Assembly (NCBI GenBank): GCA_039679545.1
Contig: JBDKUT010000015.1
Location: forward strand, 1 to 47,786
DNA length: 47,786 bases
Source: Thermotogota bacterium
GTDB lineage: Bacteria; Bipolaricaulota; Bipolaricaulia; UBA7950; UBA9294
Direction of reading: 5' to 3'
In this document: piece after piece, positions 1 to 47,786 of the stretch
Layout of the letters: the number at the start of each line of letters is the position of its first letter
Numbering within the stretch: the stretch's first letter is position 1
Program-made: the position numbers and the translations under genes
Notes under the pieces: model-generated
What the model saw: the letters and a program-made list of their open reading frames with translations, nothing else
The model's database searches: none
Told to the model about the DNA's origin: nothing

Positions 1-2198
1 GAGGCCGGAGTTCCCGATCCTCCCGGCTGCAGGTCGAGGCCACCGCCTAACCAGTTGGCGATCGCGCCGATAACCTGGCCGTCGACGTGGCGACTCAAGT
101 GTTGGTCCTCCGAGTCCGCGGACTCGCCGTGCTGCCGCGCCAGGTGGTTTACGTCCGGGAGGATGGCCAGCGTGACGTCGCTGTTGCCGCTGTCACTCGC
201 CGCGCGGGCGAGAAGGCCGGCTTGTCCGAAGGGAACTTGGAAGTCTTTGTCTCCCTGCACGATCAGCGCCCGCGTTTTCACTTGGCCCAACACGGCGACG
301 GGGTCGACCGCGAGAAGGTCCCTTACGAGAGCCGGCGCCAACTCCCGGCGCCGAGCGAACTCCTCTTCGCTCATCCACGGAAGCGCCGCTCGAGCCTCTT
401 CGTACGAGACATCATCCCACGTTCCGCTCGTCCCCGCGAGGAACTTGTAGAAACCTTTCTCCTCGGAAAGCCGCCGCTCGATCTCCTCCGCAGTGACGCC
501 ATCTGCCCTCGCTCGTCGCGCGAACTCGTCGAAAGCCATGACATCCGGAGCATAGGCGGGGGCTCCAAAGGTAATCACACCGGCGGTCGTTCCCTGCGAT
601 GCAAGCAGCGACGCGATCGTACCGCCCACGCCAACGCCCAGCGCATAGATCTTCGCCCGATCGGCGAACGGCAAGGCGCGGAGGACGAAGATGGCAACCT
701 GAGCATCAGAAAGCAGGGTGCCCAGTTGGACATCGCCGTAGTCGCCTTCGCTCTTTCCGGTTCCCCGCGCGTCGAGCCGGTAGGAGGCGATCCCCACCTG
801 TGCCAAACCGTGGGCGATCTCCTTGAGGACGCCCGTCTGCAGGCCGGGGCGATCTCCGTTGCGATCGAACGGCCCGAGGTCAGGGAGGAGAAGAACGACC
901 GGCAAGGTCGCTCCACCGGTTGCAGGATACGTCAGGGTCCCGTCGAGCTTGACGCCTTCGCTTGTGATCGGAAGGTCAGCCTCGAAGATTCCCATCGGAA
1001 GAGCCAACGCCTCGATGGATCGTCGCTCGACGAGAAATCCTTGAGGGAACCGGTCGCTTCGATACGCGAAGAGACCCTCGGCGGGGACCTCGACTCCGAC
1101 CACGCGGCCGTCCAGGACGTAGTACACGGCCTCCCACGGGCCACCGATCGTCACCGTACGCCGCTCGGCGGCCAGCCGCTCCGCCGGCGTCGACAGCGTT
1201 ACGGTCTCCGGGGCGCTGATTGTGAAGGCGGACTCGCTTCCCTTCTGGGGTACGACGACGGACGGGCTTTCGGACCCTTCGAGCTCCTTCCGCACGTTCT
1301 CCAGGACCACGAACGGAGCGAAGACGTCCTCGTCGAGGATGGCGACGCCCCCTGCCGGAAGGACCTTGACCTGCATGTTGTCTAGAGTCCCCGACGACAC
1401 CTCGATCGCTTCCGCGCCGACGCCCACGAGGATGTCGAGGGGACCGTTGCGCGTGGCCCCGCGCAGGGCATACGCCTTGGCACGGAACGTTTCATCGGTC
1501 AGCAGCGCTCCCGTGAACGCCGTGACTCCGGACAGACGGCGGCCGGTCCCCGTACAACGAAGGGCGAACCCCTCAGGCAAGCGGTAGAGTTCAAACGATT
1601 CCCGTCCGATCGGAACCCCCGACTGCAGGACGACGAAACTGCCTGTCTGAATGACATCCCCGGCCACGGAGCGGATCATGTCGCCGATTGGATCAGCCTC
1701 ACCCGACGCCGAGATGTCATGTTCGAATTCGCTCAGGGCGGCCTCAACCTCGCCGACCCGTTCCGACAGCGCGTGGACATCGTCGCTCAGGCCGGGCAAC
1801 GCTGCGTTCAGATCGTCGAGCTGCGTGAAGGCCTCGTCCATCCGCCGCACCAATACGTCCACATTGCTGTCCGAGACCTGAGGCGCAGGGCCTACTTGCC
1901 CGAGTTCGGGAAGAACCTCATCAAGTCGCCGTGAGAGCGCGTCGATATCACCGGCCTGTTCGGCGGAAATCTCACTCAGGCGGCGGGTCAGTTCATCGAA
2001 GCGAGCGGTGAGCGCCGGGTCGACCGCCGCGCGGCTCGACTCCATCTGCCGTCCCAGGCGGGTCAACTCCGTGCGAACGACGGCAAGATCGCGCCCACTA
2101 CGCCGGCCCGAGATTAGGGCGCAAACCGAAAGGATGAGGGCCGCAACCACAAGAACGGCGGCAAGCCCCGAGAGCGACCTCCAAAGGCGGCTGTTCAT
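1..2198 (-). CDS. Membrane-anchored coiled-coil + alpha/beta-hydrolase-fold protein (3' end runs off the window; nucleophile Ser replaced by Gly)
   Basis: Absent from the ORF track because no stop lies inside the window; translated by hand from ATG 2198 (SD GAGGAGGG): MNSRLWRSLSGLAAVLVVAALILSVCAL..., helical heptad-like region, then LDGTLTYP...GPFDRNG...IASYRLDARGTGKSEG...IYALGVGVGG...VQGDKDFQV...PDVNHL. Confidence 0.85.
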   Translation of the reverse strand, partial: MNSRLWRSLSGLAAVLVVAALILSVCALISGRRSGRDLAVVRTELTRLGRQMESSRAAVDPALTARFDELTRRLSEISAEQAGDIDALSRRLDEVLPELGQVGPAPQVSDSNVDVLVRRMDEAFTQLDDLNAALPGLSDDVHALSERVGEVEAALSEFEHDISASGEADPIGDMIRSVAGDVIQTGSFVVLQSGVPIGRESFELYRLPEGFALRCTGTGRRLSGVTAFTGALLTDETFRAKAYALRGATRNGPLDILVGVGAEAIEVSSGTLDNMQVKVLPAGGVAILDEDVFAPFVVLENVRKELEGSESPSVVVPQKGSESAFTISAPETVTLSTPAERLAAERRTVTIGGPWEAVYYVLDGRVVGVEVPAEGLFAYRSDRFPQGFLVERRSIEALALPMGIFEADLPITSEGVKLDGTLTYPATGGATLPVVLLLPDLGPFDRNGDRPGLQTGVLKEIAHGLAQVGIASYRLDARGTGKSEGDYGDVQLGTLLSDAQVAIFVLRALPFADRAKIYALGVGVGGTIASLLASQGTTAGVITFGAPAYAPDVMAFDEFARRARADGVTAEEIERRLSEEKGFYKFLAGTSGTWDDVSYEEARAALPWMSEEEFARRRELAPALVRDLLAVDPVAVLGQVKTRALIVQGDKDFQVPFGQAGLLARAASDSGNSDVTLAILPDVNHLARQHGESADSEDQHLSRHVDGQVIGAIANWLGGGLDLQPGGSGTPA

Positions 2199-2311
2199 AC
2201 GTTCGTTCCCTCCTCGATCAGAGACAGGCCCCGAGATCGATGGGCATCCCATGAGGTTTCGAGTGGAGCTCGTTCAGTATAGACGAGGATGCGAGCAGGC
2301 GGAAGCCTTCA

Positions 2312-3634
2312 TCACGTCGTGGCGCCGGAGCGAATCAGCGCGTGGAGGATCTCGGTGCCGAAATCCACGGCCGCAACCGGGATACGCTCGTCGTGCGCGT
2401 GGATGGTTTCGAAGAACGGCACATCGGGGGGCAGGTTCATCGGCGTGTACCCGTATGTCTGGATGCCGAGCCGCGCGAGGTGACGCCCGTCGCTGCTCCC
2501 CGGCAGGATGTACGGAATCGCCACAGCGCCCGATTCCTTGGACGCGAGCAACCGGCCGAGGAGGTCGAACAAACCGAGGTCGACTTCGGTTCCAGCGGTC
2601 TCGCCACTGACGATGCGCGCTTCGGCGTCGCCGTGGAGTGCCGGCTCGATCTCGGCCACCAGGTCGTCGGGGGAGAATCCGGGGAGCACCCGCCCATCGA
2701 GGCCGATACGGATCTCACTCGGCACGACGTTCGGGCGATCGCCCCCACGAATGAGGGTAGCATTCACCGTATTCCGGAAGAGCGGTTCCAAATCGCGCCC
2801 GGTGGCGCCAAGGCGTGCAAGCAGACGATCGGTCGACGCCGGATGGAGCAGCCGACGCACGAAGAGCCCATCCACGCGCGCAAGATGATCGGCAAGAGCC
2901 TCGACCATCCGCCGCGTGACGTCGGTGATATGGATCGGCGTACGATGGCCGTCAAGATGACGCAAGACGTCGCCCGCTTTGGCCATCGCGCCGCCCCGCA
3001 TCGGCCGAGCACCGTGCCCGGCCAACCCACGGACGACAAGCTCGATCACCACCGGTGCCTTCTCCGCAACTTGGATCGGGTAGAAGACCCGTCCGCGGAT
3101 GCGGAGCGGAAACCCGCCGAACTCGCCGATCGCGTAGCGCACTCCGCGGAACACCTCGGGGTGCCCCTCCACAACGAACTTCGCCCCGTGAGTCCCTCCG
3201 GACTCCTCGTCGGCAAACAGGGCGAGCACGACATCTCCAGGCGGAGGGCTCTCTCGAGCGGCTCGCAGGAACGCCGCCAGCATCATCGCAACGCCGCCCT
3301 TCATGTCGAGAGCTCCCCGTCCCCACACACAGCCGTCGACGATCCGCCCCTCGAACGGAGGGTACATCCACCCCGTCCCGGCCGGAACGACGTCGAGGTG
3401 CCCGTAGAAGAGAAGTCCCGGGGCTTCGCCTCGGCCGGGAAGGCGCGCGATGAGGTTGGGTCGACCCGGCTCATCCTCGTAGCGCGCGGCCTTGACGCCG
3501 GTGGTCTGGAGGAGGGCCTCAACCTCGTCCACACACTCCGCCTCGCGTCCCGGAGGGTTGCTTGTGTCGAACCGGATGAGCCGTTGCAGCAAGAGAGCCG
3601 GGCGCCTTTCGATTCCTTCATCGATCACGGCCAT
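2312..3634 (-). CDS. M20/M25/M40 family metallo-peptidase/deacylase
   Basis: Motifs GHLDVV, GRGALDMKG, ADEESGG, IHAHDE. Confidence 0.93.
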   Translation of the reverse strand: MAVIDEGIERRPALLLQRLIRFDTSNPPGREAECVDEVEALLQTTGVKAARYEDEPGRPNLIARLPGRGEAPGLLFYGHLDVVPAGTGWMYPPFEGRIVDGCVWGRGALDMKGGVAMMLAAFLRAARESPPPGDVVLALFADEESGGTHGAKFVVEGHPEVFRGVRYAIGEFGGFPLRIRGRVFYPIQVAEKAPVVIELVVRGLAGHGARPMRGGAMAKAGDVLRHLDGHRTPIHITDVTRRMVEALADHLARVDGLFVRRLLHPASTDRLLARLGATGRDLEPLFRNTVNATLIRGGDRPNVVPSEIRIGLDGRVLPGFSPDDLVAEIEPALHGDAEARIVSGETAGTEVDLGLFDLLGRLLASKESGAVAIPYILPGSSDGRHLARLGIQTYGYTPMNLPPDVPFFETIHAHDERIPVAAVDFGTEILHALIRSGATT

Positions 3635-3672
3635 CGCTCATCCCCCAGGCGGCGCCTTCGGCGACCTCGGCA

Positions 3673-4002
3673 TCACCACTTCTTGAACATGAAGAACGCC
3701 GCCGCTACGAGAAGCACAAACGCAACAAGGTAGTTCCAGCGGAGCGGCTCCTTGAGATACACCACGGAGAAACCCGCGAACACGACGAGGGTGATAACCT
3801 CCTGGATCGTCTTCAGCTGAGCCGCGGAGAACTCGCCGTGCCCCAACCGATTCGCAGGAACCTGGAAGCAGTACTCGACGAACGCAATCCCCCAGCTGGC
3901 CAAGATCGCGAGCCAAAGGGGCGAACTCTTGAACCGCAAGTGCCCGTACCACGCGATCGTCATGAAAACGTTCGAGACCAGAAGGAGACCAATCGTGCGC
4001 AA
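3673..4002 (-). CDS. DMT-superfamily small membrane protein (DMT_6-like)
   Basis: SNVFMTIAWYGHL...SWGIAFVEYCFQVPANRLG...QLKTIQEVITL signature; 4 hydrophobic segments. Confidence 0.9.
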   Translation of the reverse strand: MRTIGLLLVSNVFMTIAWYGHLRFKSSPLWLAILASWGIAFVEYCFQVPANRLGHGEFSAAQLKTIQEVITLVVFAGFSVVYLKEPLRWNYLVAFVLLVAAAFFMFKKW

Positions 4003-4042
4003 CGCGGCTCACCCCGGTGTGCTGCCAGTCCGAGAACGAAGC

Positions 4043-4070
4043 GGGGGGCGGCACAAACCACCCCCCTTTT
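4043..4070 (-). terminator. Stem-loop, probable intrinsic terminator after the small peptide gene
   Basis: Minus strand GGGGGGTGG-TTTGTG-CCGCCCCCC followed by gcttcgttct; a T4 run on the plus side, so possibly bidirectional. Confidence 0.55.
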
Positions 4071-4081
4071 CCCGCGAGAAC

Positions 4082-4159
4082 CTACTTCTTCTTGTCCGTC
4101 GGCTTGCTCGGCTTCTTCGCCGGCGCCGCCGGTTTCTTTCCGCATCCGCATCCGCTCAT
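4082..4159 (-). CDS. 25-aa Cys/Lys/Pro-rich peptide MSGCGCGKKPAAPAKKPSKPTDKKK
   Basis: SD AAGGGGGGA just before ATG 4159, own sigma70-like promoter upstream, hairpin downstream; the ORF track extends it to 4300. Confidence 0.6.
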   Translation of the reverse strand: MSGCGCGKKPAAPAKKPSKPTDKKK

Positions 4160-4196
4160 GGGTCCCCCCTTCGTCGGCCAAAGCGCCGACACCAGC

Positions 4197-4224
4197 AGGA
4201 TAGTCTCCTCTACGCTGTTGTCAA
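4197..4224 (-). promoter_or_regulatory. sigma70-type promoter for the small peptide
   Basis: TTGACA (4224-4219) -16 nt- TATCCT (4202-4197). Confidence 0.6.
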
Positions 4225-4296
4225 GACTGCTCGAGTTCCGGCCGTCGCCGAGTTGGTCGCCCCCTGTCGTCCGTGGAAAACGTACCAACCGGCCTG

Positions 4297-4896
4297 TCAC
4301 TTGGCGACGCGCCGCTTCGGCCGCGTGCTACCTGGCTCGTCGGGCCACTCTCCGCGCAGGAGGCCGTACAACACGAGGTCGTAGCGACGTCCGTCCCGCT
4401 CGCCGTACTCCCGGAAGACACCTTCCCGCTTGAATCCCGCCTTCTCGTACAGCGCGACGGCTCGCGCGTTGTCCGCGATCACGGAGAGCGAGAGACGGTG
4501 GAGGTTCATCTCGCAGAACCCGTAGCGCAGGGCAAGCGACAGCGCCTCGAACCCGTACCCCTGCCCCCAGAACGCGCGATCCCCGATCCCCATCCCTAGC
4601 CAGGCGACTCGGTTCGACCACTCGATGTCGAAGAAGCCGACCGATCCAATCAGCCGGTCATCGTCGAGAGTGCGGATACCGAACGCGAGGGAATCGAACC
4701 CGTTGTGGAGCGAGTCGATCTCTTCCTCGGCCCGCTCGATCGATAAGGGGACCGCCGTGTTCGTGTCCTCAAGGCGGAGGTACCCGATGTCCTCCGACCA
4801 CGCGGAGATCGCGGGGGCGTCCTCCTTTCGGAGCGCGGCGAGCCGAAGCCGCCGTCCTGCAAGCCAGTTACCCTCTGTGGAATCAGTTCTCGCCAT
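4297..4896 (-). CDS. GNAT N-acetyltransferase, RimJ/RimL-like
   Basis: FWGQGYGFEA, NLHRLSLSV..NARAVALYEKAGFKREG. Confidence 0.92.
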   Translation of the reverse strand: MARTDSTEGNWLAGRRLRLAALRKEDAPAISAWSEDIGYLRLEDTNTAVPLSIERAEEEIDSLHNGFDSLAFGIRTLDDDRLIGSVGFFDIEWSNRVAWLGMGIGDRAFWGQGYGFEALSLALRYGFCEMNLHRLSLSVIADNARAVALYEKAGFKREGVFREYGERDGRRYDLVLYGLLRGEWPDEPGSTRPKRRVAK

Positions 4897-5002
4897 TCTC
4901 CATCCACCTCGCCGTGGCAGCGCCGTGCCAAGGTTCCTCGAGGGCCGCCGACGGACACGCCATCGGAGCGGGCGGTCTGCCCCTTGGGGAATCCGCGTCG
5001 GT

Positions 5003-5512
5003 CTAGAAGTAGAAGTGAACTCCTGTGCCGATCGCCATGTTCACATTGCCGAGCGTCGAGCAGGCCACCCCGAACTCGATGTTCCACGCGAGGTTTGGAG
5101 CGAAGCGAAAGTTGAATTCGATGCCCCCGACTCCTGCAAAGAAGACCTCGCTTCCGCTGTACAGCGGGAACGGCAAGGTGGCCCCCGCCGCAACGTAGAA
5201 GTCCACCGCAGACGCGTCCACGACGCGGAACAGGGCGCGCAGGGTGGCAGTCCCCTCGAACCACCCCGAGGATCCGTTCACGAGAACGACGCCCTCCGCT
5301 CCGATCTCGGGGGACAGCCAGTATCTGGCGCTGACTAGTCCTCCCCAGGGATACTCGACTTGGATACCAATCCCCAGTGTTCGGCCGTCGGAGAGGTTCC
5401 CCTCGAGAGAGTTCTCCGAAACGCCAACTATTTCTGCATCCTGCGCTTCAGCAATTCCAACTGCGAGGCACAGCACAGCAACAAGTGCCACCCCCACACG
5501 GATCCGCTTCAT
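5003..5512 (-). CDS. Secreted outer-membrane beta-barrel-like protein
   Basis: Signal peptide (AEA), alternating amphipathic strands, C-terminal GVHFYF. Confidence 0.7.
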   Translation of the reverse strand: MKRIRVGVALVAVLCLAVGIAEAQDAEIVGVSENSLEGNLSDGRTLGIGIQVEYPWGGLVSARYWLSPEIGAEGVVLVNGSSGWFEGTATLRALFRVVDASAVDFYVAAGATLPFPLYSGSEVFFAGVGGIEFNFRFAPNLAWNIEFGVACSTLGNVNMAIGTGVHFYF

Positions 5513-5539
5513 GGCTCATCCCCCCCGCACGTTGTGCTC

Positions 5540-5568
5540 ATCATACGATCAGGCAGGTTCGGCGCCAA
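5540..5568 (-). promoter_or_regulatory. sigma70-type promoter of the beta-barrel gene
   Basis: TTGGCG -17 nt- TATGAT on the minus strand. Confidence 0.5.
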
Positions 5569-5670
5569 TTGCGGACGGCGGGGCGTGGCACGGTGCCGCA
5601 AACGGACGGAGTGCGGCGGGCCGAGCGGCAGACGTGGGCGGTTGAGCGGCGCGCGGTAGAATGGACCATC

Positions 5671-8586
5671 ATGGGTGGACGAGCGGTAAAGGGATTTTGT
5701 GGGGCGGCGCCAAGCCCGTACGATGGGGCGGCGCCAAACCTGTACGACGGGGTAACGCCAAGCTTGCACGCCAGGGCGGTGCCCACTGCACGCGCTCGGG
5801 TGGTCTTCCTCCTCCTCGTATGGAGCCTGTGCGTCCTCGCGGCATCTGCCGATGAAGCGAAACTCGATTGCGCGGGCCCCGAAGGTCCCTACCAGGTTCC
5901 CGCCACCGTCAGTTGTTCGGAGATCCTGACGGCGGAGGATGCGGCGGAGCAGTTCCTCGACGCCCTCCTGCAAGAGCGCGAGGAACAGACGCCGGAGTTC
6001 CTGGCGGCCGCGCTGGAAGTGGAAGCGACACGGGTTTGCGGGCAACGCCCTGAGAAGGGCACGGTCGGGGAACTCCTCGGCGTCGATCGGTGGGGGTGCG
6101 ACGCAGGGTTCACCCGCCGAAATCTCTGTCAGGGATATATGCTTGAGAAGATCGAGGCGCTCGATCACGGCTACGCCGTGGTGTACCAAGTGGTGGTCGC
6201 CCCCGGAGGAAGCGGCTTGGCGTACTTCGACACGGCATCGGCTGTTCGATACAAGACCACCACGGGTGATGTCCGGATCGTTGCCGGCCTGTCGCTCTCG
6301 TCGGGTCCAGGATCAACTCCGTCCCCCGAGTACGAGGATTCGGTCAAGACGGCGAGAAAGGGACAGGCTCGGACCGTCCTGTCCGACGCACTTGCGTATT
6401 GCGAGAACTACAAGACCGAATACTGCCGTGCGCTGCGCGGCCTCGCCGCGCGGATCACCGCACCTCCGTCCAGCGTCGCTCCCGAGGATCGCCGTGGGCC
6501 GATCGAGCTGGTCGTCGTCGCCGCGGCGCCGGAACACATAGCCGCATCACAGAACCTCGACCTCACAAGCGAGGATGTGTCGCTCATATCCGTCAGCGGC
6601 ATCGTCGCTGACGAGGTGGGCATCCCCGTCCCGAACGCTCAGATTCGCTTCCGGGATTGGGATATCGTCGTCGCAACGGACATCCACGGCTCCTATCGTC
6701 TCTCGGCGTTCGGAACCGGAGGGACGCCGGTCGCGAAGCGAGTGAACCTGACGCTGCAACGCGTGCAGCTTTCCGTCACGCCAGAAGCAAGGCCGGACGG
6801 AGGCCGCTATGCGGGAGTCGCCGCGGACGGGACATCGACCCTTGCCCTTGCCCTTTCGGCTCGCGGTATTCGCCTTGACACGGTCACGGTCCAAGCTCCG
6901 AGGCTCGGGACGCTCCGCGGAACCAGTGGAGCCGCTCGGTCGGTCCCACTCGACGCGGAGGGCCGGGGAACGCTTACGTACATCCCGCCGACCGACCTCG
7001 CGACGGACGTCCTGTCTCGCTCCCTCGATGGCGAATCCGCCCCCGTATGGGCGGCCGCCGTTCCGCTTACCTTCGAGTACAGTGATCGGGAGGGAAACCG
7101 CGCGAGCACAACGGTCGAGGTCTTCGTCTGCCGTCCGCCGATCGTCGTGACGTACGCGTTCGCGGCGGATCAAGCCGCATGGACGACCTTCGCAGAGTAC
7201 GCGCGGAACGCCAAGTTCGACCCGACCCTGGCTCCTGCGTTCGCCGCGCCCACGGTGATCGGCTCGCTCGAGGAACAGGCCGAGCTGTTGCGCCGGACGA
7301 TCTCCGAGCGCCTGCGCGCGTACGCGGTCCTCGGCATCAAGGCACCCAAGGCCGACGTCGTGGCACACAGCCTGGCCGGTCTCGTCGCGCGGCACGCGGT
7401 CGAGGAGCCCGCTGACGGACACACAATGGTGCGAAAGCTCCTCCTCGTCGCAACTCCGAACCACGGCATCTCGTGGCTTGAGCTTCCCCAGGCTTTCCTC
7501 ACCTCGTGGCTCGATCAGCACCCCGTCGCGGCCCAAGAGCTCGCCGAGGATTCCGAGTTCCTCCGTCGCCTGAACGCTGGTGAAGCCACAGGAACGCACC
7601 TGAACCCGGACGTGCAGTACGCGAACCTCGTCGGGCGGCGAACGGAGCTTCGCGCCGGAGGAGACATCGGGTTGGGTGCGGCAGAGGACGACGGGTTCGT
7701 GGACACTGCATCCGCCCACCTGAACGGCGTGCCGGACTTCATCTTCGACGGGGTTCGTCACTCGGAGGCCCTGGCTCTACGCGACATGGCCGTGGCGTCC
7801 TTCGCCGACGTTCAGGCAAAGATCACAAGCCTTCTCCAGCGGGACCTTCCCCGCGCTGACCTCGACGACACGCGGCTTGAGCTCTGGAAGGGTGGAGGAC
7901 AGGTTGAGATCTCCCCCCAAGTGTGGGTGGGAGCGTGGACGAGCGTCACGCAGTTCCCTGTGTCCCTGCGCCCGACCTTCGGCGTACGCACCGGCAAAGC
8001 AAGCTACGCCGCCGTGGGGATGTACACCTCGCAGGGCCAGTGGGGAACGCTCGGACTTGACGAGGACAGTGAAGCCATCGTCCATTCAAGCTCGCCGAAC
8101 GTCTTGCGGATCCAACTCGTGGCGGGCAAGGCGCGGTTTCGTCGGTTGCCCGGCACGTCCGGTGGCGATTACGAAGTTGTCCTAGCGACGGGTCCGGCGA
8201 ACGGCCCGTGGTATGCCGCTCGCCGCAGCATTCGCGTGCTCGGCCGAGACGCCGACTTCGCGGTGTCGACCGGCGACGTGGTCACCGTGTCCGCCCTCGA
8301 TTCGCGCCTTCTTGTCGAAACCTCCGATGCATCCGGCGCCTCGACGGCCCGATGGGTCGACGAGTCTCGCGAGGCGCGCATCAAAAGCTCCGGGTTGGTC
8401 GAGGACGAAGCAGTGCCCGGCGGCGGCTGGTGGACGAAGAGCGTCTGGCGAGAGCCGGGTCCGCCGTTTCGGTTCCCTCTATGGATGCTTGCGGTCACGC
8501 TGGTAGGCCTTGCGGCGGCCGCCGTCTACCACGTTCGCGCTTCCCGCCGTGAAGCGCACTCAAGGCAAGCTGGGAAGTCAGACTGA
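5671..8586 (+). CDS. Large surface protein: signal peptide, Ig/carboxypeptidase-regulatory-like domains, PGAP1/lipase-type alpha/beta hydrolase, FecR-like beta region, C-terminal TM anchor
   Basis: VSGIVADEVGIPVPNAQI..TDIHGSY; GVAADGTS; VVAHSLAGL..ATPNHG; EDDGFV; VRHS; terminal hydrophobic helix plus basic tail. Start uncertain (5671 or GTG 5779). Confidence 0.75.
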   Translation: MGGRAVKGFCGAAPSPYDGAAPNLYDGVTPSLHARAVPTARARVVFLLLVWSLCVLAASADEAKLDCAGPEGPYQVPATVSCSEILTAEDAAEQFLDALLQEREEQTPEFLAAALEVEATRVCGQRPEKGTVGELLGVDRWGCDAGFTRRNLCQGYMLEKIEALDHGYAVVYQVVVAPGGSGLAYFDTASAVRYKTTTGDVRIVAGLSLSSGPGSTPSPEYEDSVKTARKGQARTVLSDALAYCENYKTEYCRALRGLAARITAPPSSVAPEDRRGPIELVVVAAAPEHIAASQNLDLTSEDVSLISVSGIVADEVGIPVPNAQIRFRDWDIVVATDIHGSYRLSAFGTGGTPVAKRVNLTLQRVQLSVTPEARPDGGRYAGVAADGTSTLALALSARGIRLDTVTVQAPRLGTLRGTSGAARSVPLDAEGRGTLTYIPPTDLATDVLSRSLDGESAPVWAAAVPLTFEYSDREGNRASTTVEVFVCRPPIVVTYAFAADQAAWTTFAEYARNAKFDPTLAPAFAAPTVIGSLEEQAELLRRTISERLRAYAVLGIKAPKADVVAHSLAGLVARHAVEEPADGHTMVRKLLLVATPNHGISWLELPQAFLTSWLDQHPVAAQELAEDSEFLRRLNAGEATGTHLNPDVQYANLVGRRTELRAGGDIGLGAAEDDGFVDTASAHLNGVPDFIFDGVRHSEALALRDMAVASFADVQAKITSLLQRDLPRADLDDTRLELWKGGGQVEISPQVWVGAWTSVTQFPVSLRPTFGVRTGKASYAAVGMYTSQGQWGTLGLDEDSEAIVHSSSPNVLRIQLVAGKARFRRLPGTSGGDYEVVLATGPANGPWYAARRSIRVLGRDADFAVSTGDVVTVSALDSRLLVETSDASGASTARWVDESREARIKSSGLVEDEAVPGGGWWTKSVWREPGPPFRFPLWMLAVTLVGLAAAAVYHVRASRREAHSRQAGKSD
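5701..5796 (+). repeat. Degenerate 24-bp tandem repeat, 4 units
   Basis: ggggcggcgccaagcccgtacgat / ggggcggcgccaaacctgtacgac / ggggtaacgccaagcttgcacgcc / agggcggtgcccactgcacgcgct. Confidence 0.8.
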
Positions 8587-8654
8587 GCGTCGTCTCGCCG
8601 TGACCACGGGAGACAGGCACTCAGATCTCAGACCGAGGAGGAAGATCGGTTGAC

Positions 8655-9857
8655 ATGACGGCCGCTTGGGCTGTCGCAGGAACGTGTTTGGCTTTGTGGG
8701 TCGGGCTCTTCTTCTTCCGCGGAGGATTCTGGCGGGTCGCTCCGAGGCTCGACGCCGCTCCGCGAGGATGCGTGCAGACAGGCTCACGCACGCCGTCCGT
8801 GGCCGCTGTGATCCCCGCTCGGAATGAGGCCGACATCCTTCCCGAGACCTTGCCGACCGTCGTCGCCCAAGAATACGAGGGGGCATTCCACGTGACCCTG
8901 GTCGACGATCAGAGCACCGACGCAACGGCCGCCGTCGCGCAGGAAATCGCCAAGGTCGTCGGACAATCCGATCGACTGACCACCCTTCGTGGCGAGCCGC
9001 TGCCCCCCGGGTGGACAGGCAAGGTCTGGGCGCTCGCGCAAGGAAGTCGACAGGGAGAGCCGAGCAACTCCGACTACCTCTGGTTCACGGACGCCGACAT
9101 CGCCCACGACGCCGGAGTCCTTCGCGCGCTGGTCGACAAGGCGGAGTCGGAGGAGCTTGATCTCGTTTCCGTGATGGCTTGTTTGCGCGTGGACTCCCGC
9201 TGGGATCGGCTCCTGATCCCCGCTTTCGTCTACTTCTTTGCGAAGCTCTACCCGTTCCAGTTCGTGAGAGACCCACGACGCCGGACCGCTGGAGCCGCCG
9301 GCGGGTGTGTGCTCGTCCGGCGTCAGGTCCTCGAGGAGGCGGGTGGCGTCGAAGCGTTTCGATCCGCACTCATCGACGACTGCGCCCTCGGCCGCCTCAT
9401 CAAGCGACACGGAGGACGAATCTGGCTCGGGTACACCAGCAGTGTGCGCAGCGTTCGGACGTACGGAAGCCTTCGCAGCACCTGGGACATGGTGGCCCGG
9501 TCGGCGTACGACCAGCTTCAGTATTCGCCGCTCATTCTCGTTGGAACCGTCCTCGGGATGATCCTTCTGTACGCCGTGGCGCCGCTCGCCACGTTGGGAG
9601 GCCTTGTTGCCGCCGCGCTCGGCGTGCCCGGAGCCGTGTGGCTTGCGCTCATCGGCGGGATAGCGTGGAGCTTGATGACCGCAAGCTTCCTCCCGATTCT
9701 CGACCACCACGGTGCCGGTCGCTGGCCTGCGATTTTCCTCCCCGTCGCCGGTTCTCTCTACACGGCGATGGTGCTGTCTTCTGCGTGGCGACACCGTACC
9801 GGCTGCAGCGGGTCGTGGAAAGGTCGAACACGCGGGGGAGGCGATTCCGCCGCCTAG
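8655..9857 (+). CDS. hpnB: GT2 glycosyltransferase, hopene-associated HpnB-like
   Basis: RGGFW N-terminus, VIPARNEA, VDDQSTD, PPGWTGKVWA, FTDADI, AAGGCVL, ALIDDCAL, WDMVARSAYDQL, WKGR. Confidence 0.8.
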   Translation: MTAAWAVAGTCLALWVGLFFFRGGFWRVAPRLDAAPRGCVQTGSRTPSVAAVIPARNEADILPETLPTVVAQEYEGAFHVTLVDDQSTDATAAVAQEIAKVVGQSDRLTTLRGEPLPPGWTGKVWALAQGSRQGEPSNSDYLWFTDADIAHDAGVLRALVDKAESEELDLVSVMACLRVDSRWDRLLIPAFVYFFAKLYPFQFVRDPRRRTAGAAGGCVLVRRQVLEEAGGVEAFRSALIDDCALGRLIKRHGGRIWLGYTSSVRSVRTYGSLRSTWDMVARSAYDQLQYSPLILVGTVLGMILLYAVAPLATLGGLVAAALGVPGAVWLALIGGIAWSLMTASFLPILDHHGAGRWPAIFLPVAGSLYTAMVLSSAWRHRTGCSGSWKGRTRGGGDSAA

Positions 9858-10167
9858 CGTCGAAGCCTCCGCTTCCCCCTCACGCCCCCGGGTGGATTTT
9901 GTGGGGAACTGAACGCGGGCCGTACCGGCCAGCCGCTGCCCTTGATTTCGGAACGATCATTTCTGGGGCGCCTGCTTCTCTCCCTTTCACCGGGTACGCC
10001 TCGGCTCGCGCGCCGCGCGGCCTGCCTTGTTGATTTCCATGGTCCTCACCGCGTTTCTCTGCGTCACGGGAGAGATGACGGAGCCAACCTGTCAGGCAGA
10101 TTGGCAGCCTGGCCGAAGCTGCTTATTCGCAGTTCGAAATAGGGTTTCTGGCCACCGGATGCCTCGG

Positions 10168-10204
10168 TGTGACGTTTGTCACTGAGCGCGATCGACTGTA
10201 GAAT
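10168..10204 (+). promoter_or_regulatory. Promoter of the nucleoside ABC operon with an overlapping TGTGA-N6-TCACT operator
   Basis: TTGTCA (10176-10181) -17- TAGAAT (10199-10204); TGTGAcgtttgTCACT at 10168-10183. Confidence 0.6.
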
Positions 10205-10266
10205 GGCTCTCGAACGTGCGGGCACCGGAGTTCCCGGTGGAATCAGGAAGATCCAAGGAGGTCGCG

Positions 10267-11436
10267 TTGAAAAGGCTGCTCGCAGTAACCCTCATGCTGA
10301 TCGTGGGCGTGTCCCTGCTCGGCATGGCGGCAGGGAAAGTGGCCGTCGTCCTTGACGTCGGGGGACGCGGCGACTTGTCGTTCAACGACATGGGCTTCAA
10401 GGGGACGGATCAGGCGGCGAAGGACTTCGGTCTTCAGATGATCGAAGTGCAGTGCGCCACGGGAGCGGACTACCTGCCGAACATCCGCAACGTCGCGCGG
10501 ACCGGCGAGTATGACCTCATCATCTGCGTCGGCTTCCTGCTCGGCGATGCTCTCGCCGCGGCGTCGACGGAGTTCCCGAACCAGAAGTTCGCGATCATCG
10601 ATGTGGACTACATCACCGGACCCAACATCATGAACTTCGTGTTCCGCGAGAACGAGCAGTCGGCGCTGGTTGGCGCACTCGCGGGACTGAGCGCCGCGTA
10701 CCATGGCTACTCGGCGGCCGGCGTGGTTCTCGGCATCGAGATTCCGGTCCTGTGGCACTTTGAGGCCGGATTCCGCTACGGAATGGACTGGGGGCTGAAG
10801 GCATTCGCCAAGCACGAAGGCAAGACTCCGAACGTCAACCTCCTCTACACCTACACCGGAACGTTCAGTGACATCGCGCTCGGTAAGGCCGCTTCGGAGG
10901 CCATGCTGGCGCAGGGCGCCGTCGGCATTTACAACGTCGCTGGCCCGCTCGGCGTGGGTGACCACGAGGCCGTGGCGGAAGCTCACGGAAACCTCGGTAC
11001 GCTGTACGGCCCTCCGTACTTCTACGGCGTGGACGCGAACCAGGACTTCATCGGCAACGGGTTCCACGGCATCGCGAGCGGAATGAAGCGCGTCGACACG
11101 GCCTGCTACATGGCCGTCGAGGCCGTCGTGAAGGGCCAGTTCAAGGCCGGCGTCACCAGCCTGGGGCTGAAGGAAGGCGGCGTCGCGATCAGCAAGATCG
11201 GCGACTTGGCTGACTTCATTCAGTTCGGTATCGACGGCGGGTCCGTGAACCCCGACGACTTCTACAACATCATCGCGAACTGGGCGCAGGATCGCGCGAC
11301 GATCCCCGCCTGGATCTGGAATGCTGTCGACCAGCTGGAGAAGGGGATCCTCGACGGATCGATCGTCGTTCCAACGGCGAGCACCGGCGACCAGATCGCC
11401 GCGGTCCGAGCTCAGTACACGCTGGGTGCACCCTAG
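10267..11436 (+). CDS. BMP/PnrA-family ABC substrate-binding protein (nucleoside/purine)
   Basis: GGRGDLSFND, ICVGFLL, FRENEQSALVG, FEAGF, GVDANQ, SGMKRVD, GLKEGGV; SD AAGGAGG before TTG 10267. Confidence 0.92.
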   Translation: MKRLLAVTLMLIVGVSLLGMAAGKVAVVLDVGGRGDLSFNDMGFKGTDQAAKDFGLQMIEVQCATGADYLPNIRNVARTGEYDLIICVGFLLGDALAAASTEFPNQKFAIIDVDYITGPNIMNFVFRENEQSALVGALAGLSAAYHGYSAAGVVLGIEIPVLWHFEAGFRYGMDWGLKAFAKHEGKTPNVNLLYTYTGTFSDIALGKAASEAMLAQGAVGIYNVAGPLGVGDHEAVAEAHGNLGTLYGPPYFYGVDANQDFIGNGFHGIASGMKRVDTACYMAVEAVVKGQFKAGVTSLGLKEGGVAISKIGDLADFIQFGIDGGSVNPDDFYNIIANWAQDRATIPAWIWNAVDQLEKGILDGSIVVPTASTGDQIAAVRAQYTLGAP

Positions 11437-11462
11437 GGCGTGAACCGTACTTGAAACATCTC

Positions 11463-11496
11463 GGGGAGAGAGGAACTCCGTTCCTCTCTCCCCTTT
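11463..11496 (+). terminator. Perfect stem-loop after the binding-protein gene
   Basis: GGGGAGAGAGGAAC-tcc-GTTCCTCTCTCCCC-ttt. Confidence 0.7.
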
Positions 11497-11515
11497 GTCT
11501 GGAGATGGAGATCCC

Positions 11516-13126
11516 ATGAACGAGAACGCTGGTCCCGAAGCCCGACGGGGCGCGGACGGCTACCTCCTCCGCGCCGAAGGGATCACCAAGATCTACTCCG
11601 ACGGAACCGTTGCCCTGAAGAAGGCGACGCTGGAGATCCATTCCCACGAGATTATCGGGCTTCTCGGAGAGAACGGGGCCGGAAAGACGACCTTGACCAA
11701 GATCCTGTCGGGCCTGCTGCCGCCGACTCACGGCCGGGTGGTGTCCCCGAGGGGGCCGGTCCGGTTCGCCAACCCCCGCGAGGCGCTCGACTTCGGCATC
11801 GGGATGGTCCACCAGCACTTCGCCCTCGTCGGGACGTTCACCACGACGGAGAACGTAGCTCTCAGCCACGAAAAGCCGTTCTCCCTCATCCGCTTGGCGA
11901 AGACCCGCGAGCGTCTCGAGGCGTTGATGGAGGAAAGCGGCCTTCGCGTTCCGCTTGATGTCCCCGTCGAGAAGCTGGCCGTCGGAGAACAGCAGCGCGT
12001 CGAGATCCTGAAAGTGCTGTCGCGCGATGTGCGGCTCCTCATCCTCGACGAACCGACCTCCGTGCTCACACCGCTCGAAGTGGACGAGTTGTTCGCCCTG
12101 CTCCGCAAGCTGAAAGAGAAGGGCACGTCGGTCATCCTCATCACGCACAAGCTGAAAGAGGTCCAGTCGATCACCGACCGAATTGTCGTTCTGCGCCGCG
12201 GCGAGATGGTCGGCGACGTGCGGACGGCCGAAGCGACCACAGAGCGCCTGGCCCAACTGATGGTGGGGAAGACGCTCGAGGGCGAGCCCACCGCGTTCGA
12301 GCTGAGTGCCGAGCAATTGCCGCGGGCTCTTTCGGCCAGCCGGAAGAAGGAGTTCTCCGGCGAGGGGATCCTCCACGTGGTCGACCTCGTCGCCCGCGGG
12401 AACACCGGCGAGGTTACCGTCAACGGCGTAACGTTTGACGTGCACGGAGGGGAGATCTTCGGAATTGCCGGCGTCGAGGGCAACGGACAAAGCGAGTTGG
12501 TGGAGTGCCTCACGGGCCTGCGGGTCCCGGTGTCGGGCTCCGCGACGATTCGGGGCACGAACATCCTGGGAAAGGACCCGCGGCAGATTTATCGATTGGG
12601 CGTCGCCCACGTGCCGGAGGACCGTTGGCGGCTCGGTCTGGTTCTGCCGTTCACCCTTGCCGAGAACGCCATCCTTGGTGTTCATCGCTGGGAGGAGTTT
12701 CAGGGGCCATTCGGGATCCTCCGCCGAGGAAAAGTCTACCAGCACGTTCGCCAGCTGATGGACCGGTTCGACATCCAGGCAACGGGACCCAACGCGCCAG
12801 CGAAGAGCCTGTCGGGCGGCAACCAGCAGAAGCTGATCGTCGGCCGCGAACTCGCCAAGGACCCGGCGATCGTGGTCGCATCCCAGCCGACTCGAGGCCT
12901 CGACATCGGCGCGGCCAAGTACATCCGGGACCTCTTGATCGAGATGCGCGACAACGGACGGGCGATCTTGCTCGTGTCCGCGGACTTGGACGAGGTGCTC
13001 GCCCTCGCGGACCAGCTGGCCATCATGTACGAGGGACGGTTCATGACCTCGTGCCGTCCCGACACTTTGAATCGCGAGCAGATCGGCATGCTCATGGGCG
13101 GCGTGGCCTGCAAGGAGGTCGCATGA
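11516..13126 (+). CDS. Nucleoside/sugar ABC transporter ATP-binding protein (two ABC domains)
   Basis: GENGAGKTT, LILDEPT, LSGGNQQK, SQPTRGLD. Confidence 0.95.
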   Translation: MNENAGPEARRGADGYLLRAEGITKIYSDGTVALKKATLEIHSHEIIGLLGENGAGKTTLTKILSGLLPPTHGRVVSPRGPVRFANPREALDFGIGMVHQHFALVGTFTTTENVALSHEKPFSLIRLAKTRERLEALMEESGLRVPLDVPVEKLAVGEQQRVEILKVLSRDVRLLILDEPTSVLTPLEVDELFALLRKLKEKGTSVILITHKLKEVQSITDRIVVLRRGEMVGDVRTAEATTERLAQLMVGKTLEGEPTAFELSAEQLPRALSASRKKEFSGEGILHVVDLVARGNTGEVTVNGVTFDVHGGEIFGIAGVEGNGQSELVECLTGLRVPVSGSATIRGTNILGKDPRQIYRLGVAHVPEDRWRLGLVLPFTLAENAILGVHRWEEFQGPFGILRRGKVYQHVRQLMDRFDIQATGPNAPAKSLSGGNQQKLIVGRELAKDPAIVVASQPTRGLDIGAAKYIRDLLIEMRDNGRAILLVSADLDEVLALADQLAIMYEGRFMTSCRPDTLNREQIGMLMGGVACKEVA

Positions 13127-14280
13127 CGGAGAATCCGGCACGGGAATCCCGTTTGCTGCGCGGCGTTCATCGGACGGTCACCGGCCTGCACCCGGCTCTC
13201 GAATCCGTCGTCGCCGCGATCGTCGGACTTCTCATCGGCGCCGTGCTCATGTACATCTGGGGATTCGACCCCTGGAAGGCGTACTGGGCGCTCCTGCGCG
13301 GCGCGTACGGGGGATCCTACGAGTGGGCGAGCTCCCTCGCCCGCGGAACGCCGCTGATCTTGACTGCCCTCACGTTCTCCATCTGCGTTCGCGCCGGGAT
13401 GTTCAACATCGGGGCGGAAGGCCAGATGATGATAGGTGCCATGGCCGCGGTCTGCGTCGCGCTGTTCAAGGCGCCTGTGGGGCTGCACTTGGTCATCGGC
13501 CTCGTCTTCGCCGCCGTGGCCGGCGCGTTGTGGAGCGTCGTCCCCGCGATCCTCAAGGTCTCGCGAGGAGTCTCCGAAGTCATCTCCACGATCATGTTCA
13601 ACTGGATCGGGCGATGGCTCGCCTTGTACCTCGCCATCTACGTGATCGTCGACCCGATGCGGGCCGAGAAGACGCTGACGGTTCCAGTCACAGCGCGATT
13701 CCCCATTCTCGTCCGCGGGACGGACTTGTCCGCCTCCATCTTCCTCGCTGTCGGAGTGGCCCTCGTCATGTACTTCCTCCTCTGGCATACGACGCTGGGG
13801 TACGAGGTACGGGCCGCAGGGCTCAACCCGACGGCCGCTCGGTACGGAGGCATCCGGAGTAAGCGAACGATGATCGTGAGCTTCTTGCTCGGAGGAGTCA
13901 CAGCGGGTCTCGCCGGAGCAACGATCGCCATGGGGTTGCCGCCGAGCTACGCCATCTTCGGAGGAGGCGGGCTCCCGGAGCTGACCAACCTTGGCTTCGA
14001 CGGCATGGCGGTGGCCATGGTGGGACGCAACCACCCGATCGGCATTCTCGTGGCCGGCGTCTTCTTCGGCGGACTCAACGCCGGAGGGCGGGTCATGCAG
14101 TTCTACGGGTCGAATCCTGTTCCGCTCGAGATGATCCGCGTCGTCATGGGTGCCATCGTCTTGGCGATGGCGATCCCCGAGTTGATCCGCTTGTTCCCGG
14201 CCATCAAGAGACAGGGAGACAAGTTGTTCGCCGCCCTGCGGCGGGGACGCGACCCACGATCGAAGGAGGGATCGGCATGA
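13123..14280 (+). CDS. Nucleoside ABC transporter permease 1
   Basis: FNIGAEGQ, GYEVRAAGLNPTAARYGGI, GFDGMAVA; ATGA overlap with the ATPase. Confidence 0.93.
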   Translation: MTENPARESRLLRGVHRTVTGLHPALESVVAAIVGLLIGAVLMYIWGFDPWKAYWALLRGAYGGSYEWASSLARGTPLILTALTFSICVRAGMFNIGAEGQMMIGAMAAVCVALFKAPVGLHLVIGLVFAAVAGALWSVVPAILKVSRGVSEVISTIMFNWIGRWLALYLAIYVIVDPMRAEKTLTVPVTARFPILVRGTDLSASIFLAVGVALVMYFLLWHTTLGYEVRAAGLNPTAARYGGIRSKRTMIVSFLLGGVTAGLAGATIAMGLPPSYAIFGGGGLPELTNLGFDGMAVAMVGRNHPIGILVAGVFFGGLNAGGRVMQFYGSNPVPLEMIRVVMGAIVLAMAIPELIRLFPAIKRQGDKLFAALRRGRDPRSKEGSA

Positions 14281-15170
14281 ACTGGATGGACATCGTCAGT
14301 CTCCTACGCATCGCGCTTCACGCGATGGTGCCGATCACGCTCACGGCGGTCGGCGAGATCGTGGGGGAGACAGCGGGCCTGTTCAACATCGGCCTCGAAG
14401 GGATCCTGTTGATCGGTGCCTTCGCTGGCGCCCTCGGAGCCGAGGTCGGCGGGCCGTGGGTTGGATTCCTCGTCGGCTTGGGGGTCGGCGCGGCCATTGG
14501 TCTCCTCTTCTCGGTCATGGCGACCTACTGGAAGGGTACACAGATGGTGATCGGGATCGGGATCAACCTCTTCGCGATGGGATTCGTCGCCTTCGGCTTG
14601 ATCCAACTCGGGGCGCCCGGCTTCCACGCCGTGGCCCCCGCAGCGCAACTCACCAAATGGAGGACCCCGATGGGCGCGATGAGCCCGGTCATCCTTCTGG
14701 CCCTGGTTGCGCCGTTCGTCATCCACTGGTTCATCAAGCGGACGAGAGCGGGACTGATGCTCAAGGCGGCGGGGGAGACACCCGAGGCCGCTGACGTGGC
14801 CGGCATCAACGTCAACCGAACGCGGCTCCTTGCCTCAACGTTCGGCGGCGCCCTGGCGGGAATCGCAGGCGCCTACATGAGCGTCGCCTGGATCGGATCC
14901 GTGACGAAAGAGATCTCGGCGGGCCGCGGCTTCATCGCCCTGGCCACCGTCGTCTTCAGCGGCCTGAACCCGCTCCTCGCTCTTCTCGGAGGGTTCATCT
15001 TCGGGTTCTTCCAAGGGCTGGCCGAATGGGTGAAGACGCTGCCGTCGAAGCCGATCCCGTTCCAGTTCGTGTCCATGCTTCCGTACATCGTCACGTTGCT
15101 TGTCGTCTCGGGAGCGATCGGCCGGGTCCGATTCCCGAAGGCCCTAGGAGAGCCGTACAAACGGGAATAG
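14277..15170 (+). CDS. Nucleoside ABC transporter permease 2
   Basis: NIGLEG, AAGETPEAADVAGINV, AGRGFIALA, LPYIVTL, PKALGEPY. Confidence 0.93.
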   Translation: MNWMDIVSLLRIALHAMVPITLTAVGEIVGETAGLFNIGLEGILLIGAFAGALGAEVGGPWVGFLVGLGVGAAIGLLFSVMATYWKGTQMVIGIGINLFAMGFVAFGLIQLGAPGFHAVAPAAQLTKWRTPMGAMSPVILLALVAPFVIHWFIKRTRAGLMLKAAGETPEAADVAGINVNRTRLLASTFGGALAGIAGAYMSVAWIGSVTKEISAGRGFIALATVVFSGLNPLLALLGGFIFGFFQGLAEWVKTLPSKPIPFQFVSMLPYIVTLLVVSGAIGRVRFPKALGEPYKRE

Positions 15171-15180
15171 CGGAGCTTCT

Positions 15181-15209
15181 TTGACTCCATCCCTGTTGGA
15201 ATCTATGAT
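15181..15209 (+). promoter_or_regulatory. sigma70-type promoter of the phn-like operon
   Basis: TTGACT -17 nt- TATGAT. Confidence 0.65.
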
Positions 15210-15292
15210 CGAGGAAAGACTGACATCGGGACCGTTGCGGAGGTGGCTCCGCGGCGTAACCCGGAGGCTTGCGGCATCGCAGGAGGTGCACC

Positions 15293-16294
15293 ATGCGTAG
15301 GCTGTTGGTTCTGGGGTTGGTCGCCGTGTTGGCGATCAGCGTCGTCGGCTTCGCACAGGTCGGGACGAAGGACAAGCCGATCTACATGCTGCTTCCGCCC
15401 TCGACTGACACAACGGTGATCGGACCATCCGGGGACAAGATCGCTGAGTACCTCTTCCAGGAGACGGGCCTCTACGTGGTCCCGGTCGTCGCCGCAGACT
15501 ACGCCGCGCTCGCCGAGGCCTTCCGAACGGCGGACGGCGACGTTTTCGGCATCCCAACGAGCTCTCAGTACTGCCAGATCTACAACGAGACGAACGGCGG
15601 GATCATCCCCACCATGGGTGCCGTCCGAAACGGCTACGTCTACTACTTTGCGAGCATCTATGCCCTGCGCTCGAAGGGGTATAAGTCGCTCGCGGATCTG
15701 AACGGCAAGACCTGGATCTACAATGACGTAGGGTCAGGTTCCGGGTACAAGTATCCGAAGGTGTACATGCAACAGAACGGCGTTCAGTGGGGGAACGTCG
15801 TGGAGACCGGCGGGCACGTGAACTCGATGGTCGCCCTTCTGCAAGGCCAGGGCGACTTCTGCACCGGCTACGGCTCGCCTCCGCTCTCTCCCCAGTGCCT
15901 GAAGGATCAGGGCATCCGCTGGGAGTGGGGCGACGATCCGGAGCTCATGGTCTGGGACTACTTCCACGGTGCCCTCGTTCGTGACGGGCTCCGCTGGGCT
16001 TGCGAGGACTTGCGCTTCGCCGTCCTAAAGGACTACCCCGACGTCTTCACGACCGTCGGCGTCGTGGCCGTTGTCGGCCCGATTCCGAACGACTGCCTCG
16101 CGTTCGTTGCGAACTTCCCACCTGATCTGGTCACCAAGATCACCGATGCCCTCGTCAAGCAGATCGGAACTCCCGAGGGCTTCGCGATCTGGAGCAACAA
16201 GAAGTTCTACCAGTGGTCGGGCATGGCTCCGGTCAAGGACCGCGACTTCGACTTGATGCGCGCCGTTCTTGGCCTGCCCGTTCCGCAGCGCTAG
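15293..16294 (+). CDS. phnD: Phosphate/phosphite/phosphonate ABC substrate-binding protein
   Basis: DYAALAEAF, SLADLNGK, SGSGYKYP, GGHVNSM, IPND; SD AGGAGG before ATG 15293. Confidence 0.85.
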   Translation: MRRLLVLGLVAVLAISVVGFAQVGTKDKPIYMLLPPSTDTTVIGPSGDKIAEYLFQETGLYVVPVVAADYAALAEAFRTADGDVFGIPTSSQYCQIYNETNGGIIPTMGAVRNGYVYYFASIYALRSKGYKSLADLNGKTWIYNDVGSGSGYKYPKVYMQQNGVQWGNVVETGGHVNSMVALLQGQGDFCTGYGSPPLSPQCLKDQGIRWEWGDDPELMVWDYFHGALVRDGLRWACEDLRFAVLKDYPDVFTTVGVVAVVGPIPNDCLAFVANFPPDLVTKITDALVKQIGTPEGFAIWSNKKFYQWSGMAPVKDRDFDLMRAVLGLPVPQR

Positions 16295-16319
16295 GCTGCC
16301 TTCGAGTAAGCAGGAAAAC

Positions 16320-16354
16320 GAGAGGAGAGAGGAGCGATTCTCCTCTCTCCTCTC
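16320..16354 (+). terminator. Perfect 15-bp stem-loop after phnD (stabiliser/attenuator)
   Basis: GAGAGGAGAGAGGAG-cgatt-CTCCTCTCTCCTCTC; no U-tract. Confidence 0.6.
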
Positions 16355-16372
16355 AAGCATAGGGACGGGCGC

Positions 16373-17146
16373 ATGGCTGAAGCGCAACTCGTCATCGAAC
16401 ATATTTCGAAGGTCTACGAGCGCGGAGACGTCCACGCGCTGCGCGACGTCTCACTCACCGTGAATCGGGGCGACTTCCTCGTTCTCATCGGTCTCTCCGG
16501 CTCCGGGAAGTCGACCCTCCTTCGCTGCATCAACCGATTGATCGAACCCACGTCAGGCAAAATCCTGCTCGACGGCGTGGACATCACCCAAGCCAAGGGC
16601 GCTGAGCTCCGCAAGGTTCGGCGCAGGATCGGCATGGTGTTTCAGCACTTCAACCTCGTGAAGCGATCCTCGGTACTGACGAACGTCCTCGCCGGACGCC
16701 TGGGGTACGCGCCTCCCGGCCCCACGCTGATTGGTCGCTTCCCGCGCGAGGATGTCGAGCGTGCGCACCACAGCCTGGAGACGGTCGGATTGCTCGAGAA
16801 GATGTACACGAGAGCCGATCAGCTCTCGGGAGGCCAGCAGCAACGAGTCGGCATTGCGCGCGCGCTGATGCAGGAGCCAGAGTTGATCCTCGCCGACGAG
16901 CCGGTGTCGGCCCTCGACCCGGCGACGGCGAACTCCATCCTTCAGTACCTCGAACAGATGAACCGTGAGCATGGGGCGACGGTAATCTGCGCCCTGCACT
17001 TCCTGTCGCTCGCTCGTCGGTACGGTACACGGATCATCGCGCTCAAGGACGGCGCCGTCGTGTTCGAAGGACTTCCCAAGGAGATCGACAACGTCCGATT
17101 CAAGGAGATCTACGGCGAGGATGCCGAAGAGGTGGAGGTCCGCTAG
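16373..17146 (+). CDS. phnC: Phosphonate ABC transporter ATP-binding protein
   Basis: [46 protein letters not shown]. Confidence 0.93.
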
Positions 17147-18712
17147 GTGTCCCCCCGCGTCCGCACGTCCGCACGACTCCTGAGCACCCGGTGGGGTGCC
17201 TTGGCGAAGCGCGCGGCCCGGTCTGTTCGGGTCGGCATGAAGCGCGTTGCGAATGTCTGGAACGGAATGCGCTTCCGCGTGCCCAAGGATCGCATGGCCC
17301 CGCTTGCGGCGGACTGGGGCCTCCTGATTCTCCTCTCCTATTGCATTTACTTCCTCATCAACTACTGGTATCGCGCGCTCAACCCCGTCTCAGCAGTGTA
17401 CCGGGTACCGTTCCCGAACCACGCCTACGCGATAACAGCCGTCGCGACGCTCCTCCTCGCCATCCTGTGGGAGAACCTCGGGACCTCGATTGGCTGGAAG
17501 ACCGTCGGCCTTGCCCGCGCCGACGCCGCGAACCGACCGCTTCGTTTCCTGCCGCGGGTAGCTCACTTCTTTGTCGACCTCGTAGCGTGGTTGCTCACGG
17601 CCCTTGGGGCCGCGCTGGCCCTTGCTCCGTTTACGGGGCTCGCGACCCTCTTCTATGGGATCGCTTCGGGCTCGGGGCTCATGCTGATTCCGACCGTCGT
17701 CCTTCGCCCGCTCGGCCCTTGGTACACGACCCTCGGATGGGTCGTCGTCTGGATTCTCGCGCTGATCGTTGCAGGAACGGTGTTGTGGTGGGGAGCGCGT
17801 GCTCTGTGGAGCTGGCTGTGGCCGGGACGCCGAGCGGAACAGCCCTGGGCAGACCGTGTGGTAGGCTCTCGGGTCTGCAAGGCAACCGATCTTGAGCACA
17901 CCGGCCGACCGTGTCCGTGGTGGCGAACGAGTTGGGGCCTCATGTCGCTTCTTCTCGTCTGCGTTACCGTCTACGTAGGCTGGCTGACGGCGCAGGTCAA
18001 CCTCACGACGTTGATCCACAGGGCGTCCTCGACGGGCGATTACTGGCAGAAACTCGTCACGCCGGACTTCAAGTACTTCCTCAGTCCCGAACCTGACCTG
18101 CACGACACGATGCTGAACGGCATCATCCAGACCATCTTTATGGCCCTCTTGGCAACGCTTCTCGGTTTCGTGCTCGCCCTTCCCCTTTCCTTTCTCGGCG
18201 CCAGGAATATGGTGACCAAGAACCGGCTTGGATGGGGGATCTACACCGTTACGCGAGCTTTCTTCAATATCGGCCGCTCAATCGAGCCGTTCGTCATGGC
18301 CGTGCTGTTCGCTACGACGCTCGGGTACGGCCCCTTCGCCGGATGTCTCGCCCTGTTGGTGCATACCATCGCCGCTCTCGGGAAGCTCTACTCGGAGCAG
18401 ATCGAGGCCATCGATCCCGGCCCCGTGGAAGCGATCACGGCGTGCGGTGGCGGGCGCACACAGGTTCTTCGCTACGGAGTCGTCCCCCAGGTCGTCCCGC
18501 CGTTTCTGGCGTTCACTCTCTACCGCTGGGACATCAACATCCGCATGGCGACGGTCATCGGAATGGTGGGGGGGGGCGGCATCGGCCGCTTCTTCAACTA
18601 CTTCAAGAACGAACTTCGCTGGCATGAGGTCGGAGCCGTCATCGTCATCATCGCCGTCGTCGTTTGGGTGATGGACTACATCAGCGGCCGGGTGCGGGAG
18701 AGGATCACGTGA
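17147..18712 (+). CDS. phnE: Phosphonate ABC permease with an N-terminal RDD-like membrane extension
   Basis: C-half GKLYSEQIEAIDPGPVEAI..YRWDINIRMATVIGMVGGGGIG; N-half GTSIGWKTVGL..WADRVVGSRV. Start uncertain. Confidence 0.88.
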   Translation: MSPRVRTSARLLSTRWGALAKRAARSVRVGMKRVANVWNGMRFRVPKDRMAPLAADWGLLILLSYCIYFLINYWYRALNPVSAVYRVPFPNHAYAITAVATLLLAILWENLGTSIGWKTVGLARADAANRPLRFLPRVAHFFVDLVAWLLTALGAALALAPFTGLATLFYGIASGSGLMLIPTVVLRPLGPWYTTLGWVVVWILALIVAGTVLWWGARALWSWLWPGRRAEQPWADRVVGSRVCKATDLEHTGRPCPWWRTSWGLMSLLLVCVTVYVGWLTAQVNLTTLIHRASSTGDYWQKLVTPDFKYFLSPEPDLHDTMLNGIIQTIFMALLATLLGFVLALPLSFLGARNMVTKNRLGWGIYTVTRAFFNIGRSIEPFVMAVLFATTLGYGPFAGCLALLVHTIAALGKLYSEQIEAIDPGPVEAITACGGGRTQVLRYGVVPQVVPPFLAFTLYRWDINIRMATVIGMVGGGGIGRFFNYFKNELRWHEVGAVIVIIAVVVWVMDYISGRVRERIT

Positions 18713-19821
18713 TGGTGGCGAAGCCGGCGGGACGATGGCTGGGGCGGGCGGTGCGTCGGGGGACTACACTGGCAAAGCGCGGAACGACGCGCCTTGTCAT
18801 CTTCCTCGTCGATGCGACGTTCCTCGCTTACCTGTTCGTGATGACGTCGTACGTCGTGTCGCGCATCGCCTCAGGAACCGGCACGTACCTGCCGATTCGC
18901 GGGGAGTATCTGATTCTGGGCGCCTTCGGGGCGGCGGTTGCCTGGGGCGCCTTCGGAACCTCGGTCGGGGAGAAGGTGATCCTGTTCCTGAGCGGAGCAT
19001 CCCAGAAGAAAGCTGCAACCGATTCCACGGGCGCCCCGCCGCAACGTCAGCGGTGGTACAAGACCCTGTGGGGGCTGAGTGTCGTTGCCGCCGCCATGGT
19101 GACCCTCGTCGCCGCGACGCTCATCACGCAGGTTGACTTCTCCAGATTGGCCCAGAGCTTGCCCGACACGTGGAAGATGATTCGTCGGCTCGTGCGCCCG
19201 GACGCCGCGATCTTCGGAGAAGTGGTGATGCTGACCATCGTCACGGTCTTCATGGCGCTCATGGCGACGCTGCTGGCAATCCCCGTCGCCGTCGTCCTGA
19301 GCTTCTTCGCGGCGCGGAACTTGGCCCACGGTCCGGTGGGGAGAACAGCCTACGTCGTCGTTCGGGCCGTGGCAAGCATCGTGCGCTCCATCGAGCCGAT
19401 GATCTGGGCGATCGTCTTCGTGATTTGGGTCCGCATGGGACCGTTCGCTGGCACGCTGGCGCTCTTCGTCTGCTCCATCGCCGACCTGACGAAGCTCTAC
19501 TCCGAACAGCTCGAATCGATCGACCCCGGCCCCGCGGAGGCCATCACCGCCGTGGGCGGGCGTCGCTACCAGGTCCTCCTGTACAGCATCGTGCCGCAGA
19601 TCATCAACCCCTACCTGTCCTTCACGTTGTACCGCTGGGACATCAACGTCCGCATGGGGACTGTGATCGGCATGGTCGGAGGGGGAGGAATCGGGATGCT
19701 CCTCATGCAGTACGTGCGCGTCCTAGCGTGGGAGCAGGTCGGCATGTGCCTGCTCGCCATCATCGTCGTCGTATGGTCGATCGACGCGCTGTCTGCCCGC
19801 CTGCGGGCCCGGCTGAGCTAG
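18712..19821 (+). CDS. phnE: Second phosphonate ABC permease
   Basis: KLYSEQLESIDPGP, YRWDINVRMGTVIGMVGGGGIG; start abuts the stop of the previous gene. Confidence 0.88.
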   Translation: MVAKPAGRWLGRAVRRGTTLAKRGTTRLVIFLVDATFLAYLFVMTSYVVSRIASGTGTYLPIRGEYLILGAFGAAVAWGAFGTSVGEKVILFLSGASQKKAATDSTGAPPQRQRWYKTLWGLSVVAAAMVTLVAATLITQVDFSRLAQSLPDTWKMIRRLVRPDAAIFGEVVMLTIVTVFMALMATLLAIPVAVVLSFFAARNLAHGPVGRTAYVVVRAVASIVRSIEPMIWAIVFVIWVRMGPFAGTLALFVCSIADLTKLYSEQLESIDPGPAEAITAVGGRRYQVLLYSIVPQIINPYLSFTLYRWDINVRMGTVIGMVGGGGIGMLLMQYVRVLAWEQVGMCLLAIIVVVWSIDALSARLRARLS

Positions 19822-20027
19822 CGCCCCGTGATGGATTCCAGGTATGCACGGATCTCGTCGAGGCCGTACGTCGTCTTCATGGCCTTGTAGTCCTCAAGCC
19901 ACGCGGTGTCGATCGTGTCGTCGCGGCGGACCTCGACGTCACGGATTCCGAAGGCGTCGACCATCTTCCGGGCTTCTTCCTCGATCTGACGATCCTTCAC
20001 ACGAAACAGAAACCGTGGAAACTGCAT
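19818..20027 (-). CDS. Small hypothetical protein (69 aa)
   Basis: Strong SD GGAGGAGGG, TATACT box upstream, natural globular composition. Confidence 0.75.
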   Translation of the reverse strand: MQFPRFLFRVKDRQIEEEARKMVDAFGIRDVEVRRDDTIDTAWLEDYKAMKTTYGLDEIRAYLESITGR

Positions 20028-20104
20028 CGTACCCTCCTCCGAGTGAGAGTATAGCCCTCCTGGGGTGTGGCGACAGAGGCGGCGCCGGCCCGCGGAGACA
20101 AGGT

Positions 20105-20133
20105 TTGAAGACGGAGAACCACAATCCTAGAAT
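20105..20133 (+). promoter_or_regulatory. Promoter of pdp, directly before the start codon
   Basis: TTGAAG -17- TAGAAT; ATG 8 nt later with no SD. Confidence 0.6.
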
Positions 20134-20141
20134 GATCCACC

Positions 20142-21461
20142 ATGAACGTTGTCGACATCATCCGCAAGAAGAGAGATGGAGGGGCGCTGTCGAGAGAAGA
20201 GACGGAGTTCTGGGTTTCCGGGATGGTACGAGGGTCCATTCCCGACTACCAAGTGTCCGCGCTTCTGATGGCCCTCTTCCTCCGCGGCTTGAGCGACGAG
20301 GAAACCGCCACGTTGACCGACGCCATGGCGCACTCCGGTTCGATGTTCACAGCGAGTGACCTCGGCGGGTACACCGTGGACAAGCACTCGACCGGGGGCG
20401 TGGGAGACAAGACGACACTTGTCCTCATCCCACTTCTGGCTGCGGCGGGACTCAAGGTGGGGAAGCTCTCGGGACGTGCGCTGGGGCACACCGGCGGAAC
20501 GATCGACAAGCTCGAGTCGATCCCCGGATTCCGCACGGACCTCGACCGAACCCGCTTCCTCGACCTCGTGCGCCGTACCGGGCTTGCCCTCGCCGATCAC
20601 ACGGCCGACATGGTCCCCGCCGATCGCATTCTGTATGAGCTGCGAGACGTCACGGCGACCGTAGACTCGTTGCCGCTCATCGTCGCGTCGATCATGTCGA
20701 AGAAGATCGCCGGTGGGGCGCAGGCCATCGTCATCGACGTCAAGACCGGCTCCGGCGCCTTCCTGCCGCGGCTTGAGGATTCGCGACGCCTCGCGCGAGC
20801 ATTGGTCGCCATCGGAACGAAGCTGGGTCGGAAGATGGCGACCGTCATCACCGACATGTCACAGCCACTCGGACGCACGGTCGGCAACGCGCTCGAGGTG
20901 CGGGAAGCGATCGAGACCCTTCAGGGTCGAGGGCCCGAGGACTTGGCGACTCTATGCTGCGAGCTCGGCGCCGAGCTCCTGGTCTTCTCCGGCCGGTCAC
21001 CAACCCATGGGTCGGCCGTCGCGATGTTGCGGGACTTGCTTGCCAACGGCACGGCCCTCGCGAGATTCCGCGACCTCATCGAGCATCAAGGCGGCGACAT
21101 CCGAGTCCTTGAGAACCCGGAGCTTCTGCCCCAGGCGACGCATTCCGTCTCTGTTTCCGCAAGATCGGCGGGCACCGTGTGTCGCCTCGATGCCCTCTCG
21201 ATCGGTCGCGCGGCCAACGCTCTCGGAGCCGGGCGAACGAAGAAGGACGACGCGATCGATCCGGCTGTCGGAGTCGAGATCCTGAAGAAGATCGGCGAGA
21301 TCGTCAAGAAGGCAGAGGCGCTCGCGACCCTTCACGTGAACGACGAGAAGAACCTTGCCGAGGCGAAGCGCCTGGTCGAGTCAGCCTACGAGATCGATGA
21401 GAGCGGCGCACCGTGCTCGCCTCCGCCGCTCATCCTCGAACGCATCCACGGAGCCGGCTAG
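20142..21461 (+). CDS. pdp: Pyrimidine-nucleoside (thymidine) phosphorylase
   Basis: DIIRKKRDG, DKHSTGGVGDK, SGRALGHTGGTIDKLESIPG, SIMSKK, LGAGR. Confidence 0.96.
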   Translation: MNVVDIIRKKRDGGALSREETEFWVSGMVRGSIPDYQVSALLMALFLRGLSDEETATLTDAMAHSGSMFTASDLGGYTVDKHSTGGVGDKTTLVLIPLLAAAGLKVGKLSGRALGHTGGTIDKLESIPGFRTDLDRTRFLDLVRRTGLALADHTADMVPADRILYELRDVTATVDSLPLIVASIMSKKIAGGAQAIVIDVKTGSGAFLPRLEDSRRLARALVAIGTKLGRKMATVITDMSQPLGRTVGNALEVREAIETLQGRGPEDLATLCCELGAELLVFSGRSPTHGSAVAMLRDLLANGTALARFRDLIEHQGGDIRVLENPELLPQATHSVSVSARSAGTVCRLDALSIGRAANALGAGRTKKDDAIDPAVGVEILKKIGEIVKKAEALATLHVNDEKNLAEAKRLVESAYEIDESGAPCSPPPLILERIHGAG

Positions 21462-21479
21462 CCCCTGCAGAGACCTCCC

Positions 21480-21863
21480 CTACGGCTTCAGCGTGAAAGC
21501 GTCGGGCAGGAGCTCGGCGATCGTCGTACGCACGAAGTCGCCCTTCGGACACCCCATAAGAACCTCAAGGTTTGGCGCGTGCTCGTAGAGGACTTGACGG
21601 CACGCGCCGCACGGGCGGCAGTGGTCGGAGTCGCACGACACGGCGATCTTCACGAAGTCGCGCTTCCCCTCGGAGATCGCCTTGAAGAGCGCAACGCGTT
21701 CGGCGCACAGCGAGAGCCCGTTCACGGAACTCTCGACGTTGACGCCTGTGACGACGGTCCCGTCAGCGCACAAGAGCGCCGCTCCCACCGGGAACTTCGA
21801 GTACGGGGCGTACGCCCGGCGACGGGCCTCGTTCGCGAGTCTGAGAAGCTCTCGGTCGTCCAT
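21480..21863 (-). CDS. cdd: Cytidine deaminase (homotetrameric type)
   Basis: AYAPYSKFPVGAA, CAERVA, PCGACRQ, ELLP. Confidence 0.95.
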   Translation of the reverse strand: MDDRELLRLANEARRRAYAPYSKFPVGAALLCADGTVVTGVNVESSVNGLSLCAERVALFKAISEGKRDFVKIAVSCDSDHCRPCGACRQVLYEHAPNLEVLMGCPKGDFVRTTIAELLPDAFTLKP

Positions 21864-22711
21864 CAGAACCGGATCACCATCCCAAGGGCGCCGGCCAACT
21901 CGCCGACGTGGAGATTCCACCAGCCGGTCGCCTGGCCGATGGGGAGAACGAAGCGTCCCTCGGCGTACAGACGGAGGAACGGCAGTCCGACTTCAAATCC
22001 GATCCCCGCATGAAGGCCGAAGGCGCTCCACGAGATCTCATCAAGGTGGAGCGCTTCAAGTGCCGCGTTGACACCGTCGTCCCACCCCTCCGGAACGTCG
22101 ACCTCCACGGAGGGCGTGACCGATCCCCAAAGGACGTCCGCTCCAAGGAAGACGTCGGCTCCGAGGAAGACAAGATCGAATGTCTTGACCGCGTCGACGG
22201 AGATCATCCATGTCGAGAAGGCAAGATCCGCCGCAAGAGACGCCGTGTCGTCGCCGATGTCAACGGTCTCGTTGACAAGAGGCTCGGGAATCTCAATCCC
22301 CGCCACACCGCTTGCCACACCGCGGACAAACCGATCGTCGAGAAATCCGACGGAGAGCCGAACGCCGTCGATCACGACCCACGGGAGGGGAATCTCGACG
22401 CCGAGCGCGAGGAGGGGAACCGGCACAAGGGCGGGAAGATCCGCCAGCGCGGCCTCAATGTCAGCAATCGTCGCGTCGACGTCCGCCGAAGCCTGTGCCA
22501 GATCTTCCTCCGGAACTCCCTGATCGGAGAGCATGGCCTCGATCTCGCCGAAAGCGGCTGAAAGAGCAACCGGAACCCGAGCCCAGGTTCCGGTCAGGTC
22601 AAGTGTGTACGCTTCGAGACCGAGGTAGACCCCACCCGCGTGAACGACCGCACTTGCGGCACAAAGGCCAAACAAGACTGCCGCCGTTGCGAGTGCGGTC
22701 CGGTGGATCAC
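21863..22711 (-). CDS. Secreted hypothetical protein, beta-barrel-like with acidic helical insertions
   Basis: Signal peptide, amphipathic strands, C-terminal MVIRF; GTGA overlap with the upstream gene. Confidence 0.65.
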   Translation of the reverse strand: MIHRTALATAAVLFGLCAASAVVHAGGVYLGLEAYTLDLTGTWARVPVALSAAFGEIEAMLSDQGVPEEDLAQASADVDATIADIEAALADLPALVPVPLLALGVEIPLPWVVIDGVRLSVGFLDDRFVRGVASGVAGIEIPEPLVNETVDIGDDTASLAADLAFSTWMISVDAVKTFDLVFLGADVFLGADVLWGSVTPSVEVDVPEGWDDGVNAALEALHLDEISWSAFGLHAGIGFEVGLPFLRLYAEGRFVLPIGQATGWWNLHVGELAGALGMVIRF

Positions 22712-24333
22712 CGTTTGTCCCACCCCTCCCATTCTTTCCTCTTCAGTTCGGCACGCTTGATCTTGCCGCTCGCCGTCTTCGGAAGCTCGGTCACATACTC
22801 GATCGCGCGCGGGTACTTGTACGGCGCCGTGACTTTCTTCACGTGGTCCTGCAGCTCCTTCGTGAGCGCGTCGGACGGCGAGTACCCCTTGGCCAGGATA
22901 ATGAACGCCTTGACGATCTCGCCGCGCTCGCGATGCGGAGCCGCTACGGCGGCCGCCTCGACGACGGCCGGGTGGCTGACGAGCGCATCCTCAACCTCGA
23001 ACGGCCCGATGCGGTATCCTGACGTCAACATCACGTCGTCGGCGCGACCCTCGAAAAAGAGGTACCCATCCTTGTCGGCCTTGGCGAGGTCGCCGGTCCG
23101 ATACCAGCCTCCCGAGAAGACGTCCTTGTCGAGCTCGGGCGCCTTCCAGTACCCGTCGAAAATCGCGGGGTTGCCGGGCTTGAGAGCAATCTCGCCAACC
23201 TCGCCTTGCTTCACGGGGGCACCGTTCTCGTCAATCAAGACGACGCCGGGGCCCGGCGTCGGAAGGCCCATGGCCCCAGGCTTCACCGGCATCCCGGGCA
23301 AATTGCAGACCAGGCAGACGCTCTCGGTCTGGCCATAGCCATCCCGAATGGTCACGCCGAACGCTCGCTTGAACGCTTCGATGGGCTCGACGTTGAGCGG
23401 TTCTCCGGCCGAGAGCGCGTCCTTCAAATAGATCTTGTGCCTTCCCATGTCGGGAACCTGCGCGAACAGCCGGTATTCGGTCGGCGTGCAGCAAAGCTTC
23501 GTGACCTTGTACTTCGTGAGAAGCTCGAGGTACCGCTCCCCGTCGAAGCGTCCGTTGTAGATGAGTTGCGTGGCGCCGGTCGTCAGGGAAACACCGACCG
23601 GACTCCAATACCACTTCGCCCACCCCGGCGCGGTCGTGGCCCAGACGACGTCCGACTCGCTGGCGTCGTACCAGTACTGCGCCGTAATGCGGTTGTGGCA
23701 GTACATCCAGTGGTGTTTGTGCACGACGGGCTTCGGGTTCCCGGTCGTCCCCGACGTGAAGTTGATCGTCATCGGATCCTCGGCGACCAGCGGCACCTTC
23801 TTGACGTTCGGGCTGCCGGACGCAACAAGGTCCTCGAACCGCAGCCACCCCTTCCGCGGCTCGCTCGAGCCGATCAGGATGAACGTCTGGAGAGGACCCT
23901 GGCCTCTTACGGAATCCACGATCCCGGCTGTCGAGGTTTCGGCCACGATCACCTTCGCCCCGGCCGCCTGGGAGCGGAAGAGGATCTCCTTCTCCTTCAG
24001 CATCTCCGAGCACGGCACGGCGACGCCGCCGGCGACAAACGTCCCGAGCTGAGCGATGTGGGCTTCGGGGATCCGTGGAAGGATGTGCAGGATCGGCTCG
24101 TTCTTCTTCACGCCGAGCCGCATGAGGGAGTCTCCGAAGCGGTACATCCCGTCCACGAGCTCGCCGTAGGTCATCTTCCTCGCGTTCCCTTCGGCGTCTT
24201 CCCACAAGATGGCGAGCTTGTTCGGGTTTTTCTTCGCATGCCCCTCTACGACATCGACGATGTTGTAGTTCGCAGGGACGTTCCAGATGAAGTCCCTGAC
24301 TTCCTTCTCGTACCTGGCCCTGTCGTAACGCAT
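22708..24333 (-). CDS. Acyl-CoA synthetase (AMP-forming, short/medium-chain type)
   Basis: FTSGTTGNPK, YGQTE, YRTGD, GRADD..SGYRIGPFEVE, LPKTASGKI. Confidence 0.93.
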   Translation of the reverse strand: MRYDRARYEKEVRDFIWNVPANYNIVDVVEGHAKKNPNKLAILWEDAEGNARKMTYGELVDGMYRFGDSLMRLGVKKNEPILHILPRIPEAHIAQLGTFVAGGVAVPCSEMLKEKEILFRSQAAGAKVIVAETSTAGIVDSVRGQGPLQTFILIGSSEPRKGWLRFEDLVASGSPNVKKVPLVAEDPMTINFTSGTTGNPKPVVHKHHWMYCHNRITAQYWYDASESDVVWATTAPGWAKWYWSPVGVSLTTGATQLIYNGRFDGERYLELLTKYKVTKLCCTPTEYRLFAQVPDMGRHKIYLKDALSAGEPLNVEPIEAFKRAFGVTIRDGYGQTESVCLVCNLPGMPVKPGAMGLPTPGPGVVLIDENGAPVKQGEVGEIALKPGNPAIFDGYWKAPELDKDVFSGGWYRTGDLAKADKDGYLFFEGRADDVMLTSGYRIGPFEVEDALVSHPAVVEAAAVAAPHRERGEIVKAFIILAKGYSPSDALTKELQDHVKKVTAPYKYPRAIEYVTELPKTASGKIKRAELKRKEWEGWDKR

Positions 24334-24424
24334 CGAGATGACCACCTTGTCCGTCCGTGGTTTTGCTTTGACGCGGTGAACCTTATAGCATATTCGTAAA
24401 CCCTTTCGCAAACAGGAGATCCCG

Positions 24425-25180
24425 ATGAACGCATCGGTCGTGTTGTCTGCCGCGGCCTCCAAACGCCTCATTGCGCGCGGTGTCGCCGCGCACCCGAGCG
24501 TGGAACGCGCGATGCGCACCGGACGCATCGTGATCGGTCGCGGCACGACGAATGCTTTCGTGGCCGAAGAGCTGTTGGGCGCACCGATCGACCGCGGCGC
24601 GTACGCCGCGGGGTTCATCGACGCCCGATGGAACATCAACCAGCGCGTTGGCGACACGGCGGAGATCATTCTTGAGCGCGGCCACCTGTTCACCGGAGCT
24701 CCCGATCGAGCTCTTGCTGCGCTCGGTGCCGGGGACGTCGTGATCAAGGGGGGTAACGCCCTCGACTCGTGGGGCGTCGTCGGTGTTCTCTTGGCTTCGG
24801 ACAGCGGAGGCACCGTCGGACGCTACATCCCCTCCGCGGTGGCTCGCGGGGTCGACATCGTGATCCCGATCAGCCTGTCGAAGTCGATTCACTCATCGGT
24901 CGTCGACCTGTCTCAGGAGATGGGGGCCGGCCGGACCGCCCTCCATGTGGGGCTCGCGTGCGGCTTCTTCCCCCTCCACGGGCAGGTCGTGACGGAGATC
25001 GAGGCGATGCGGCTCTTGGCGGACGTGAACGCGATCCACGTCGCATCGAACGGCGTGGGGGTCGGCCACGGGAGCGTTTCGCTCTTCCTCTCTGGGGACG
25101 ACGACGACGTGAAGCGGGCGTTCGCCATCGCCGAGGAGCTGGCCGACGAAGTGGACGTGGAGCTCACCGGCGGGGCATGA
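24425..25180 (+). CDS. Hypothetical alpha/beta protein (possibly NagB/RpiA/CoA-transferase-like fold)
   Basis: SD AGGAGA; SKRLIARG, GTTNAFVAEEL, IKGGNALD, GGTVG; the fold is an inference. Confidence 0.7.
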   Translation: MNASVVLSAAASKRLIARGVAAHPSVERAMRTGRIVIGRGTTNAFVAEELLGAPIDRGAYAAGFIDARWNINQRVGDTAEIILERGHLFTGAPDRALAALGAGDVVIKGGNALDSWGVVGVLLASDSGGTVGRYIPSAVARGVDIVIPISLSKSIHSSVVDLSQEMGAGRTALHVGLACGFFPLHGQVVTEIEAMRLLADVNAIHVASNGVGVGHGSVSLFLSGDDDDVKRAFAIAEELADEVDVELTGGA

Positions 25181-25788
25181 AGGACGCGTTCCGAACCCTG
25201 GCTACTTCAGCCTCGGCGAAACTGGTCCGGCAGCGCTCTCGCTTCATCGCTCTTCTTGAGCCGATCACAAGCGTCGACGCCGTCCACTCTCGGCTGTCCC
25301 AGATCCGAAGGGTGTACCACGACGCGTCGCACTGCTGTTCGGCATTTCGTCTCGTCGCGGACCCGGCTCCGCTTCAGGCCTCCGATGATGACGGAGAGCC
25401 CACCGGGTCGGCGGGGGCCCCGATCCTCTTGCAGCTCGAAGGCGCCCGCCTGGAGAACGTCCTCGCGGTCGTCGTTCGCTATTTCGGGGGTGTGAAACTG
25501 GGCGTCGGCGGTCTTGCTCGCGCCTACTCCGATGTCATCGCCACGGCCCTCGCGAGCGCCTCGATCGTCGAGCGTGCCCTTGCGATCGAACTTGTCGTCC
25601 GGTTTCCCCTCGAGGCGAATGCCGGAGTGATGGGCGCCATCTACCATCACGAAGCGAAGATCCTCGACATCCGCTACGATACCGAGGGCCAGGCCATTGT
25701 CACTGTGGCTCCGAGCCGCGTGGAAGCGTTTTGCCGCTCCGTGACGGAGGGAACAGGAGCGCGAGCCCAGGTGGAGGTGACGTCGTGA
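25177..25788 (+). CDS. yigZ: YigZ/IMPACT family protein
   Basis: SRFIA, DASHCC, SDDDGEPTGSAG, VVVRYFGGVKLGVGGL. Confidence 0.92.
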   Translation: MKDAFRTLATSASAKLVRQRSRFIALLEPITSVDAVHSRLSQIRRVYHDASHCCSAFRLVADPAPLQASDDDGEPTGSAGAPILLQLEGARLENVLAVVVRYFGGVKLGVGGLARAYSDVIATALASASIVERALAIELVVRFPLEANAGVMGAIYHHEAKILDIRYDTEGQAIVTVAPSRVEAFCRSVTEGTGARAQVEVTS

Positions 25789-26375
25789 TCGACTCAGTCA
25801 GCGGGGACGTCGTCCGTAAGGGAACCGACTACGTCGTGGTCGACGTAGGGGGAGTCGCTTACCAGGCCTCCTGCTCAGCGGACACGGTTCGTGGATGCAC
25901 GGTCGGCCATCCCGCGTTCCTCTACATCCATCTGGTGCTGCGCGAGGACACGATCCAGCTGTTCGGGTTCTCGACACTCCGGGAGAGGGAGCTCTTCCGC
26001 CTTCTCCTGACGGTGGGGCAGGTTGGACCAAAGCTCGCCATTCAGATCCTGTCGACACTTCCTCCTCAGGAGCTCGTGGCGGCGATCGCGGGACGCGACA
26101 TCGAGCGTTTGACAAGCGTAAAGGGCGTCGGCCAGAAAACCGCGGAACGGATCCTCGTCGACCTGCGCGACAAGATCGCTGGTCCCGGAGACGACAGCGT
26201 CGACACGTTCCTCCTCAACTCCGATGAGGAAACCGCGCTTCGCGCTCTGACCTCCCGGTCTCTTGGATTCTCCGCACGGGAAGCACGAGAAGCCCTCGGT
26301 CGTCTCCGCAGCGAGCGTCTGCCGGCCGAGGCCCTCGTCCGACGAGCCCTGGAGATCCTGGGAACACGATCATGA
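25785..26375 (+). CDS. ruvA: Holliday junction branch migration protein RuvA
   Basis: VVDVGGVAY, REDTIQLFGF, VGPKLA, VKGVGQKTAERILVDL. Confidence 0.94.
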   Translation: MIDSVSGDVVRKGTDYVVVDVGGVAYQASCSADTVRGCTVGHPAFLYIHLVLREDTIQLFGFSTLRERELFRLLLTVGQVGPKLAIQILSTLPPQELVAAIAGRDIERLTSVKGVGQKTAERILVDLRDKIAGPGDDSVDTFLLNSDEETALRALTSRSLGFSAREAREALGRLRSERLPAEALVRRALEILGTRS

Positions 26376-26797
26376 GAGTTCTCGGCATCGACTACGGCCG
26401 CAAGCGCATCGGACTCGCTCGCAGTGACGAGAGCGGCCTTCTCGCAAGCCCCCTTCCGGTCTACACGCGAAGCGGACGAATTGCGGACGACCTGGATCGG
26501 CTTGTTCGCCTCATCGGCGAACAGGAGGTGGTAAGGATTGTGATCGGATGGCCGCTTCACATGGACGGCGCGGAAGGCGAGATGGCCGGAGAAGTTCGCG
26601 CGCTCGCCCGGGAACTGCACGCTCGAACGGGACTGCCCGTGGAGTTGTTCGATGAGCGGTGGACGTCGATTCAGGCCGAAAACGTCCTGATCGCCAGCGA
26701 CGTGCCGCGCCGTCGCAGACGGAATCTGCGCGACGGCCTAGCCGCAACGCTCATCCTGCAGGGATTCCTCGACCGAGAACAAGCGGCCGGTTGTTAG
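26372..26797 (+). CDS. ruvX: YqgF/RuvX family nuclease
   Basis: LGIDYGRKRIGLA, IGWP, DERWTS, AATLILQ. Confidence 0.94.
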   Translation: MRVLGIDYGRKRIGLARSDESGLLASPLPVYTRSGRIADDLDRLVRLIGEQEVVRIVIGWPLHMDGAEGEMAGEVRALARELHARTGLPVELFDERWTSIQAENVLIASDVPRRRRRNLRDGLAATLILQGFLDREQAAGC

Positions 26798-26967
26798 TTC
26801 TTCCGCTTCTCTTCCCGCTCCAGGTACTCAATGATCGCTTCGACAACCAAGTAGTTCACCGAGCGATCCTTCATCTCAGCCAGCTTCATCAGCCGCTCGA
26901 CGGGACGTTGCTCCATCTTGTTCTTGGGTACGTAGATCGAGATCTTGTCTAGCAATTGCTTGGGCAC
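26794..26967 (-). CDS. Small ribbon-helix-helix DNA-binding protein
   Basis: KISIYVP strand then ERLMKLAEMKDRSVNYLVVEAIIEYL; SD GAGGGGGG before GTG 26967. Confidence 0.8.
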   Translation of the reverse strand: MPKQLLDKISIYVPKNKMEQRPVERLMKLAEMKDRSVNYLVVEAIIEYLEREEKRKN

Positions 26968-27055
26968 GGAGACTCCCCCCTCTTTCGACAATTTCCAGGG
27001 GGTATTGTAACAGCATTAGCTAGGAATGGCAACCCTCCGACACAGCAGGTCTCGA

Positions 27056-28151
27056 TTACCGGTAACCGGGCGCCGACGCCTGAAGATAGGCTTCCACAAA
27101 AGGCACCAAGTTCCCGTCGAGGACATCGTCGACGTTGCCCGTTTCCACCAGAGTCCGATGATCCTTGGCCAGGCGGTAGGGGTGGAGAACGTAGGAACGA
27201 ATCTGGCTTCCCCATTCGTTCTCCTTTCGCTCTCCCTGAAGCTGGTCCAGCTTCTCGGCGCGCTCCTGGGCAAGCCTCTCGACAAGATGAGCGGTCAGGA
27301 TCCGCATGGCCGTCTCCTTGTTCTGATGCTGGCTACGCTCGTTCTGGCAGGATGCGACGATCCCCGTAGGAAGATGGGTTATCCGCACGGCGGAGTCAGT
27401 GACGTTGACATGCTGTCCGCCCGCCCCCGACGAACGATACGTGTCGATCCGAAGATCCTTGGGGTCGATCTCCAGCGCCACTTCCTCGATCTCCGGAACG
27501 ACGGACACCGCGGCGAACGAGGTGTGACGTCGGTGCGCGGCGTCGTACGGAGAAAGTCGGACCAGACGATGCACGCCGGCTTCTCCCTTCAGGTTGCCGT
27601 ACGCGTACTTCCCTTTCACCTCAAGCGTCGCGCTGCGGATCCCGGCGGTGTCTCCGGCACTTACTTCGAGCAGCGCCGCGGAGAAACCCATTCGCTCGCA
27701 GAAGCGACCATACATGCGCAGGAGCATCTCGGCCCAGTCCTGGGAGTCCGTTCCCCCAGCACCCGCGTTGATCGACAGGTAGCAGTCCGACGCGTCGTGC
27801 TCCCCCGAGAACATGAGCTCGATCCGAAACCTCCGCAGCGTTGCGTCAAGCGCTGCGGCACGCCGTTCCAGCGAGCCAAGTTCAACCTCATCCCCGGCCT
27901 CGACCGCCATGGAGTGAAGGACTTCAATCTCGTCGAACTCCTGCTCCGCCGCGCGGAGCCGCATAAGCAGGCCCCGCTGGCGCTCAAGGGAGCGCGCCGC
28001 TTCGGCCGACGCCTCGCGGTGCTCCCAGAAGCCGGGTTCGGACATCCTCGCTTCCAGCGAGGCAATCTCACGCTCGAGCGCGGGACGGTCAAAGATGCTC
28101 ACCGATCTTCGAGAGATCGTGTCGTAGATTGGCGATGATCTCCTGATCCAT
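27056..28151 (-). CDS. prfB: Peptide chain release factor 2 with programmed +1 frameshift
   Basis: Frame 1 [20 protein letters not shown] (28151-28092), then CTT TGA C; body has [28 protein letters not shown]. Confidence 0.96.
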
Positions 28152-28364
28152 GATCCATGATCCTCCCGAACGGAAGCCAGACTGGAACAAGACGTTTATA
28201 AGCCTGATGGCGAGTTTCCTCAAGGTCCACCAGCGCCCCGCTCACGGAACGGATTCCACCGAGCCGGCGGCAAGCCGAGGTTTTGTCCCAGAGTCTTGAT
28301 CGTGGAAGATGGATGAGTGTGGCATCGCGGAGTTAAGGTTCAAGTCGACGAGGAGGGCGGATTC

Positions 28365-28616
28365 GTGGAGAAGACAACCCGAACCGAGGAACTCAAGATC
28401 ACGGGCGAAGAACTGGTGGCCACAGTCAAGGAGCTCGTCCGTCAGGGCAACATCCGGCGGATCACGGTTAAGAACCGTGAAGGGAAGACGCTGGTCGAGA
28501 TCCCTCTCACACTCGGAGTTGTCGGGACGCTGCTGATTCCAACGCTCGCGGCGCTCGGCGCCGTGGCAGCCCTGGTCGCCGAGTGCAGCATCGTAGTCGA
28601 GCGAATCGAAGAATGA
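28365..28616 (+). CDS. DUF4342-like small protein
   Basis: VKELVRQGNIRRITVK..EIPLTLG..P.LAALG; SD GAGGAGGG. Confidence 0.85.
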   Translation: MEKTTRTEELKITGEELVATVKELVRQGNIRRITVKNREGKTLVEIPLTLGVVGTLLIPTLAALGAVAALVAECSIVVERIEE

Positions 28617-28639
28617 GCGGCTCCCGCAAAGAAGGCTCC

Positions 28640-28945
28640 ATGCCGCAGTACCTCTACTGGATTCGACCGGCACGCGCGGGGTTCTACGGCGCTCCGACTC
28701 CGGAGGAGAGCCGCGCCGTCGACCTGCACTTCCTCTACCTGAAGCGAACCGCGGAAGAGGGAACGGTCATCCTGGCCGGCCGGACGTTGAACGAGGACGA
28801 GACGGGGTTCGGAATCGTCATCTTCACCGCAGCCTCCGAGCAAGAGGCGCGGCGATTTGCCGACGAAGACCCGGCCGTACAGGTCGGCGTCTTCCGAATG
28901 GACCTCTTTCCGTTTCGCGTTGCTCTCGCGCCGCCGCGCTCCTAA
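28640..28945 (+). CDS. YciI-family protein
   Basis: HFLYLK..GTVILAGRT..DPAVQ..PFRVA. Confidence 0.85.
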   Translation: MPQYLYWIRPARAGFYGAPTPEESRAVDLHFLYLKRTAEEGTVILAGRTLNEDETGFGIVIFTAASEQEARRFADEDPAVQVGVFRMDLFPFRVALAPPRS

Positions 28946-29916
28946 CCGCCGACGTTATCGATTACGAAGCGGATCTGATCGTAGCTCGCTCCGGGAGCGG
29001 CATCGTACGTCGTCAGGGTCACGATGACCGTCTCGCCTTCGGGGCGATCGGTCCACGGAGCGTGGTAGGTCGGCTCCAAGGTGTCTGCGCCGTCGAACCA
29101 CCCCTTCGTGGCCGACCAGACGTAGCAGACGGATGAACACGCCGGGTTCGCGATCCTTGCTCCCAGACGCACGCTCGTTCCCTCGGTGACGTGGCGTTCG
29201 AACTGCCGGATGATCATCGGCCTGGGGTGATCACGCACCGTAAGCGGTGTCGCCGGCTCCGGCCACGCGGAGTCCCACGCCGGCCCGCACCCTTGGCTGC
29301 AACGGCAGGCAACCGGGACCTGGCTGCAGGTAGGTGCCGTGAGAACCTGGGACATGCACGGGCTGCCGCAGGGGACGTCCGGCTTCGGGCAGGGATTGAC
29401 AGCAGCTTGGGGGGTGCAGCATTGGGTAACAGCAGGAGGAGAACCGCAGGTCGTTCGAGGGGATGGACAGGCCAACAGGTCACGGACGTGGAGCGTTATC
29501 CGGTCACTCGCGGAGACACCGCCCCCGCCAGACACCGTCAACGTCAAGGCCACGCAGTCTTCGCAGTCACACGCCGACGGAGCCGTGTACGAGGTCGTGA
29601 GAGCGCGAGGATCGCTGAAGAAGCCAAGACCCGCCTCCGCCGTCCAAAGAACGGTGACCGGTCCGCCCGCTGAATCGTAGCCGACTCCCGTGAGCCGTAC
29701 GGTCTCCCGCTCACCAACCGTCACGTCGGCGCCCGCGTCGACCACCACAGACGGGCGCTCTGCACCGGCGTCGCTTTGTGTGCTCGACTCATTCGCCGTC
29801 CCTTGGGTAGTCGACGACGGCGGCTCGACCGTCGGTGTGGGTGCCGGGACGAGAAAGAGGACGGCCAGGGCGATACCCACCGCCACAAGAATCAGAAGCA
29901 GCGTGCTGCTGTTCAC
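28942..29916 (-). CDS. Secreted/anchored Cys-rich protein with two PKD-like Ig repeats
   Basis: N-terminal TM, VDAGAD, two W-x..G-F...Y-x-AP repeats, 16 Cys. Confidence 0.7.
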   Translation of the reverse strand: MNSSTLLLILVAVGIALAVLFLVPAPTPTVEPPSSTTQGTANESSTQSDAGAERPSVVVDAGADVTVGERETVRLTGVGYDSAGGPVTVLWTAEAGLGFFSDPRALTTSYTAPSACDCEDCVALTLTVSGGGGVSASDRITLHVRDLLACPSPRTTCGSPPAVTQCCTPQAAVNPCPKPDVPCGSPCMSQVLTAPTCSQVPVACRCSQGCGPAWDSAWPEPATPLTVRDHPRPMIIRQFERHVTEGTSVRLGARIANPACSSVCYVWSATKGWFDGADTLEPTYHAPWTDRPEGETVIVTLTTYDAAPGASYDQIRFVIDNVGG

Positions 29917-30140
29917 TGGATCGCACCTCCCGCCGTTTCGCTGGGAGGCCGTGAACTTGACCGTTATCTCAAAGGCATTCCGGCCTCGAAGCGTGTTCAG
30001 CCTATCGTTTCGTGCACGTCGAAGTCAAACCATCCGTTCTCAAGCGCCGTTCACATCTGGCGACGCCGAGCGGCACGCGAGTCCTCGGAGTGTCGTTGCG
30101 CAACCTCGGCCCAGCCACTAGAGTGACAACGAGGTGGTCA

Positions 30141-30983
30141 ATGACCATGGCCGGCCGTCTGTACGTCGTCGCCCTCCCGATCGGCAACCTGGCGGACATT
30201 ACCCTGCGGGCTCTCGAGACGCTGAGGTTCGTCGACTTCATCGTCGCCGAGGACACGCGCACGACGCGCAGAGTTCTCGATCACTACGAGATCCGAACGC
30301 CGTTTCACTCGAGTTTCTACCAGGGAGTGGAAGACGAGCGAGCGGAGGAACTCGTGAGTCTTCTCCGAGAGGGGAAGAACTTGGCGCTCGTCAGCGACGC
30401 CGGGACTCCGCTGGTCAGCGATCCCGGATTCCCCCTCGTTCGCGCCGCCGTCGAAGCTGGGATTGCCGTGGAACCGGTTCCCGGGGCCACCGCAGTCGTC
30501 ACGGGGCTTGTCGCGTCGGGGTTGCCGGCGGATCGATTCTGTTTCGACGGGGCGCTTCCTCGGAAGAGGAGCCATCGCGCCGAGTTCTTCTCGAGGCTCG
30601 TCCACGAGACCCGAACGACCGTGGTGTACGAGTCCCCACACCGTCTTCTGGAGTCCCTCGAGATGCTCGCGGAATCGCTCCCGGGGCGACGGATCGTGCT
30701 CGCGCGGGAGCTGACGAAGCTTCACGAGGAATTCCTCCGTGGAACTGCGGTCCAGGTCTTGAGCCTCCTGCAAGCGCGAAGTGAGGTCCGCGGGGAATGC
30801 GTCCTCATCATCGACGGGGGCGCGCCGCCCGGCGCGGAAATGAACGAGGAAACGGCGCGATCCGTCCTATCCGTGCTCGAGGCCGAAGGCCTGTCCAAGA
30901 CCGCGATGCAGAGGATTCTCCAAGTCGTTGGGGGCCTGCCGCGAAATCGTGCCTACACCCTCGCCCACCGTTCCTCGGACTAG
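30141..30983 (+). CDS. rsmI: 16S rRNA (cytidine1402-2'-O)-methyltransferase
   Basis: LYVVALPIGNLADITLRA, AEDTR, SDAGTPLVSDPG, YESPHR, RELTKLHEE. Confidence 0.95.
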   Translation: MTMAGRLYVVALPIGNLADITLRALETLRFVDFIVAEDTRTTRRVLDHYEIRTPFHSSFYQGVEDERAEELVSLLREGKNLALVSDAGTPLVSDPGFPLVRAAVEAGIAVEPVPGATAVVTGLVASGLPADRFCFDGALPRKRSHRAEFFSRLVHETRTTVVYESPHRLLESLEMLAESLPGRRIVLARELTKLHEEFLRGTAVQVLSLLQARSEVRGECVLIIDGGAPPGAEMNEETARSVLSVLEAEGLSKTAMQRILQVVGGLPRNRAYTLAHRSSD

Positions 30984-31453
30984 GTGTGCTTGTCGGCGAC
31001 CGCAGAGGCGGCGTAGGCATGCGGCTTGATGCGTACGGCAAACCCGTTTCCGATGATCATCCCAACGACTTCGTCGATCATCTCTTTCGTGCGACCGTTC
31101 TCGCCGATATCGACGTGGATTTCGAGGTTGTAGTGAAGGAGGGAGACCGCCGGCAGCCGCCCGATCAGTCGCTGGGCCAGTTCAAACGATAGCCACGCCT
31201 CCCGCCAGATCCGCTGGCGGAGGGACGACATGGCGCGCTCGCGCCGGCGCGTCCAGAAGTACCGTCCTCCCTTTCCTACTCGGTGGAGGACGATCGCGCT
31301 CACGAAGTCGAGTCGGTCGACCGTGGTAGACGAGTCGGTGCCGATCAAGATCTCGAACCGGTCCTTTGGGTTCGAGCTCATCTCCGCCACAAGTTCGTCC
31401 ACGACCTCGTCAAATGTCATCTCCCCGCGATGAGGGTTGTAGAACGTAGACAT
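30980..31453 (-). CDS. RNase H-like YkuK (DUF458) family protein
   Basis: IGTDS, HRVGKGG, SLRQRI..EA..S, EIHVDIG, IKPHAYAASAVADK. Confidence 0.9.
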   Translation of the reverse strand: MSTFYNPHRGEMTFDEVVDELVAEMSSNPKDRFEILIGTDSSTTVDRLDFVSAIVLHRVGKGGRYFWTRRRERAMSSLRQRIWREAWLSFELAQRLIGRLPAVSLLHYNLEIHVDIGENGRTKEMIDEVVGMIIGNGFAVRIKPHAYAASAVADKHT

Positions 31454-31484
31454 GCTCCATGCTACCTCGGCGATCGGTCTGGGT

Positions 31485-32849
31485 TCAAGCCGTCGGCAGC
31501 CGGAATGTGAACCGGGCCCCGCCCGTACGGTTGTTCTCGGCCCAGATCCGTCCGCCGTGGGCCTCAACCCACCGGCGGGCAATGGCGAGACCAAGGCCGC
31601 TTCCGCCTGAGCGGTTGCGCGCTGGATCCCCGCGGTAGAACCGCTCGAACAAGCGCGGCAGGTCCTCCGGCAGGATCCCCGGGCCGGTGTCGGAGACGTA
31701 GACTTCGACTTCGCCCTCGGCCCTGTGGATGGAGATCTCGATTCGCCCGCTCGTCGGGGTGTAGCGAAGTGCGTTGCTCAGGAGGTTGGCGATCACCTGT
31801 CGAATTCGTTTGGGATCGACAGGGATCGGGTCGAGCCCCTCCTCCGCGATCACCTCGACGTTCGGTGCGTCATCCATCGACGGAACCGCAGCTTCGACGA
31901 CCTGCCGCACGAGTTGTCCGATGTCCGTCTGTTCCTTCGACAGCCGAAGCTCGCCCGCCTCGGCCAGCGCAAGGTCGCGAAGGTCGTCGATGAGACGGCC
32001 GAGGTGCAGCGTCTCCTCGTAGATCGGAGCGATCGTCTGAGCCGTGGGCTCGTAGATCCCATCCAGGATGGCTTCCAGCGTCCCTTGGATGATGGTGACG
32101 GGAGTGCGGAGCTCGTGGGCAATGTCAGCAGTCATGGTCTCGCGCAACTTCTCCGAGCGGCGGAGATTGTCGACCATGCGGTCGAACGACTCGCCAAGTC
32201 CGTGAAACTCATCCCGCGTTCGAAGTCGGACCTTCTCTGGCAGCACCCCCCGCGCGACCTGCTCCGTCACGGCGCTCAGCGTGCGAAGCGGTGACAGGAT
32301 CTGCGCAATCAGGAAAAGAGCCAGGACGAGCGCCAGCAACGTAGCGATCCCTCCGCCAAGGAGCGCGGAGCGTCGTGCCGACGCCAGGATGGCGGCCTCA
32401 TCGGGGTCGACGAAGTCCAGGATGAGCAAGGTGCCGACTTGCACGCCGTTCACGCTAATCGGTCCGCGGTCGATCTCCGCCTGCGTGAGCCTTCTCCCGA
32501 TGTCGGGTTTCGTGCTCAAGAACACCTTGCCCTCCTCGTTGGCAAGGGACAGAGGAATGTTGTAGATGGCAACGATCTTCTCGACCACCTTCCCGTCTTC
32601 GTCTCGCCGGGTCTCGACCACGCGGTAGAAGAGACGATCCACACCGCGCCAGGACCCGTTTTGCTCGTAGTAGATCGAAAGCTGCCTACTGAACAACGTG
32701 AAGATCTCTTTCCTCTGCTGCTCGCGATATCGGTCGAACCGTTGTGTCACGGAGCGCTCCGTGAGGAAGTACACGAGGGCAACAGAGAAGACGATCGTGA
32801 CAAGGAAGGCGAGTCCGAGTTTGAAGGCGAGGGGGAAGCGGCGCTTCAT
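31485..32849 (-). CDS. HAMP sensor histidine kinase (BaeS-like)
   Basis: 2 TM, HAMP, ADIAHELRTP, NLLSNALRY, DTGPGI, GSGLGL. Confidence 0.94.
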   Translation of the reverse strand: MKRRFPLAFKLGLAFLVTIVFSVALVYFLTERSVTQRFDRYREQQRKEIFTLFSRQLSIYYEQNGSWRGVDRLFYRVVETRRDEDGKVVEKIVAIYNIPLSLANEEGKVFLSTKPDIGRRLTQAEIDRGPISVNGVQVGTLLILDFVDPDEAAILASARRSALLGGGIATLLALVLALFLIAQILSPLRTLSAVTEQVARGVLPEKVRLRTRDEFHGLGESFDRMVDNLRRSEKLRETMTADIAHELRTPVTIIQGTLEAILDGIYEPTAQTIAPIYEETLHLGRLIDDLRDLALAEAGELRLSKEQTDIGQLVRQVVEAAVPSMDDAPNVEVIAEEGLDPIPVDPKRIRQVIANLLSNALRYTPTSGRIEISIHRAEGEVEVYVSDTGPGILPEDLPRLFERFYRGDPARNRSGGSGLGLAIARRWVEAHGGRIWAENNRTGGARFTFRLPTA

Positions 32850-32850
32850 A

Positions 32851-33534
32851 TCAGGGCTGCCGGGCAAACCGGTACCCGACGCCGTGGACGGTTTGGATGT
32901 ACTGCGGGTTCTTCGGATCCTCCTCGGTCTTCCGCCGCAGGTTCTTGACGTGCGTGTCCACCGTGCGCGCGAACGAGTCGTACGTGTAGCCCTGAACCTC
33001 GCGCAGCAGCTGGAGTCGTGTAAAGACCTGTCCCGGATGGCGAGCGAGGTACGTCAGGAGGTCGAACTCGGTCGGAGTCAGGTCGACCATTTCACCTTTC
33101 ACGCGCAGCTCTCTCGTCTTCAGGTCGATCGCCAAATCGCCAGCAAGGATTCGCTCGGCTTCCATCCCTTCACCCTCATAGCGGCGGAGGACGGCGCGGA
33201 CCCGGGCCACAAGCTCGCGCGGGCTGAACGGTTTGACGACGTAGTCGTCCGCCCCGAGCTCTAGGCCGACGACACGATCCGCTTCGGCCGCTTTGGCGGT
33301 CAGCATGATGATTGGCACGGATGACTTGGCGCGAATCGCACGCGTCACTTCGATCCCGCTCATCTTGGGAAGCATGAGGTCGAGGATGATCAGATCGGGG
33401 CCCTTTTCTTCGAACGCCTGGAGTGCCGAGGCCCCATCGAACGCCGTATAGGTCTTGAAACCTTCCCGGTCAAGGTAAGCCTTGACGGTTCTCACGATCA
33501 TCTCTTCGTCGTCCACAATGAGGATGCGCTTCAT
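32851..33534 (-). CDS. OmpR-family response regulator
   Basis: ILIVDDE, LDLMLP, MLTAK, GADDYVVKPFS, TVHGVGY. Confidence 0.95.
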   Translation of the reverse strand: MKRILIVDDEEMIVRTVKAYLDREGFKTYTAFDGASALQAFEEKGPDLIILDLMLPKMSGIEVTRAIRAKSSVPIIMLTAKAAEADRVVGLELGADDYVVKPFSPRELVARVRAVLRRYEGEGMEAERILAGDLAIDLKTRELRVKGEMVDLTPTEFDLLTYLARHPGQVFTRLQLLREVQGYTYDSFARTVDTHVKNLRRKTEEDPKNPQYIQTVHGVGYRFARQP

Positions 33535-33753
33535 GCCCAGTTCCATTATACCCTTCGCCCCTCCGGGCCGAATAGCTTCCGCCCACCCGACGCACAGCGG
33601 ATAGATCGCCAGCTTGATTGTTGCGCCGCCCTGTGGAGCCTTTGGGGCCGCGCTGTGGGGAAGTTGTGAGTGCGGCAGACGCGGATTGCCTTCCCGTGGG
33701 CAGACGACTACCATTCCCGGAAACGTGGTTAGGCCCAGGTCTGGTGAGGGGGA

Positions 33754-34827
33754 ATGAAACGCTTATTGATCGTCTCCACAGAAGAGCACTCCGGGAAGAG
33801 TCTTCTCTCCCTCGGACTTGGGCGAGCTTTTCAGGACCGGGGTATCACGATCGCCTACATGAAGCCGATCAGTCACGAGGTTTCCTACGCGACGGGCGCT
33901 CCGATTGACGAAGATGTCGACACGCTCCGAACGCTCCTTTCGCTCGAAGACGACGTGCACGACATGGCGCCGGTGCCCCTTGAGGGGCCGTTCCTCCACG
34001 AGGCCATCGAGTCAGGAGATCGAGGATTCCGACAGCGCATCGTCGACGCATTCGCACGTCTAACGCGTACACGGGACGTCGCCATCATCGAAGGCCGAAG
34101 CTACTTGGGACTCGGAGTGAGCGCCGGGTTGAGCGATCTCGACTTGGCCGACTTGCTGGAGGCCGACGTTCTTCTCCTCACACAGTACGATGGGGAGGAG
34201 GCCATTGACCGGATCCTCTGTGCCCTACGGTTGTTCGAAGGCGGTCCCAACATCCTCGGCGTCATCCTCAAAGACGTTCCCCTCGACCGCTCCTACACAC
34301 GAATCGAGGAAGTCTTCGTCTCCTTCCTTGCCGATCGGGGTGCTGAGGTTCTCGGAATCATTCCGTACGACCCGAACCTGCGATCCGTGAACACGGACGA
34401 AATTGCCAAGCGGCTCGGCGGTCGCACCCTCACGCGCCCGGACCTCAACCGTGAGGTGCGCCACTTCGTCGTCGGCGCGATGGGAACGGAAGCCTCGCTT
34501 CGTAGCTTTCGCCGAACCCCCGAGTTTGCGGTGATCACCGGCGGCGACCGAGAGGACATCCACCTCGCGGCGCTCCAGGTCCCCGAATTACGATGCCTTG
34601 TGCTGACTGGAAACCATCGCCCCGCCCGCGAGGTCCTTGATCAAGCGGAGGATTCCGGCATACCGGTCATCCTCGCCGGCCAAAACGCGATGGTCACCGC
34701 ATCCTTGTGCTCGAGCATGCTCGATCGATTCTGGATCCGTCCCGGGGCGACCCTCGACTACGCCATCGACCACGTTCGGTCCAACATCGACGTCGAGCGC
34801 ATTCTCCAGAAAACCACAGATCCCTAG
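33754..34827 (+). CDS. BioD-like/DRTGG-domain protein (phosphotransacetylase N-terminal family, no catalytic PTA domain)
   Basis: HSGKS, YMKP, IIEG, VITGGDREDI, LVLTG. Confidence 0.88.
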   Translation: MKRLLIVSTEEHSGKSLLSLGLGRAFQDRGITIAYMKPISHEVSYATGAPIDEDVDTLRTLLSLEDDVHDMAPVPLEGPFLHEAIESGDRGFRQRIVDAFARLTRTRDVAIIEGRSYLGLGVSAGLSDLDLADLLEADVLLLTQYDGEEAIDRILCALRLFEGGPNILGVILKDVPLDRSYTRIEEVFVSFLADRGAEVLGIIPYDPNLRSVNTDEIAKRLGGRTLTRPDLNREVRHFVVGAMGTEASLRSFRRTPEFAVITGGDREDIHLAALQVPELRCLVLTGNHRPAREVLDQAEDSGIPVILAGQNAMVTASLCSSMLDRFWIRPGATLDYAIDHVRSNIDVERILQKTTDP

Positions 34828-35231
34828 GCAGCGTCAACGCGGGCCTCGTAAGTGATCTTCGCCACACCAGCGAGCGTGTTGGCAATGGGGCAGTACTTCG
34901 CGAGGGAAAGATCAATCGCCTTCTTAAGATTCTCTGGGGGCACGTCGCCCGTGACGACGTACACGAGTCGCAGTTTCCGAATAACCTTGGGATACTCCGC
35001 TGCGCGTTCGTCCTCGATCTCGACGCGAAGGGTTTTGGGTTCCGTATTCATCTTGCGTAGGATCGACACCACGTCCATTCCCGTGCACCCACCCAGCGCG
35101 CAGAGGAGTGCTTCAACCGGACGTGCCGCACTGTTTGCGCCGAGCGGTTCCGCGGCGTCCATTACCACCTCGTGGCCACTTGCGCCCTTCCCGACAAACC
35201 GCATTCCTCCTGCCCAGTCGACAACCGTCAC
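34824..35231 (-). CDS. OsmC-family protein
   Basis: LGGCTGMDVVSILRK, LSLAKYCPI. Confidence 0.92.
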   Translation of the reverse strand: MTVVDWAGGMRFVGKGASGHEVVMDAAEPLGANSAARPVEALLCALGGCTGMDVVSILRKMNTEPKTLRVEIEDERAAEYPKVIRKLRLVYVVTGDVPPENLKKAIDLSLAKYCPIANTLAGVAKITYEARVDAA

Positions 35232-35242
35232 ATTCCCTCCAT

Positions 35243-35290
35243 TATTCGAATATTCAAATACTTGACAACCAAAACTTCAACCGCTAGAAT
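35243..35290 (+). promoter_or_regulatory. ArsR-type operator plus sigma70 promoter in the osmC/arsR divergon
   Basis: AT-rich near-palindrome TATTCGAATATTCAAATA (35243-35260); TTGACA -17- TAGAAT (35262-35290). Confidence 0.7.
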
Positions 35291-35320
35291 GCTAGATCGG
35301 AGAGGGCGAAGGAGCAATCG

Positions 35321-35614
35321 ATGTCGGAGCGAACGGCAAGAAGTCGATGGGCGGAGGCGTTCGCCGCTCTTGGAAGCGAGCCACGCCTCCAGATCGTCGA
35401 ACGGCTCCTGGAGGGCCCCATCCATTGCCAGGAGGTGCTCGACGGACTGAAGCTGAGTCAGCCGGCCGTGTCGTACCACCTAGGGAAGCTTGAACGAGCG
35501 GGGGTCCTGCGCAAAGAGAGGAAAGGAACTCGAAACTGCTACCGGATCGAGAGCCGCTTGGAGTGGGTGCTGAAGTCGTGCATGAAGGAGGATGGATCGT
35601 GGACCACACTGTAA
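35321..35614 (+). CDS. ArsR/SmtB-family transcriptional regulator
   Basis: FAALGSEPRLQI..LSQPAVSYHL..LERAG..ERKG; 3 Cys. Confidence 0.92.
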   Translation: MSERTARSRWAEAFAALGSEPRLQIVERLLEGPIHCQEVLDGLKLSQPAVSYHLGKLERAGVLRKERKGTRNCYRIESRLEWVLKSCMKEDGSWTTL

Positions 35615-35838
35615 TTGTGTACACAACCCCGACGTGCTCGTGGTGCATGGCGGTGAAGCAGCACCTCCGCTCCCACGCCGTGTCGTTCGAGGAGATCGAT
35701 GTCTCCACCGACATGCAAAAAGCGAAGCTGATGGTTGAAAAGAGCGGTCAGTACGGCGTCCCTGTGGTTGACATCGACGGCGAGATTGTCGTCGGCTTCG
35801 ACCGGCCACGCATCAATGCCCTGCTCGGAATCGCGTAG
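35599..35838 (+). CDS. Glutaredoxin-like protein (NrdH/YruB type)
   Basis: YTTPTCSWC, SGQYGVPV, IVVGFD. Confidence 0.92.
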   Translation: MDHTVIVYTTPTCSWCMAVKQHLRSHAVSFEEIDVSTDMQKAKLMVEKSGQYGVPVVDIDGEIVVGFDRPRINALLGIA

Positions 35839-35854
35839 TTAGGCCATCCGCTCT

Positions 35855-36418
35855 CTACGCCGTGAAGAGCGGCAGCGGATCGCGGACGTCCGCAGGCCTT
35901 CCCTTCGCGCCGATCGCACGTCCGAAGGGTGGTGCCCCAGTCGGCACGTACGTCACGGAGACAAACCCTTCCTCGCGATCGACGGGCTCGTACCGCGCGA
36001 CCAAATCGGTGTATGCCTTCCGTGGGAAGGCTCGAAGACGGAGGTACGGCTTCTCCAACGCAAGCCGCTTGGTGTTCCGCTCCATTCGCTCGTAGAGCGC
36101 GTCTGGAGACGTCATCGGAAGCACGTGCGCATGCGGTTCCCGGCCGGAGAGCTGGGCAAGCTCGATGAGTGACAATCGGTCCGCCCGAGTGAGGTTCGGT
36201 TCATCCACACACACGACCTCGGCCGGGGAATCGACGGCTTCAACCAGGGCCGCTTGGAAAACTCGATCGACGGTGCTCTCGAAGGCGGGGTCGTACGTGG
36301 AACGGAACATCCACTCCCGGATGGCCCCCCGGGCAACCACGACCCATTCAGGATGCTCGCGCTGGAACGCCGTCTTCCCTGACCCAGGCAGTCCGACGAG
36401 GACAACCAGCTGTCTCAT
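35855..36418 (-). CDS. P-loop kinase (AAA_33 / polynucleotide-kinase-like)
   Basis: VLVGLPGSGKT, VDEPNLTR, EEGF. Confidence 0.8.
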   Translation of the reverse strand: MRQLVVLVGLPGSGKTAFQREHPEWVVVARGAIREWMFRSTYDPAFESTVDRVFQAALVEAVDSPAEVVCVDEPNLTRADRLSLIELAQLSGREPHAHVLPMTSPDALYERMERNTKRLALEKPYLRLRAFPRKAYTDLVARYEPVDREEGFVSVTYVPTGAPPFGRAIGAKGRPADVRDPLPLFTA

Positions 36419-36510
36419 TCGCTTCTTCCCCCCACCCGTGAAACTCTTTGTCAGTATGGGGCATTCCAAGAGAACAGACAAGTGAAGAACCGGAAGTCAG
36501 GCCCGGCTTC

Positions 36511-37656
36511 CTAGAACGGAAACGCGTGCGAGACCACGATACGGTCGAACCCGGTCTTCGAAACCGCCAGGGAGAAGGTGAGGTCGCCCAATTCCACCGC
36601 CGGCTGACCAATGCAGCAGGCCAGGTCGAACCGCAGGGTGACTTGAGCCGACGGGATATCGAACTGCATCCCTCCTTCGTACTGGTCGATGATCTCAAAC
36701 GTCGGAGTCACGTTGACCGACCACGCCTCGAAGGCGCGCGTCCAGTTGAAGCTGAGGGCCAAGAGCGTGTCGGAGTCGAAGGCTACCGTCGACAGGAGTT
36801 GCCCTTCGAAGAACGGCCGGCGCATCGAGATGCTGCCCTGCACGAAGGCGTCCTCATACGCGAACGTCGCGTTGAGGGCGATGTCCCTGACGATGCCGCC
36901 GATGCTGAGCGAGGAGCTTTCGTAGGAGAAAAGGTCTGAGAACCTGGCGTTCGCGCGAAGCGTGAAGTCGTCCAAAAGAGGAATCGGTAGCTGACCGCTC
37001 CACGAGATGTTCTCCGAGTCAAGGCCCGTCTGCCCGAACAAGACGTCCAGCGCCGCTCGGCCCCCGCACAGCTCGAGGTCCGTCACGGAGAGGCGCAGTC
37101 CGGCAAAGGAGGGAATGCACCCCGCTTCTTCGATCTGCCCATAGGGGGTCGCGCCGAGTCCAAGAATGGTGGAGATCCGGGCGAACCCCTCGATGACCCC
37201 GGCGATTCGGATCGTCATCCCTGCGCCGATGGCGGACTCTGTCTGCGTCCCAAGCTCGGCAATCAGGAAGGTTGCGGAGTACGCGACTCCCCCCGACCGC
37301 CCGGACACGGACAGGTCAGCGCGGCTGAACCTGTCGCCTGTAAACGAGCCGCTCCCCTGAAGAGAGAGGTCGCCGAACGGAGCGCTGACTCGGAAGCTCT
37401 GAGCGAGAAGCCCTTCATTCGCGAAACTCGTCCGGCTCGAAATCGAGAACCGATCGTAGCGGTACGTGATGGCCAACGACTCGCTCAGCGTGAGCGTGGT
37501 GATGTCCATGTCCGACATGGACAAGGAGAACGTGTTCGCCCCGGACAGGGAGACCTGCGCGGCGGATGCGCCGAGGGGGACGAAGCTCAGAACGAGGCCG
37601 ACGACCACTCCCAGCCCGATGCTCTCCTTGGACCAGCGCAATCTCCCCTTGCCCAT
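36511..37656 (-). CDS. Secreted beta-strand-rich, outer-membrane-barrel-like protein
   Basis: Signal peptide, Ser/Thr-rich alternating strands, C-terminal HAFPF. Confidence 0.7.
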   Translation of the reverse strand: MGKGRLRWSKESIGLGVVVGLVLSFVPLGASAAQVSLSGANTFSLSMSDMDITTLTLSESLAITYRYDRFSISSRTSFANEGLLAQSFRVSAPFGDLSLQGSGSFTGDRFSRADLSVSGRSGGVAYSATFLIAELGTQTESAIGAGMTIRIAGVIEGFARISTILGLGATPYGQIEEAGCIPSFAGLRLSVTDLELCGGRAALDVLFGQTGLDSENISWSGQLPIPLLDDFTLRANARFSDLFSYESSSLSIGGIVRDIALNATFAYEDAFVQGSISMRRPFFEGQLLSTVAFDSDTLLALSFNWTRAFEAWSVNVTPTFEIIDQYEGGMQFDIPSAQVTLRFDLACCIGQPAVELGDLTFSLAVSKTGFDRIVVSHAFPF

Positions 37657-37825
37657 ACACGGACAAGGGTACGGATGGAACGTCGCGAGCTAGTACCACC
37701 CGTTCCGTCGATGATCCGTTCTTGTCCGCTCGACGACGGACATCGGGCACTCGAAGCGGACCCCGTTCAGAGAACGCGGACGACGCCTCTCGAAGTGCCC
37801 TAGGATTGCTGCGGCCTCTCAGGGA

Positions 37826-38191
37826 TCAGTCGACGTAGTCCTCGATATCGTCCAGCTGGCGCTGCATGGCATCGAGCATGTACTTGATGTCGTCGAGCGT
37901 CCACTTCTGGACGTCGAAGAAGCCGTACTGGGAGTCCGTCATTTTCACGGACACCTGATGAACCAGATCAACCTCGGCGTCAAGGTCCGCAAGCTCCTCC
38001 TCCACCGCGGTCATGCGCGCCTCGAGGAGGTCGAGCCGGTTCTTTCCCTCTGGTGTCACGAGAAGGTCGTAGACCTGCTGCAAAGTGACTGGAGCCGGAG
38101 AGGAGGTTTGCCCGGCAAAGAGCGCGAGACACACCCCCACAATCGCTACGGCTCCCAGAATCCCCGCCAGTCGGTACCCTCGCCTCTTCAT
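37826..38191 (-). CDS. Membrane-anchored coiled-coil hypothetical protein
   Basis: SD AAGGAGG, TAGAAT upstream, N-terminal TM, heptad-like acidic helix. Confidence 0.75.
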   Translation of the reverse strand: MKRRGYRLAGILGAVAIVGVCLALFAGQTSSPAPVTLQQVYDLLVTPEGKNRLDLLEARMTAVEEELADLDAEVDLVHQVSVKMTDSQYGFFDVQKWTLDDIKYMLDAMQRQLDDIEDYVD

Positions 38192-38289
38192 CGGTTCCTC
38201 CTTCTTCCTATTCAGTCCGATTCTACCTCGTTGCGCGCTTCCTGCTCGCCCCCAACAGTGTACGCCGAGGACAGACGAGCGAGAACTCC

Positions 38290-39654
38290 TCACGGGCGAC
38301 GAAGTCGCTCCACGGCGCCCCACGCGTCGACAAGTCCGTTTCCGAAAAGCACGTCCCGTCCTCGCTGTCCGAGATCCTCGCACGAACTCTCGAGGACAGC
38401 GATCGCTTCGTCGGCGGAGAGCTCGGGAGCGAGCGAGAGAATCAACGCGAGAATCCCGGACACATGCGGAGCGGCAAACGAGGTCCCCGATTCGGTCGCC
38501 GGTCTTCCGCCCGCAGTAAACGCCGTGATCGCGTCCCCGGGAGCGCAGACGGCCACCTCAGGTCCGCGATTGCTGAACGGCGCCAGAAGGTCGCTGCGAT
38601 CCGTCGCGGCCACGGCCAGAACTGAACGATACTTTCCTGGGTACATCACCTGGTTCTCTCCCCGGTTTCCGGAGATGCCCACGACGATCACCCCGCGCGC
38701 GCGCGCATCCGAGACGGCCTGCTCAAAGTAGTCGGGCGGACGGGCGCTCGCGTAGATGCTCAGGTTGATGATCCGAGCGCCGTTGTCCACCGCGTACTGG
38801 ATTGCGCGGACGAAGATCTTCCAATCCGAGGAGCCAAAGCGATTCGAGGAGTCGAGGAAGCGAACGTCCATGATCGACACCCCCGGGGCGACGCCGACGA
38901 TGGGGTACTCGCCGGGACGTGCGGCAATGATCGACGCAACAAACGTTCCGTGCCCGTGAAGCGGCGTGCCCGTGAGCGAGCTCGAGTCGTTATCCCGGAA
39001 ATCCCATCCGTGCACGTCGTCGATGTAGCCGTTGTGATCGTCATCGACGCCGTTGCCGGGCACCTCGTCGGGATTCGTCCAGAGGCTCGCGGCGACCTGG
39101 GGGATGCGGGCGTCGATGCCGGAGTCGATCACGGCGACGATCACGCTTGGGTCACCGTGCGATGCGGTCCAAGCTTCGGGTCCCCCGATTCGAACGAGGC
39201 CCCAGTTGCTCGGCTGCTGGTACACCGTGTAGAGACCCGGGTTCGGGGCGGGCTTCGGAGCGAGCGGAAGGGCCACGGAAAGGATCTGAAACGGCAACGT
39301 CCCCGACGTCAGGTTCCCGCCAACCTCCAGCGCGATCTCCAGGAGGTATGTTCCGGCGATCTGATACTCCCACCGACTGGTCGCCTCGACGACAACCAGG
39401 GCTCCCGCGTCTGCGGAGAACGGACCAACCGGAACTTGATCGATCCCCTGCCCGGAGTGCCCCATGTCCCGCAACGTCGCCGTTCCCCGCACGTTCTCCT
39501 GCGGGAATGCCGTGGAATTGGAGAACTGGAACGACACGGTGAAGGGGACGAGATTCACGATCTCAATCTTCTGAATCTGCGCTTCGCCGGCGGCCGTCCC
39601 GAGAGAGAGAATGACGAGGAGGACGGCGATACGCAGGACGCGCGGCTTCCTCAT
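38290..39654 (-). CDS. Secreted S8 (subtilisin-like) serine peptidase with an N-terminal Ig-like domain
   Basis: VIDSG (Asp), HGHGT (His), SGN, GTSFAAPHVSG (Ser); Ca-loop NGVDDDHNGYIDD; ATGA overlap with the upstream gene. Confidence 0.93.
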   Translation of the reverse strand: MRKPRVLRIAVLLVILSLGTAAGEAQIQKIEIVNLVPFTVSFQFSNSTAFPQENVRGTATLRDMGHSGQGIDQVPVGPFSADAGALVVVEATSRWEYQIAGTYLLEIALEVGGNLTSGTLPFQILSVALPLAPKPAPNPGLYTVYQQPSNWGLVRIGGPEAWTASHGDPSVIVAVIDSGIDARIPQVAASLWTNPDEVPGNGVDDDHNGYIDDVHGWDFRDNDSSSLTGTPLHGHGTFVASIIAARPGEYPIVGVAPGVSIMDVRFLDSSNRFGSSDWKIFVRAIQYAVDNGARIINLSIYASARPPDYFEQAVSDARARGVIVVGISGNRGENQVMYPGKYRSVLAVAATDRSDLLAPFSNRGPEVAVCAPGDAITAFTAGGRPATESGTSFAAPHVSGILALILSLAPELSADEAIAVLESSCEDLGQRGRDVLFGNGLVDAWGAVERLRRP

Positions 39655-40952
39655 CCAGCCCGATCCTCGTCTGCCTCCGCAAACCAGCGGAGAGCCTGAT
39701 CGAGCGACACCTCCTCCGTCTCTCCCCACCCGCCCGACCGAATCCGCAGGGTCACGGGGAAGGAGAAGAGCGACGTTACGTCGGAGGCAAAACGTTGGAG
39801 CCGTTCCGCTGCCACCGCCGCCCCGTCCGCCGGCGTCTCGGGGAGGATGGCCGCCAGACGATATGAGTCGATTCGGAACACCGTGTCGACCCTCCGCAAG
39901 CCCGAAACGAAGAAGGTCGATGCTCGTACCAGCGCGCGCGTTTGGTCTTCGAGCGCCCGGCCGGACAGGCCTTCGACGTCCAGCACGAGGGCCGACGTCG
40001 GGTGCTTGTACCGCCGTCCCTTGCTGAGTTCAATCTCGAGTTGCTCGCGGAAGTGAGCGGCGTTGTACAGGCCCGTGACGTCATCGAGGACGACGAGCTT
40101 CTTCAGTTCCTGTTCGTGTGAGTGGATGACTTTCGTCATCAGGTTGAACCGATCGACCAACTGCGCAACTTCGTCACGAACGGGCGTCCCGGGCGTCCTG
40201 GGCGGCAGCTTGACCTCCACTTCGTAGTCGCGCATGGCGACCGCGGCCGTCGCTTGCGCCAGCCGTCCGATCGGCCGAGTCACGATGGCGCGCAGCACAA
40301 GGAAGAGGCTTCCCCCCAAGAGGAGAAAGCCGACCACGGATCCCGCGGCAAATTGCCACGAGAGGCGGCGGTCGTAGGCGGCCATTTCGTCGGTCGACAT
40401 GTCCACGATCACGACGCCGACGAGGTCGGCCCCAGAGAGAATGGGCTGATAGGCACGCCACGCGCGAGTCCTCTCGGCGCGCTCCACGGTCGCTTCACTC
40501 CCTTGCATCTGTTCGTACCGCGCCCTGACCGTGTCCGAGGCGAGCTCTCCAACTTTCGTGGGGTCAGTGCTCGCGACCGTCAAGAACCCGCGCGCCGTCA
40601 CCCCGATGACCGTGATCTCGATGATGGATTCGTAGCGCGCAAGGAGTTGGTCGATGTCCGCACTGAGTTCGTTGGAATAGTAGAGGACGTAGTCCTTCTC
40701 CTGGATCGACTTTGAGATGAGGCTCGCAACGCTCCGAGCCCGCTGCTCGTAGATCGACCCGATCGACGCGTGAAGCGACACGAACGCGAACCAAGAGAGG
40801 GCTCCCACGACGGCGCACGCGATCAGGAGGACGGGGACGATCAACTTCCACTGCAGGGACGTCCCATACCGAATCGCGGACCTCATTCGCGCGGGCCGAC
40901 CGGGGTCCGATCGGCCGTTCTTCCGGGCCTTCGACTCGATGTTCGTACTCAT
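39651..40952 (-). CDS. Membrane sensor-HAMP protein with a degenerate GGDEF domain (I-site retained)
   Basis: 2 TM, HAMP (RDEVAQLVDRFN), DDVTGLYN, RRVD-TVFRI-DSYRL in place of RxxD-x5-GGDEF. Confidence 0.85.
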   Translation of the reverse strand: MSTNIESKARKNGRSDPGRPARMRSAIRYGTSLQWKLIVPVLLIACAVVGALSWFAFVSLHASIGSIYEQRARSVASLISKSIQEKDYVLYYSNELSADIDQLLARYESIIEITVIGVTARGFLTVASTDPTKVGELASDTVRARYEQMQGSEATVERAERTRAWRAYQPILSGADLVGVVIVDMSTDEMAAYDRRLSWQFAAGSVVGFLLLGGSLFLVLRAIVTRPIGRLAQATAAVAMRDYEVEVKLPPRTPGTPVRDEVAQLVDRFNLMTKVIHSHEQELKKLVVLDDVTGLYNAAHFREQLEIELSKGRRYKHPTSALVLDVEGLSGRALEDQTRALVRASTFFVSGLRRVDTVFRIDSYRLAAILPETPADGAAVAAERLQRFASDVTSLFSFPVTLRIRSGGWGETEEVSLDQALRWFAEADEDRAG

Positions 40953-40971
40953 AGCTCCTCTTCCTCGGCGG

Positions 40972-43386
40972 CTACTGGATCAATCCCTCGTTCCCCAGGA
41001 ACTCCATAACCACGTCGAGCGGCTCTCGATGGAGCAGGCGAACGCGGCTGACCATGCTGTGCAGGCTCTGTTCGGTCAAGTGAGTCTGCAACCCTACGAA
41101 GACCTGCTCGATCTCGGGGAACCGCCGAACGTCCTCTCGACCGACCAGGACACCGATGGGCTTCCCCGGCAGAGCGAAGGCATCGTCTTCGAGCCGCACA
41201 AACCCCGCCACGGTCGCCGTCTCCTCGACGTTCTCGAGCAGAGCCCCGGAGACCGATCCGAACTTGAGCAGGGCCTCCGCTTCCTCGCGCGTCGCGGTCC
41301 GACGCAGCGATCTTGCCGGCACTTCGTAGGCGGAGGTGAAGCGAGCTACGGCGTCGTCCGAAACCTCGCCAGGAACGGCAATCGTTCTCTCCTCCGCATC
41401 GCGGGAGCCCGCGAACGCGGAGATCGACGGCTTGTCCAATCCTCGGGCGATCTCCCCCGGGACAATCAGATCCCACCGCAGGTCCGTCGGCACGCTCCAG
41501 TACACGGGCGTTCCCGGCGGCGGAGCCGCGCCGACCCACCAGACGATATTCACGTCGCGCTCGCCTATCGCCGCCAGCAGCTCCTCCGATGTTCCAAGCC
41601 CCGCGAGGTCGACGACGCGAAACCCGACCTCGGAGAGCAGAACCTCGAGAGCCTGCCCGAGAACAAGGTCTACGAGGTCGCGCCCCGCGGCAACCACGAT
41701 CGTTCCCTTCCACGCCGTGTCGGGAAGATGGATGTTGCCGGACACAAGGGCATCATGGTGGATCCAGCGATTGCCCCCCGCGTAGAGCCGCTCAGCCGTC
41801 TCGTTCCTCACGTCGTGCAGGCGGTTCCTCTCGAACAGGTTGTTCTGGACGATCGGCGTCCCTCCAGGCGTCTCCTCGACAAGGGAGATTCCCAGCAACG
41901 GGAGGACGGTATCCTCTTCCGAGAGGGCTCCCTGCCACCGCAGGCCGACGTCGTTACCGACCAACCGATTCCCTACGACGCGGACCCCGAATCCGGGCGC
42001 GTACAGGCTGACGCCAACGTCACAGTCCGAGACTCGGTTCCCCTGGATCGTGTCACGCGAAGAGGTAGCACTGAGGATTCCCACCGCCGTCTCACTCACA
42101 GCGTTCTCGATCACATCGTTTCCTTGGCAGTGGTTGGCGAGGGCGACGCCGGAGAGCCTGCAGTGGTCCATCACGCTTCTCAGAACGGAGTTCTCGCTCG
42201 CTCCGACGAGGACGACACCCGATGCCGAATCGTTGATGCGGTTGTCGAGGAGACGGTTGCGGCGGGCCTCAGCAAGCAGGATCCCGGTCGTGTCCATCCG
42301 AGCGATCGTGTTGCCGAGTAGGCGCTCCTCCGAGGATCGCGTGAGGGCAATCCCTATCTTGCCGTCCGAGATGCGGTTCCGTGCGATCAGGTTCATGTCA
42401 CTCGCATCGATGCGAATTCCTGCATCGCGGCATTGCGACAGACGGCCGTCGACGAACGCGTTCTCTCCTCCCCCGGCAAATCGAACCCCATCCCCTGCCG
42501 AAGGTCCTACAACGTTTCGCTCGAGGTGGCTCCTACGGGCCTCGATGAGAGAGACGCCGACGTCCTCGACGGACGCTATGAGACAATCCAGGATGCGGTT
42601 CCCGTCTGTCTCCTCAAGGATCACGCCGACGCGCGATGCCCTGATTCGACTTGCCTCGAGCGCGTTGCCTCGTCCCCCAAGCACCTCGTAGCCGACGATC
42701 GACGCTCCGGCAATCCGTAGGCCGACAAAGACGTTGTCCTCCGATTCCCCGACGGAGACTCCCGTCGGTGCTCCATCGACCGACACGTTGCGAAATTCGT
42801 TCGCCGGGGCCTTCCGGAGTCGGATCCCGGTCTCGTCGCATCCGCGCAAGGCGATTCCCCGGAAGACGTTGCCCGACGAAGCAGAGACGTCGACACCAAT
42901 TGAACTTTCCTCGGCGGTCAGCCGCTCGAAGGTTCCCTGGCGGCTGCCGGAGAGGAGCACGGCGATCTCGTCGCCGCGAGCCCGAACATCCTCGACGCGG
43001 CATCCCACCCCTTCGACGACCAGGGCCACGGAGGTCCCCTGGATGTTGAGACGCCGCACGGCCGTGGCGTCCGCACGAAGGGTGACGACCGGCTCGTTCT
43101 GCCCGACAAGGACCGCTCGTCCCCGCGTCGACGTCAGGACGAGGCCTGCCGTGCCGAGCACCACAGGTCCGGCGTACGGTCCTCGGCGGGCATCAAGGAC
43201 GATCGTTGTCCCCTCGGCGGCGACCTGAAGGGCCTCCGCAAGAGTGGCGGCGTCACGCGGAACGAAGAGACTTCCTTCGGGAAAGCGGTCGCGCGTAGCG
43301 ACCCAAACAACCAGTACGACCATCGCCACCACGCCGACCGCAGCGATGGCGACCCAGAACGGCTTCCTCCTGCGTGCGTGTTTCAT
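40972..43386 (-). CDS. Membrane-anchored right-handed beta-helix (NosD-like) protein fused to a glycine-betaine/OpuAC-like binding domain
   Basis: N-terminal TM, many G-I-x-L...N-x-I repeats, C-terminal GFRVVD..LG, SISAF, LEDD..P, helix ending EFL..EGLI. Confidence 0.78.
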   Translation of the reverse strand: MKHARRRKPFWVAIAAVGVVAMVVLVVWVATRDRFPEGSLFVPRDAATLAEALQVAAEGTTIVLDARRGPYAGPVVLGTAGLVLTSTRGRAVLVGQNEPVVTLRADATAVRRLNIQGTSVALVVEGVGCRVEDVRARGDEIAVLLSGSRQGTFERLTAEESSIGVDVSASSGNVFRGIALRGCDETGIRLRKAPANEFRNVSVDGAPTGVSVGESEDNVFVGLRIAGASIVGYEVLGGRGNALEASRIRASRVGVILEETDGNRILDCLIASVEDVGVSLIEARRSHLERNVVGPSAGDGVRFAGGGENAFVDGRLSQCRDAGIRIDASDMNLIARNRISDGKIGIALTRSSEERLLGNTIARMDTTGILLAEARRNRLLDNRINDSASGVVLVGASENSVLRSVMDHCRLSGVALANHCQGNDVIENAVSETAVGILSATSSRDTIQGNRVSDCDVGVSLYAPGFGVRVVGNRLVGNDVGLRWQGALSEEDTVLPLLGISLVEETPGGTPIVQNNLFERNRLHDVRNETAERLYAGGNRWIHHDALVSGNIHLPDTAWKGTIVVAAGRDLVDLVLGQALEVLLSEVGFRVVDLAGLGTSEELLAAIGERDVNIVWWVGAAPPPGTPVYWSVPTDLRWDLIVPGEIARGLDKPSISAFAGSRDAEERTIAVPGEVSDDAVARFTSAYEVPARSLRRTATREEAEALLKFGSVSGALLENVEETATVAGFVRLEDDAFALPGKPIGVLVGREDVRRFPEIEQVFVGLQTHLTEQSLHSMVSRVRLLHREPLDVVMEFLGNEGLIQ

Positions 43387-43472
43387 CGGGCCCACTCTAG
43401 CACACGCGCTCGCGCGCCGTCCAAGTTGCGTTTCACGGCTCTTCGATCCCTCAGGGGGCGCACCGACAAAGA

Positions 43473-44003
43473 CTAGTCGGGCATGATTGTGCAGACGAGG
43501 AGGGCTTCTCCGTTCGCCCTGTCGGGGCTCGACCCATCCAGGGCCACCCGCACGTCAATACCGACGTCAAACGTGCCGTTGGAGCCGCTGCAGAGGACGA
43601 CCGGCTGGTCTCCGAGCGCCGCGTAGCCGCGCCCGTGTTCCCTCACGCGCACTGGCGGGAACCCTCTCCCAGAGGAGGTGGCCCAGCGTACCTGAAGGCG
43701 CCACGGCGTGTTGCTGACTATGCGGAAGCGGAAGGCATTCTCGTCTTCAATGTAGCCGCGTGAGCGCTCGAGGGCCGATGCAGGTCGGAAGCTGTATGAG
43801 ACTGCGGTCACGTCCTCGGACGACCCGGCCAAGCGGAGCGTCTGGTAGGGGAGGACTCGCCATCGCACGTCGACGGACACCGACTTCTCGACGGCGTACG
43901 CCGCGACGGCGACAACGGACAGCGCGAGGACAACAGCCCAGACCCATCGGCGGCCCACCAAGCAAGAACCTCCCGATCGCTCCACGCTCGGATCCTCCTC
44001 CAC
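43473..44003 (-). CDS. Secreted beta-sandwich, pilin/fimbrial-subunit-like protein
   Basis: Signal peptide (AYA), VSVDVRWRV..SNTPWRLQV.., terminal hydrophobic strand; start uncertain. Confidence 0.55.
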   Translation of the reverse strand: MEEDPSVERSGGSCLVGRRWVWAVVLALSVVAVAAYAVEKSVSVDVRWRVLPYQTLRLAGSSEDVTAVSYSFRPASALERSRGYIEDENAFRFRIVSNTPWRLQVRWATSSGRGFPPVRVREHGRGYAALGDQPVVLCSGSNGTFDVGIDVRVALDGSSPDRANGEALLVCTIMPD

Positions 44004-44022
44004 GTGCTTCCATTCTTCCTCA

Positions 44023-45075
44023 TTACGGAATCGATAAGACGCGGCCGAGAAGGGCGGTGATGTCGGCTGTGGTGAGGATGCCATCGTTGTCGAAATCGAA
44101 CGCACGAACGTTGTTCCGGACAGCCGGGAGGTCGAGAGAGGCCTCGAAGAGAGCCACATCGGCGCCATCGAGGTCTCCGTCTCCATCGATGTCCTCGAAC
44201 AGTCCATCTCGGTTTACATCCTGGGGAGGTCTCGGAAAGGTTCCGAGCGGCACGAGGGTGAGCTCTGGAACGCGAAGGATGATCTGCCCTGCGACGAGGT
44301 AGTCGCCTCCGAAGTCGATCACGGTCCGAACGAGGAACATCCCCGAATCGAGCAGGCTCCACGGTGTCTTCACGACGGCGTCCACCGAGTGCCCGGGAAG
44401 AATGGAGAGATGGGGTAGAGAGGTTTCGGCGAGCGTGGCACCGCTCGGAGATTGGATGGAGAGCGTTCCGAGAACGTCGTCAAGCCGCGTCTCCCCGCGA
44501 TTCGCGACGCTGAACTCGATGGTGAGCGGCGAGAGACCGAGCGCAGTGACCCGTGTGACGGCCGCACCTTGCGCGGCTGGGAGGGACGTAACGTAGATCT
44601 TGACGAGGAACTCCCGCGCCACGCGGATTCCACTCTCCTCCGGGCCGGCGTCAACCGGGCTCACAGCAACAAGGAGGCCCGCCCAGTACGTGCCCGCCAC
44701 CCCCGCAGGGACGGAGATGCCGCAAGAGACTTCAACCTCGTCCGCGGGGCGCAGCACGTACGTGGGTGCCGACAGAGCGAGCCACGTCGCGCACGAGCGC
44801 TCAAGGGTTCCGGAACGGGAAAGACGAGTCACGCCGTCGGGGTCCTCGTCCCAGTCGCATGGCGAGATGTCAACGCGGAGGGGCGAGTTCTCGTCGTTGA
44901 GGACCGTGAAGCGCACTTCCAGATTGGATCCCGGCCCCACGACGAGGGAGAACTCCGACACCGAGACAGTGATTCCTGGAGCCGACACGGAAGCGCCAAC
45001 CACTGCGGCCAACACAAGGACTCCCCACTCGAGGAGCCTGCGTCCGTTGCCACCGGCCTCGCGACGAGCGCTCAT
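44023..45075 (-). CDS. Fimbrial-chaperone-like two-Ig-domain protein with a C-terminal dockerin
   Basis: FTVLN..DW..DG..SCATWL..VP..GTYWAGLLV, N-G-(E)T motif; DVNRDGLFEDIDGDGDLDGAD...FDFDNDGILTTADI. Confidence 0.7.
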   Translation of the reverse strand: MSARREAGGNGRRLLEWGVLVLAAVVGASVSAPGITVSVSEFSLVVGPGSNLEVRFTVLNDENSPLRVDISPCDWDEDPDGVTRLSRSGTLERSCATWLALSAPTYVLRPADEVEVSCGISVPAGVAGTYWAGLLVAVSPVDAGPEESGIRVAREFLVKIYVTSLPAAQGAAVTRVTALGLSPLTIEFSVANRGETRLDDVLGTLSIQSPSGATLAETSLPHLSILPGHSVDAVVKTPWSLLDSGMFLVRTVIDFGGDYLVAGQIILRVPELTLVPLGTFPRPPQDVNRDGLFEDIDGDGDLDGADVALFEASLDLPAVRNNVRAFDFDNDGILTTADITALLGRVLSIP

Positions 45076-45148
45076 GGTTCCCTGTGTAACGCCCTCGACC
45101 TGCCGAAACAAGAGCACGTGGCGCGGAGAGGTTTCGGCGGCCGCGCCG

Positions 45149-46855
45149 TCACGCGGCTGCCGCTCGCAGCCTCTCGAGGACGCCGTCCAACGGCTCCGGA
45201 CGACCGATGTGGAACCCCTGCGCACAATCGACGCCGATCGCCCGCAGGACGTCCAGCGTCTCCTCCGTTTCGACGAACTCCGCGATCGTTCGCTTGCCGA
45301 GGCCCTTGGCCAGCTGGACCATCGCCACAACCAAGTGCTGATCGACTGGGTCGCGTCCGAGGTTGCGGATGAAGCTCCCATCGATCTTGAGGTAGTCCAC
45401 GTCCAGGTTCTTGAGCTGGTAGAACGAGGAAAACCCCATGCCGAAGTCGTCGAGCGCGAACTCGTACCCTTGCGTTCTCAGGGCGCGGAGGAAGTCCTTG
45501 GCCACGTGGATGTTGTAGATCGCTGCCGTTTCTGTGATCTCGAGCACGAGCCGGACAGGGCCGATGACCGACAGCGATGTTCGGCTCGAAATTGCAGACA
45601 AGAGGGCGGGGTCGGTGAGCGACCGCGGCGAGAGATTCACGGCGAACGAGACATCGCTCGGCAGCTGCTCGTCGGCCAGCGTGTCCATGACCTTCTGAAG
45701 GACCCACCGGTCGATGTCCCCACTGAGCCCGAACTGCTCGGCAACGTCGAGGAACGCGCCGGGTGGAATGATTTGCCCGCTGCGCCCTAGGAGGCGAAGG
45801 AGGATCTCATAGCGGATGATCCGATTCTCGACGAGATCGAGGATGGGCTGCGCGTAGAGGATGAACCCGTCGTTCTCAAGGGCGTTTCGGATTACGCGAA
45901 GCCAATCCACGCGCGATTCGGGGTCGTCAACCTTCTCCTCGTCAGGAGAGTAGAGGCAAGACCGATTGCGCCCTTGCGCTTTCGCTCGGTACATCGCCAT
46001 GTCGGCCTTCATGAGGAGCTCACTTGCGCTCGTTCCGTGATCGGGGAAGAGGACAATCCCGAGGCTTGCCGTCGTTCGAAGCGTCTCCCCGTCGATCACC
46101 GCGGTGTGCTTCCGCACCGCATCGAGCAGCCGTCCCGCGGCAATCTGGGCCTGTTCGCTGTCTACGTTCAGGTAGAGGACGGCAAATTCATCGCCTCCAA
46201 GACGAGCGAGGATGTCCGAATCCCTGACGGTCGCCCGCATTCGATGGGCAAGACTCGCGAGGAGATCGTCGCCGACCTTGTGGCCCAGACCGTCGTTGAT
46301 CTCTTTGAACCCGTCGAGGTCCATCCACAGGACGGCGCCACGCCGTTCGTAGCGACGGGCCTCCGCGAGATGCCGCTCGAGGAGATGCCCGAACTCCCGG
46401 CGGTTGCAGAGCCCGGTCAGGGGGTCGTGCGTCGCGAGGTGAAGCAGCCGTTCCTCCTGCTTCCGAAGCTGGGTGATGTCCGTGAGGATCCCCTCGTGGT
46501 AGAGGATCTCCCCCTTCCTGTCGCGAACAGCGCGCGCGTTCAGAAGAGCGGCGACGGACGGACCATCCTTCGCTCGCAGCATCATCTCGGCGTTCTCAAC
46601 GCGAACCCCTTCCCGCAGCTGGCGCAGAACGACTCCGGCATCGCTCTCCACCTGGAACACGTCCGTCATCCGCGTCTGTCGGAGCTGGCCCGCGTCGCGA
46701 TAGCCGAGCATGTGCGCCAACGCGTCGTTGGCCAGGACCAGCCGCCCGTCGGGCGAACACTGGTAGATTCCGTTCGACGCGTGGCGGAAGAGGTCCTCGA
46801 AACGTCGATCCACACTTGACGTCCTCTCTCCACCCGCCGTGTTTCGCCTCTCCAC
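45149..46855 (-). CDS. PAS-GGDEF-EAL diguanylate cyclase/phosphodiesterase
   Basis: PAS/PAC; HDPLTGL, DLDGFKEIND, RDSD-ILARL-GGDEF; EILLR, DDFGMG, KIDGSF, AEFVE, QGF; SD GAGGAGG before GTG 46855. Confidence 0.95.
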   Translation of the reverse strand: MERRNTAGGERTSSVDRRFEDLFRHASNGIYQCSPDGRLVLANDALAHMLGYRDAGQLRQTRMTDVFQVESDAGVVLRQLREGVRVENAEMMLRAKDGPSVAALLNARAVRDRKGEILYHEGILTDITQLRKQEERLLHLATHDPLTGLCNRREFGHLLERHLAEARRYERRGAVLWMDLDGFKEINDGLGHKVGDDLLASLAHRMRATVRDSDILARLGGDEFAVLYLNVDSEQAQIAAGRLLDAVRKHTAVIDGETLRTTASLGIVLFPDHGTSASELLMKADMAMYRAKAQGRNRSCLYSPDEEKVDDPESRVDWLRVIRNALENDGFILYAQPILDLVENRIIRYEILLRLLGRSGQIIPPGAFLDVAEQFGLSGDIDRWVLQKVMDTLADEQLPSDVSFAVNLSPRSLTDPALLSAISSRTSLSVIGPVRLVLEITETAAIYNIHVAKDFLRALRTQGYEFALDDFGMGFSSFYQLKNLDVDYLKIDGSFIRNLGRDPVDQHLVVAMVQLAKGLGKRTIAEFVETEETLDVLRAIGVDCAQGFHIGRPEPLDGVLERLRAAAA

Positions 46856-46957
46856 GTCGCCTCCTCGCCAACGTCGCACTGACCGCGGTCGCCGCGTTCC
46901 GAGCCCAACCTGCTCCAGGAGCGAGAAGAGCGAGCCGCGACCTGGGCATCGTGCAGG

Positions 46958-47278
46958 TCAAAGCTCCGAAAGAAGCTCGACGCCGATCGCCGCCAGCCAA
47001 CACAAGAAACTTCGCTCGATTGTCGCGTCAAAGAACGTCAGCCCGCGGGGCCCGTGAGCCGTCGTGAACCGCCCGATGTAGTCCATGATGGCAGTCCAGT
47101 CCTCGTCAGGAATTCCATCGTGAATCGCGTGCGGTTTGTCCACCCGAAGCATCCGCAAGATGTCGTCGATCGTGTACTCCTGGAGGCGGTCGGCGACGTC
47201 GGCGAAGCGGACATCGCGCCCCTCATCCAAAAGACAGAGGACCCCCTGGACGAACTTCCTCACTGAACTTCGATACAT
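46958..47278 (-). CDS. Hypothetical cytoplasmic helical protein (~106 aa)
   Basis: SD GGGAGG before ATG 47278; natural composition; no recognised motif. Confidence 0.6.
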   Translation of the reverse strand: MYRSSVRKFVQGVLCLLDEGRDVRFADVADRLQEYTIDDILRMLRVDKPHAIHDGIPDEDWTAIMDYIGRFTTAHGPRGLTFFDATIERSFLCWLAAIGVELLSEL

Positions 47279-47623
47279 CCATGGCCTCCCGATGGCGAGT
47301 CTATGCACCGCACCCCACCGCGGAAGGGACACTCGTACGTCGTTGAACTCCCGTTTCTCTCCTTCCGCGAGCACCGCGTGGACGGCGGGCAGGGGCGGTG
47401 ACCGCTACCCTCGCTCGGATCGCCACTCTGCGGACAGGCTCCCGCCGAGCGCGAATGTCTGAAACCGGGTCGTACGGGGCAGAATCGGGTAGCGGTCCTT
47501 GACAAGTGAACTGAGACGGGCGCAGGGAGAAGCTCCCTGCGCGAAGGGTTGATGGAAAAACGATTCGAAGATTGCGGCGGGCGGTCCGCCGCAATGCAGT
47601 CATATCCTCACTCGAAGCATCTA

Positions 47624-47703
47624 CCAAAGGCAAACCGCTCGAAAGGGCGGGACGCAAAGCTACGGACCTTCCAGGCGAGGCTCGCGCGAGCGGGTCTGCG
47701 TGA
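47624..47703 (+). ncRNA. c-di-GMP-I (GEMM) riboswitch aptamer A: intact 5' half, non-canonical 3' half
   Basis: AAGGCAAACC-gctc-GAAA-gggc-GGGACGCAAAGCTAC; no canonical ..GCTGCCGA closure before the next aptamer. Confidence 0.7.
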
Positions 47704-47778
47704 CAAGGGCAAACCAGGGGTGACCCTGGGACGCAAAGCTACGAGCCTCGGGCGACCGAGGTAGTCGAGCTGCCGAGG
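47694..47778 (+). ncRNA. c-di-GMP-I (GEMM) riboswitch aptamer B
   Basis: AGGGCAAACC-aggg-GTGA-ccct-GGGACGCAAAGCTACGAGCCTCGG-gcga-CCGAGGTAGTCGAGCTGCCGA; G at the position equivalent to Vc2 G20. Confidence 0.92.
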
Positions 47779-47786
47779 CGCCTAAT

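Follow-up and report, generated by a model that had tools for sequence, protein, structure and literature searches.

Riboswitches of the c-di-GMP-I class (GEMM-I; RF01051/RF03167; for example Vc2 of Vibrio cholerae) share a core consisting of a GC/GC pair, a GNRA-capped P2 and a P3 with a receptor bulge. The pocket roles of G20 and C92, and the A20 variant that would indicate c-AMP-GMP, are described in PMC6140456. Tandem c-di-GMP-I riboswitches have been reported from Bacillus thuringiensis (Bc3-5; PMC4759541) and as a set of 347 doublets (PMC9481103); those described there are complete units in series. The leader RNA analysed here resembles these tandems in carrying two aptamers for the same ligand, which is expected to sharpen the dose response, and differs from them in that one aptamer is predicted to lie inside the other and to share with it a single translational platform. 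A count of the word "nested" in the main texts of PMC9481103 and PMC12452182 gives 0 for both, and our literature searches found no nested riboswitch.

In the window (the whole 47,786 nucleotide stretch that was analysed) we consider it probable that the region from 36511 to the contig end is composed of two back-to-back units, a minus-strand cluster of c-di-GMP and envelope genes and a plus-strand leader RNA. This judgement covers the joint reading of the two units, a nested c-di-GMP-I leader, its likely action as a translational ON switch, its pilin target and a protein module within the cluster.

A predicted aptamer within an aptamer

An Rfam search gives two c-di-GMP-I matches (47619-47688 and 47699-47778), so the GEMM riboswitches of the original prediction are present, but they do not sit among the genes as it had proposed: both lie on the plus strand, at the end of the contig, and point away from the cluster, and therefore cannot lead the minus-strand cluster genes. 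The end of the window overlaps contig C36 by 13 nt, the region is contiguous in genomes G003 and G005, and one 2729-nt contig of run X2 (another sample) covers both sides of the join with 0 differences. Beyond the join the riboswitch precedes the gene for a 154-aa secreted pilin on C36. This contig also encodes a giant DUF11-repeat surface protein.

The two matches are predicted to form not two independent switches but one nested RNA, in which a full c-di-GMP-I aptamer lies inside stem P3 of another. This architecture, which the original prediction missed, is the most unusual feature of the region. The 5' half of the outer aptamer (47617..47668, plus strand; a partial Rfam match of 40.4 bits, with the alignment and pairing counts) would contain the P1 5' strand (47617-47623), G20 (47629), a P2 with a GAAA loop and then the P3 5' arm (47658-47668). 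Its 3' half (P3 3' arm, C92 and P1 3' strand) is at C36:14-34, where C36:27 is the C92 that accompanies outer G20 in the pocket. The inner aptamer (47699..47778; G20 at 47708 and C92 at 47773) is complete by Rfam (68.7 bits, E 2.8e-14), has covarying P2 and P3, and is placed in the loop of outer P3. Both aptamers carry the GC/GC pair, P2, P3, G20 and C92 in the consensus register, the inner one as judged by Rfam and covariation and the outer one through long-range pairing. Unlike in known c-di-GMP-I RNAs, the outer P3 loop would hold a small hairpin plus a whole second aptamer; the outer halves are therefore about 110 nt apart and Rfam reports a truncated match.

The outer 3' half was absent from the search pattern that collected the homologous loci, and it is present downstream of the second aptamer in 47/47 uncut GTDB loci and 76/77 uncut held-out metagenome loci, which eliminates a head-to-tail tandem; its motif occurs once in the whole genome. 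The complementary strands are conserved: outer P1 has at least 6 bp in 45/46 and 61/63 distinct loci versus about 2% of shuffles, and the three long-range helices alone have 83.4% paired cells (23-39% when slid) and 24 double-sided changes (7 when shuffled), where the relatedness of the loci means that the shuffle counts overstate significance. The nested pairing beats the swapped pairing in 41/41.

Could the inner aptamer alone bind ligand, with the outer one a relic of aptamer duplication that is kept as scaffold and expression platform? The inner copy is the only one to which Rfam gives a complete match, most of outer P3 does not vary (both-sided change at only 1 of 10 pairs, so that its covariation is thin), its basal pair is mismatched in 23/41, and one L025 leader retains just a single aptamer and the downstream platform. 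Nevertheless, the outer GC/GC pair, the A that follows it, C92 and the GNRA loop are conserved in 41/41, outer P2 has double-sided changes at 6/6 pairs, and outer position 20 takes no bases other than G and A, which are the two states known to select the ligand (A20 in 7/46 and 8/63 loci). We judge a relic to be unlikely, and favor two ligand-binding aptamers.

Predicted switching at the pilin gene

The gene immediately past the contig break encodes a pilus-like subunit, whose translation the leader likely switches on. A predicted OFF-state clamp strand (47604..47622, plus strand), which shares bases with outer P1, would form a duplex of -24.0 kcal/mol with the start of the C36 pilin gene, covering its Shine-Dalgarno tail, the start codon and the codons next to it. 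Across 46 loci the cognate clamp duplexes average -21.8 versus -18.4 kcal/mol for permuted ones, 0 of 5000 permutations being as strong, and the clamp follows the opening codons of that gene. A second strand, whose start is at 47780..47786 where the contig end cuts it, would lengthen outer P3 in the ON state and, in the OFF state, pair with C36:47-55 so as to cover the Shine-Dalgarno. In predicted folds the Shine-Dalgarno is paired with probability >0.7 in 43/46 ligand-free leaders. This competing pairing, which would hide both the ribosome site and the start codon, predicts a translational ON switch.

We envision the following mechanism. Without ligand, the 5' end of the leader and the downstream hairpin would pair over the Shine-Dalgarno and start codon. 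When c-di-GMP is present, the inner aptamer would fold, closing the junction in outer P3, and the outer aptamer could then draw these strands into P3 and P1, which would free the ribosome site. In stability the ON secondary structure falls short of OFF by an average of 15 kcal/mol (by 9 in G003), the start-codon clamp excluded, and switching therefore depends on energy from ligand and tertiary contacts or on kinetic control; two binding events may help to beat, or kinetically pre-empt, this unusually stable OFF fold, and may also sharpen the response.

The minus-strand c-di-GMP and envelope gene cluster

Nine protein genes lie between 36511 and 47278, all on the minus strand as originally described. 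The first cluster gene (46958..47278), which is usually directly upstream of the PAS-GGDEF-EAL gene, encodes a conserved 106-aa protein of unassigned function: it is 64-97% identical in relatives, has no NCBIfam match (nor does its longer frame have a Pfam match), and has a weak atlas lead to coupling-protein fragments. The PAS-GGDEF-EAL enzyme (45149..46855) matches Pfam EAL (8e-69), GGDEF (2.5e-46) and PAS, and its cyclase, I-site and phosphodiesterase motifs look intact, as had been claimed: GGDEF, RxxD, EIL, DDFG, KID and AEFVE are kept in all 8 aligned orthologues (EIL is EVL in two).

The membrane Cache-HAMP-degenerate-GGDEF protein (39651..40952) is likely a c-di-GMP receptor, judging from its residues and in agreement with the original prediction. 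Its GGDEF motif is lost (it reads IDSYR, and the catalytic motif varies among orthologues), and R353 and D356, which align with the RxxD of WspR, and downstream R384 are invariant in 11/11 orthologues; this is the pattern of I-site-type degenerate GGDEF domains. Its neighbors are an N-terminally anchored right-handed beta-helix protein (40972..43395, start at 43395 or 43386) and a secreted S8 subtilase with an Asp/His/Ser triad (38290..39654), whose start overlaps the receptor stop by 4 nt and whose N-terminal Ig domain is homologous to domain 2 of the chaperone-like protein below. Pfam bears out the protease, the beta-helix (NosD/Beta_helix) and the dockerin-like module of the chaperone. The beta-helix protein also has a C-terminal OpuAC-like solute-binding domain (25.6 bits, cut-off 21.2; weak PDB matches to osmoprotectant-binding proteins), a feature previously overlooked.

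Inside-out or periplasm-linked c-di-GMP modules include LapD-LapG-LapA, YfiBNR and NspS-MbaA. As in these, a membrane sensor-HAMP-GGDEF protein is encoded here with an extracytoplasmic partner and a protease, with the giant DUF11-repeat protein on C36, and the receptor, its beta-helix/OpuAC partner and the S8 protease may form an inside-out c-di-GMP module that controls surface-protein processing. The receptor has weak LapD and YfiN NCBIfam matches (21 bits against a cut-off of 1020 for the LapD model). Unlike LapD, it ends after GGDEF without an EAL domain and keeps the RxxD I-site; unlike in Lap, the protease is an S8 subtilase that neighbors the receptor; and unlike in all three systems, the partner is a beta-helix/OpuAC fusion. 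The absence of EAL, the S8 type of the protease and 0 matches to LapG-type Peptidase_C93 (PF06035) in the genome exclude a Lap system.

The two remaining cluster genes of this group are in the cluster only within this genus. One (37826..38191) encodes a 121-aa protein with a signal or anchor and a coiled coil. The other (36511..37656) encodes a secreted, beta-rich 381-aa protein with a C-terminal Phe that is possibly an outer-membrane barrel; the gene proposed to be barrel-like is real, but its barrel identity was not confirmed, as it has no Pfam or NCBIfam match, matches unnamed Bipolaricaulota clusters and has only a weak Porin_4 lead.

The original prediction combined these genes and the riboswitches into an "island" and a local signalling circuit for surface attachment. 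The cluster is vertically inherited in Bipolaricaulota and conserved in the family, and neither one island nor one local circuit is supported. Its composition is ordinary (GC 0.639 versus 0.650 for the genome; of 255 genome windows of equal size, 33% have a tetranucleotide use that is at least as deviant), and in many genera its neighbors are the same (DRTGG, response-regulator and kinase genes), which does not fit a horizontally acquired genomic island. Its stable core is the beta-helix/OpuAC protein, the receptor and the S8 protease: the beta-helix gene adjoins the receptor gene in 25/25 testable copies, the S8 gene is next in 21/27, and the receptor core is retained across the family. The chaperone-pilin pair joins in 7/27 relatives' copies. 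Counting against the joint reading of cluster and leader RNA, a riboswitch adjoins the cluster on the same contig in only 6/27 relatives' copies. The internal promoter-like boxes were not recovered; a search limited to the sigma-70 type found 0 sites versus 0.9 expected by chance.

A self-contained island, in which enzyme, receptor and riboswitches act as a local circuit over the neighboring envelope genes, would gain from the gene order being the same in the three same-genus genomes G001, G003 and G005 as far as their contigs extend (the neighbourhood comparison that had been named beforehand as a check), from the enzyme being the sole EAL match in the genome, and from some riboswitch lying divergently beside the cluster in 8 relatives, two split contigs included. 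However, every one of those riboswitches faces away from the cluster, the enzyme accompanies the receptor in only 7/27, the composition is without anomaly, and the genome has eight other GGDEF and eight HD_5 matches (totals of 9 GGDEF, 8 HD_5 and 7 c-di-GMP-I). The riboswitch, moreover, appears to control a gene outside the window. We consider such a circuit very improbable; the GGDEF-EAL enzyme would feed a genome-wide c-di-GMP pool and not a private one. The proposed link between c-di-GMP and surface structures stands, since gene order is kept in the genus and the receptor core in the family, and c-di-GMP riboswitches lead pilin-chaperone loci across the class.

A candidate donor-strand pilus and its implications

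The C36 pilin is homologous to the window's own secreted pilin-like subunit (43473..43961, start at 43961 or 43958; hhalign probability 98.4%, E 8e-15, and alignments), and the order riboswitch, pilin, chaperone recurs in other families. The window's chaperone-like protein (44023..45075) is secreted, with two Ig domains of WxLIP/PapD-like fold and a C-terminal dockerin-like EF-hand module. Its AlphaFold2 model (pLDDT 92.6) has the two-Ig PapD-like fold of chaperone-usher pili; pilus chaperones dominate its top Foldseek matches (WxLIP E 3.5e-12, FimC 1.1e-8, CsuC 2.2e-8), and its profile matches are EfmWxLIP1 and dockerins. We propose that the riboswitch-led pilin could polymerise by donor-strand exchange, helped by this chaperone and the minor subunit or by a paralogue; with at least two further paralogues of the chaperone encoded in the genome, the client of the window chaperone is not fixed.

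These small secreted and two-Ig proteins might alternatively be generic Ig-domain envelope or S-layer components that build no chaperone-assembled pilus. The subunit model has no Foldseek match at E <0.001, and its fold scores (TLP-1b: Z 7.4, rmsd 4.1, 125 aligned; CsuA/B: Z 7.2, rmsd 3.6, 106 aligned) are, at Z <8, in the range of common Ig-like matches, with pili tied with unrelated Ig domains such as those of CEP192 and cadherin. Pfam pilin models match none of the 23 members of the riboswitch-led subunit family; the 93.6% complete genome has 0 matches to Pfam Usher (PF00577); and the dockerin-like tail points to attachment to proteins that bear cohesins. Against this, the two-domain protein's best structural matches are pilus chaperones, the subunit model leaves residues 1-15 unpaired as a free N-terminal strand of alternating hydrophobicity, and across families the pilin gene or genes are repeatedly followed by a chaperone gene and then by one for a secreted protein of ~900-1600 aa. 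We find generic envelope components improbable, though less so than the relic aptamer above, and prefer a chaperone-assembled pilus.

Such a pilus would resemble chaperone-usher pili (Csu, CFA/I, type 1) in its two-Ig chaperone fold and in the Ig-like core and free N-terminal strand of the subunit model, and differ in that the locus has no usher-like gene and the genome no Pfam Usher; for an 897-aa usher-sized candidate on C133, matches to solved structures are confined to the Ig-like parts. TLP-1b, of the orphan fibre TLP-1 (PMC11494351), is one of the tied top fold matches, but the present subunit is about half as long as TLP-1b. WxLIP is both the best profile and the best structure match of the chaperone, and, as in the Enterococcus WxL/WxLIP donor-strand pilus, small secreted subunits are encoded alongside. 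For that pilus, bioRxiv 10.64898/2026.10.17.759780 reports a distribution limited to Bacillota and a chaperone anchored in the membrane; the window chaperone has a dockerin-like module at its end, expression is riboswitch-led, and Pfam WxL matches neither the window subunit nor the 23 riboswitch-led family members. As to the DUF916-type chaperone of WxL/WxLIP pili, WxLIP_PGBD matches 6 of 23 members (best E 8e-4), the window protein being unmatched.

Taken together, it is conceivable, falling a little short of an even chance, that Bipolaricaulota have an aptamer-inside-aptamer riboswitch, with cooperative binding of two messengers or, in A20 variants, an AND gate that reads c-di-GMP together with c-AMP-GMP, and that this riboswitch gates translation of the major subunit of a so far undescribed donor-strand pilus, one that is chaperone-assisted and has both WxL pili and TLP-1 as relatives. 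Within that reading the candidate pilus is possibly the pili at the toga ends of the phylum's first cultured member, imaged recently according to bioRxiv 10.1101/2025.11.21.689855, in which "chaperone" and "c-di-GMP" occur 0 times.

The gene cluster alone is of moderate interest, c-di-GMP enzymes and receptors beside surface genes being common. In the nested pair a single helix links the folding of both pockets, which offers a natural way to test how cooperativity or two-signal logic is built in RNA; at 240 nt the RNA is suited to immediate in vitro probing. Covariance-model annotation misreads it as one good and one decayed match, so the layout may be overlooked elsewhere. Finally, the target gene connects c-di-GMP with a candidate pilus, in a phylum from which a closed genome was reported to be without pilus genes (PMC6092417) and pili were recently imaged on the first isolate (bioRxiv 10.1101/2025.11.21.689855).

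Gene cluster on the minus strand

The genome that holds the window (all of its contig C15) is 2.35 Mb long and 93.6% complete, and its close homologues are labelled Bipolaricaulota. The minus strand carries nine protein genes, which encode a 106-aa protein of unknown function (46958-47278), a PAS-GGDEF-EAL enzyme (45149-46855), a chaperone-dockerin protein (44023-45075), a pilin-like protein (43473-43961), a beta-helix protein, a Cache-HAMP-GGDEF protein (39651-40952), an S8 protease, a coiled-coil protein and a barrel-like protein. The original prediction had placed all the protein genes on one strand, as is the case, and the domains that it named were confirmed by Pfam, which added an OpuAC-like domain at the C-terminal end of the beta-helix protein; the base composition of the supposed "island" (36511-47786) is ordinary. 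The enzyme motifs look intact as predicted, with the catalytic and I-site motifs kept in 8 aligned orthologues, and the genome has no other EAL match. The GGDEF domain of the Cache-HAMP protein has, also as predicted, lost its catalytic motif, while R353, D356 and R384 are kept in 11/11 orthologues, its RxxD aligns with that of WspR, and its spacing matches the PleD I-site; because of these features the membrane GGDEF protein is, judged from sequence, likely a c-di-GMP receptor. The catalytic triad of the S8 protease is intact, its N-terminal domain shares homology with domain 2 of the chaperone (93.9%), and S8 genes are present in chaperone loci of other families too.

The receptor is present in 24 of the 61 genomes searched, all members of one family, and we examined 27 copies in relatives (a receptor fragment, G001:C211, was left out). 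The predicted gene grouping holds across these copies in part: the beta-helix gene adjoins the receptor in 25/25 testable copies and S8 is next in order in 21/27, whereas a GGDEF-EAL orthologue is inside the cluster in 7/27, the chaperone and pilin-like genes in 7/27 (two of them rearranged), and the barrel and coiled-coil genes in 3/27, all of the window's genus. These counts single out beta-helix/OpuAC, receptor and S8 as the stable unit, with the remaining genes a variable assembly. The receptor-partner-protease trio would work like the LapD/LapG or YfiN-type modules, but it fails the tests for a Lap system. The 106-aa gene keeps its place at the front of the cluster in genomes that lack the GGDEF-EAL gene or have a reduced form of it (G009, G026 and G033), so its product may regulate the cluster; for this protein the atlas pointed to coupling-protein fragments (0.93, with 139 features in common), a weak lead that was not adopted. 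Two same-genus genomes show frame oddities that are either assembly errors or variable-insert decay: in G005 the GGDEF-EAL frame reads through into the chaperone with no stop between (L021:15710-18010), and in G001 the chaperone is split over two frames (C27:19121-20091).

Orientation and target of the riboswitch

Riboswitches had been predicted amid the cluster genes. Both Rfam matches are on the plus strand within the last 170 bases of the window, which rules out riboswitch control of the minus-strand genes, and a search for a third within the cluster gave nothing at E up to 5 apart from weak miRNA/snoRNA matches. In relatives a c-di-GMP riboswitch adjoins the cluster in 6 copies on the same contig and in 2 across a split contig, always facing away; a scan of seven additional loci found none beside the cluster.

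The final 13 bases of the window are identical to the start of contig C36, where positions 68-532 encode a 154-aa secreted protein. A 2729-nt contig from a second sample of the same study (run X2) spans window 46565-47786 plus C36:1-1520 with 0 mismatches, and in two same-genus genomes (G003 and G005) the leader continues directly into the gene for the 154-aa secreted protein. This target and the pilin-like protein of the window are homologues (hhalign probability 98.4%), and in other families of the class homologues of the window's pilin-like gene are themselves riboswitch-led, in the order, on one strand, riboswitch, pilin-like gene(s), chaperone-dockerin and a 900-1600-aa secreted protein. 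Converging on the C36 pilin is a gene for a giant DUF11/CARDB-repeat surface protein (L071:640-13791, a fragment of at least 4383 aa), which is also found in G003 and G005 and, in G032, near the chaperone.

Internal promoter-like boxes had been proposed for the cluster, and our scan found no sigma-70-like promoters; terminator-like sites are at chance level (7 vs 8.4). A perfect -35-type hexamer at 47499-47504 (+), for which the scan gave no matching -10, recurs with identical flanking bases upstream of two other leaders (L117 and L137) and is, from sequence comparison, a candidate promoter of the riboswitch transcript. Immediately before the leader lies an inverted repeat (47571-47595) that many of the nested-riboswitch loci preserve despite base changes; it could form a 5' hairpin or be bound by a protein. 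In RNA run X8 one 35-nt piece matched the window and none matched C36, a result that carries no information on expression.

Predicted nesting of the aptamers and predicted switching

The first Rfam match is weak and has no local 3' half. Its 5' half (47617-47668) is followed by a complete second c-di-GMP-I aptamer (47699-47778, +), and the outer 3' half was found downstream of the latter, on C36, in Rfam consensus register: the P3 3' arm, a GC carrying C92, and a 7-nt strand complementary to 47617-47623. A search for only two closely spaced 5' halves (exact matches, spacer ≤40 nt, a pattern that misses divergent nested forms such as that of G032) gave 50 loci among 185,579 GTDB species genomes, with titles of Bipolaricaulota, Acetothermia, uncultured Thermotogae, uncultured bacterium and one Neomarinimicrobiota-titled record (two loci). 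The outer 3' half is present in 47/47 uncut GTDB loci and, among the matches listed from metagenomes (80 of 116), in 76/77 uncut held-out loci, the single miss being a visible variant. Outer P1 has at least 6 bp in 45/46 distinct GTDB loci and in 61/63 distinct metagenome loci among the matches listed, compared with 2% of shuffles (kinship among loci inflates the shuffle statistics), and the mean P1 duplex is -9.1 kcal/mol for cognate vs -7.7 for permuted partners. In an alignment of 41 loci out of the 50 from GTDB (left out were 3 truncated at a contig end, 2 near-duplicates and 4 with long insertions), the long-range helices alone are 83.4% paired vs 23-39% when slid. A swapped, interleaved pairing of the two aptamers is worse than the nested one in 41/41 loci. 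Against nesting, outer P3 shows little double-sided change and its basal pair is often mismatched.

Inner position 20 is G in all GTDB loci and metagenome matches listed, and outer position 20 is A in 7/46 GTDB loci (L094, L097, L104, L111, L122, L123 and L132) and in 8/63 metagenome loci among the matches listed; the window has G20 in both pockets. A20 is described as the c-AMP-GMP determinant, with some of the A20 aptamers binding both ligands (PMC6140456), and the sequence of the outer-A20/inner-G loci suggests mixed c-AMP-GMP/c-di-GMP sensing. In G012 (L086:4090-4485) one leader region has three aptamers, as a single c-di-GMP-I aptamer stands about 170 nt upstream of a nested pair. The main texts of two tandem-riboswitch surveys (PMC9481103 and PMC12452182) present aptamers in series and lack the word "nested". 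We found no paper describing a nested riboswitch, or c-di-GMP riboswitches in this phylum, in searches mostly without subscription journals and supplements, where a listing as ordinary doublets is possible.

In the predicted ligand-free fold a hairpin covers the Shine-Dalgarno sequence (94% of its cells paired, with weak covariation) and takes up the strands that outer P3 and P1 require, and the leader 5' end clamps the Shine-Dalgarno tail, the AUG and the first codons (-24 kcal/mol in the window; means over 46 GTDB loci of -21.8 cognate, -18.4 permuted and -9.9 kcal/mol shuffled). Because the ligand-bound nested fold would reuse these same strands, c-di-GMP binding would expose the ribosome site. 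By calculation the ON fold is less stable by 9-11 kcal/mol in the two closest relatives and by 15 on average, which on these models poses a real problem for switching at equilibrium; co-transcriptional trapping or the presence of two pockets might offset the deficit, and the gap is a plausible reason for either.

A candidate pilus and the link to the surface

The chaperone model (pLDDT 92.6) has WxLIP as its best structural match, followed by FimC, CfaA, CsuC and Caf1M, and its sequence profile likewise finds WxLIP. Proteins of WxLIP type have been described as the chaperones of a donor-strand pilus that is reported to be restricted to Bacillota (bioRxiv 10.64898/2026.10.17.759780). In the model of the C36 subunit (pLDDT 95.3) the first 15 residues stay unpaired; the model matches TLP-1b (Z 7.4) and CsuA/B (Z 7.2), with unrelated Ig domains tying with both. 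Sequence profiles of the two subunit families found nothing significant in the PDB. No Pfam usher was found in the genome at its 93.6% completeness. The profile of the usher-sized family hit PKD, SdrD and further Ig-like parts and otherwise only VDAC, at E about 0.9. By structural model and analogy, the chaperone and subunits may work like a chaperone-assisted donor-strand pilus, but the system does not pass as a member of either the chaperone-usher or the WxL family.

Elsewhere in the genome, a paralogous cluster on contig C133 (L073:6468-11197) comprises two pilin-like genes, a chaperone gene and a gene for a secreted protein of 897 aa. This protein is Ig-like at its ends, has a core without annotation and is the best candidate for an usher. 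On contig C92 (14999-17725) a sigma-factor-like gene is directly followed by a third gene of chaperone type and a pilin-like gene with two domains; sigma-factor-like genes adjoin the nested leaders at L084 and L088 too.

Genome totals are 9 GGDEF, 8 HD_5 and 7 RF01051 matches. Five further single c-di-GMP-I matches (C124:24159-24729, C133:23067-23142, C99:19309-19409 and C52:2808-2892) mostly lead small regulator-like or secreted surface proteins and, with their targets, are consistent with a genome-wide surface regulon. The original prediction is partly confirmed as an observation and partly supported as an interpretation: the local circuit for surface attachment that it proposed is not supported as a closed one, while the link from c-di-GMP to the surface is real and runs through a divergently placed nested riboswitch and a pilin beyond the window.

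Follow-up and report, generated by a model that had tools for sequence, protein, structure and literature searches.

A conserved three-gene unit of uncultured Bipolaricaulota that may place a secreted subtilase under the control of a predicted c-di-GMP receptor

Introduction

Three adjacent genes of a Bipolaricaulota genome, here called A, B, and C, raise the question whether a cytoplasmic second messenger can govern proteolysis beyond the cell membrane with parts other than those of the Lap system. They lie on contig JBDKUT010000015.1 (assembly GCA_039679545.1), of which a stretch of 47,786 nucleotides, referred to as the window, was analysed. That c-di-GMP can govern a periplasmic protease from inside the cell is known from LapD and LapG (PMC3032553 and PMC5231407). 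GGDEF proteins of Bipolaricaulota are mentioned in a review, and an earlier genome study of the phylum, concerning a different genome, reports no pili or adhesin genes (PMC6092417). No description of the three-gene unit was found in the literature, as searched chiefly in openly accessible main texts.

The unit is found across one family of uncultured Bipolaricaulota and likely places proteolysis on the far side of the cell membrane under c-di-GMP control; possible targets are the adhesin-like giant proteins often encoded nearby. An initial annotation had proposed an analogue of the Lap system in which C, controlled by B, releases A as the adhesin. In its furthest-reaching version, a Lap-type switch that evolved independently in this deep-branching phylum would comprise an I-site receptor derived from a diguanylate cyclase (B), a stalked pseudo-binding-protein co-receptor (A), and a chaperone-domain subtilase (C), which together would release giant adhesins made of cadherin repeats at a Gly/Ala linker, and c-di-GMP riboswitches would control the synthesis of these same adhesins. 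Taken with all its parts, this scheme is tentative and rather unlikely to hold in full.

Results

Organization of the locus

Genes A, B, and C are all encoded on the minus strand, in the order A, B, C, at positions 38290-43386 (Table 1), and the co-directional arrangement with a 19-nt gap followed by an ATGA overlap that had first been annotated was reproduced. The annotated protein features were likewise recovered: a membrane-anchored beta-helix protein (A; a single N-terminal hydrophobic segment, residues 7-33, and NosD and Beta_helix profile matches), a sensor-HAMP protein with two transmembrane segments (B; hydrophobic segments 31-64 and 200-225) that has DSYRL for GGDEF and RxxD five residues upstream, and a secreted S8 protease with an intact triad (C; an N-terminal hydrophobic segment and a Peptidase_S8 match). 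A promoter scan of the locus returned 0 sites, and terminators did not exceed the chance level. Genes F, G, and H are often linked to the unit. The pilin-like resemblance of F is weak and a lead only, as named families scored under 0.9, and G bears a resemblance to pilus chaperones.

Table 1. Positions of genes, domains, motifs, and RNA elements within the window
Feature	Positions	Strand	Description
Gene C	38290-39654	-	454 aa; signal peptide-like segment, Ig-like domain, S8 protease (D177/H235/S392, N330)
C Ig-like domain, aa 27-127	39274-39576	-	homologous to second domain of G; invariant SRW motif
B/C ATGA overlap	39651-39654		
Gene B	39651-40952	-	433 aa; TM, sCache-like domain, TM, HAMP, catalytically dead GGDEF
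DSYRL in place of GG(D/E)EF, B aa 362-366	39855-39869	-	
I-site motif R353-x-x-D356 of B	39885-39896	-	invariant in 122/122 and 120/120 sequences
A-B intergenic gap	40953-40971		19 nt
Gene A	40972-43386	-	804 aa; membrane anchor at the N-terminus, parallel beta-helix of ~520 aa, degenerate solute-binding domain of OpuAC/OsmF type at the C-terminus
A solute-binding-protein domain, aa 556-804	40975-41721	-	OpuAC in 46/49 (Pfam); D611, E704, R783 invariant
A beta-helix, aa 36-555	41722-43281	-	predicted structure, mean pLDDT 91
Gene F	43473-44018	-	small secreted protein, start uncertain; often linked
Gene G	44023-45078	-	two-domain protein, dockerin-like tail; often linked
Gene H	45149-46879	-	PAS-GGDEF-EAL protein, GGDEF and EAL-type motifs intact; often linked
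c-di-GMP-I riboswitch aptamer	47619-47688	+	RF01051, 40.4 bits, cut-off 35
c-di-GMP-I-GGC aptamer	47699-47778	+	RF03167, 68.7 bits, cut-off 59

Conservation and linkage of A, B, and C

Synteny across relatives, on which the initial annotation had staked its proposal, was found throughout one family. Of the 127 segments having upstream sequence, 126 show A as the immediate upstream neighbour of B; C lies downstream of B in 105 of 128, and a 4-nt B-C overlap occurs in 29 of 45 pairs (start codons chosen by script). All three genes are present together in 47 of 184 genomes of the phylum and at least one of them in 53, with three single-gene cases located at contig ends. The locus is embedded in a conserved chromosomal neighbourhood containing unrelated genes; the flanking genes vary, whereas A, B, and C are gained or lost as a set. 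Genes F, G, and those for the giant proteins come and go between loci, just 15 of the 60 retrieved stretches, many of which are truncated, contained H, and the locus shows no conserved machinery for secretion or polysaccharide. It is highly probable that A, B, and C act as one unit.

Within the unit, the constant partner of B is A and not C, and 22 B copies have no C downstream, both of which argue against the proposed switch. Duplicated B copies each keep their own A, and C remains single-copy. Also adverse is that no match to C was found in two genomes that are 91-92% complete (G152 and G157) and one that is 85% complete (G141), in all of which the conserved residues of B are kept. A few columns shift in paralogues without C (E69 and R73 of B; D593 and L785 of A), these shifts track lineages, and two genomes without C show none. 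Inter-protein mutual information over 86-115 paired sequences gave top z values of 7.0-9.3 for plausible pairs, close to the 6.5-6.8 of cytoplasm-versus-outside controls; covariation between the proteins did not stand out from the controls.

B as a predicted c-di-GMP receptor

Profile matches in B comprise sCache_3_2 (under its curated cut-off), HAMP, and GGDEF. There was no match to an EAL domain, the protein stops after GGDEF, and no cytoplasmic output domain remains. GG(D/E)EF is absent (0 of 120 sequences), and the substrate-binding loop is shortened in alignment with WspR and others. DSYRL as such is not conserved; R365 alone is kept (120 of 122). The I-site residues R353, D356, and R384, by contrast, do not vary in any of 122 sequences, nor does R314, at a mean domain identity of 57%, and the eight other Arg-rich columns (R360 and R365 excepted) hold only 34-76% Arg. 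K311 and R314, candidates for the basic residue of a secondary site on helix 1, are both invariant and align to arginines of WspR; they may correspond to PleD R313 and WspR R198, and R384 occupies the position of PleD R390.

RxxD is found in all eight other GGDEF proteins of this genome and accompanies each of the 24 intact GGDEF motifs in 11 relatives, and as a default of the lineage its presence alone says little. What is informative is that it stayed invariant once the catalytic motif had been lost, and here the conservation in orthologues that the initial annotation had anticipated was observed. From this sequence pattern, B is predicted with considerable confidence to bind c-di-GMP through its I-site.

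B derives from Cache-HAMP-GGDEF sensors. Two full-length homologues with an intact GGDEF (P0180 and P0181; 34% identical) are missing an outside loop (G117/R121/G122) whose residues never vary in B; the loop therefore appears with the loss of the catalytic motif. The YxLYYS motif of B is older than this loss, which fits an ancestral sensing role and speaks against the proposed switch, as does a genome (G148, 93% complete) in which no intact GGDEF domain was seen. A PDB sequence search with the outside domain of B gave chance matches only.

A as a stalk with a binding-protein head

The beta-helix of A is nearly constant in length (509-526 aa in 47 of 49 proteins), and its conserved residues are mainly Gly and Asn, with no catalytic cluster seen among them. 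The head has an OpuAC-type fold (Foldseek E 3e-11 to OpuCC) from which the EYTG segment of the ligand cage is deleted, and the aromatic cage was not recovered. The unit contains no ABC transporter genes, and a canonical OpuAC copy with transporter-like neighbours is located on another contig (C105) of the same genome. In a weak search for fusions of the head, 33 of 33 longer matches combined a beta-helix with the head. Only ~8 residues separate the anchor, which looks uncleaved, from the fold, and none of the 49 A proteins had a LapA-type AAG motif near the membrane. The genome has a gene for an Omp85-family protein, and the host cell is probably diderm; in view of that protein, the inner-membrane-anchored 800-aa A is likely periplasmic. 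A is predicted to form an inner-membrane-anchored stalk with a binding-protein head and to be a dedicated partner of B.

C as a subtilase with an Ig-like domain

The Asp-His-Ser triad and the oxyanion Asn are present on a subtilisin fold in 41 of 41 C members, and fold matches agree. An I9 propeptide gave no match in these 41 members; where classical subtilisins have I9, C carries a conserved Ig-like sandwich (Z about 11), which favours the proposed switch. Equally favourable are the bulky residues lining the cleft (Y/F301, I327, and mostly M/L337, assigned by subtilisin numbering) and the protein P0121, in which a membrane segment links the same Ig-S8 module to an N-terminal part of ~200 aa; the bulky cleft residues also occur in an S8 paralogue of unrelated context, which weakens the case. 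The Ig-like domain is homologous to the second domain of G (probability 97%), had no usable match in an atlas search, and gave chance matches only in a PDB sequence search.

c-di-GMP aptamers and giant repeat proteins

Both tandem aptamers pass the gathering thresholds of clan CL00126, with c-di-GMP as the predicted ligand. Aptamers of the c-di-GMP-I type adjoin the locus in 8 of 12 relatives scanned, which had been picked for showing an upstream cluster, and the c-di-GMP-I-GGC aptamer precedes a giant repeat-protein gene in relatives. An assignment of the recurring upstream ORF clusters to rRNA was ruled out, as Rfam gave riboswitches and no rRNA. Genes for giant proteins begin divergently upstream in 19 of 39 loci and encode secreted Big_9/cadherin (Ig) or DUF11/CARDB repeat proteins with signal-peptide-like N-termini, no match to RTX, and a Gly/Ala-rich linker ahead of a conserved C-terminal module (25 of 26). 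This module is missing from 5 of 50 B-bearing genomes and occurs in 83 of 184 genomes, 38 of these without B, and the linker is also seen in genomes without B; all of these findings count against the proposed switch. By analogy, the giants would be better counterparts of LapA than A is, with a distribution not strictly tied to B.

Discussion

Proposed mechanism

The idea of a Lap-like switch gains from the linkage of the genes, the invariant I-site with lost catalysis, the intact triad, and the nearby aptamers and GGDEF-EAL gene; what was not supported is the role of A as the released adhesin. In the proposed mechanism, c-di-GMP would bind the dead-cyclase I-site of B, and, by analogy to PleD, the intercalated ligand would tie together both GGDEF domains within a dimer of B and thereby lock HAMP in one conformation. 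The signal would pass via HAMP to the outside sCache-like domain, which would hold or release C, with A as the predicted dedicated membrane partner of B. Inside-out control of C by B is given an even chance; that it is c-di-GMP-bound B that gates C outside the membrane, by Lap-like logic in a system outside the Lap family, falls a little below that. Neighbouring giants are the foremost candidate substrates of C, if doubtful ones, A itself is a somewhat less probable candidate, and other proteins account for the rest.

Alternative explanations

An unlikely but substantial alternative is outside-in or coincidence sensing, in which the head of A, perhaps freed by C, docks on the sCache domain of B in the manner of NspS and MbaA, and B with c-di-GMP bound targets another protein in the cytoplasm, for example H. 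The constancy of the A-B pair, also after duplication, the OpuAC fold of the head with its invariant acidic residues, and the sensor ancestry of B all agree with it, and receptors with Cache domains that are stimulated by solute-binding proteins are known (PMC8050422). However, B has no catalytic output, H was seen in only a quarter of the fetched, often truncated stretches, the ligand-cage segment of the head is deleted, and a stalk inferred to measure ~100 angstroms (~21 rungs) would hold the head far from the membrane-proximal domain of B unless A is cut or tilted.

Less probable is that B serves as a PelD-like, c-di-GMP-dependent scaffold for surface structures (A, F, G, and the giants) that C matures without regulation, as SphB1 does FhaB. 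The homology between the domains of C and G and the persistence of A-B where C is single-copy or lost would suit such an arrangement, and processing of an adhesin precursor by a subtilisin-type protease is documented (PMC6070651); yet C translationally overlaps B rather than F, G, or the variable giants, and the locus conserves no machine for secretion or polysaccharide.

The model as initially annotated, with A as a surface adhesin cut off by C under the control of B, is more doubtful still. A is always adjacent, the adhesin CdrA is also cleaved by LapG (PMC4694147), and PMC6092417 does not settle the presence of an outer membrane. Against this stand the likely periplasmic location of A suggested by the Omp85-family protein, the uncleaved-looking anchor with its short spacing to the fold, the lack of AAG in 49 of 49 proteins, a nearly fixed helix length without the build of repeat adhesins, and the proper repeat adhesins encoded close by. 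A behaves as a partner of B and is probably not the adhesin. Finally, a conserved neighbourhood without a common pathway, with RxxD as a structural relic of the GGDEF fold, would suit the RxxD of all intact GGDEF motifs of the lineage and the conserved surroundings with unrelated genes, but is very improbable given that A, B, and C come and go together amid varying flanks and that all I-site residues stayed invariant after catalytic loss.

If the proposed switch is true, Lap logic would have more than one evolutionary origin, here with an I-site, a subtilase, and an additional membrane protein as its parts. Cross-linked GGDEF domains would then be able to drive a HAMP domain outward, and Bipolaricaulota would have a concrete c-di-GMP output. 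All parts are amenable to expression and testing in laboratory hosts.

Comparison with known systems

With LapD/LapG/LapA of Pseudomonas fluorescens (PMC3032553 and PMC5231407), the unit shares a receptor that has two TM segments, an outside domain of PDC/Cache-like type, HAMP, and a dead c-di-GMP enzyme domain, as well as a receptor gene beside a secreted protease gene and near giant repeat adhesin-like genes. LapD, however, binds c-di-GMP via a degenerate EAL domain, in place of which B has an I-site, and the GWxQ protease-binding loop of LapD has no counterpart in B (GW is absent from the consensus that 28 outside domains gave). LapG is a C93 cysteine protease, whereas C belongs to the S8 serine proteases and carries an Ig-like domain, and PF06035 (LapG-type) had no match in the 93.6%-complete genome. 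The N-terminal AAG-type cleavage site of LapA is replaced in the giants by the Gly/Ala linker near the C-terminus, the giants have signal-peptide-like N-termini and no RTX match, and the stalked binding-protein partner A is extra.

PelD, PopA, and CdgG resemble B in having lost the catalytic motif and kept RxxD and a downstream Arg (PMC3032553, PMC12564702, and PMC7288161); B differs in having HAMP and a Cache-like domain outside the membrane, and its partner is a protease instead of a polysaccharide synthase or cytoplasmic protease adaptor. In NspS/MbaA and ScrB/ScrC of Vibrio, a solute-binding-protein gene adjoins that of a transmembrane Cache-type c-di-GMP protein (PMC8050422), but here a degenerate binding domain forms one protein with a membrane-anchored beta-helix, the receptor is without enzyme activity, and a protease is included. 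In SphB1/FhaB of Bordetella, a subtilisin-type protease is likewise tied to adhesin processing (PMC6070651); C is no autotransporter, A is no two-partner-secretion protein, and a c-di-GMP receptor gene lies between them.

Organization and distribution of the gene unit

The coordinates confirmed the arrangement proposed in the initial annotation, i.e., three co-directional genes encoding a beta-helix protein (A), a HAMP/degenerate-GGDEF receptor (B), and a subtilisin-type protease (C), with 19 nt between A and B and an ATGA overlap joining B to C.

Features of the operon and its surroundings in the window
Feature	Position	Strand	Observation
Gene A	40972-43386	-	Pfam NosD/Beta_helix
Gene B	39651-40952	-	Pfam sCache_3_2 (below cut-off), HAMP, GGDEF
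Gene C	38290-39654	-	Pfam Peptidase_S8
122-aa membrane-anchored coiled-coil protein	37826-38194	-	After C; only in three close congeners
381-aa beta-rich outer-membrane-like protein	36511-37656	-	After C; only in three close congeners
Small ORF	46958-47374	-	Upstream of H or A; conserved in 20/57 relative loci; no Pfam match
Tandem c-di-GMP-I aptamers, one of GGC variant family	47619-47778	+	Rfam; right end, pointing away from operon

Within the 184 phylum genomes, A was detected in 52, B in 50 (51 matches minus one distant 27% match), and the Ig region specific for C in 48 (50 minus two weak matches mapping to gene G). All three co-occurred in 47 genomes and at least one in 53; with a single exception, these genomes are members of the window's family. 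In three cases with just one of the genes, that gene sits at a contig end. The submitter labels of B-bearing relatives were mostly Bipolaricaulota or Acetothermia, and otherwise Thermotogae or Atribacteria.

The expected synteny was borne out in relatives. The comparison covered 140 B segments, drawn from 58 genomic stretches and 80 metagenome loci, two sets that partly overlap. On the upstream side, A was the immediate neighbour in 126 segments and 13 met a contig edge; the remaining segment is itself the latter half of a B gene split by a frameshift. On the downstream side, C was the immediate neighbour in 105 and missing in 23 (one of these being the first half of that split gene), and 12 met an edge. 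Since kin are not independent, these counts show conservation and are not a statistical test. A rapid tree of 58 B proteins groups the C-less copies together. Nine genomes carry two different versions of B; wherever upstream sequence exists, each version has an A of its own, with C occurring once. Taken together with the linkage counts, this identifies A-B as the constant pair, with C shared or sometimes lost. One congener's receptor gene (L068, G144:C85) is split across two frames, by assembly error or as a pseudogene.

Receptor B

Comparison with WspR and other cyclases revealed that GG(D/E)EF is missing from B and that its substrate-binding loop is partly deleted; nor did GG(D/E)EF occur in any of the 120 homologues ranked best among 300 database matches. 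Across 122 distinct sequences, whose domains are on average 57% identical, 18 of the 130 GGDEF columns were invariant, including K311, R314, and R384 as well as R353 and D356, so that the RxxD motif of the predicted c-di-GMP I-site is conserved, as had been anticipated. According to a review (PMC7288161), the I-site of PleD comprises RxxD and R390 plus, from the partner domain, R313, the two domains being cross-linked by c-di-GMP. RxxD was also present in 8/8 other GGDEF proteins of the window's genome and in 24/24 intact GGDEF motifs from 11 relatives; because it is general among intact motifs of the lineage, only its retention after catalytic loss counts as evidence. The putative PleD equivalents were mapped onto B via alignment with WspR and other cyclases. 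A full-scoring GGDEF domain, a possible c-di-GMP source, is encoded in 11 of 12 small B-bearing genomes checked, the exception being G148. Several GGDEF proteins, on contigs C8 and C143 of the window's genome and in several relatives, have GGDEF and RxxD with no DxDxFKxxND match; this family may often encode partly degenerate cyclases.

Searching 1.84 billion representatives with a profile of B's outside domain gave 9 proteins, two of which are full-length homologues with intact GGDEF and RxxD. These two share YxLYYS-like residues with B; G117/R121/G122, invariant in B, are missing from them, suggesting on sequence grounds that B derived from a sensor cyclase and acquired a new outside surface.

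Protease C

The Asp-His-Ser triad, initially noted as intact, and the oxyanion Asn were invariant in 41/41 C proteins. At its N-terminus C carries an Ig-like sandwich domain that shares homology with the second domain of G (two-domain chaperone-like), and all 56 longer proteins found with a C-type Ig domain were S8 proteases. One of them, the 790-aa P0121, starts with a ~200-aa part that has no Pfam match and resembles an nSTAND-type NTPase tail; this part is followed by a membrane segment and, behind it, by a pair of C-type Ig domains and an S8 domain of the C type. Bulky residues at three cleft positions of C suggest narrow specificity, although an S8 paralogue on contig C90 of the window's genome carries at least two of them.

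Upstream genes, aptamers, and giant proteins

Genes F (small secreted protein), G, and H (PAS-GGDEF-EAL) occurred in 20, 15, and 15 of 60 fetched stretches, respectively. An Rfam scan detected c-di-GMP-I aptamers in 8 of 12 relatives, chosen for showing the upstream cluster. In the aptamer-bearing relatives, the genes led by the aptamer encode secreted-looking proteins 1,250-2,850 residues long that contain 8-19 Big_9/cadherin repeats and have a conserved LTD-containing module at the C-terminus; DUF11/CARDB proteins with as many as 4,600 residues often come next. A divergent giant gene start lay upstream in 19 of 39 loci, i.e., those of 57 having at least 4.6 kb upstream of B. A Gly/Ala-rich linker preceded the module in 25/26 cases, reminiscent of the LapA-type cleavage sites tabulated in PMC3032553. 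The module is encoded in 83/184 genomes, 38 of them without B, and is missing from 5/50 B-bearing genomes, which speaks against an obligate link between giants and B. This conserved module (~335 aa, with a beta-strand-like motif at its end; A7 alignment, e.g., L281:7236-8246) caps many large secreted proteins and is perhaps a domain for surface sorting or anchoring that is specific to the phylum.

No large ORF follows the window's aptamers. A congener contig aligns first with contig C36 of the window's genome and next with the right end of the window. On C36 there is a 4,383-codon ORF, and on C90 there are a Big_9/LTD giant, the S8 paralogue, and the apparent start of the C36 protein. No overlap was found between C36, C90, and the window contig, and we therefore only infer their join. 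If it holds, the giants would here be co-directional, with the aptamers in antisense; in the window's genus the aptamers seem to follow a giant gene in antisense rather than precede it, like the remnant of an inversion, and the ligand of the tandem aptamers could differ from c-di-GMP. The cluster (C90:1-12775 plus C36:643-13791; L237), which the window probably adjoins, encodes a ~1,830-aa Big_9/LTD protein, an outer-membrane-like protein, and the S8 paralogue, whose N-terminus is short and beta-helix-like. It also encodes an Ig-repeat protein of 757 aa and a DUF11/CARDB protein of ~5,000 aa. Elsewhere in the window's genome (C133:6300-11200; L238), a gene for a 900-aa possible usher lies with a chaperone gene resembling G and two small genes of pilin-like type. 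These are candidates for a chaperone-usher-like cluster, although pili have been reported absent from the phylum.

Protein A, proposed mechanism, and known systems

In B, which lacks a cytoplasmic enzyme, an invariant ligand site is combined with a HAMP relay and a highly conserved outside domain, and its gene overlaps that of a secreted protease; the simplest reading is therefore inside-out control of C by B, a tentative proposal to which we give slightly less than an even chance. The predicted c-di-GMP site of B would act on C through the HAMP relay, with A as putative co-receptor or tether.

The structure model of A (mean pLDDT 91) comprises an N-terminal helix, a long beta-helix, whose scarcity of conserved polar residues is in keeping with a structural stalk, and, at the C-terminus, a domain matching the binding proteins OpuCC, ProX, and EgtU (OpuAC match in 46/49 A proteins), in which D611, E704, and R783 are invariant and the EYTG segment of such proteins is deleted. 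Outside-in sensing via A's head is unlikely, if still the foremost alternative, and a scaffold accompanied by a constitutive maturase is rather less probable. Release of A itself as the adhesin, implied by the initial annotation, we consider improbable: its N-terminal segment looks like an uncleaved anchor (AxA in 11/49), the window's genome encodes an Omp85 protein, and PMC6092417 suggests a simple diderm envelope for a relative while calling the matter unsettled, so that A is more likely periplasmic than a surface adhesin. That A, B, and C act in no shared pathway is highly improbable.

A literature search yielded no description of the A-B-C unit, which is a real, lineage-restricted variant. 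In its lost catalytic motif and its retained I-site residues, B has the sequence characteristics of the PelD/PopA class. The likeness to the Pseudomonas receptor/protease pair LapD/LapG, originally proposed, would hold for the working logic under inside-out control, but four defining features of LapD/LapG are absent from A-B-C, which is therefore not a member of that system.

Follow-up and report, generated by a model that had tools for sequence, protein, structure and literature searches.

At the right edge of the window (the entire 47,786-nucleotide stretch of DNA that was analysed, which is the whole of contig C15) lies an RNA leader in which one c-di-GMP-I riboswitch aptamer (inner aptamer B) is almost certainly folded inside the P3 loop of another (outer aptamer A). 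The elements follow one another in the order A 5′ half, whole B, A 3′ strand, Shine-Dalgarno (SD), gene, the last three being carried by a second contig of the same genome, C36. The nested pair probably works as one translational ON switch controlling a predicted pilin-like secreted protein, and the inner aptamer likely helps the outer one to close. Coordinates below are those of the window unless marked C36.

45149..46879, − strand: PAS-GGDEF-EAL gene, divergent from the leader; c-di-GMP metabolism adjoining it
47617..47623, + strand: P1 5′ strand of outer aptamer A, 7 bp with C36:28-34, past the window edge
47624..47658, + strand: J1/2 and P2 hairpin of A; GAAA loop 47641-47644, G20-equivalent 47629, A47-equivalent 47656
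47659-47668, + strand: P3 5′ strand of A
47673-47677, + strand: P3 extension of A, pairing with 47779-47783
47680..47691, + strand: side hairpin separating the inner aptamer from the outer P3 extension; variable, missing from short subfamilies
47699..47777, + strand: inner aptamer B, a complete c-di-GMP-I fold within A's P3 loop; 72.6 bits with RF01051
47699-47702/47774-47777, + strand: P1 of B, with one G·A mismatch in this strain
47708, 47720-47723 and 47735, + strand: G20, GUGA loop of P2 and A47 of B
47738-47747/47760-47770 and 47773, + strand: P3 and C92 of B
47774..47786, + strand: 13-nt overlap with contig C36, equal to C36:1-13
47779..47786, + strand: 3′ side of the outer P3 extension and start of the anti-SD strand; end of contig C15
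C36:14-34, outside the window: P3 3′ strand, C92-equivalent (C36:27) and P1 3′ strand of A
C36:47-55: sequestering strand, overlapping the SD at C36:53-60
C36:68-532: predicted regulated gene, 154 aa, signal-peptide-like N terminus

An earlier sequence-only reading of this DNA had reported c-di-GMP-I 5′ halves at two sites, 47629 and 47708, with a single complete 3′ strand at 47759-47776 (strand 1), and all three are present in the window. It had also predicted that Infernal would return one full and one partial match. This is what we find: RF01051 gives 72.6 bits for the inner unit at 47698-47777 and 40.4 bits for the outer 5′ half at 47619-47688 (cut-off 35), the latter being the score of the 5′ half alone with the insert left in place, and RF03167 gives 68.7 bits (inner, top Rfam model) and 36.5 bits (outer 5′ half).

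The same reading held that only one 3′ strand follows the two halves, and on this point the contig edge at the window end misled it. The window stops 9 bases past the inner aptamer's P1, directly before A's own 3′ strand. Two genomes of the same genus match the region at 94% and extend past the window end, and both reveal a second 3′ strand (strand 2) immediately past the window end; it completes A's P3 and also pairs over 7 bp with 47617-47623 to form A's P1. Searching this genome with the relative's downstream DNA located contig C36, whose start is an exact 13-nt copy of the C15 end, the sole contig start in the genome of which this is true. C36 bears the same second 3′ strand, at C36:14-34, where it closes both P3 and P1 of A, followed by the SD and a 154-codon ORF at C36:68-532, the predicted target gene that had been placed beyond the right edge.

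The join itself is spanned by contigs from separate assemblies of public runs. A 2,729-nt DNA contig (X1) crosses it with 0 differences, covering window 47186-47786 (its positions 1508-2108) and C36:1-1520 (its 1-1520), and a 250-nt RNA-library contig (X6) does so as well, again with 0 differences, covering window 47606-47786 (1-181) and C36:1-82 (169-250). These contigs confirm the join but add no independent biology, as X1 possibly derives from the source sample itself and X6 comes from a further sample of that study. The RNA-library contigs X6 and X11 cover the leader with the start or the leader with the gene and are not evidence of transcription.

Between the two 5′ halves, A's downstream segment at 47680-47703 had been called at best degenerate, and it is: its best register makes 5 of 9 pairs and is not conserved. 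An ordinary tandem using this segment as A's 3′ strand was rejected on these grounds. In the ligand-free fold, this segment is able to pair with the 5′ strand of A (−10.6 kcal/mol), a clade-specific arrangement.

Orthologous leaders reveal which strand pairs with which. Our alignment A1 holds the window and 38 leaders with short inner loops (39 sequences); it omits 16 of the 54 unique leaders described below, namely 15 with inner loops longer than 30 nt and L013, whose A-to-B spacer is the longest. Across these 39 sequences the 34-pair nested structure is 97.0% paired, with two-sided changes at 22 pairs, a level reached by 0 of 500 shuffles in a test inflated by related sequences, kin not being independent; slid controls are 30-47% paired. 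For the P3 helices alone, the nested pairing (95.8% paired, 39 two-sided cells, 0/500 shuffles) is supported, whereas the crossed or shared pairing is not (82.5% paired, 4 two-sided cells, 489/500 shuffles as high); with A set against strand 1, two P3 positions are unpaired in 31 and 30 of the 39 sequences. The tests covered P2 and P3 of both aptamers, and the bulk of the covariation lies in the inner P3 (98.0% paired, two-sided changes in 8/9 pairs) and the P2 stems (for the outer aptamer, 97.9% paired and two-sided changes in 5/6 pairs), the outer P3 being mostly invariant (3/9 pairs, 4 cells).

Because A1 had been picked by a classifier that requires nested pairing, we reran the comparison with strands located by sequence motifs only. 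Of 104 unique leaders, 98 then favour the nested pairing over the crossed one, 6 fit both equally and none favours the crossed; a further 16 pairs, mainly ordinary tandems and loci cut short, were not parsed. A covariance model built on the nested fold separates held-out nested leaders (125-227 bits) from single aptamers and ordinary tandems (at most 83 bits); the window, which is within the training set, scores 140 bits, its match breaking off at model position 157 of 211 where the contig stops.

These data bear on the first option of the sequence-only reading, in which the two 5′ halves are mutually exclusive and compete for one shared 3′ strand. We consider this highly improbable: the second 3′ strand exists, on C36 and on the join-spanning contigs, and the crossed pairing is without covariation in the 39 leaders and never beats the nested one in the 104. 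What had suggested it is nonetheless real in this clade, where A's P3 strand makes 9 of 9 pairs with strand 1 and the two P3 strands thus match it equally by pair count; a transient A:strand 1 hybrid (−9.8 kcal/mol here, against −14.2 for B:strand 1) could form in this strain until strand 2 has been transcribed. Elsewhere the equality fails. Full pairing of A with strand 1 occurs in just 3 of the 104 leaders (L009, L010 and L093, two of them the closest relatives of this genome), and the apparent sharing is therefore a clade accident. The other option offered, nested aptamers, was right as to layout and wrong as to its reason, since A has a 3′ strand of its own and nothing is shared.

The nested architecture is regular in its details. 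A's P1 has at least 5 bp in 54 of 55 leaders and the outer P3 extension 4-9 bp in all 55. The inner P1, which runs into this extension, is short (2-6 bp in most of the 55, one of 9), and its G·A mismatch is specific to this strain, relatives being paired there. A conserved internal loop in the outer P3 hints at a GNRA receptor. In many relatives the inner P3 loop carries repeat-like hairpin inserts of 60-130 nt with both folds kept (L015, L021, L022, L026, L049, L085-L087, L096, L099, L101, L111, L112, L145).

A scan of contigs for the pattern returned at least 131 stretches. Among the matches listed, loci L009-L162 hold 130 close pairs of 5′ halves, of which at least 73 are nested (54 unique with an SD and a start codon); the remaining pairs, again among the matches listed, are 43 of a Roseibium-type repeat, 12 cut or unclear and 2 ordinary tandems. 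By eye, the 12 unclear pairs resolve into 5 nested-family loci cut by contig ends (one being this genome), 3 repeats and 4 tandem pairs from Bacillota. A metagenome scan added 78 loci, called by script as 69 nested, 7 unclear and 2 without a pair, and the nine that were not called nested all score at least 144 bits with the nested model. Together there are about 104 unique nested leaders among the matches listed. In the window's own phylum the pattern occurs in 49 of 184 genomes and 8 of 11 families, with at most 3 copies per genome; the reversed pattern gave 0 matches in the same 184 genomes. Record titles and the ESM Atlas likewise point to Bipolaricaulota. Some nested records are titled Thermotogae, Neomarinimicrobiota or Gemmatimonadaceae, phyla other than Bipolaricaulota having been sampled only among the matches listed.

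Several other kinds of locus surfaced in these scans. The multicopy repeat of about 200 nt in Roseibium, Stappia and Labrenzia (L032, L034, L037 and some 50 other loci) was set aside as chance matches to the pattern, and the L032 repeat gave no match with the nested covariance model; 12 loci were judged by eye to be chance matches. Ordinary head-to-tail c-di-GMP-I arrays, almost spacerless, occur in Bacillota (L157:115-400, L070, L074, L131), with four units in L157. Within the nested family, two or three paralogous secreted-protein genes may stand in series, each with a nested leader (L014, L015, L046-L048, L063-L064, L085-L087, L096/L111/L112), and L021 has two identical nested leaders about 1.07 kb apart.

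The sequence-only reading had allowed for A being absent or randomly decayed in relatives; it is instead kept across the roughly 104 leaders. With it are kept both halves, both 3′ strands and the contact bases, and the two aptamers differ in the type of their P2 loops. A partial duplication in decay, which that reading had also proposed, or a mis-assembly at the contig end would account for the position of the element at a contig end and for the inner P1 mismatch of this strain. Either has a negligible probability in our judgement, given that separate assemblies agree across the join and that 8 of 11 families keep the nested layout. The loops are GAAA in 47 of 55 leaders for the outer aptamer and GYRA in 50 of 55 for the inner, which are the type I and type II forms, respectively. 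This difference suggests that one subtype was inserted into the other rather than duplicated locally.

Both units qualify as c-di-GMP-I aptamers on all the sequence tests that could be applied. The key bases of the class are G20, A47 and C92, and its loops take type I or type II forms (available text of PMC11218506); G20 and C92 touch the two guanines of c-di-GMP, and A20 characterizes cGAMP-type or bispecific aptamers (available text of PMC6140456). All three bases are intact at both sites in this genome, including the G at the G20-equivalent of both halves (47629 and 47708) that had been noted from the start. Across the family, G/A/C is found at both sites in 87 of 104 leaders, A47 in 104/104 at the outer site, and A47, G20 and C92 of the inner site in 104/104, 100/104 and 102/104, respectively; 3 of the 104 have C20 in the inner site.

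Two related classes were compared with the window. The label of the c-di-GMP-I-GGC variant (RF03167), whose family name we take to give the bases at these three positions, was rejected because that model has a consensus G at position 47, where the window has A. The GEMM-Ib (3′,3′-cGAMP) riboswitch is marked by A20, and the window has G at 47629 and 47708. An outer A20 does occur in 11 of 104 nested leaders, 10 of them with inner G20, and these are candidates for a retuned or two-ligand device; loci with outer A20 are L015:1344, L048, L071, L087, L112, L115, L155, L174, L179, L181, L228 and L229.

The specificity position of GGDEF domains, which we take to correspond to PleD D344, is Asp in 8 of 8 such domains found in this incomplete genome. 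Of the two kinds of host cGAMP synthase considered, Hypr GGDEF proteins and CD-NTases, the Hypr kind was also sought in four incomplete genomes that carry outer A20, and the 12 domains parsed from 16 matches included none, all having Asp. Under the Hypr rule, Ser or Thr at this position marks a cGAMP synthase (available text of PMC9140294). The G20 of both sites and the Asp-type GGDEF domains are consistent with c-di-GMP rather than cGAMP as the ligand. Five more single c-di-GMP-I aptamers are found in this genome (C52:2808, C124:24159, C124:24655, C133:23067, C99:19309), several of them preceding secreted or small regulatory proteins.

As for the expression platform, a segment on A's 3′ side (C36:8-16) can form 9 bp with C36:47-55, a stretch that overlaps the SD. 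In A1, the resulting anti-SD helix is 90.9% paired (0/500 shuffles) with 6 two-sided cells (matched or exceeded in 8/500 shuffles), and a +3 slide likewise gives good pairing (97% of 211 cells, fewer cells). With so few two-sided changes, the support comes from conservation more than from covariation. The duplex has a median of −14.0 kcal/mol (counterpart strand of the inner aptamer, −4.0; shuffles, −4.6); it reaches p ≤ 0.05 in 48 of 55 leaders and is stronger than the inner-strand control in 54 of 55. ViennaRNA ensembles predict it as the ligand-free state in 50 of 55 leaders (0.97 here). Fixing the inner aptamer alone leaves it in place in 42 of 55. In contrast, closing A excludes the helix, and predicted SD openness then rises in 42 of 55 leaders and falls in 8 of 55, the median going from 0.17 to 0.41. 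These predictions argue for a translational ON switch that would act by SD release and be driven by the outer aptamer, which we regard as quite probable.

The nested RNA might act otherwise, as an OFF switch, through RNA stability or at a transcriptional step, the anti-SD complementarity being incidental. The thin covariation of the anti-SD helix leaves room for this, as does a subfamily of six loci (L036, L055, L098, L100, L134, L135) in which the partner strand is located 5′ of the SD and closing A brings no rise in predicted SD openness; some c-di-GMP-I switches are also described as acting in more complex ways (available text of PMC11218506). We rate it as very unlikely, since the scan of 47250-47786 found 0 terminator-like sites, only 33 nt separate A's P1 from the start codon, and the anti-SD duplex beats the inner-strand control in nearly every leader. 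A promoter scan of 47250-47786 returned 0. The region preceding the outer P1 has a TTGACA hexamer at 47499-47504, found again in some relatives, and two hairpins at 47520-47542 and 47571-47595, the second of them kept in several relatives; a paralog of a 79-nt upstream stretch is found at C72:7548-7626 of this genome (G000), 75% identical and with no riboswitch after it.

The ON switch by SD release that we favour would operate as follows. Without ligand, A's 3′ strand would pair over the ribosome-binding site and keep the gene OFF. During transcription, B would be complete first, and c-di-GMP bound at B would fix its short P1, which would stack on A's P3 extension and so join A's halves. Ligand at A would then lock A's P3 and P1 and pull the anti-SD strand away, leaving the ribosome site free (ON). 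Two sites coupled on one platform in this way would steepen or sensitise the response.

We examined such coupling in a toy four-state model built from constrained ensembles, which has no tertiary or kinetic terms, assumes equal affinity of the sites and is without an ordinary-tandem control; as such it shows the plausibility of cooperativity only. Modelled coupling is favourable in 53 of 55 leaders (median −4.05 kcal/mol). The Hill slope has a median of 1.67 (1.92 for this genome), being at least 1.3 in 35 of 55 leaders and below 1.1 in 15 of 55, and killing the inner site shifts the modelled midpoint by a median of 1.7 log units. True cooperativity of the two sites appears somewhat less probable than its absence. 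A more specific proposal, which we hold tentatively, is that the concentric arrangement of a type II (GYRA) aptamer in a type I (GAAA) aptamer provides two-molecule cooperative control of the ribosome-binding site through a shared helix, and that the outer G20A change in about a tenth of relatives gives a retuned device, possibly a c-di-GMP AND cGAMP gate.

Alternatively, the nested fold is real and its sites are non-cooperative: the outer aptamer would do the switching, and the inner one would be a scaffold, a kinetic timer or a tolerated passenger, similar to the glycine ‘ghost’ aptamer. The 60-130 nt inserts in the inner P3 loop of many relatives indicate that P3 loops accept passengers, and the persistence of the anti-SD helix when B alone is fixed and the low Hill slopes of some leaders would agree with an idle inner site; the cooperativity of tandem glycine aptamers is itself disputed (available text of PMC9481103). 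We nevertheless think this alternative unlikely. The near-invariant contact bases of the inner site would not be needed by a mere scaffold, the inner P1 is continuous with the outer P3 extension, and the modelled coupling is favourable in almost all leaders. A single switch in which the inner aptamer helps the outer one to close remains our preferred reading.

The gene that this switch would control belongs to a uniform group. All 35 complete downstream ORFs encode proteins of 134-181 aa with hydrophobic N termini and a common C-terminal motif. Pfam gave nothing above its cut-off for the downstream protein, and in the ESM Atlas the top clusters were unnamed, the leads that followed being SCPU (39% of members) and WxL (37%). 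AlphaFold2 predicts a confident, Ig-like beta-sandwich (pLDDT 83). Structure comparison found no fold match at E 0.001 or Z 8: the Foldseek matches to the fibre subunits CsuA/B, CfaB, TasA and TLP-1 are weak (best E 0.011), and the VIA best Z is 7.7, below the tool's distinctive level, with TLP-1b at 7.5 and the Csu pilus at 7.1, tied with unrelated Ig-like domains. On these models the target is likely a pilin-like subunit, of the archaic chaperone-usher pilin, TasA or TLP kind. Adhesion switched on at high c-di-GMP fits the usual role of this signal.

The neighbourhood offers observations of its own. On the minus strand, window 38290-46879 encodes the PAS-GGDEF-EAL protein, a chaperone-like protein with a weak dockerin match, a small secreted protein, a NosD/beta-helix protein, an sCache-HAMP protein with a degenerate GGDEF, and an S8 peptidase; this cluster looks like a surface-assembly locus tied to c-di-GMP. 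On the far side of the join, C36:640-8712 (− strand) holds a repetitive, surface-protein-like ORF of 2,690 aa that converges on the regulated gene. The leader itself suggests that c-di-GMP governs a predicted pilin-like surface system in this uncultured phylum.

In their individual parts, the two units resemble RF01051 and the Vc2 aptamer of Vibrio cholerae: each has G20/A47/C92, the P1/P2/P3 junction and a P2 loop of the GNRA or GYRA kind. The predicted target, a secreted surface protein, and the GGDEF-EAL gene next to the leader are further points of likeness. RF03167 and GEMM-Ib differ from the window in having G47 and A20, respectively, where both units here have A47 and G20, an outer A20 being confined to the relatives mentioned above. 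Unlike a Vc2-type single aptamer, the leader contains two, one within the P3 loop of the other, and standard annotation hides this nesting. With about 120 nt separating the two parts of the outer aptamer, Rfam recognizes the 5′ half alone, as a separate match of 36-45 bits in relatives that would be filed as an ordinary doublet, and the main tandem survey discarded candidates with overlapping coordinates (available text of PMC9481103). That text lists five tandem designs, none concentric, and the word ‘nested’ has 0 occurrences in the available text of PMC9481103 or PMC12452182. In the literature searched, a scope outside which most subscription papers and supplements lie, we found no nested natural riboswitch, and the concentric layout of two aptamers with one platform is a variant that we did not find there; an example could stand in the supplementary alignments of the PMC9481103 survey.

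Riboswitch tandems have been catalogued as side-by-side units; here one aptamer encloses another, and the arrangement is kept, with compensatory changes, in genomes across a phylum. If the two sites are coupled, the system would serve as an uncomplicated example of helix-transmitted allostery, in which both ligands are the same, some 100 variants exist in nature and a single-base change could knock out either site. The disputed cooperativity of dual aptamers would then be directly testable, and a design for sharper c-di-GMP biosensors would be at hand.

Two groups of known tandems come closest. The first comprises head-to-tail arrays, of which 347 c-di-GMP-I doublets, counted under multiple platforms, and 12 triplets are reported (available text of PMC9481103), and which include Bc3-5 of Bacillus thuringiensis, three complete terminator-based c-di-GMP-I units in series (available text of PMC4759541). 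The present leader is like these in placing more than one c-di-GMP-I aptamer before one gene, with a steeper response as the expected purpose. However, the Bc3-5 units are independent, each with its own platform, whereas here the aptamers are concentric and share one SD, with no terminator-like site found. A pseudo-cooperative tandem of the Bc3-5 type was rejected, there being no A 3′ strand between A and B (best 5/9 pairs) and A closing around B. The second group comprises the glycine, guanidine-II and NAD+-I riboswitches, in which dual aptamers serve a single platform, although the table of the same survey lists only glycine and guanidine-II as dual-aptamer (available text of PMC9481103). 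As in the glycine type, two homologous aptamers here precede one expression platform, and coupling of the sites would be the simplest reason for their conservation. That type is defined by aptamers lying side by side (available text of PMC9481103), and we set it aside for this leader because its layout is concentric: the known aptamers are coupled by tertiary contacts, whereas the coupling predicted here would run through a continuous helix, the inner P1 stacked on the outer P3.
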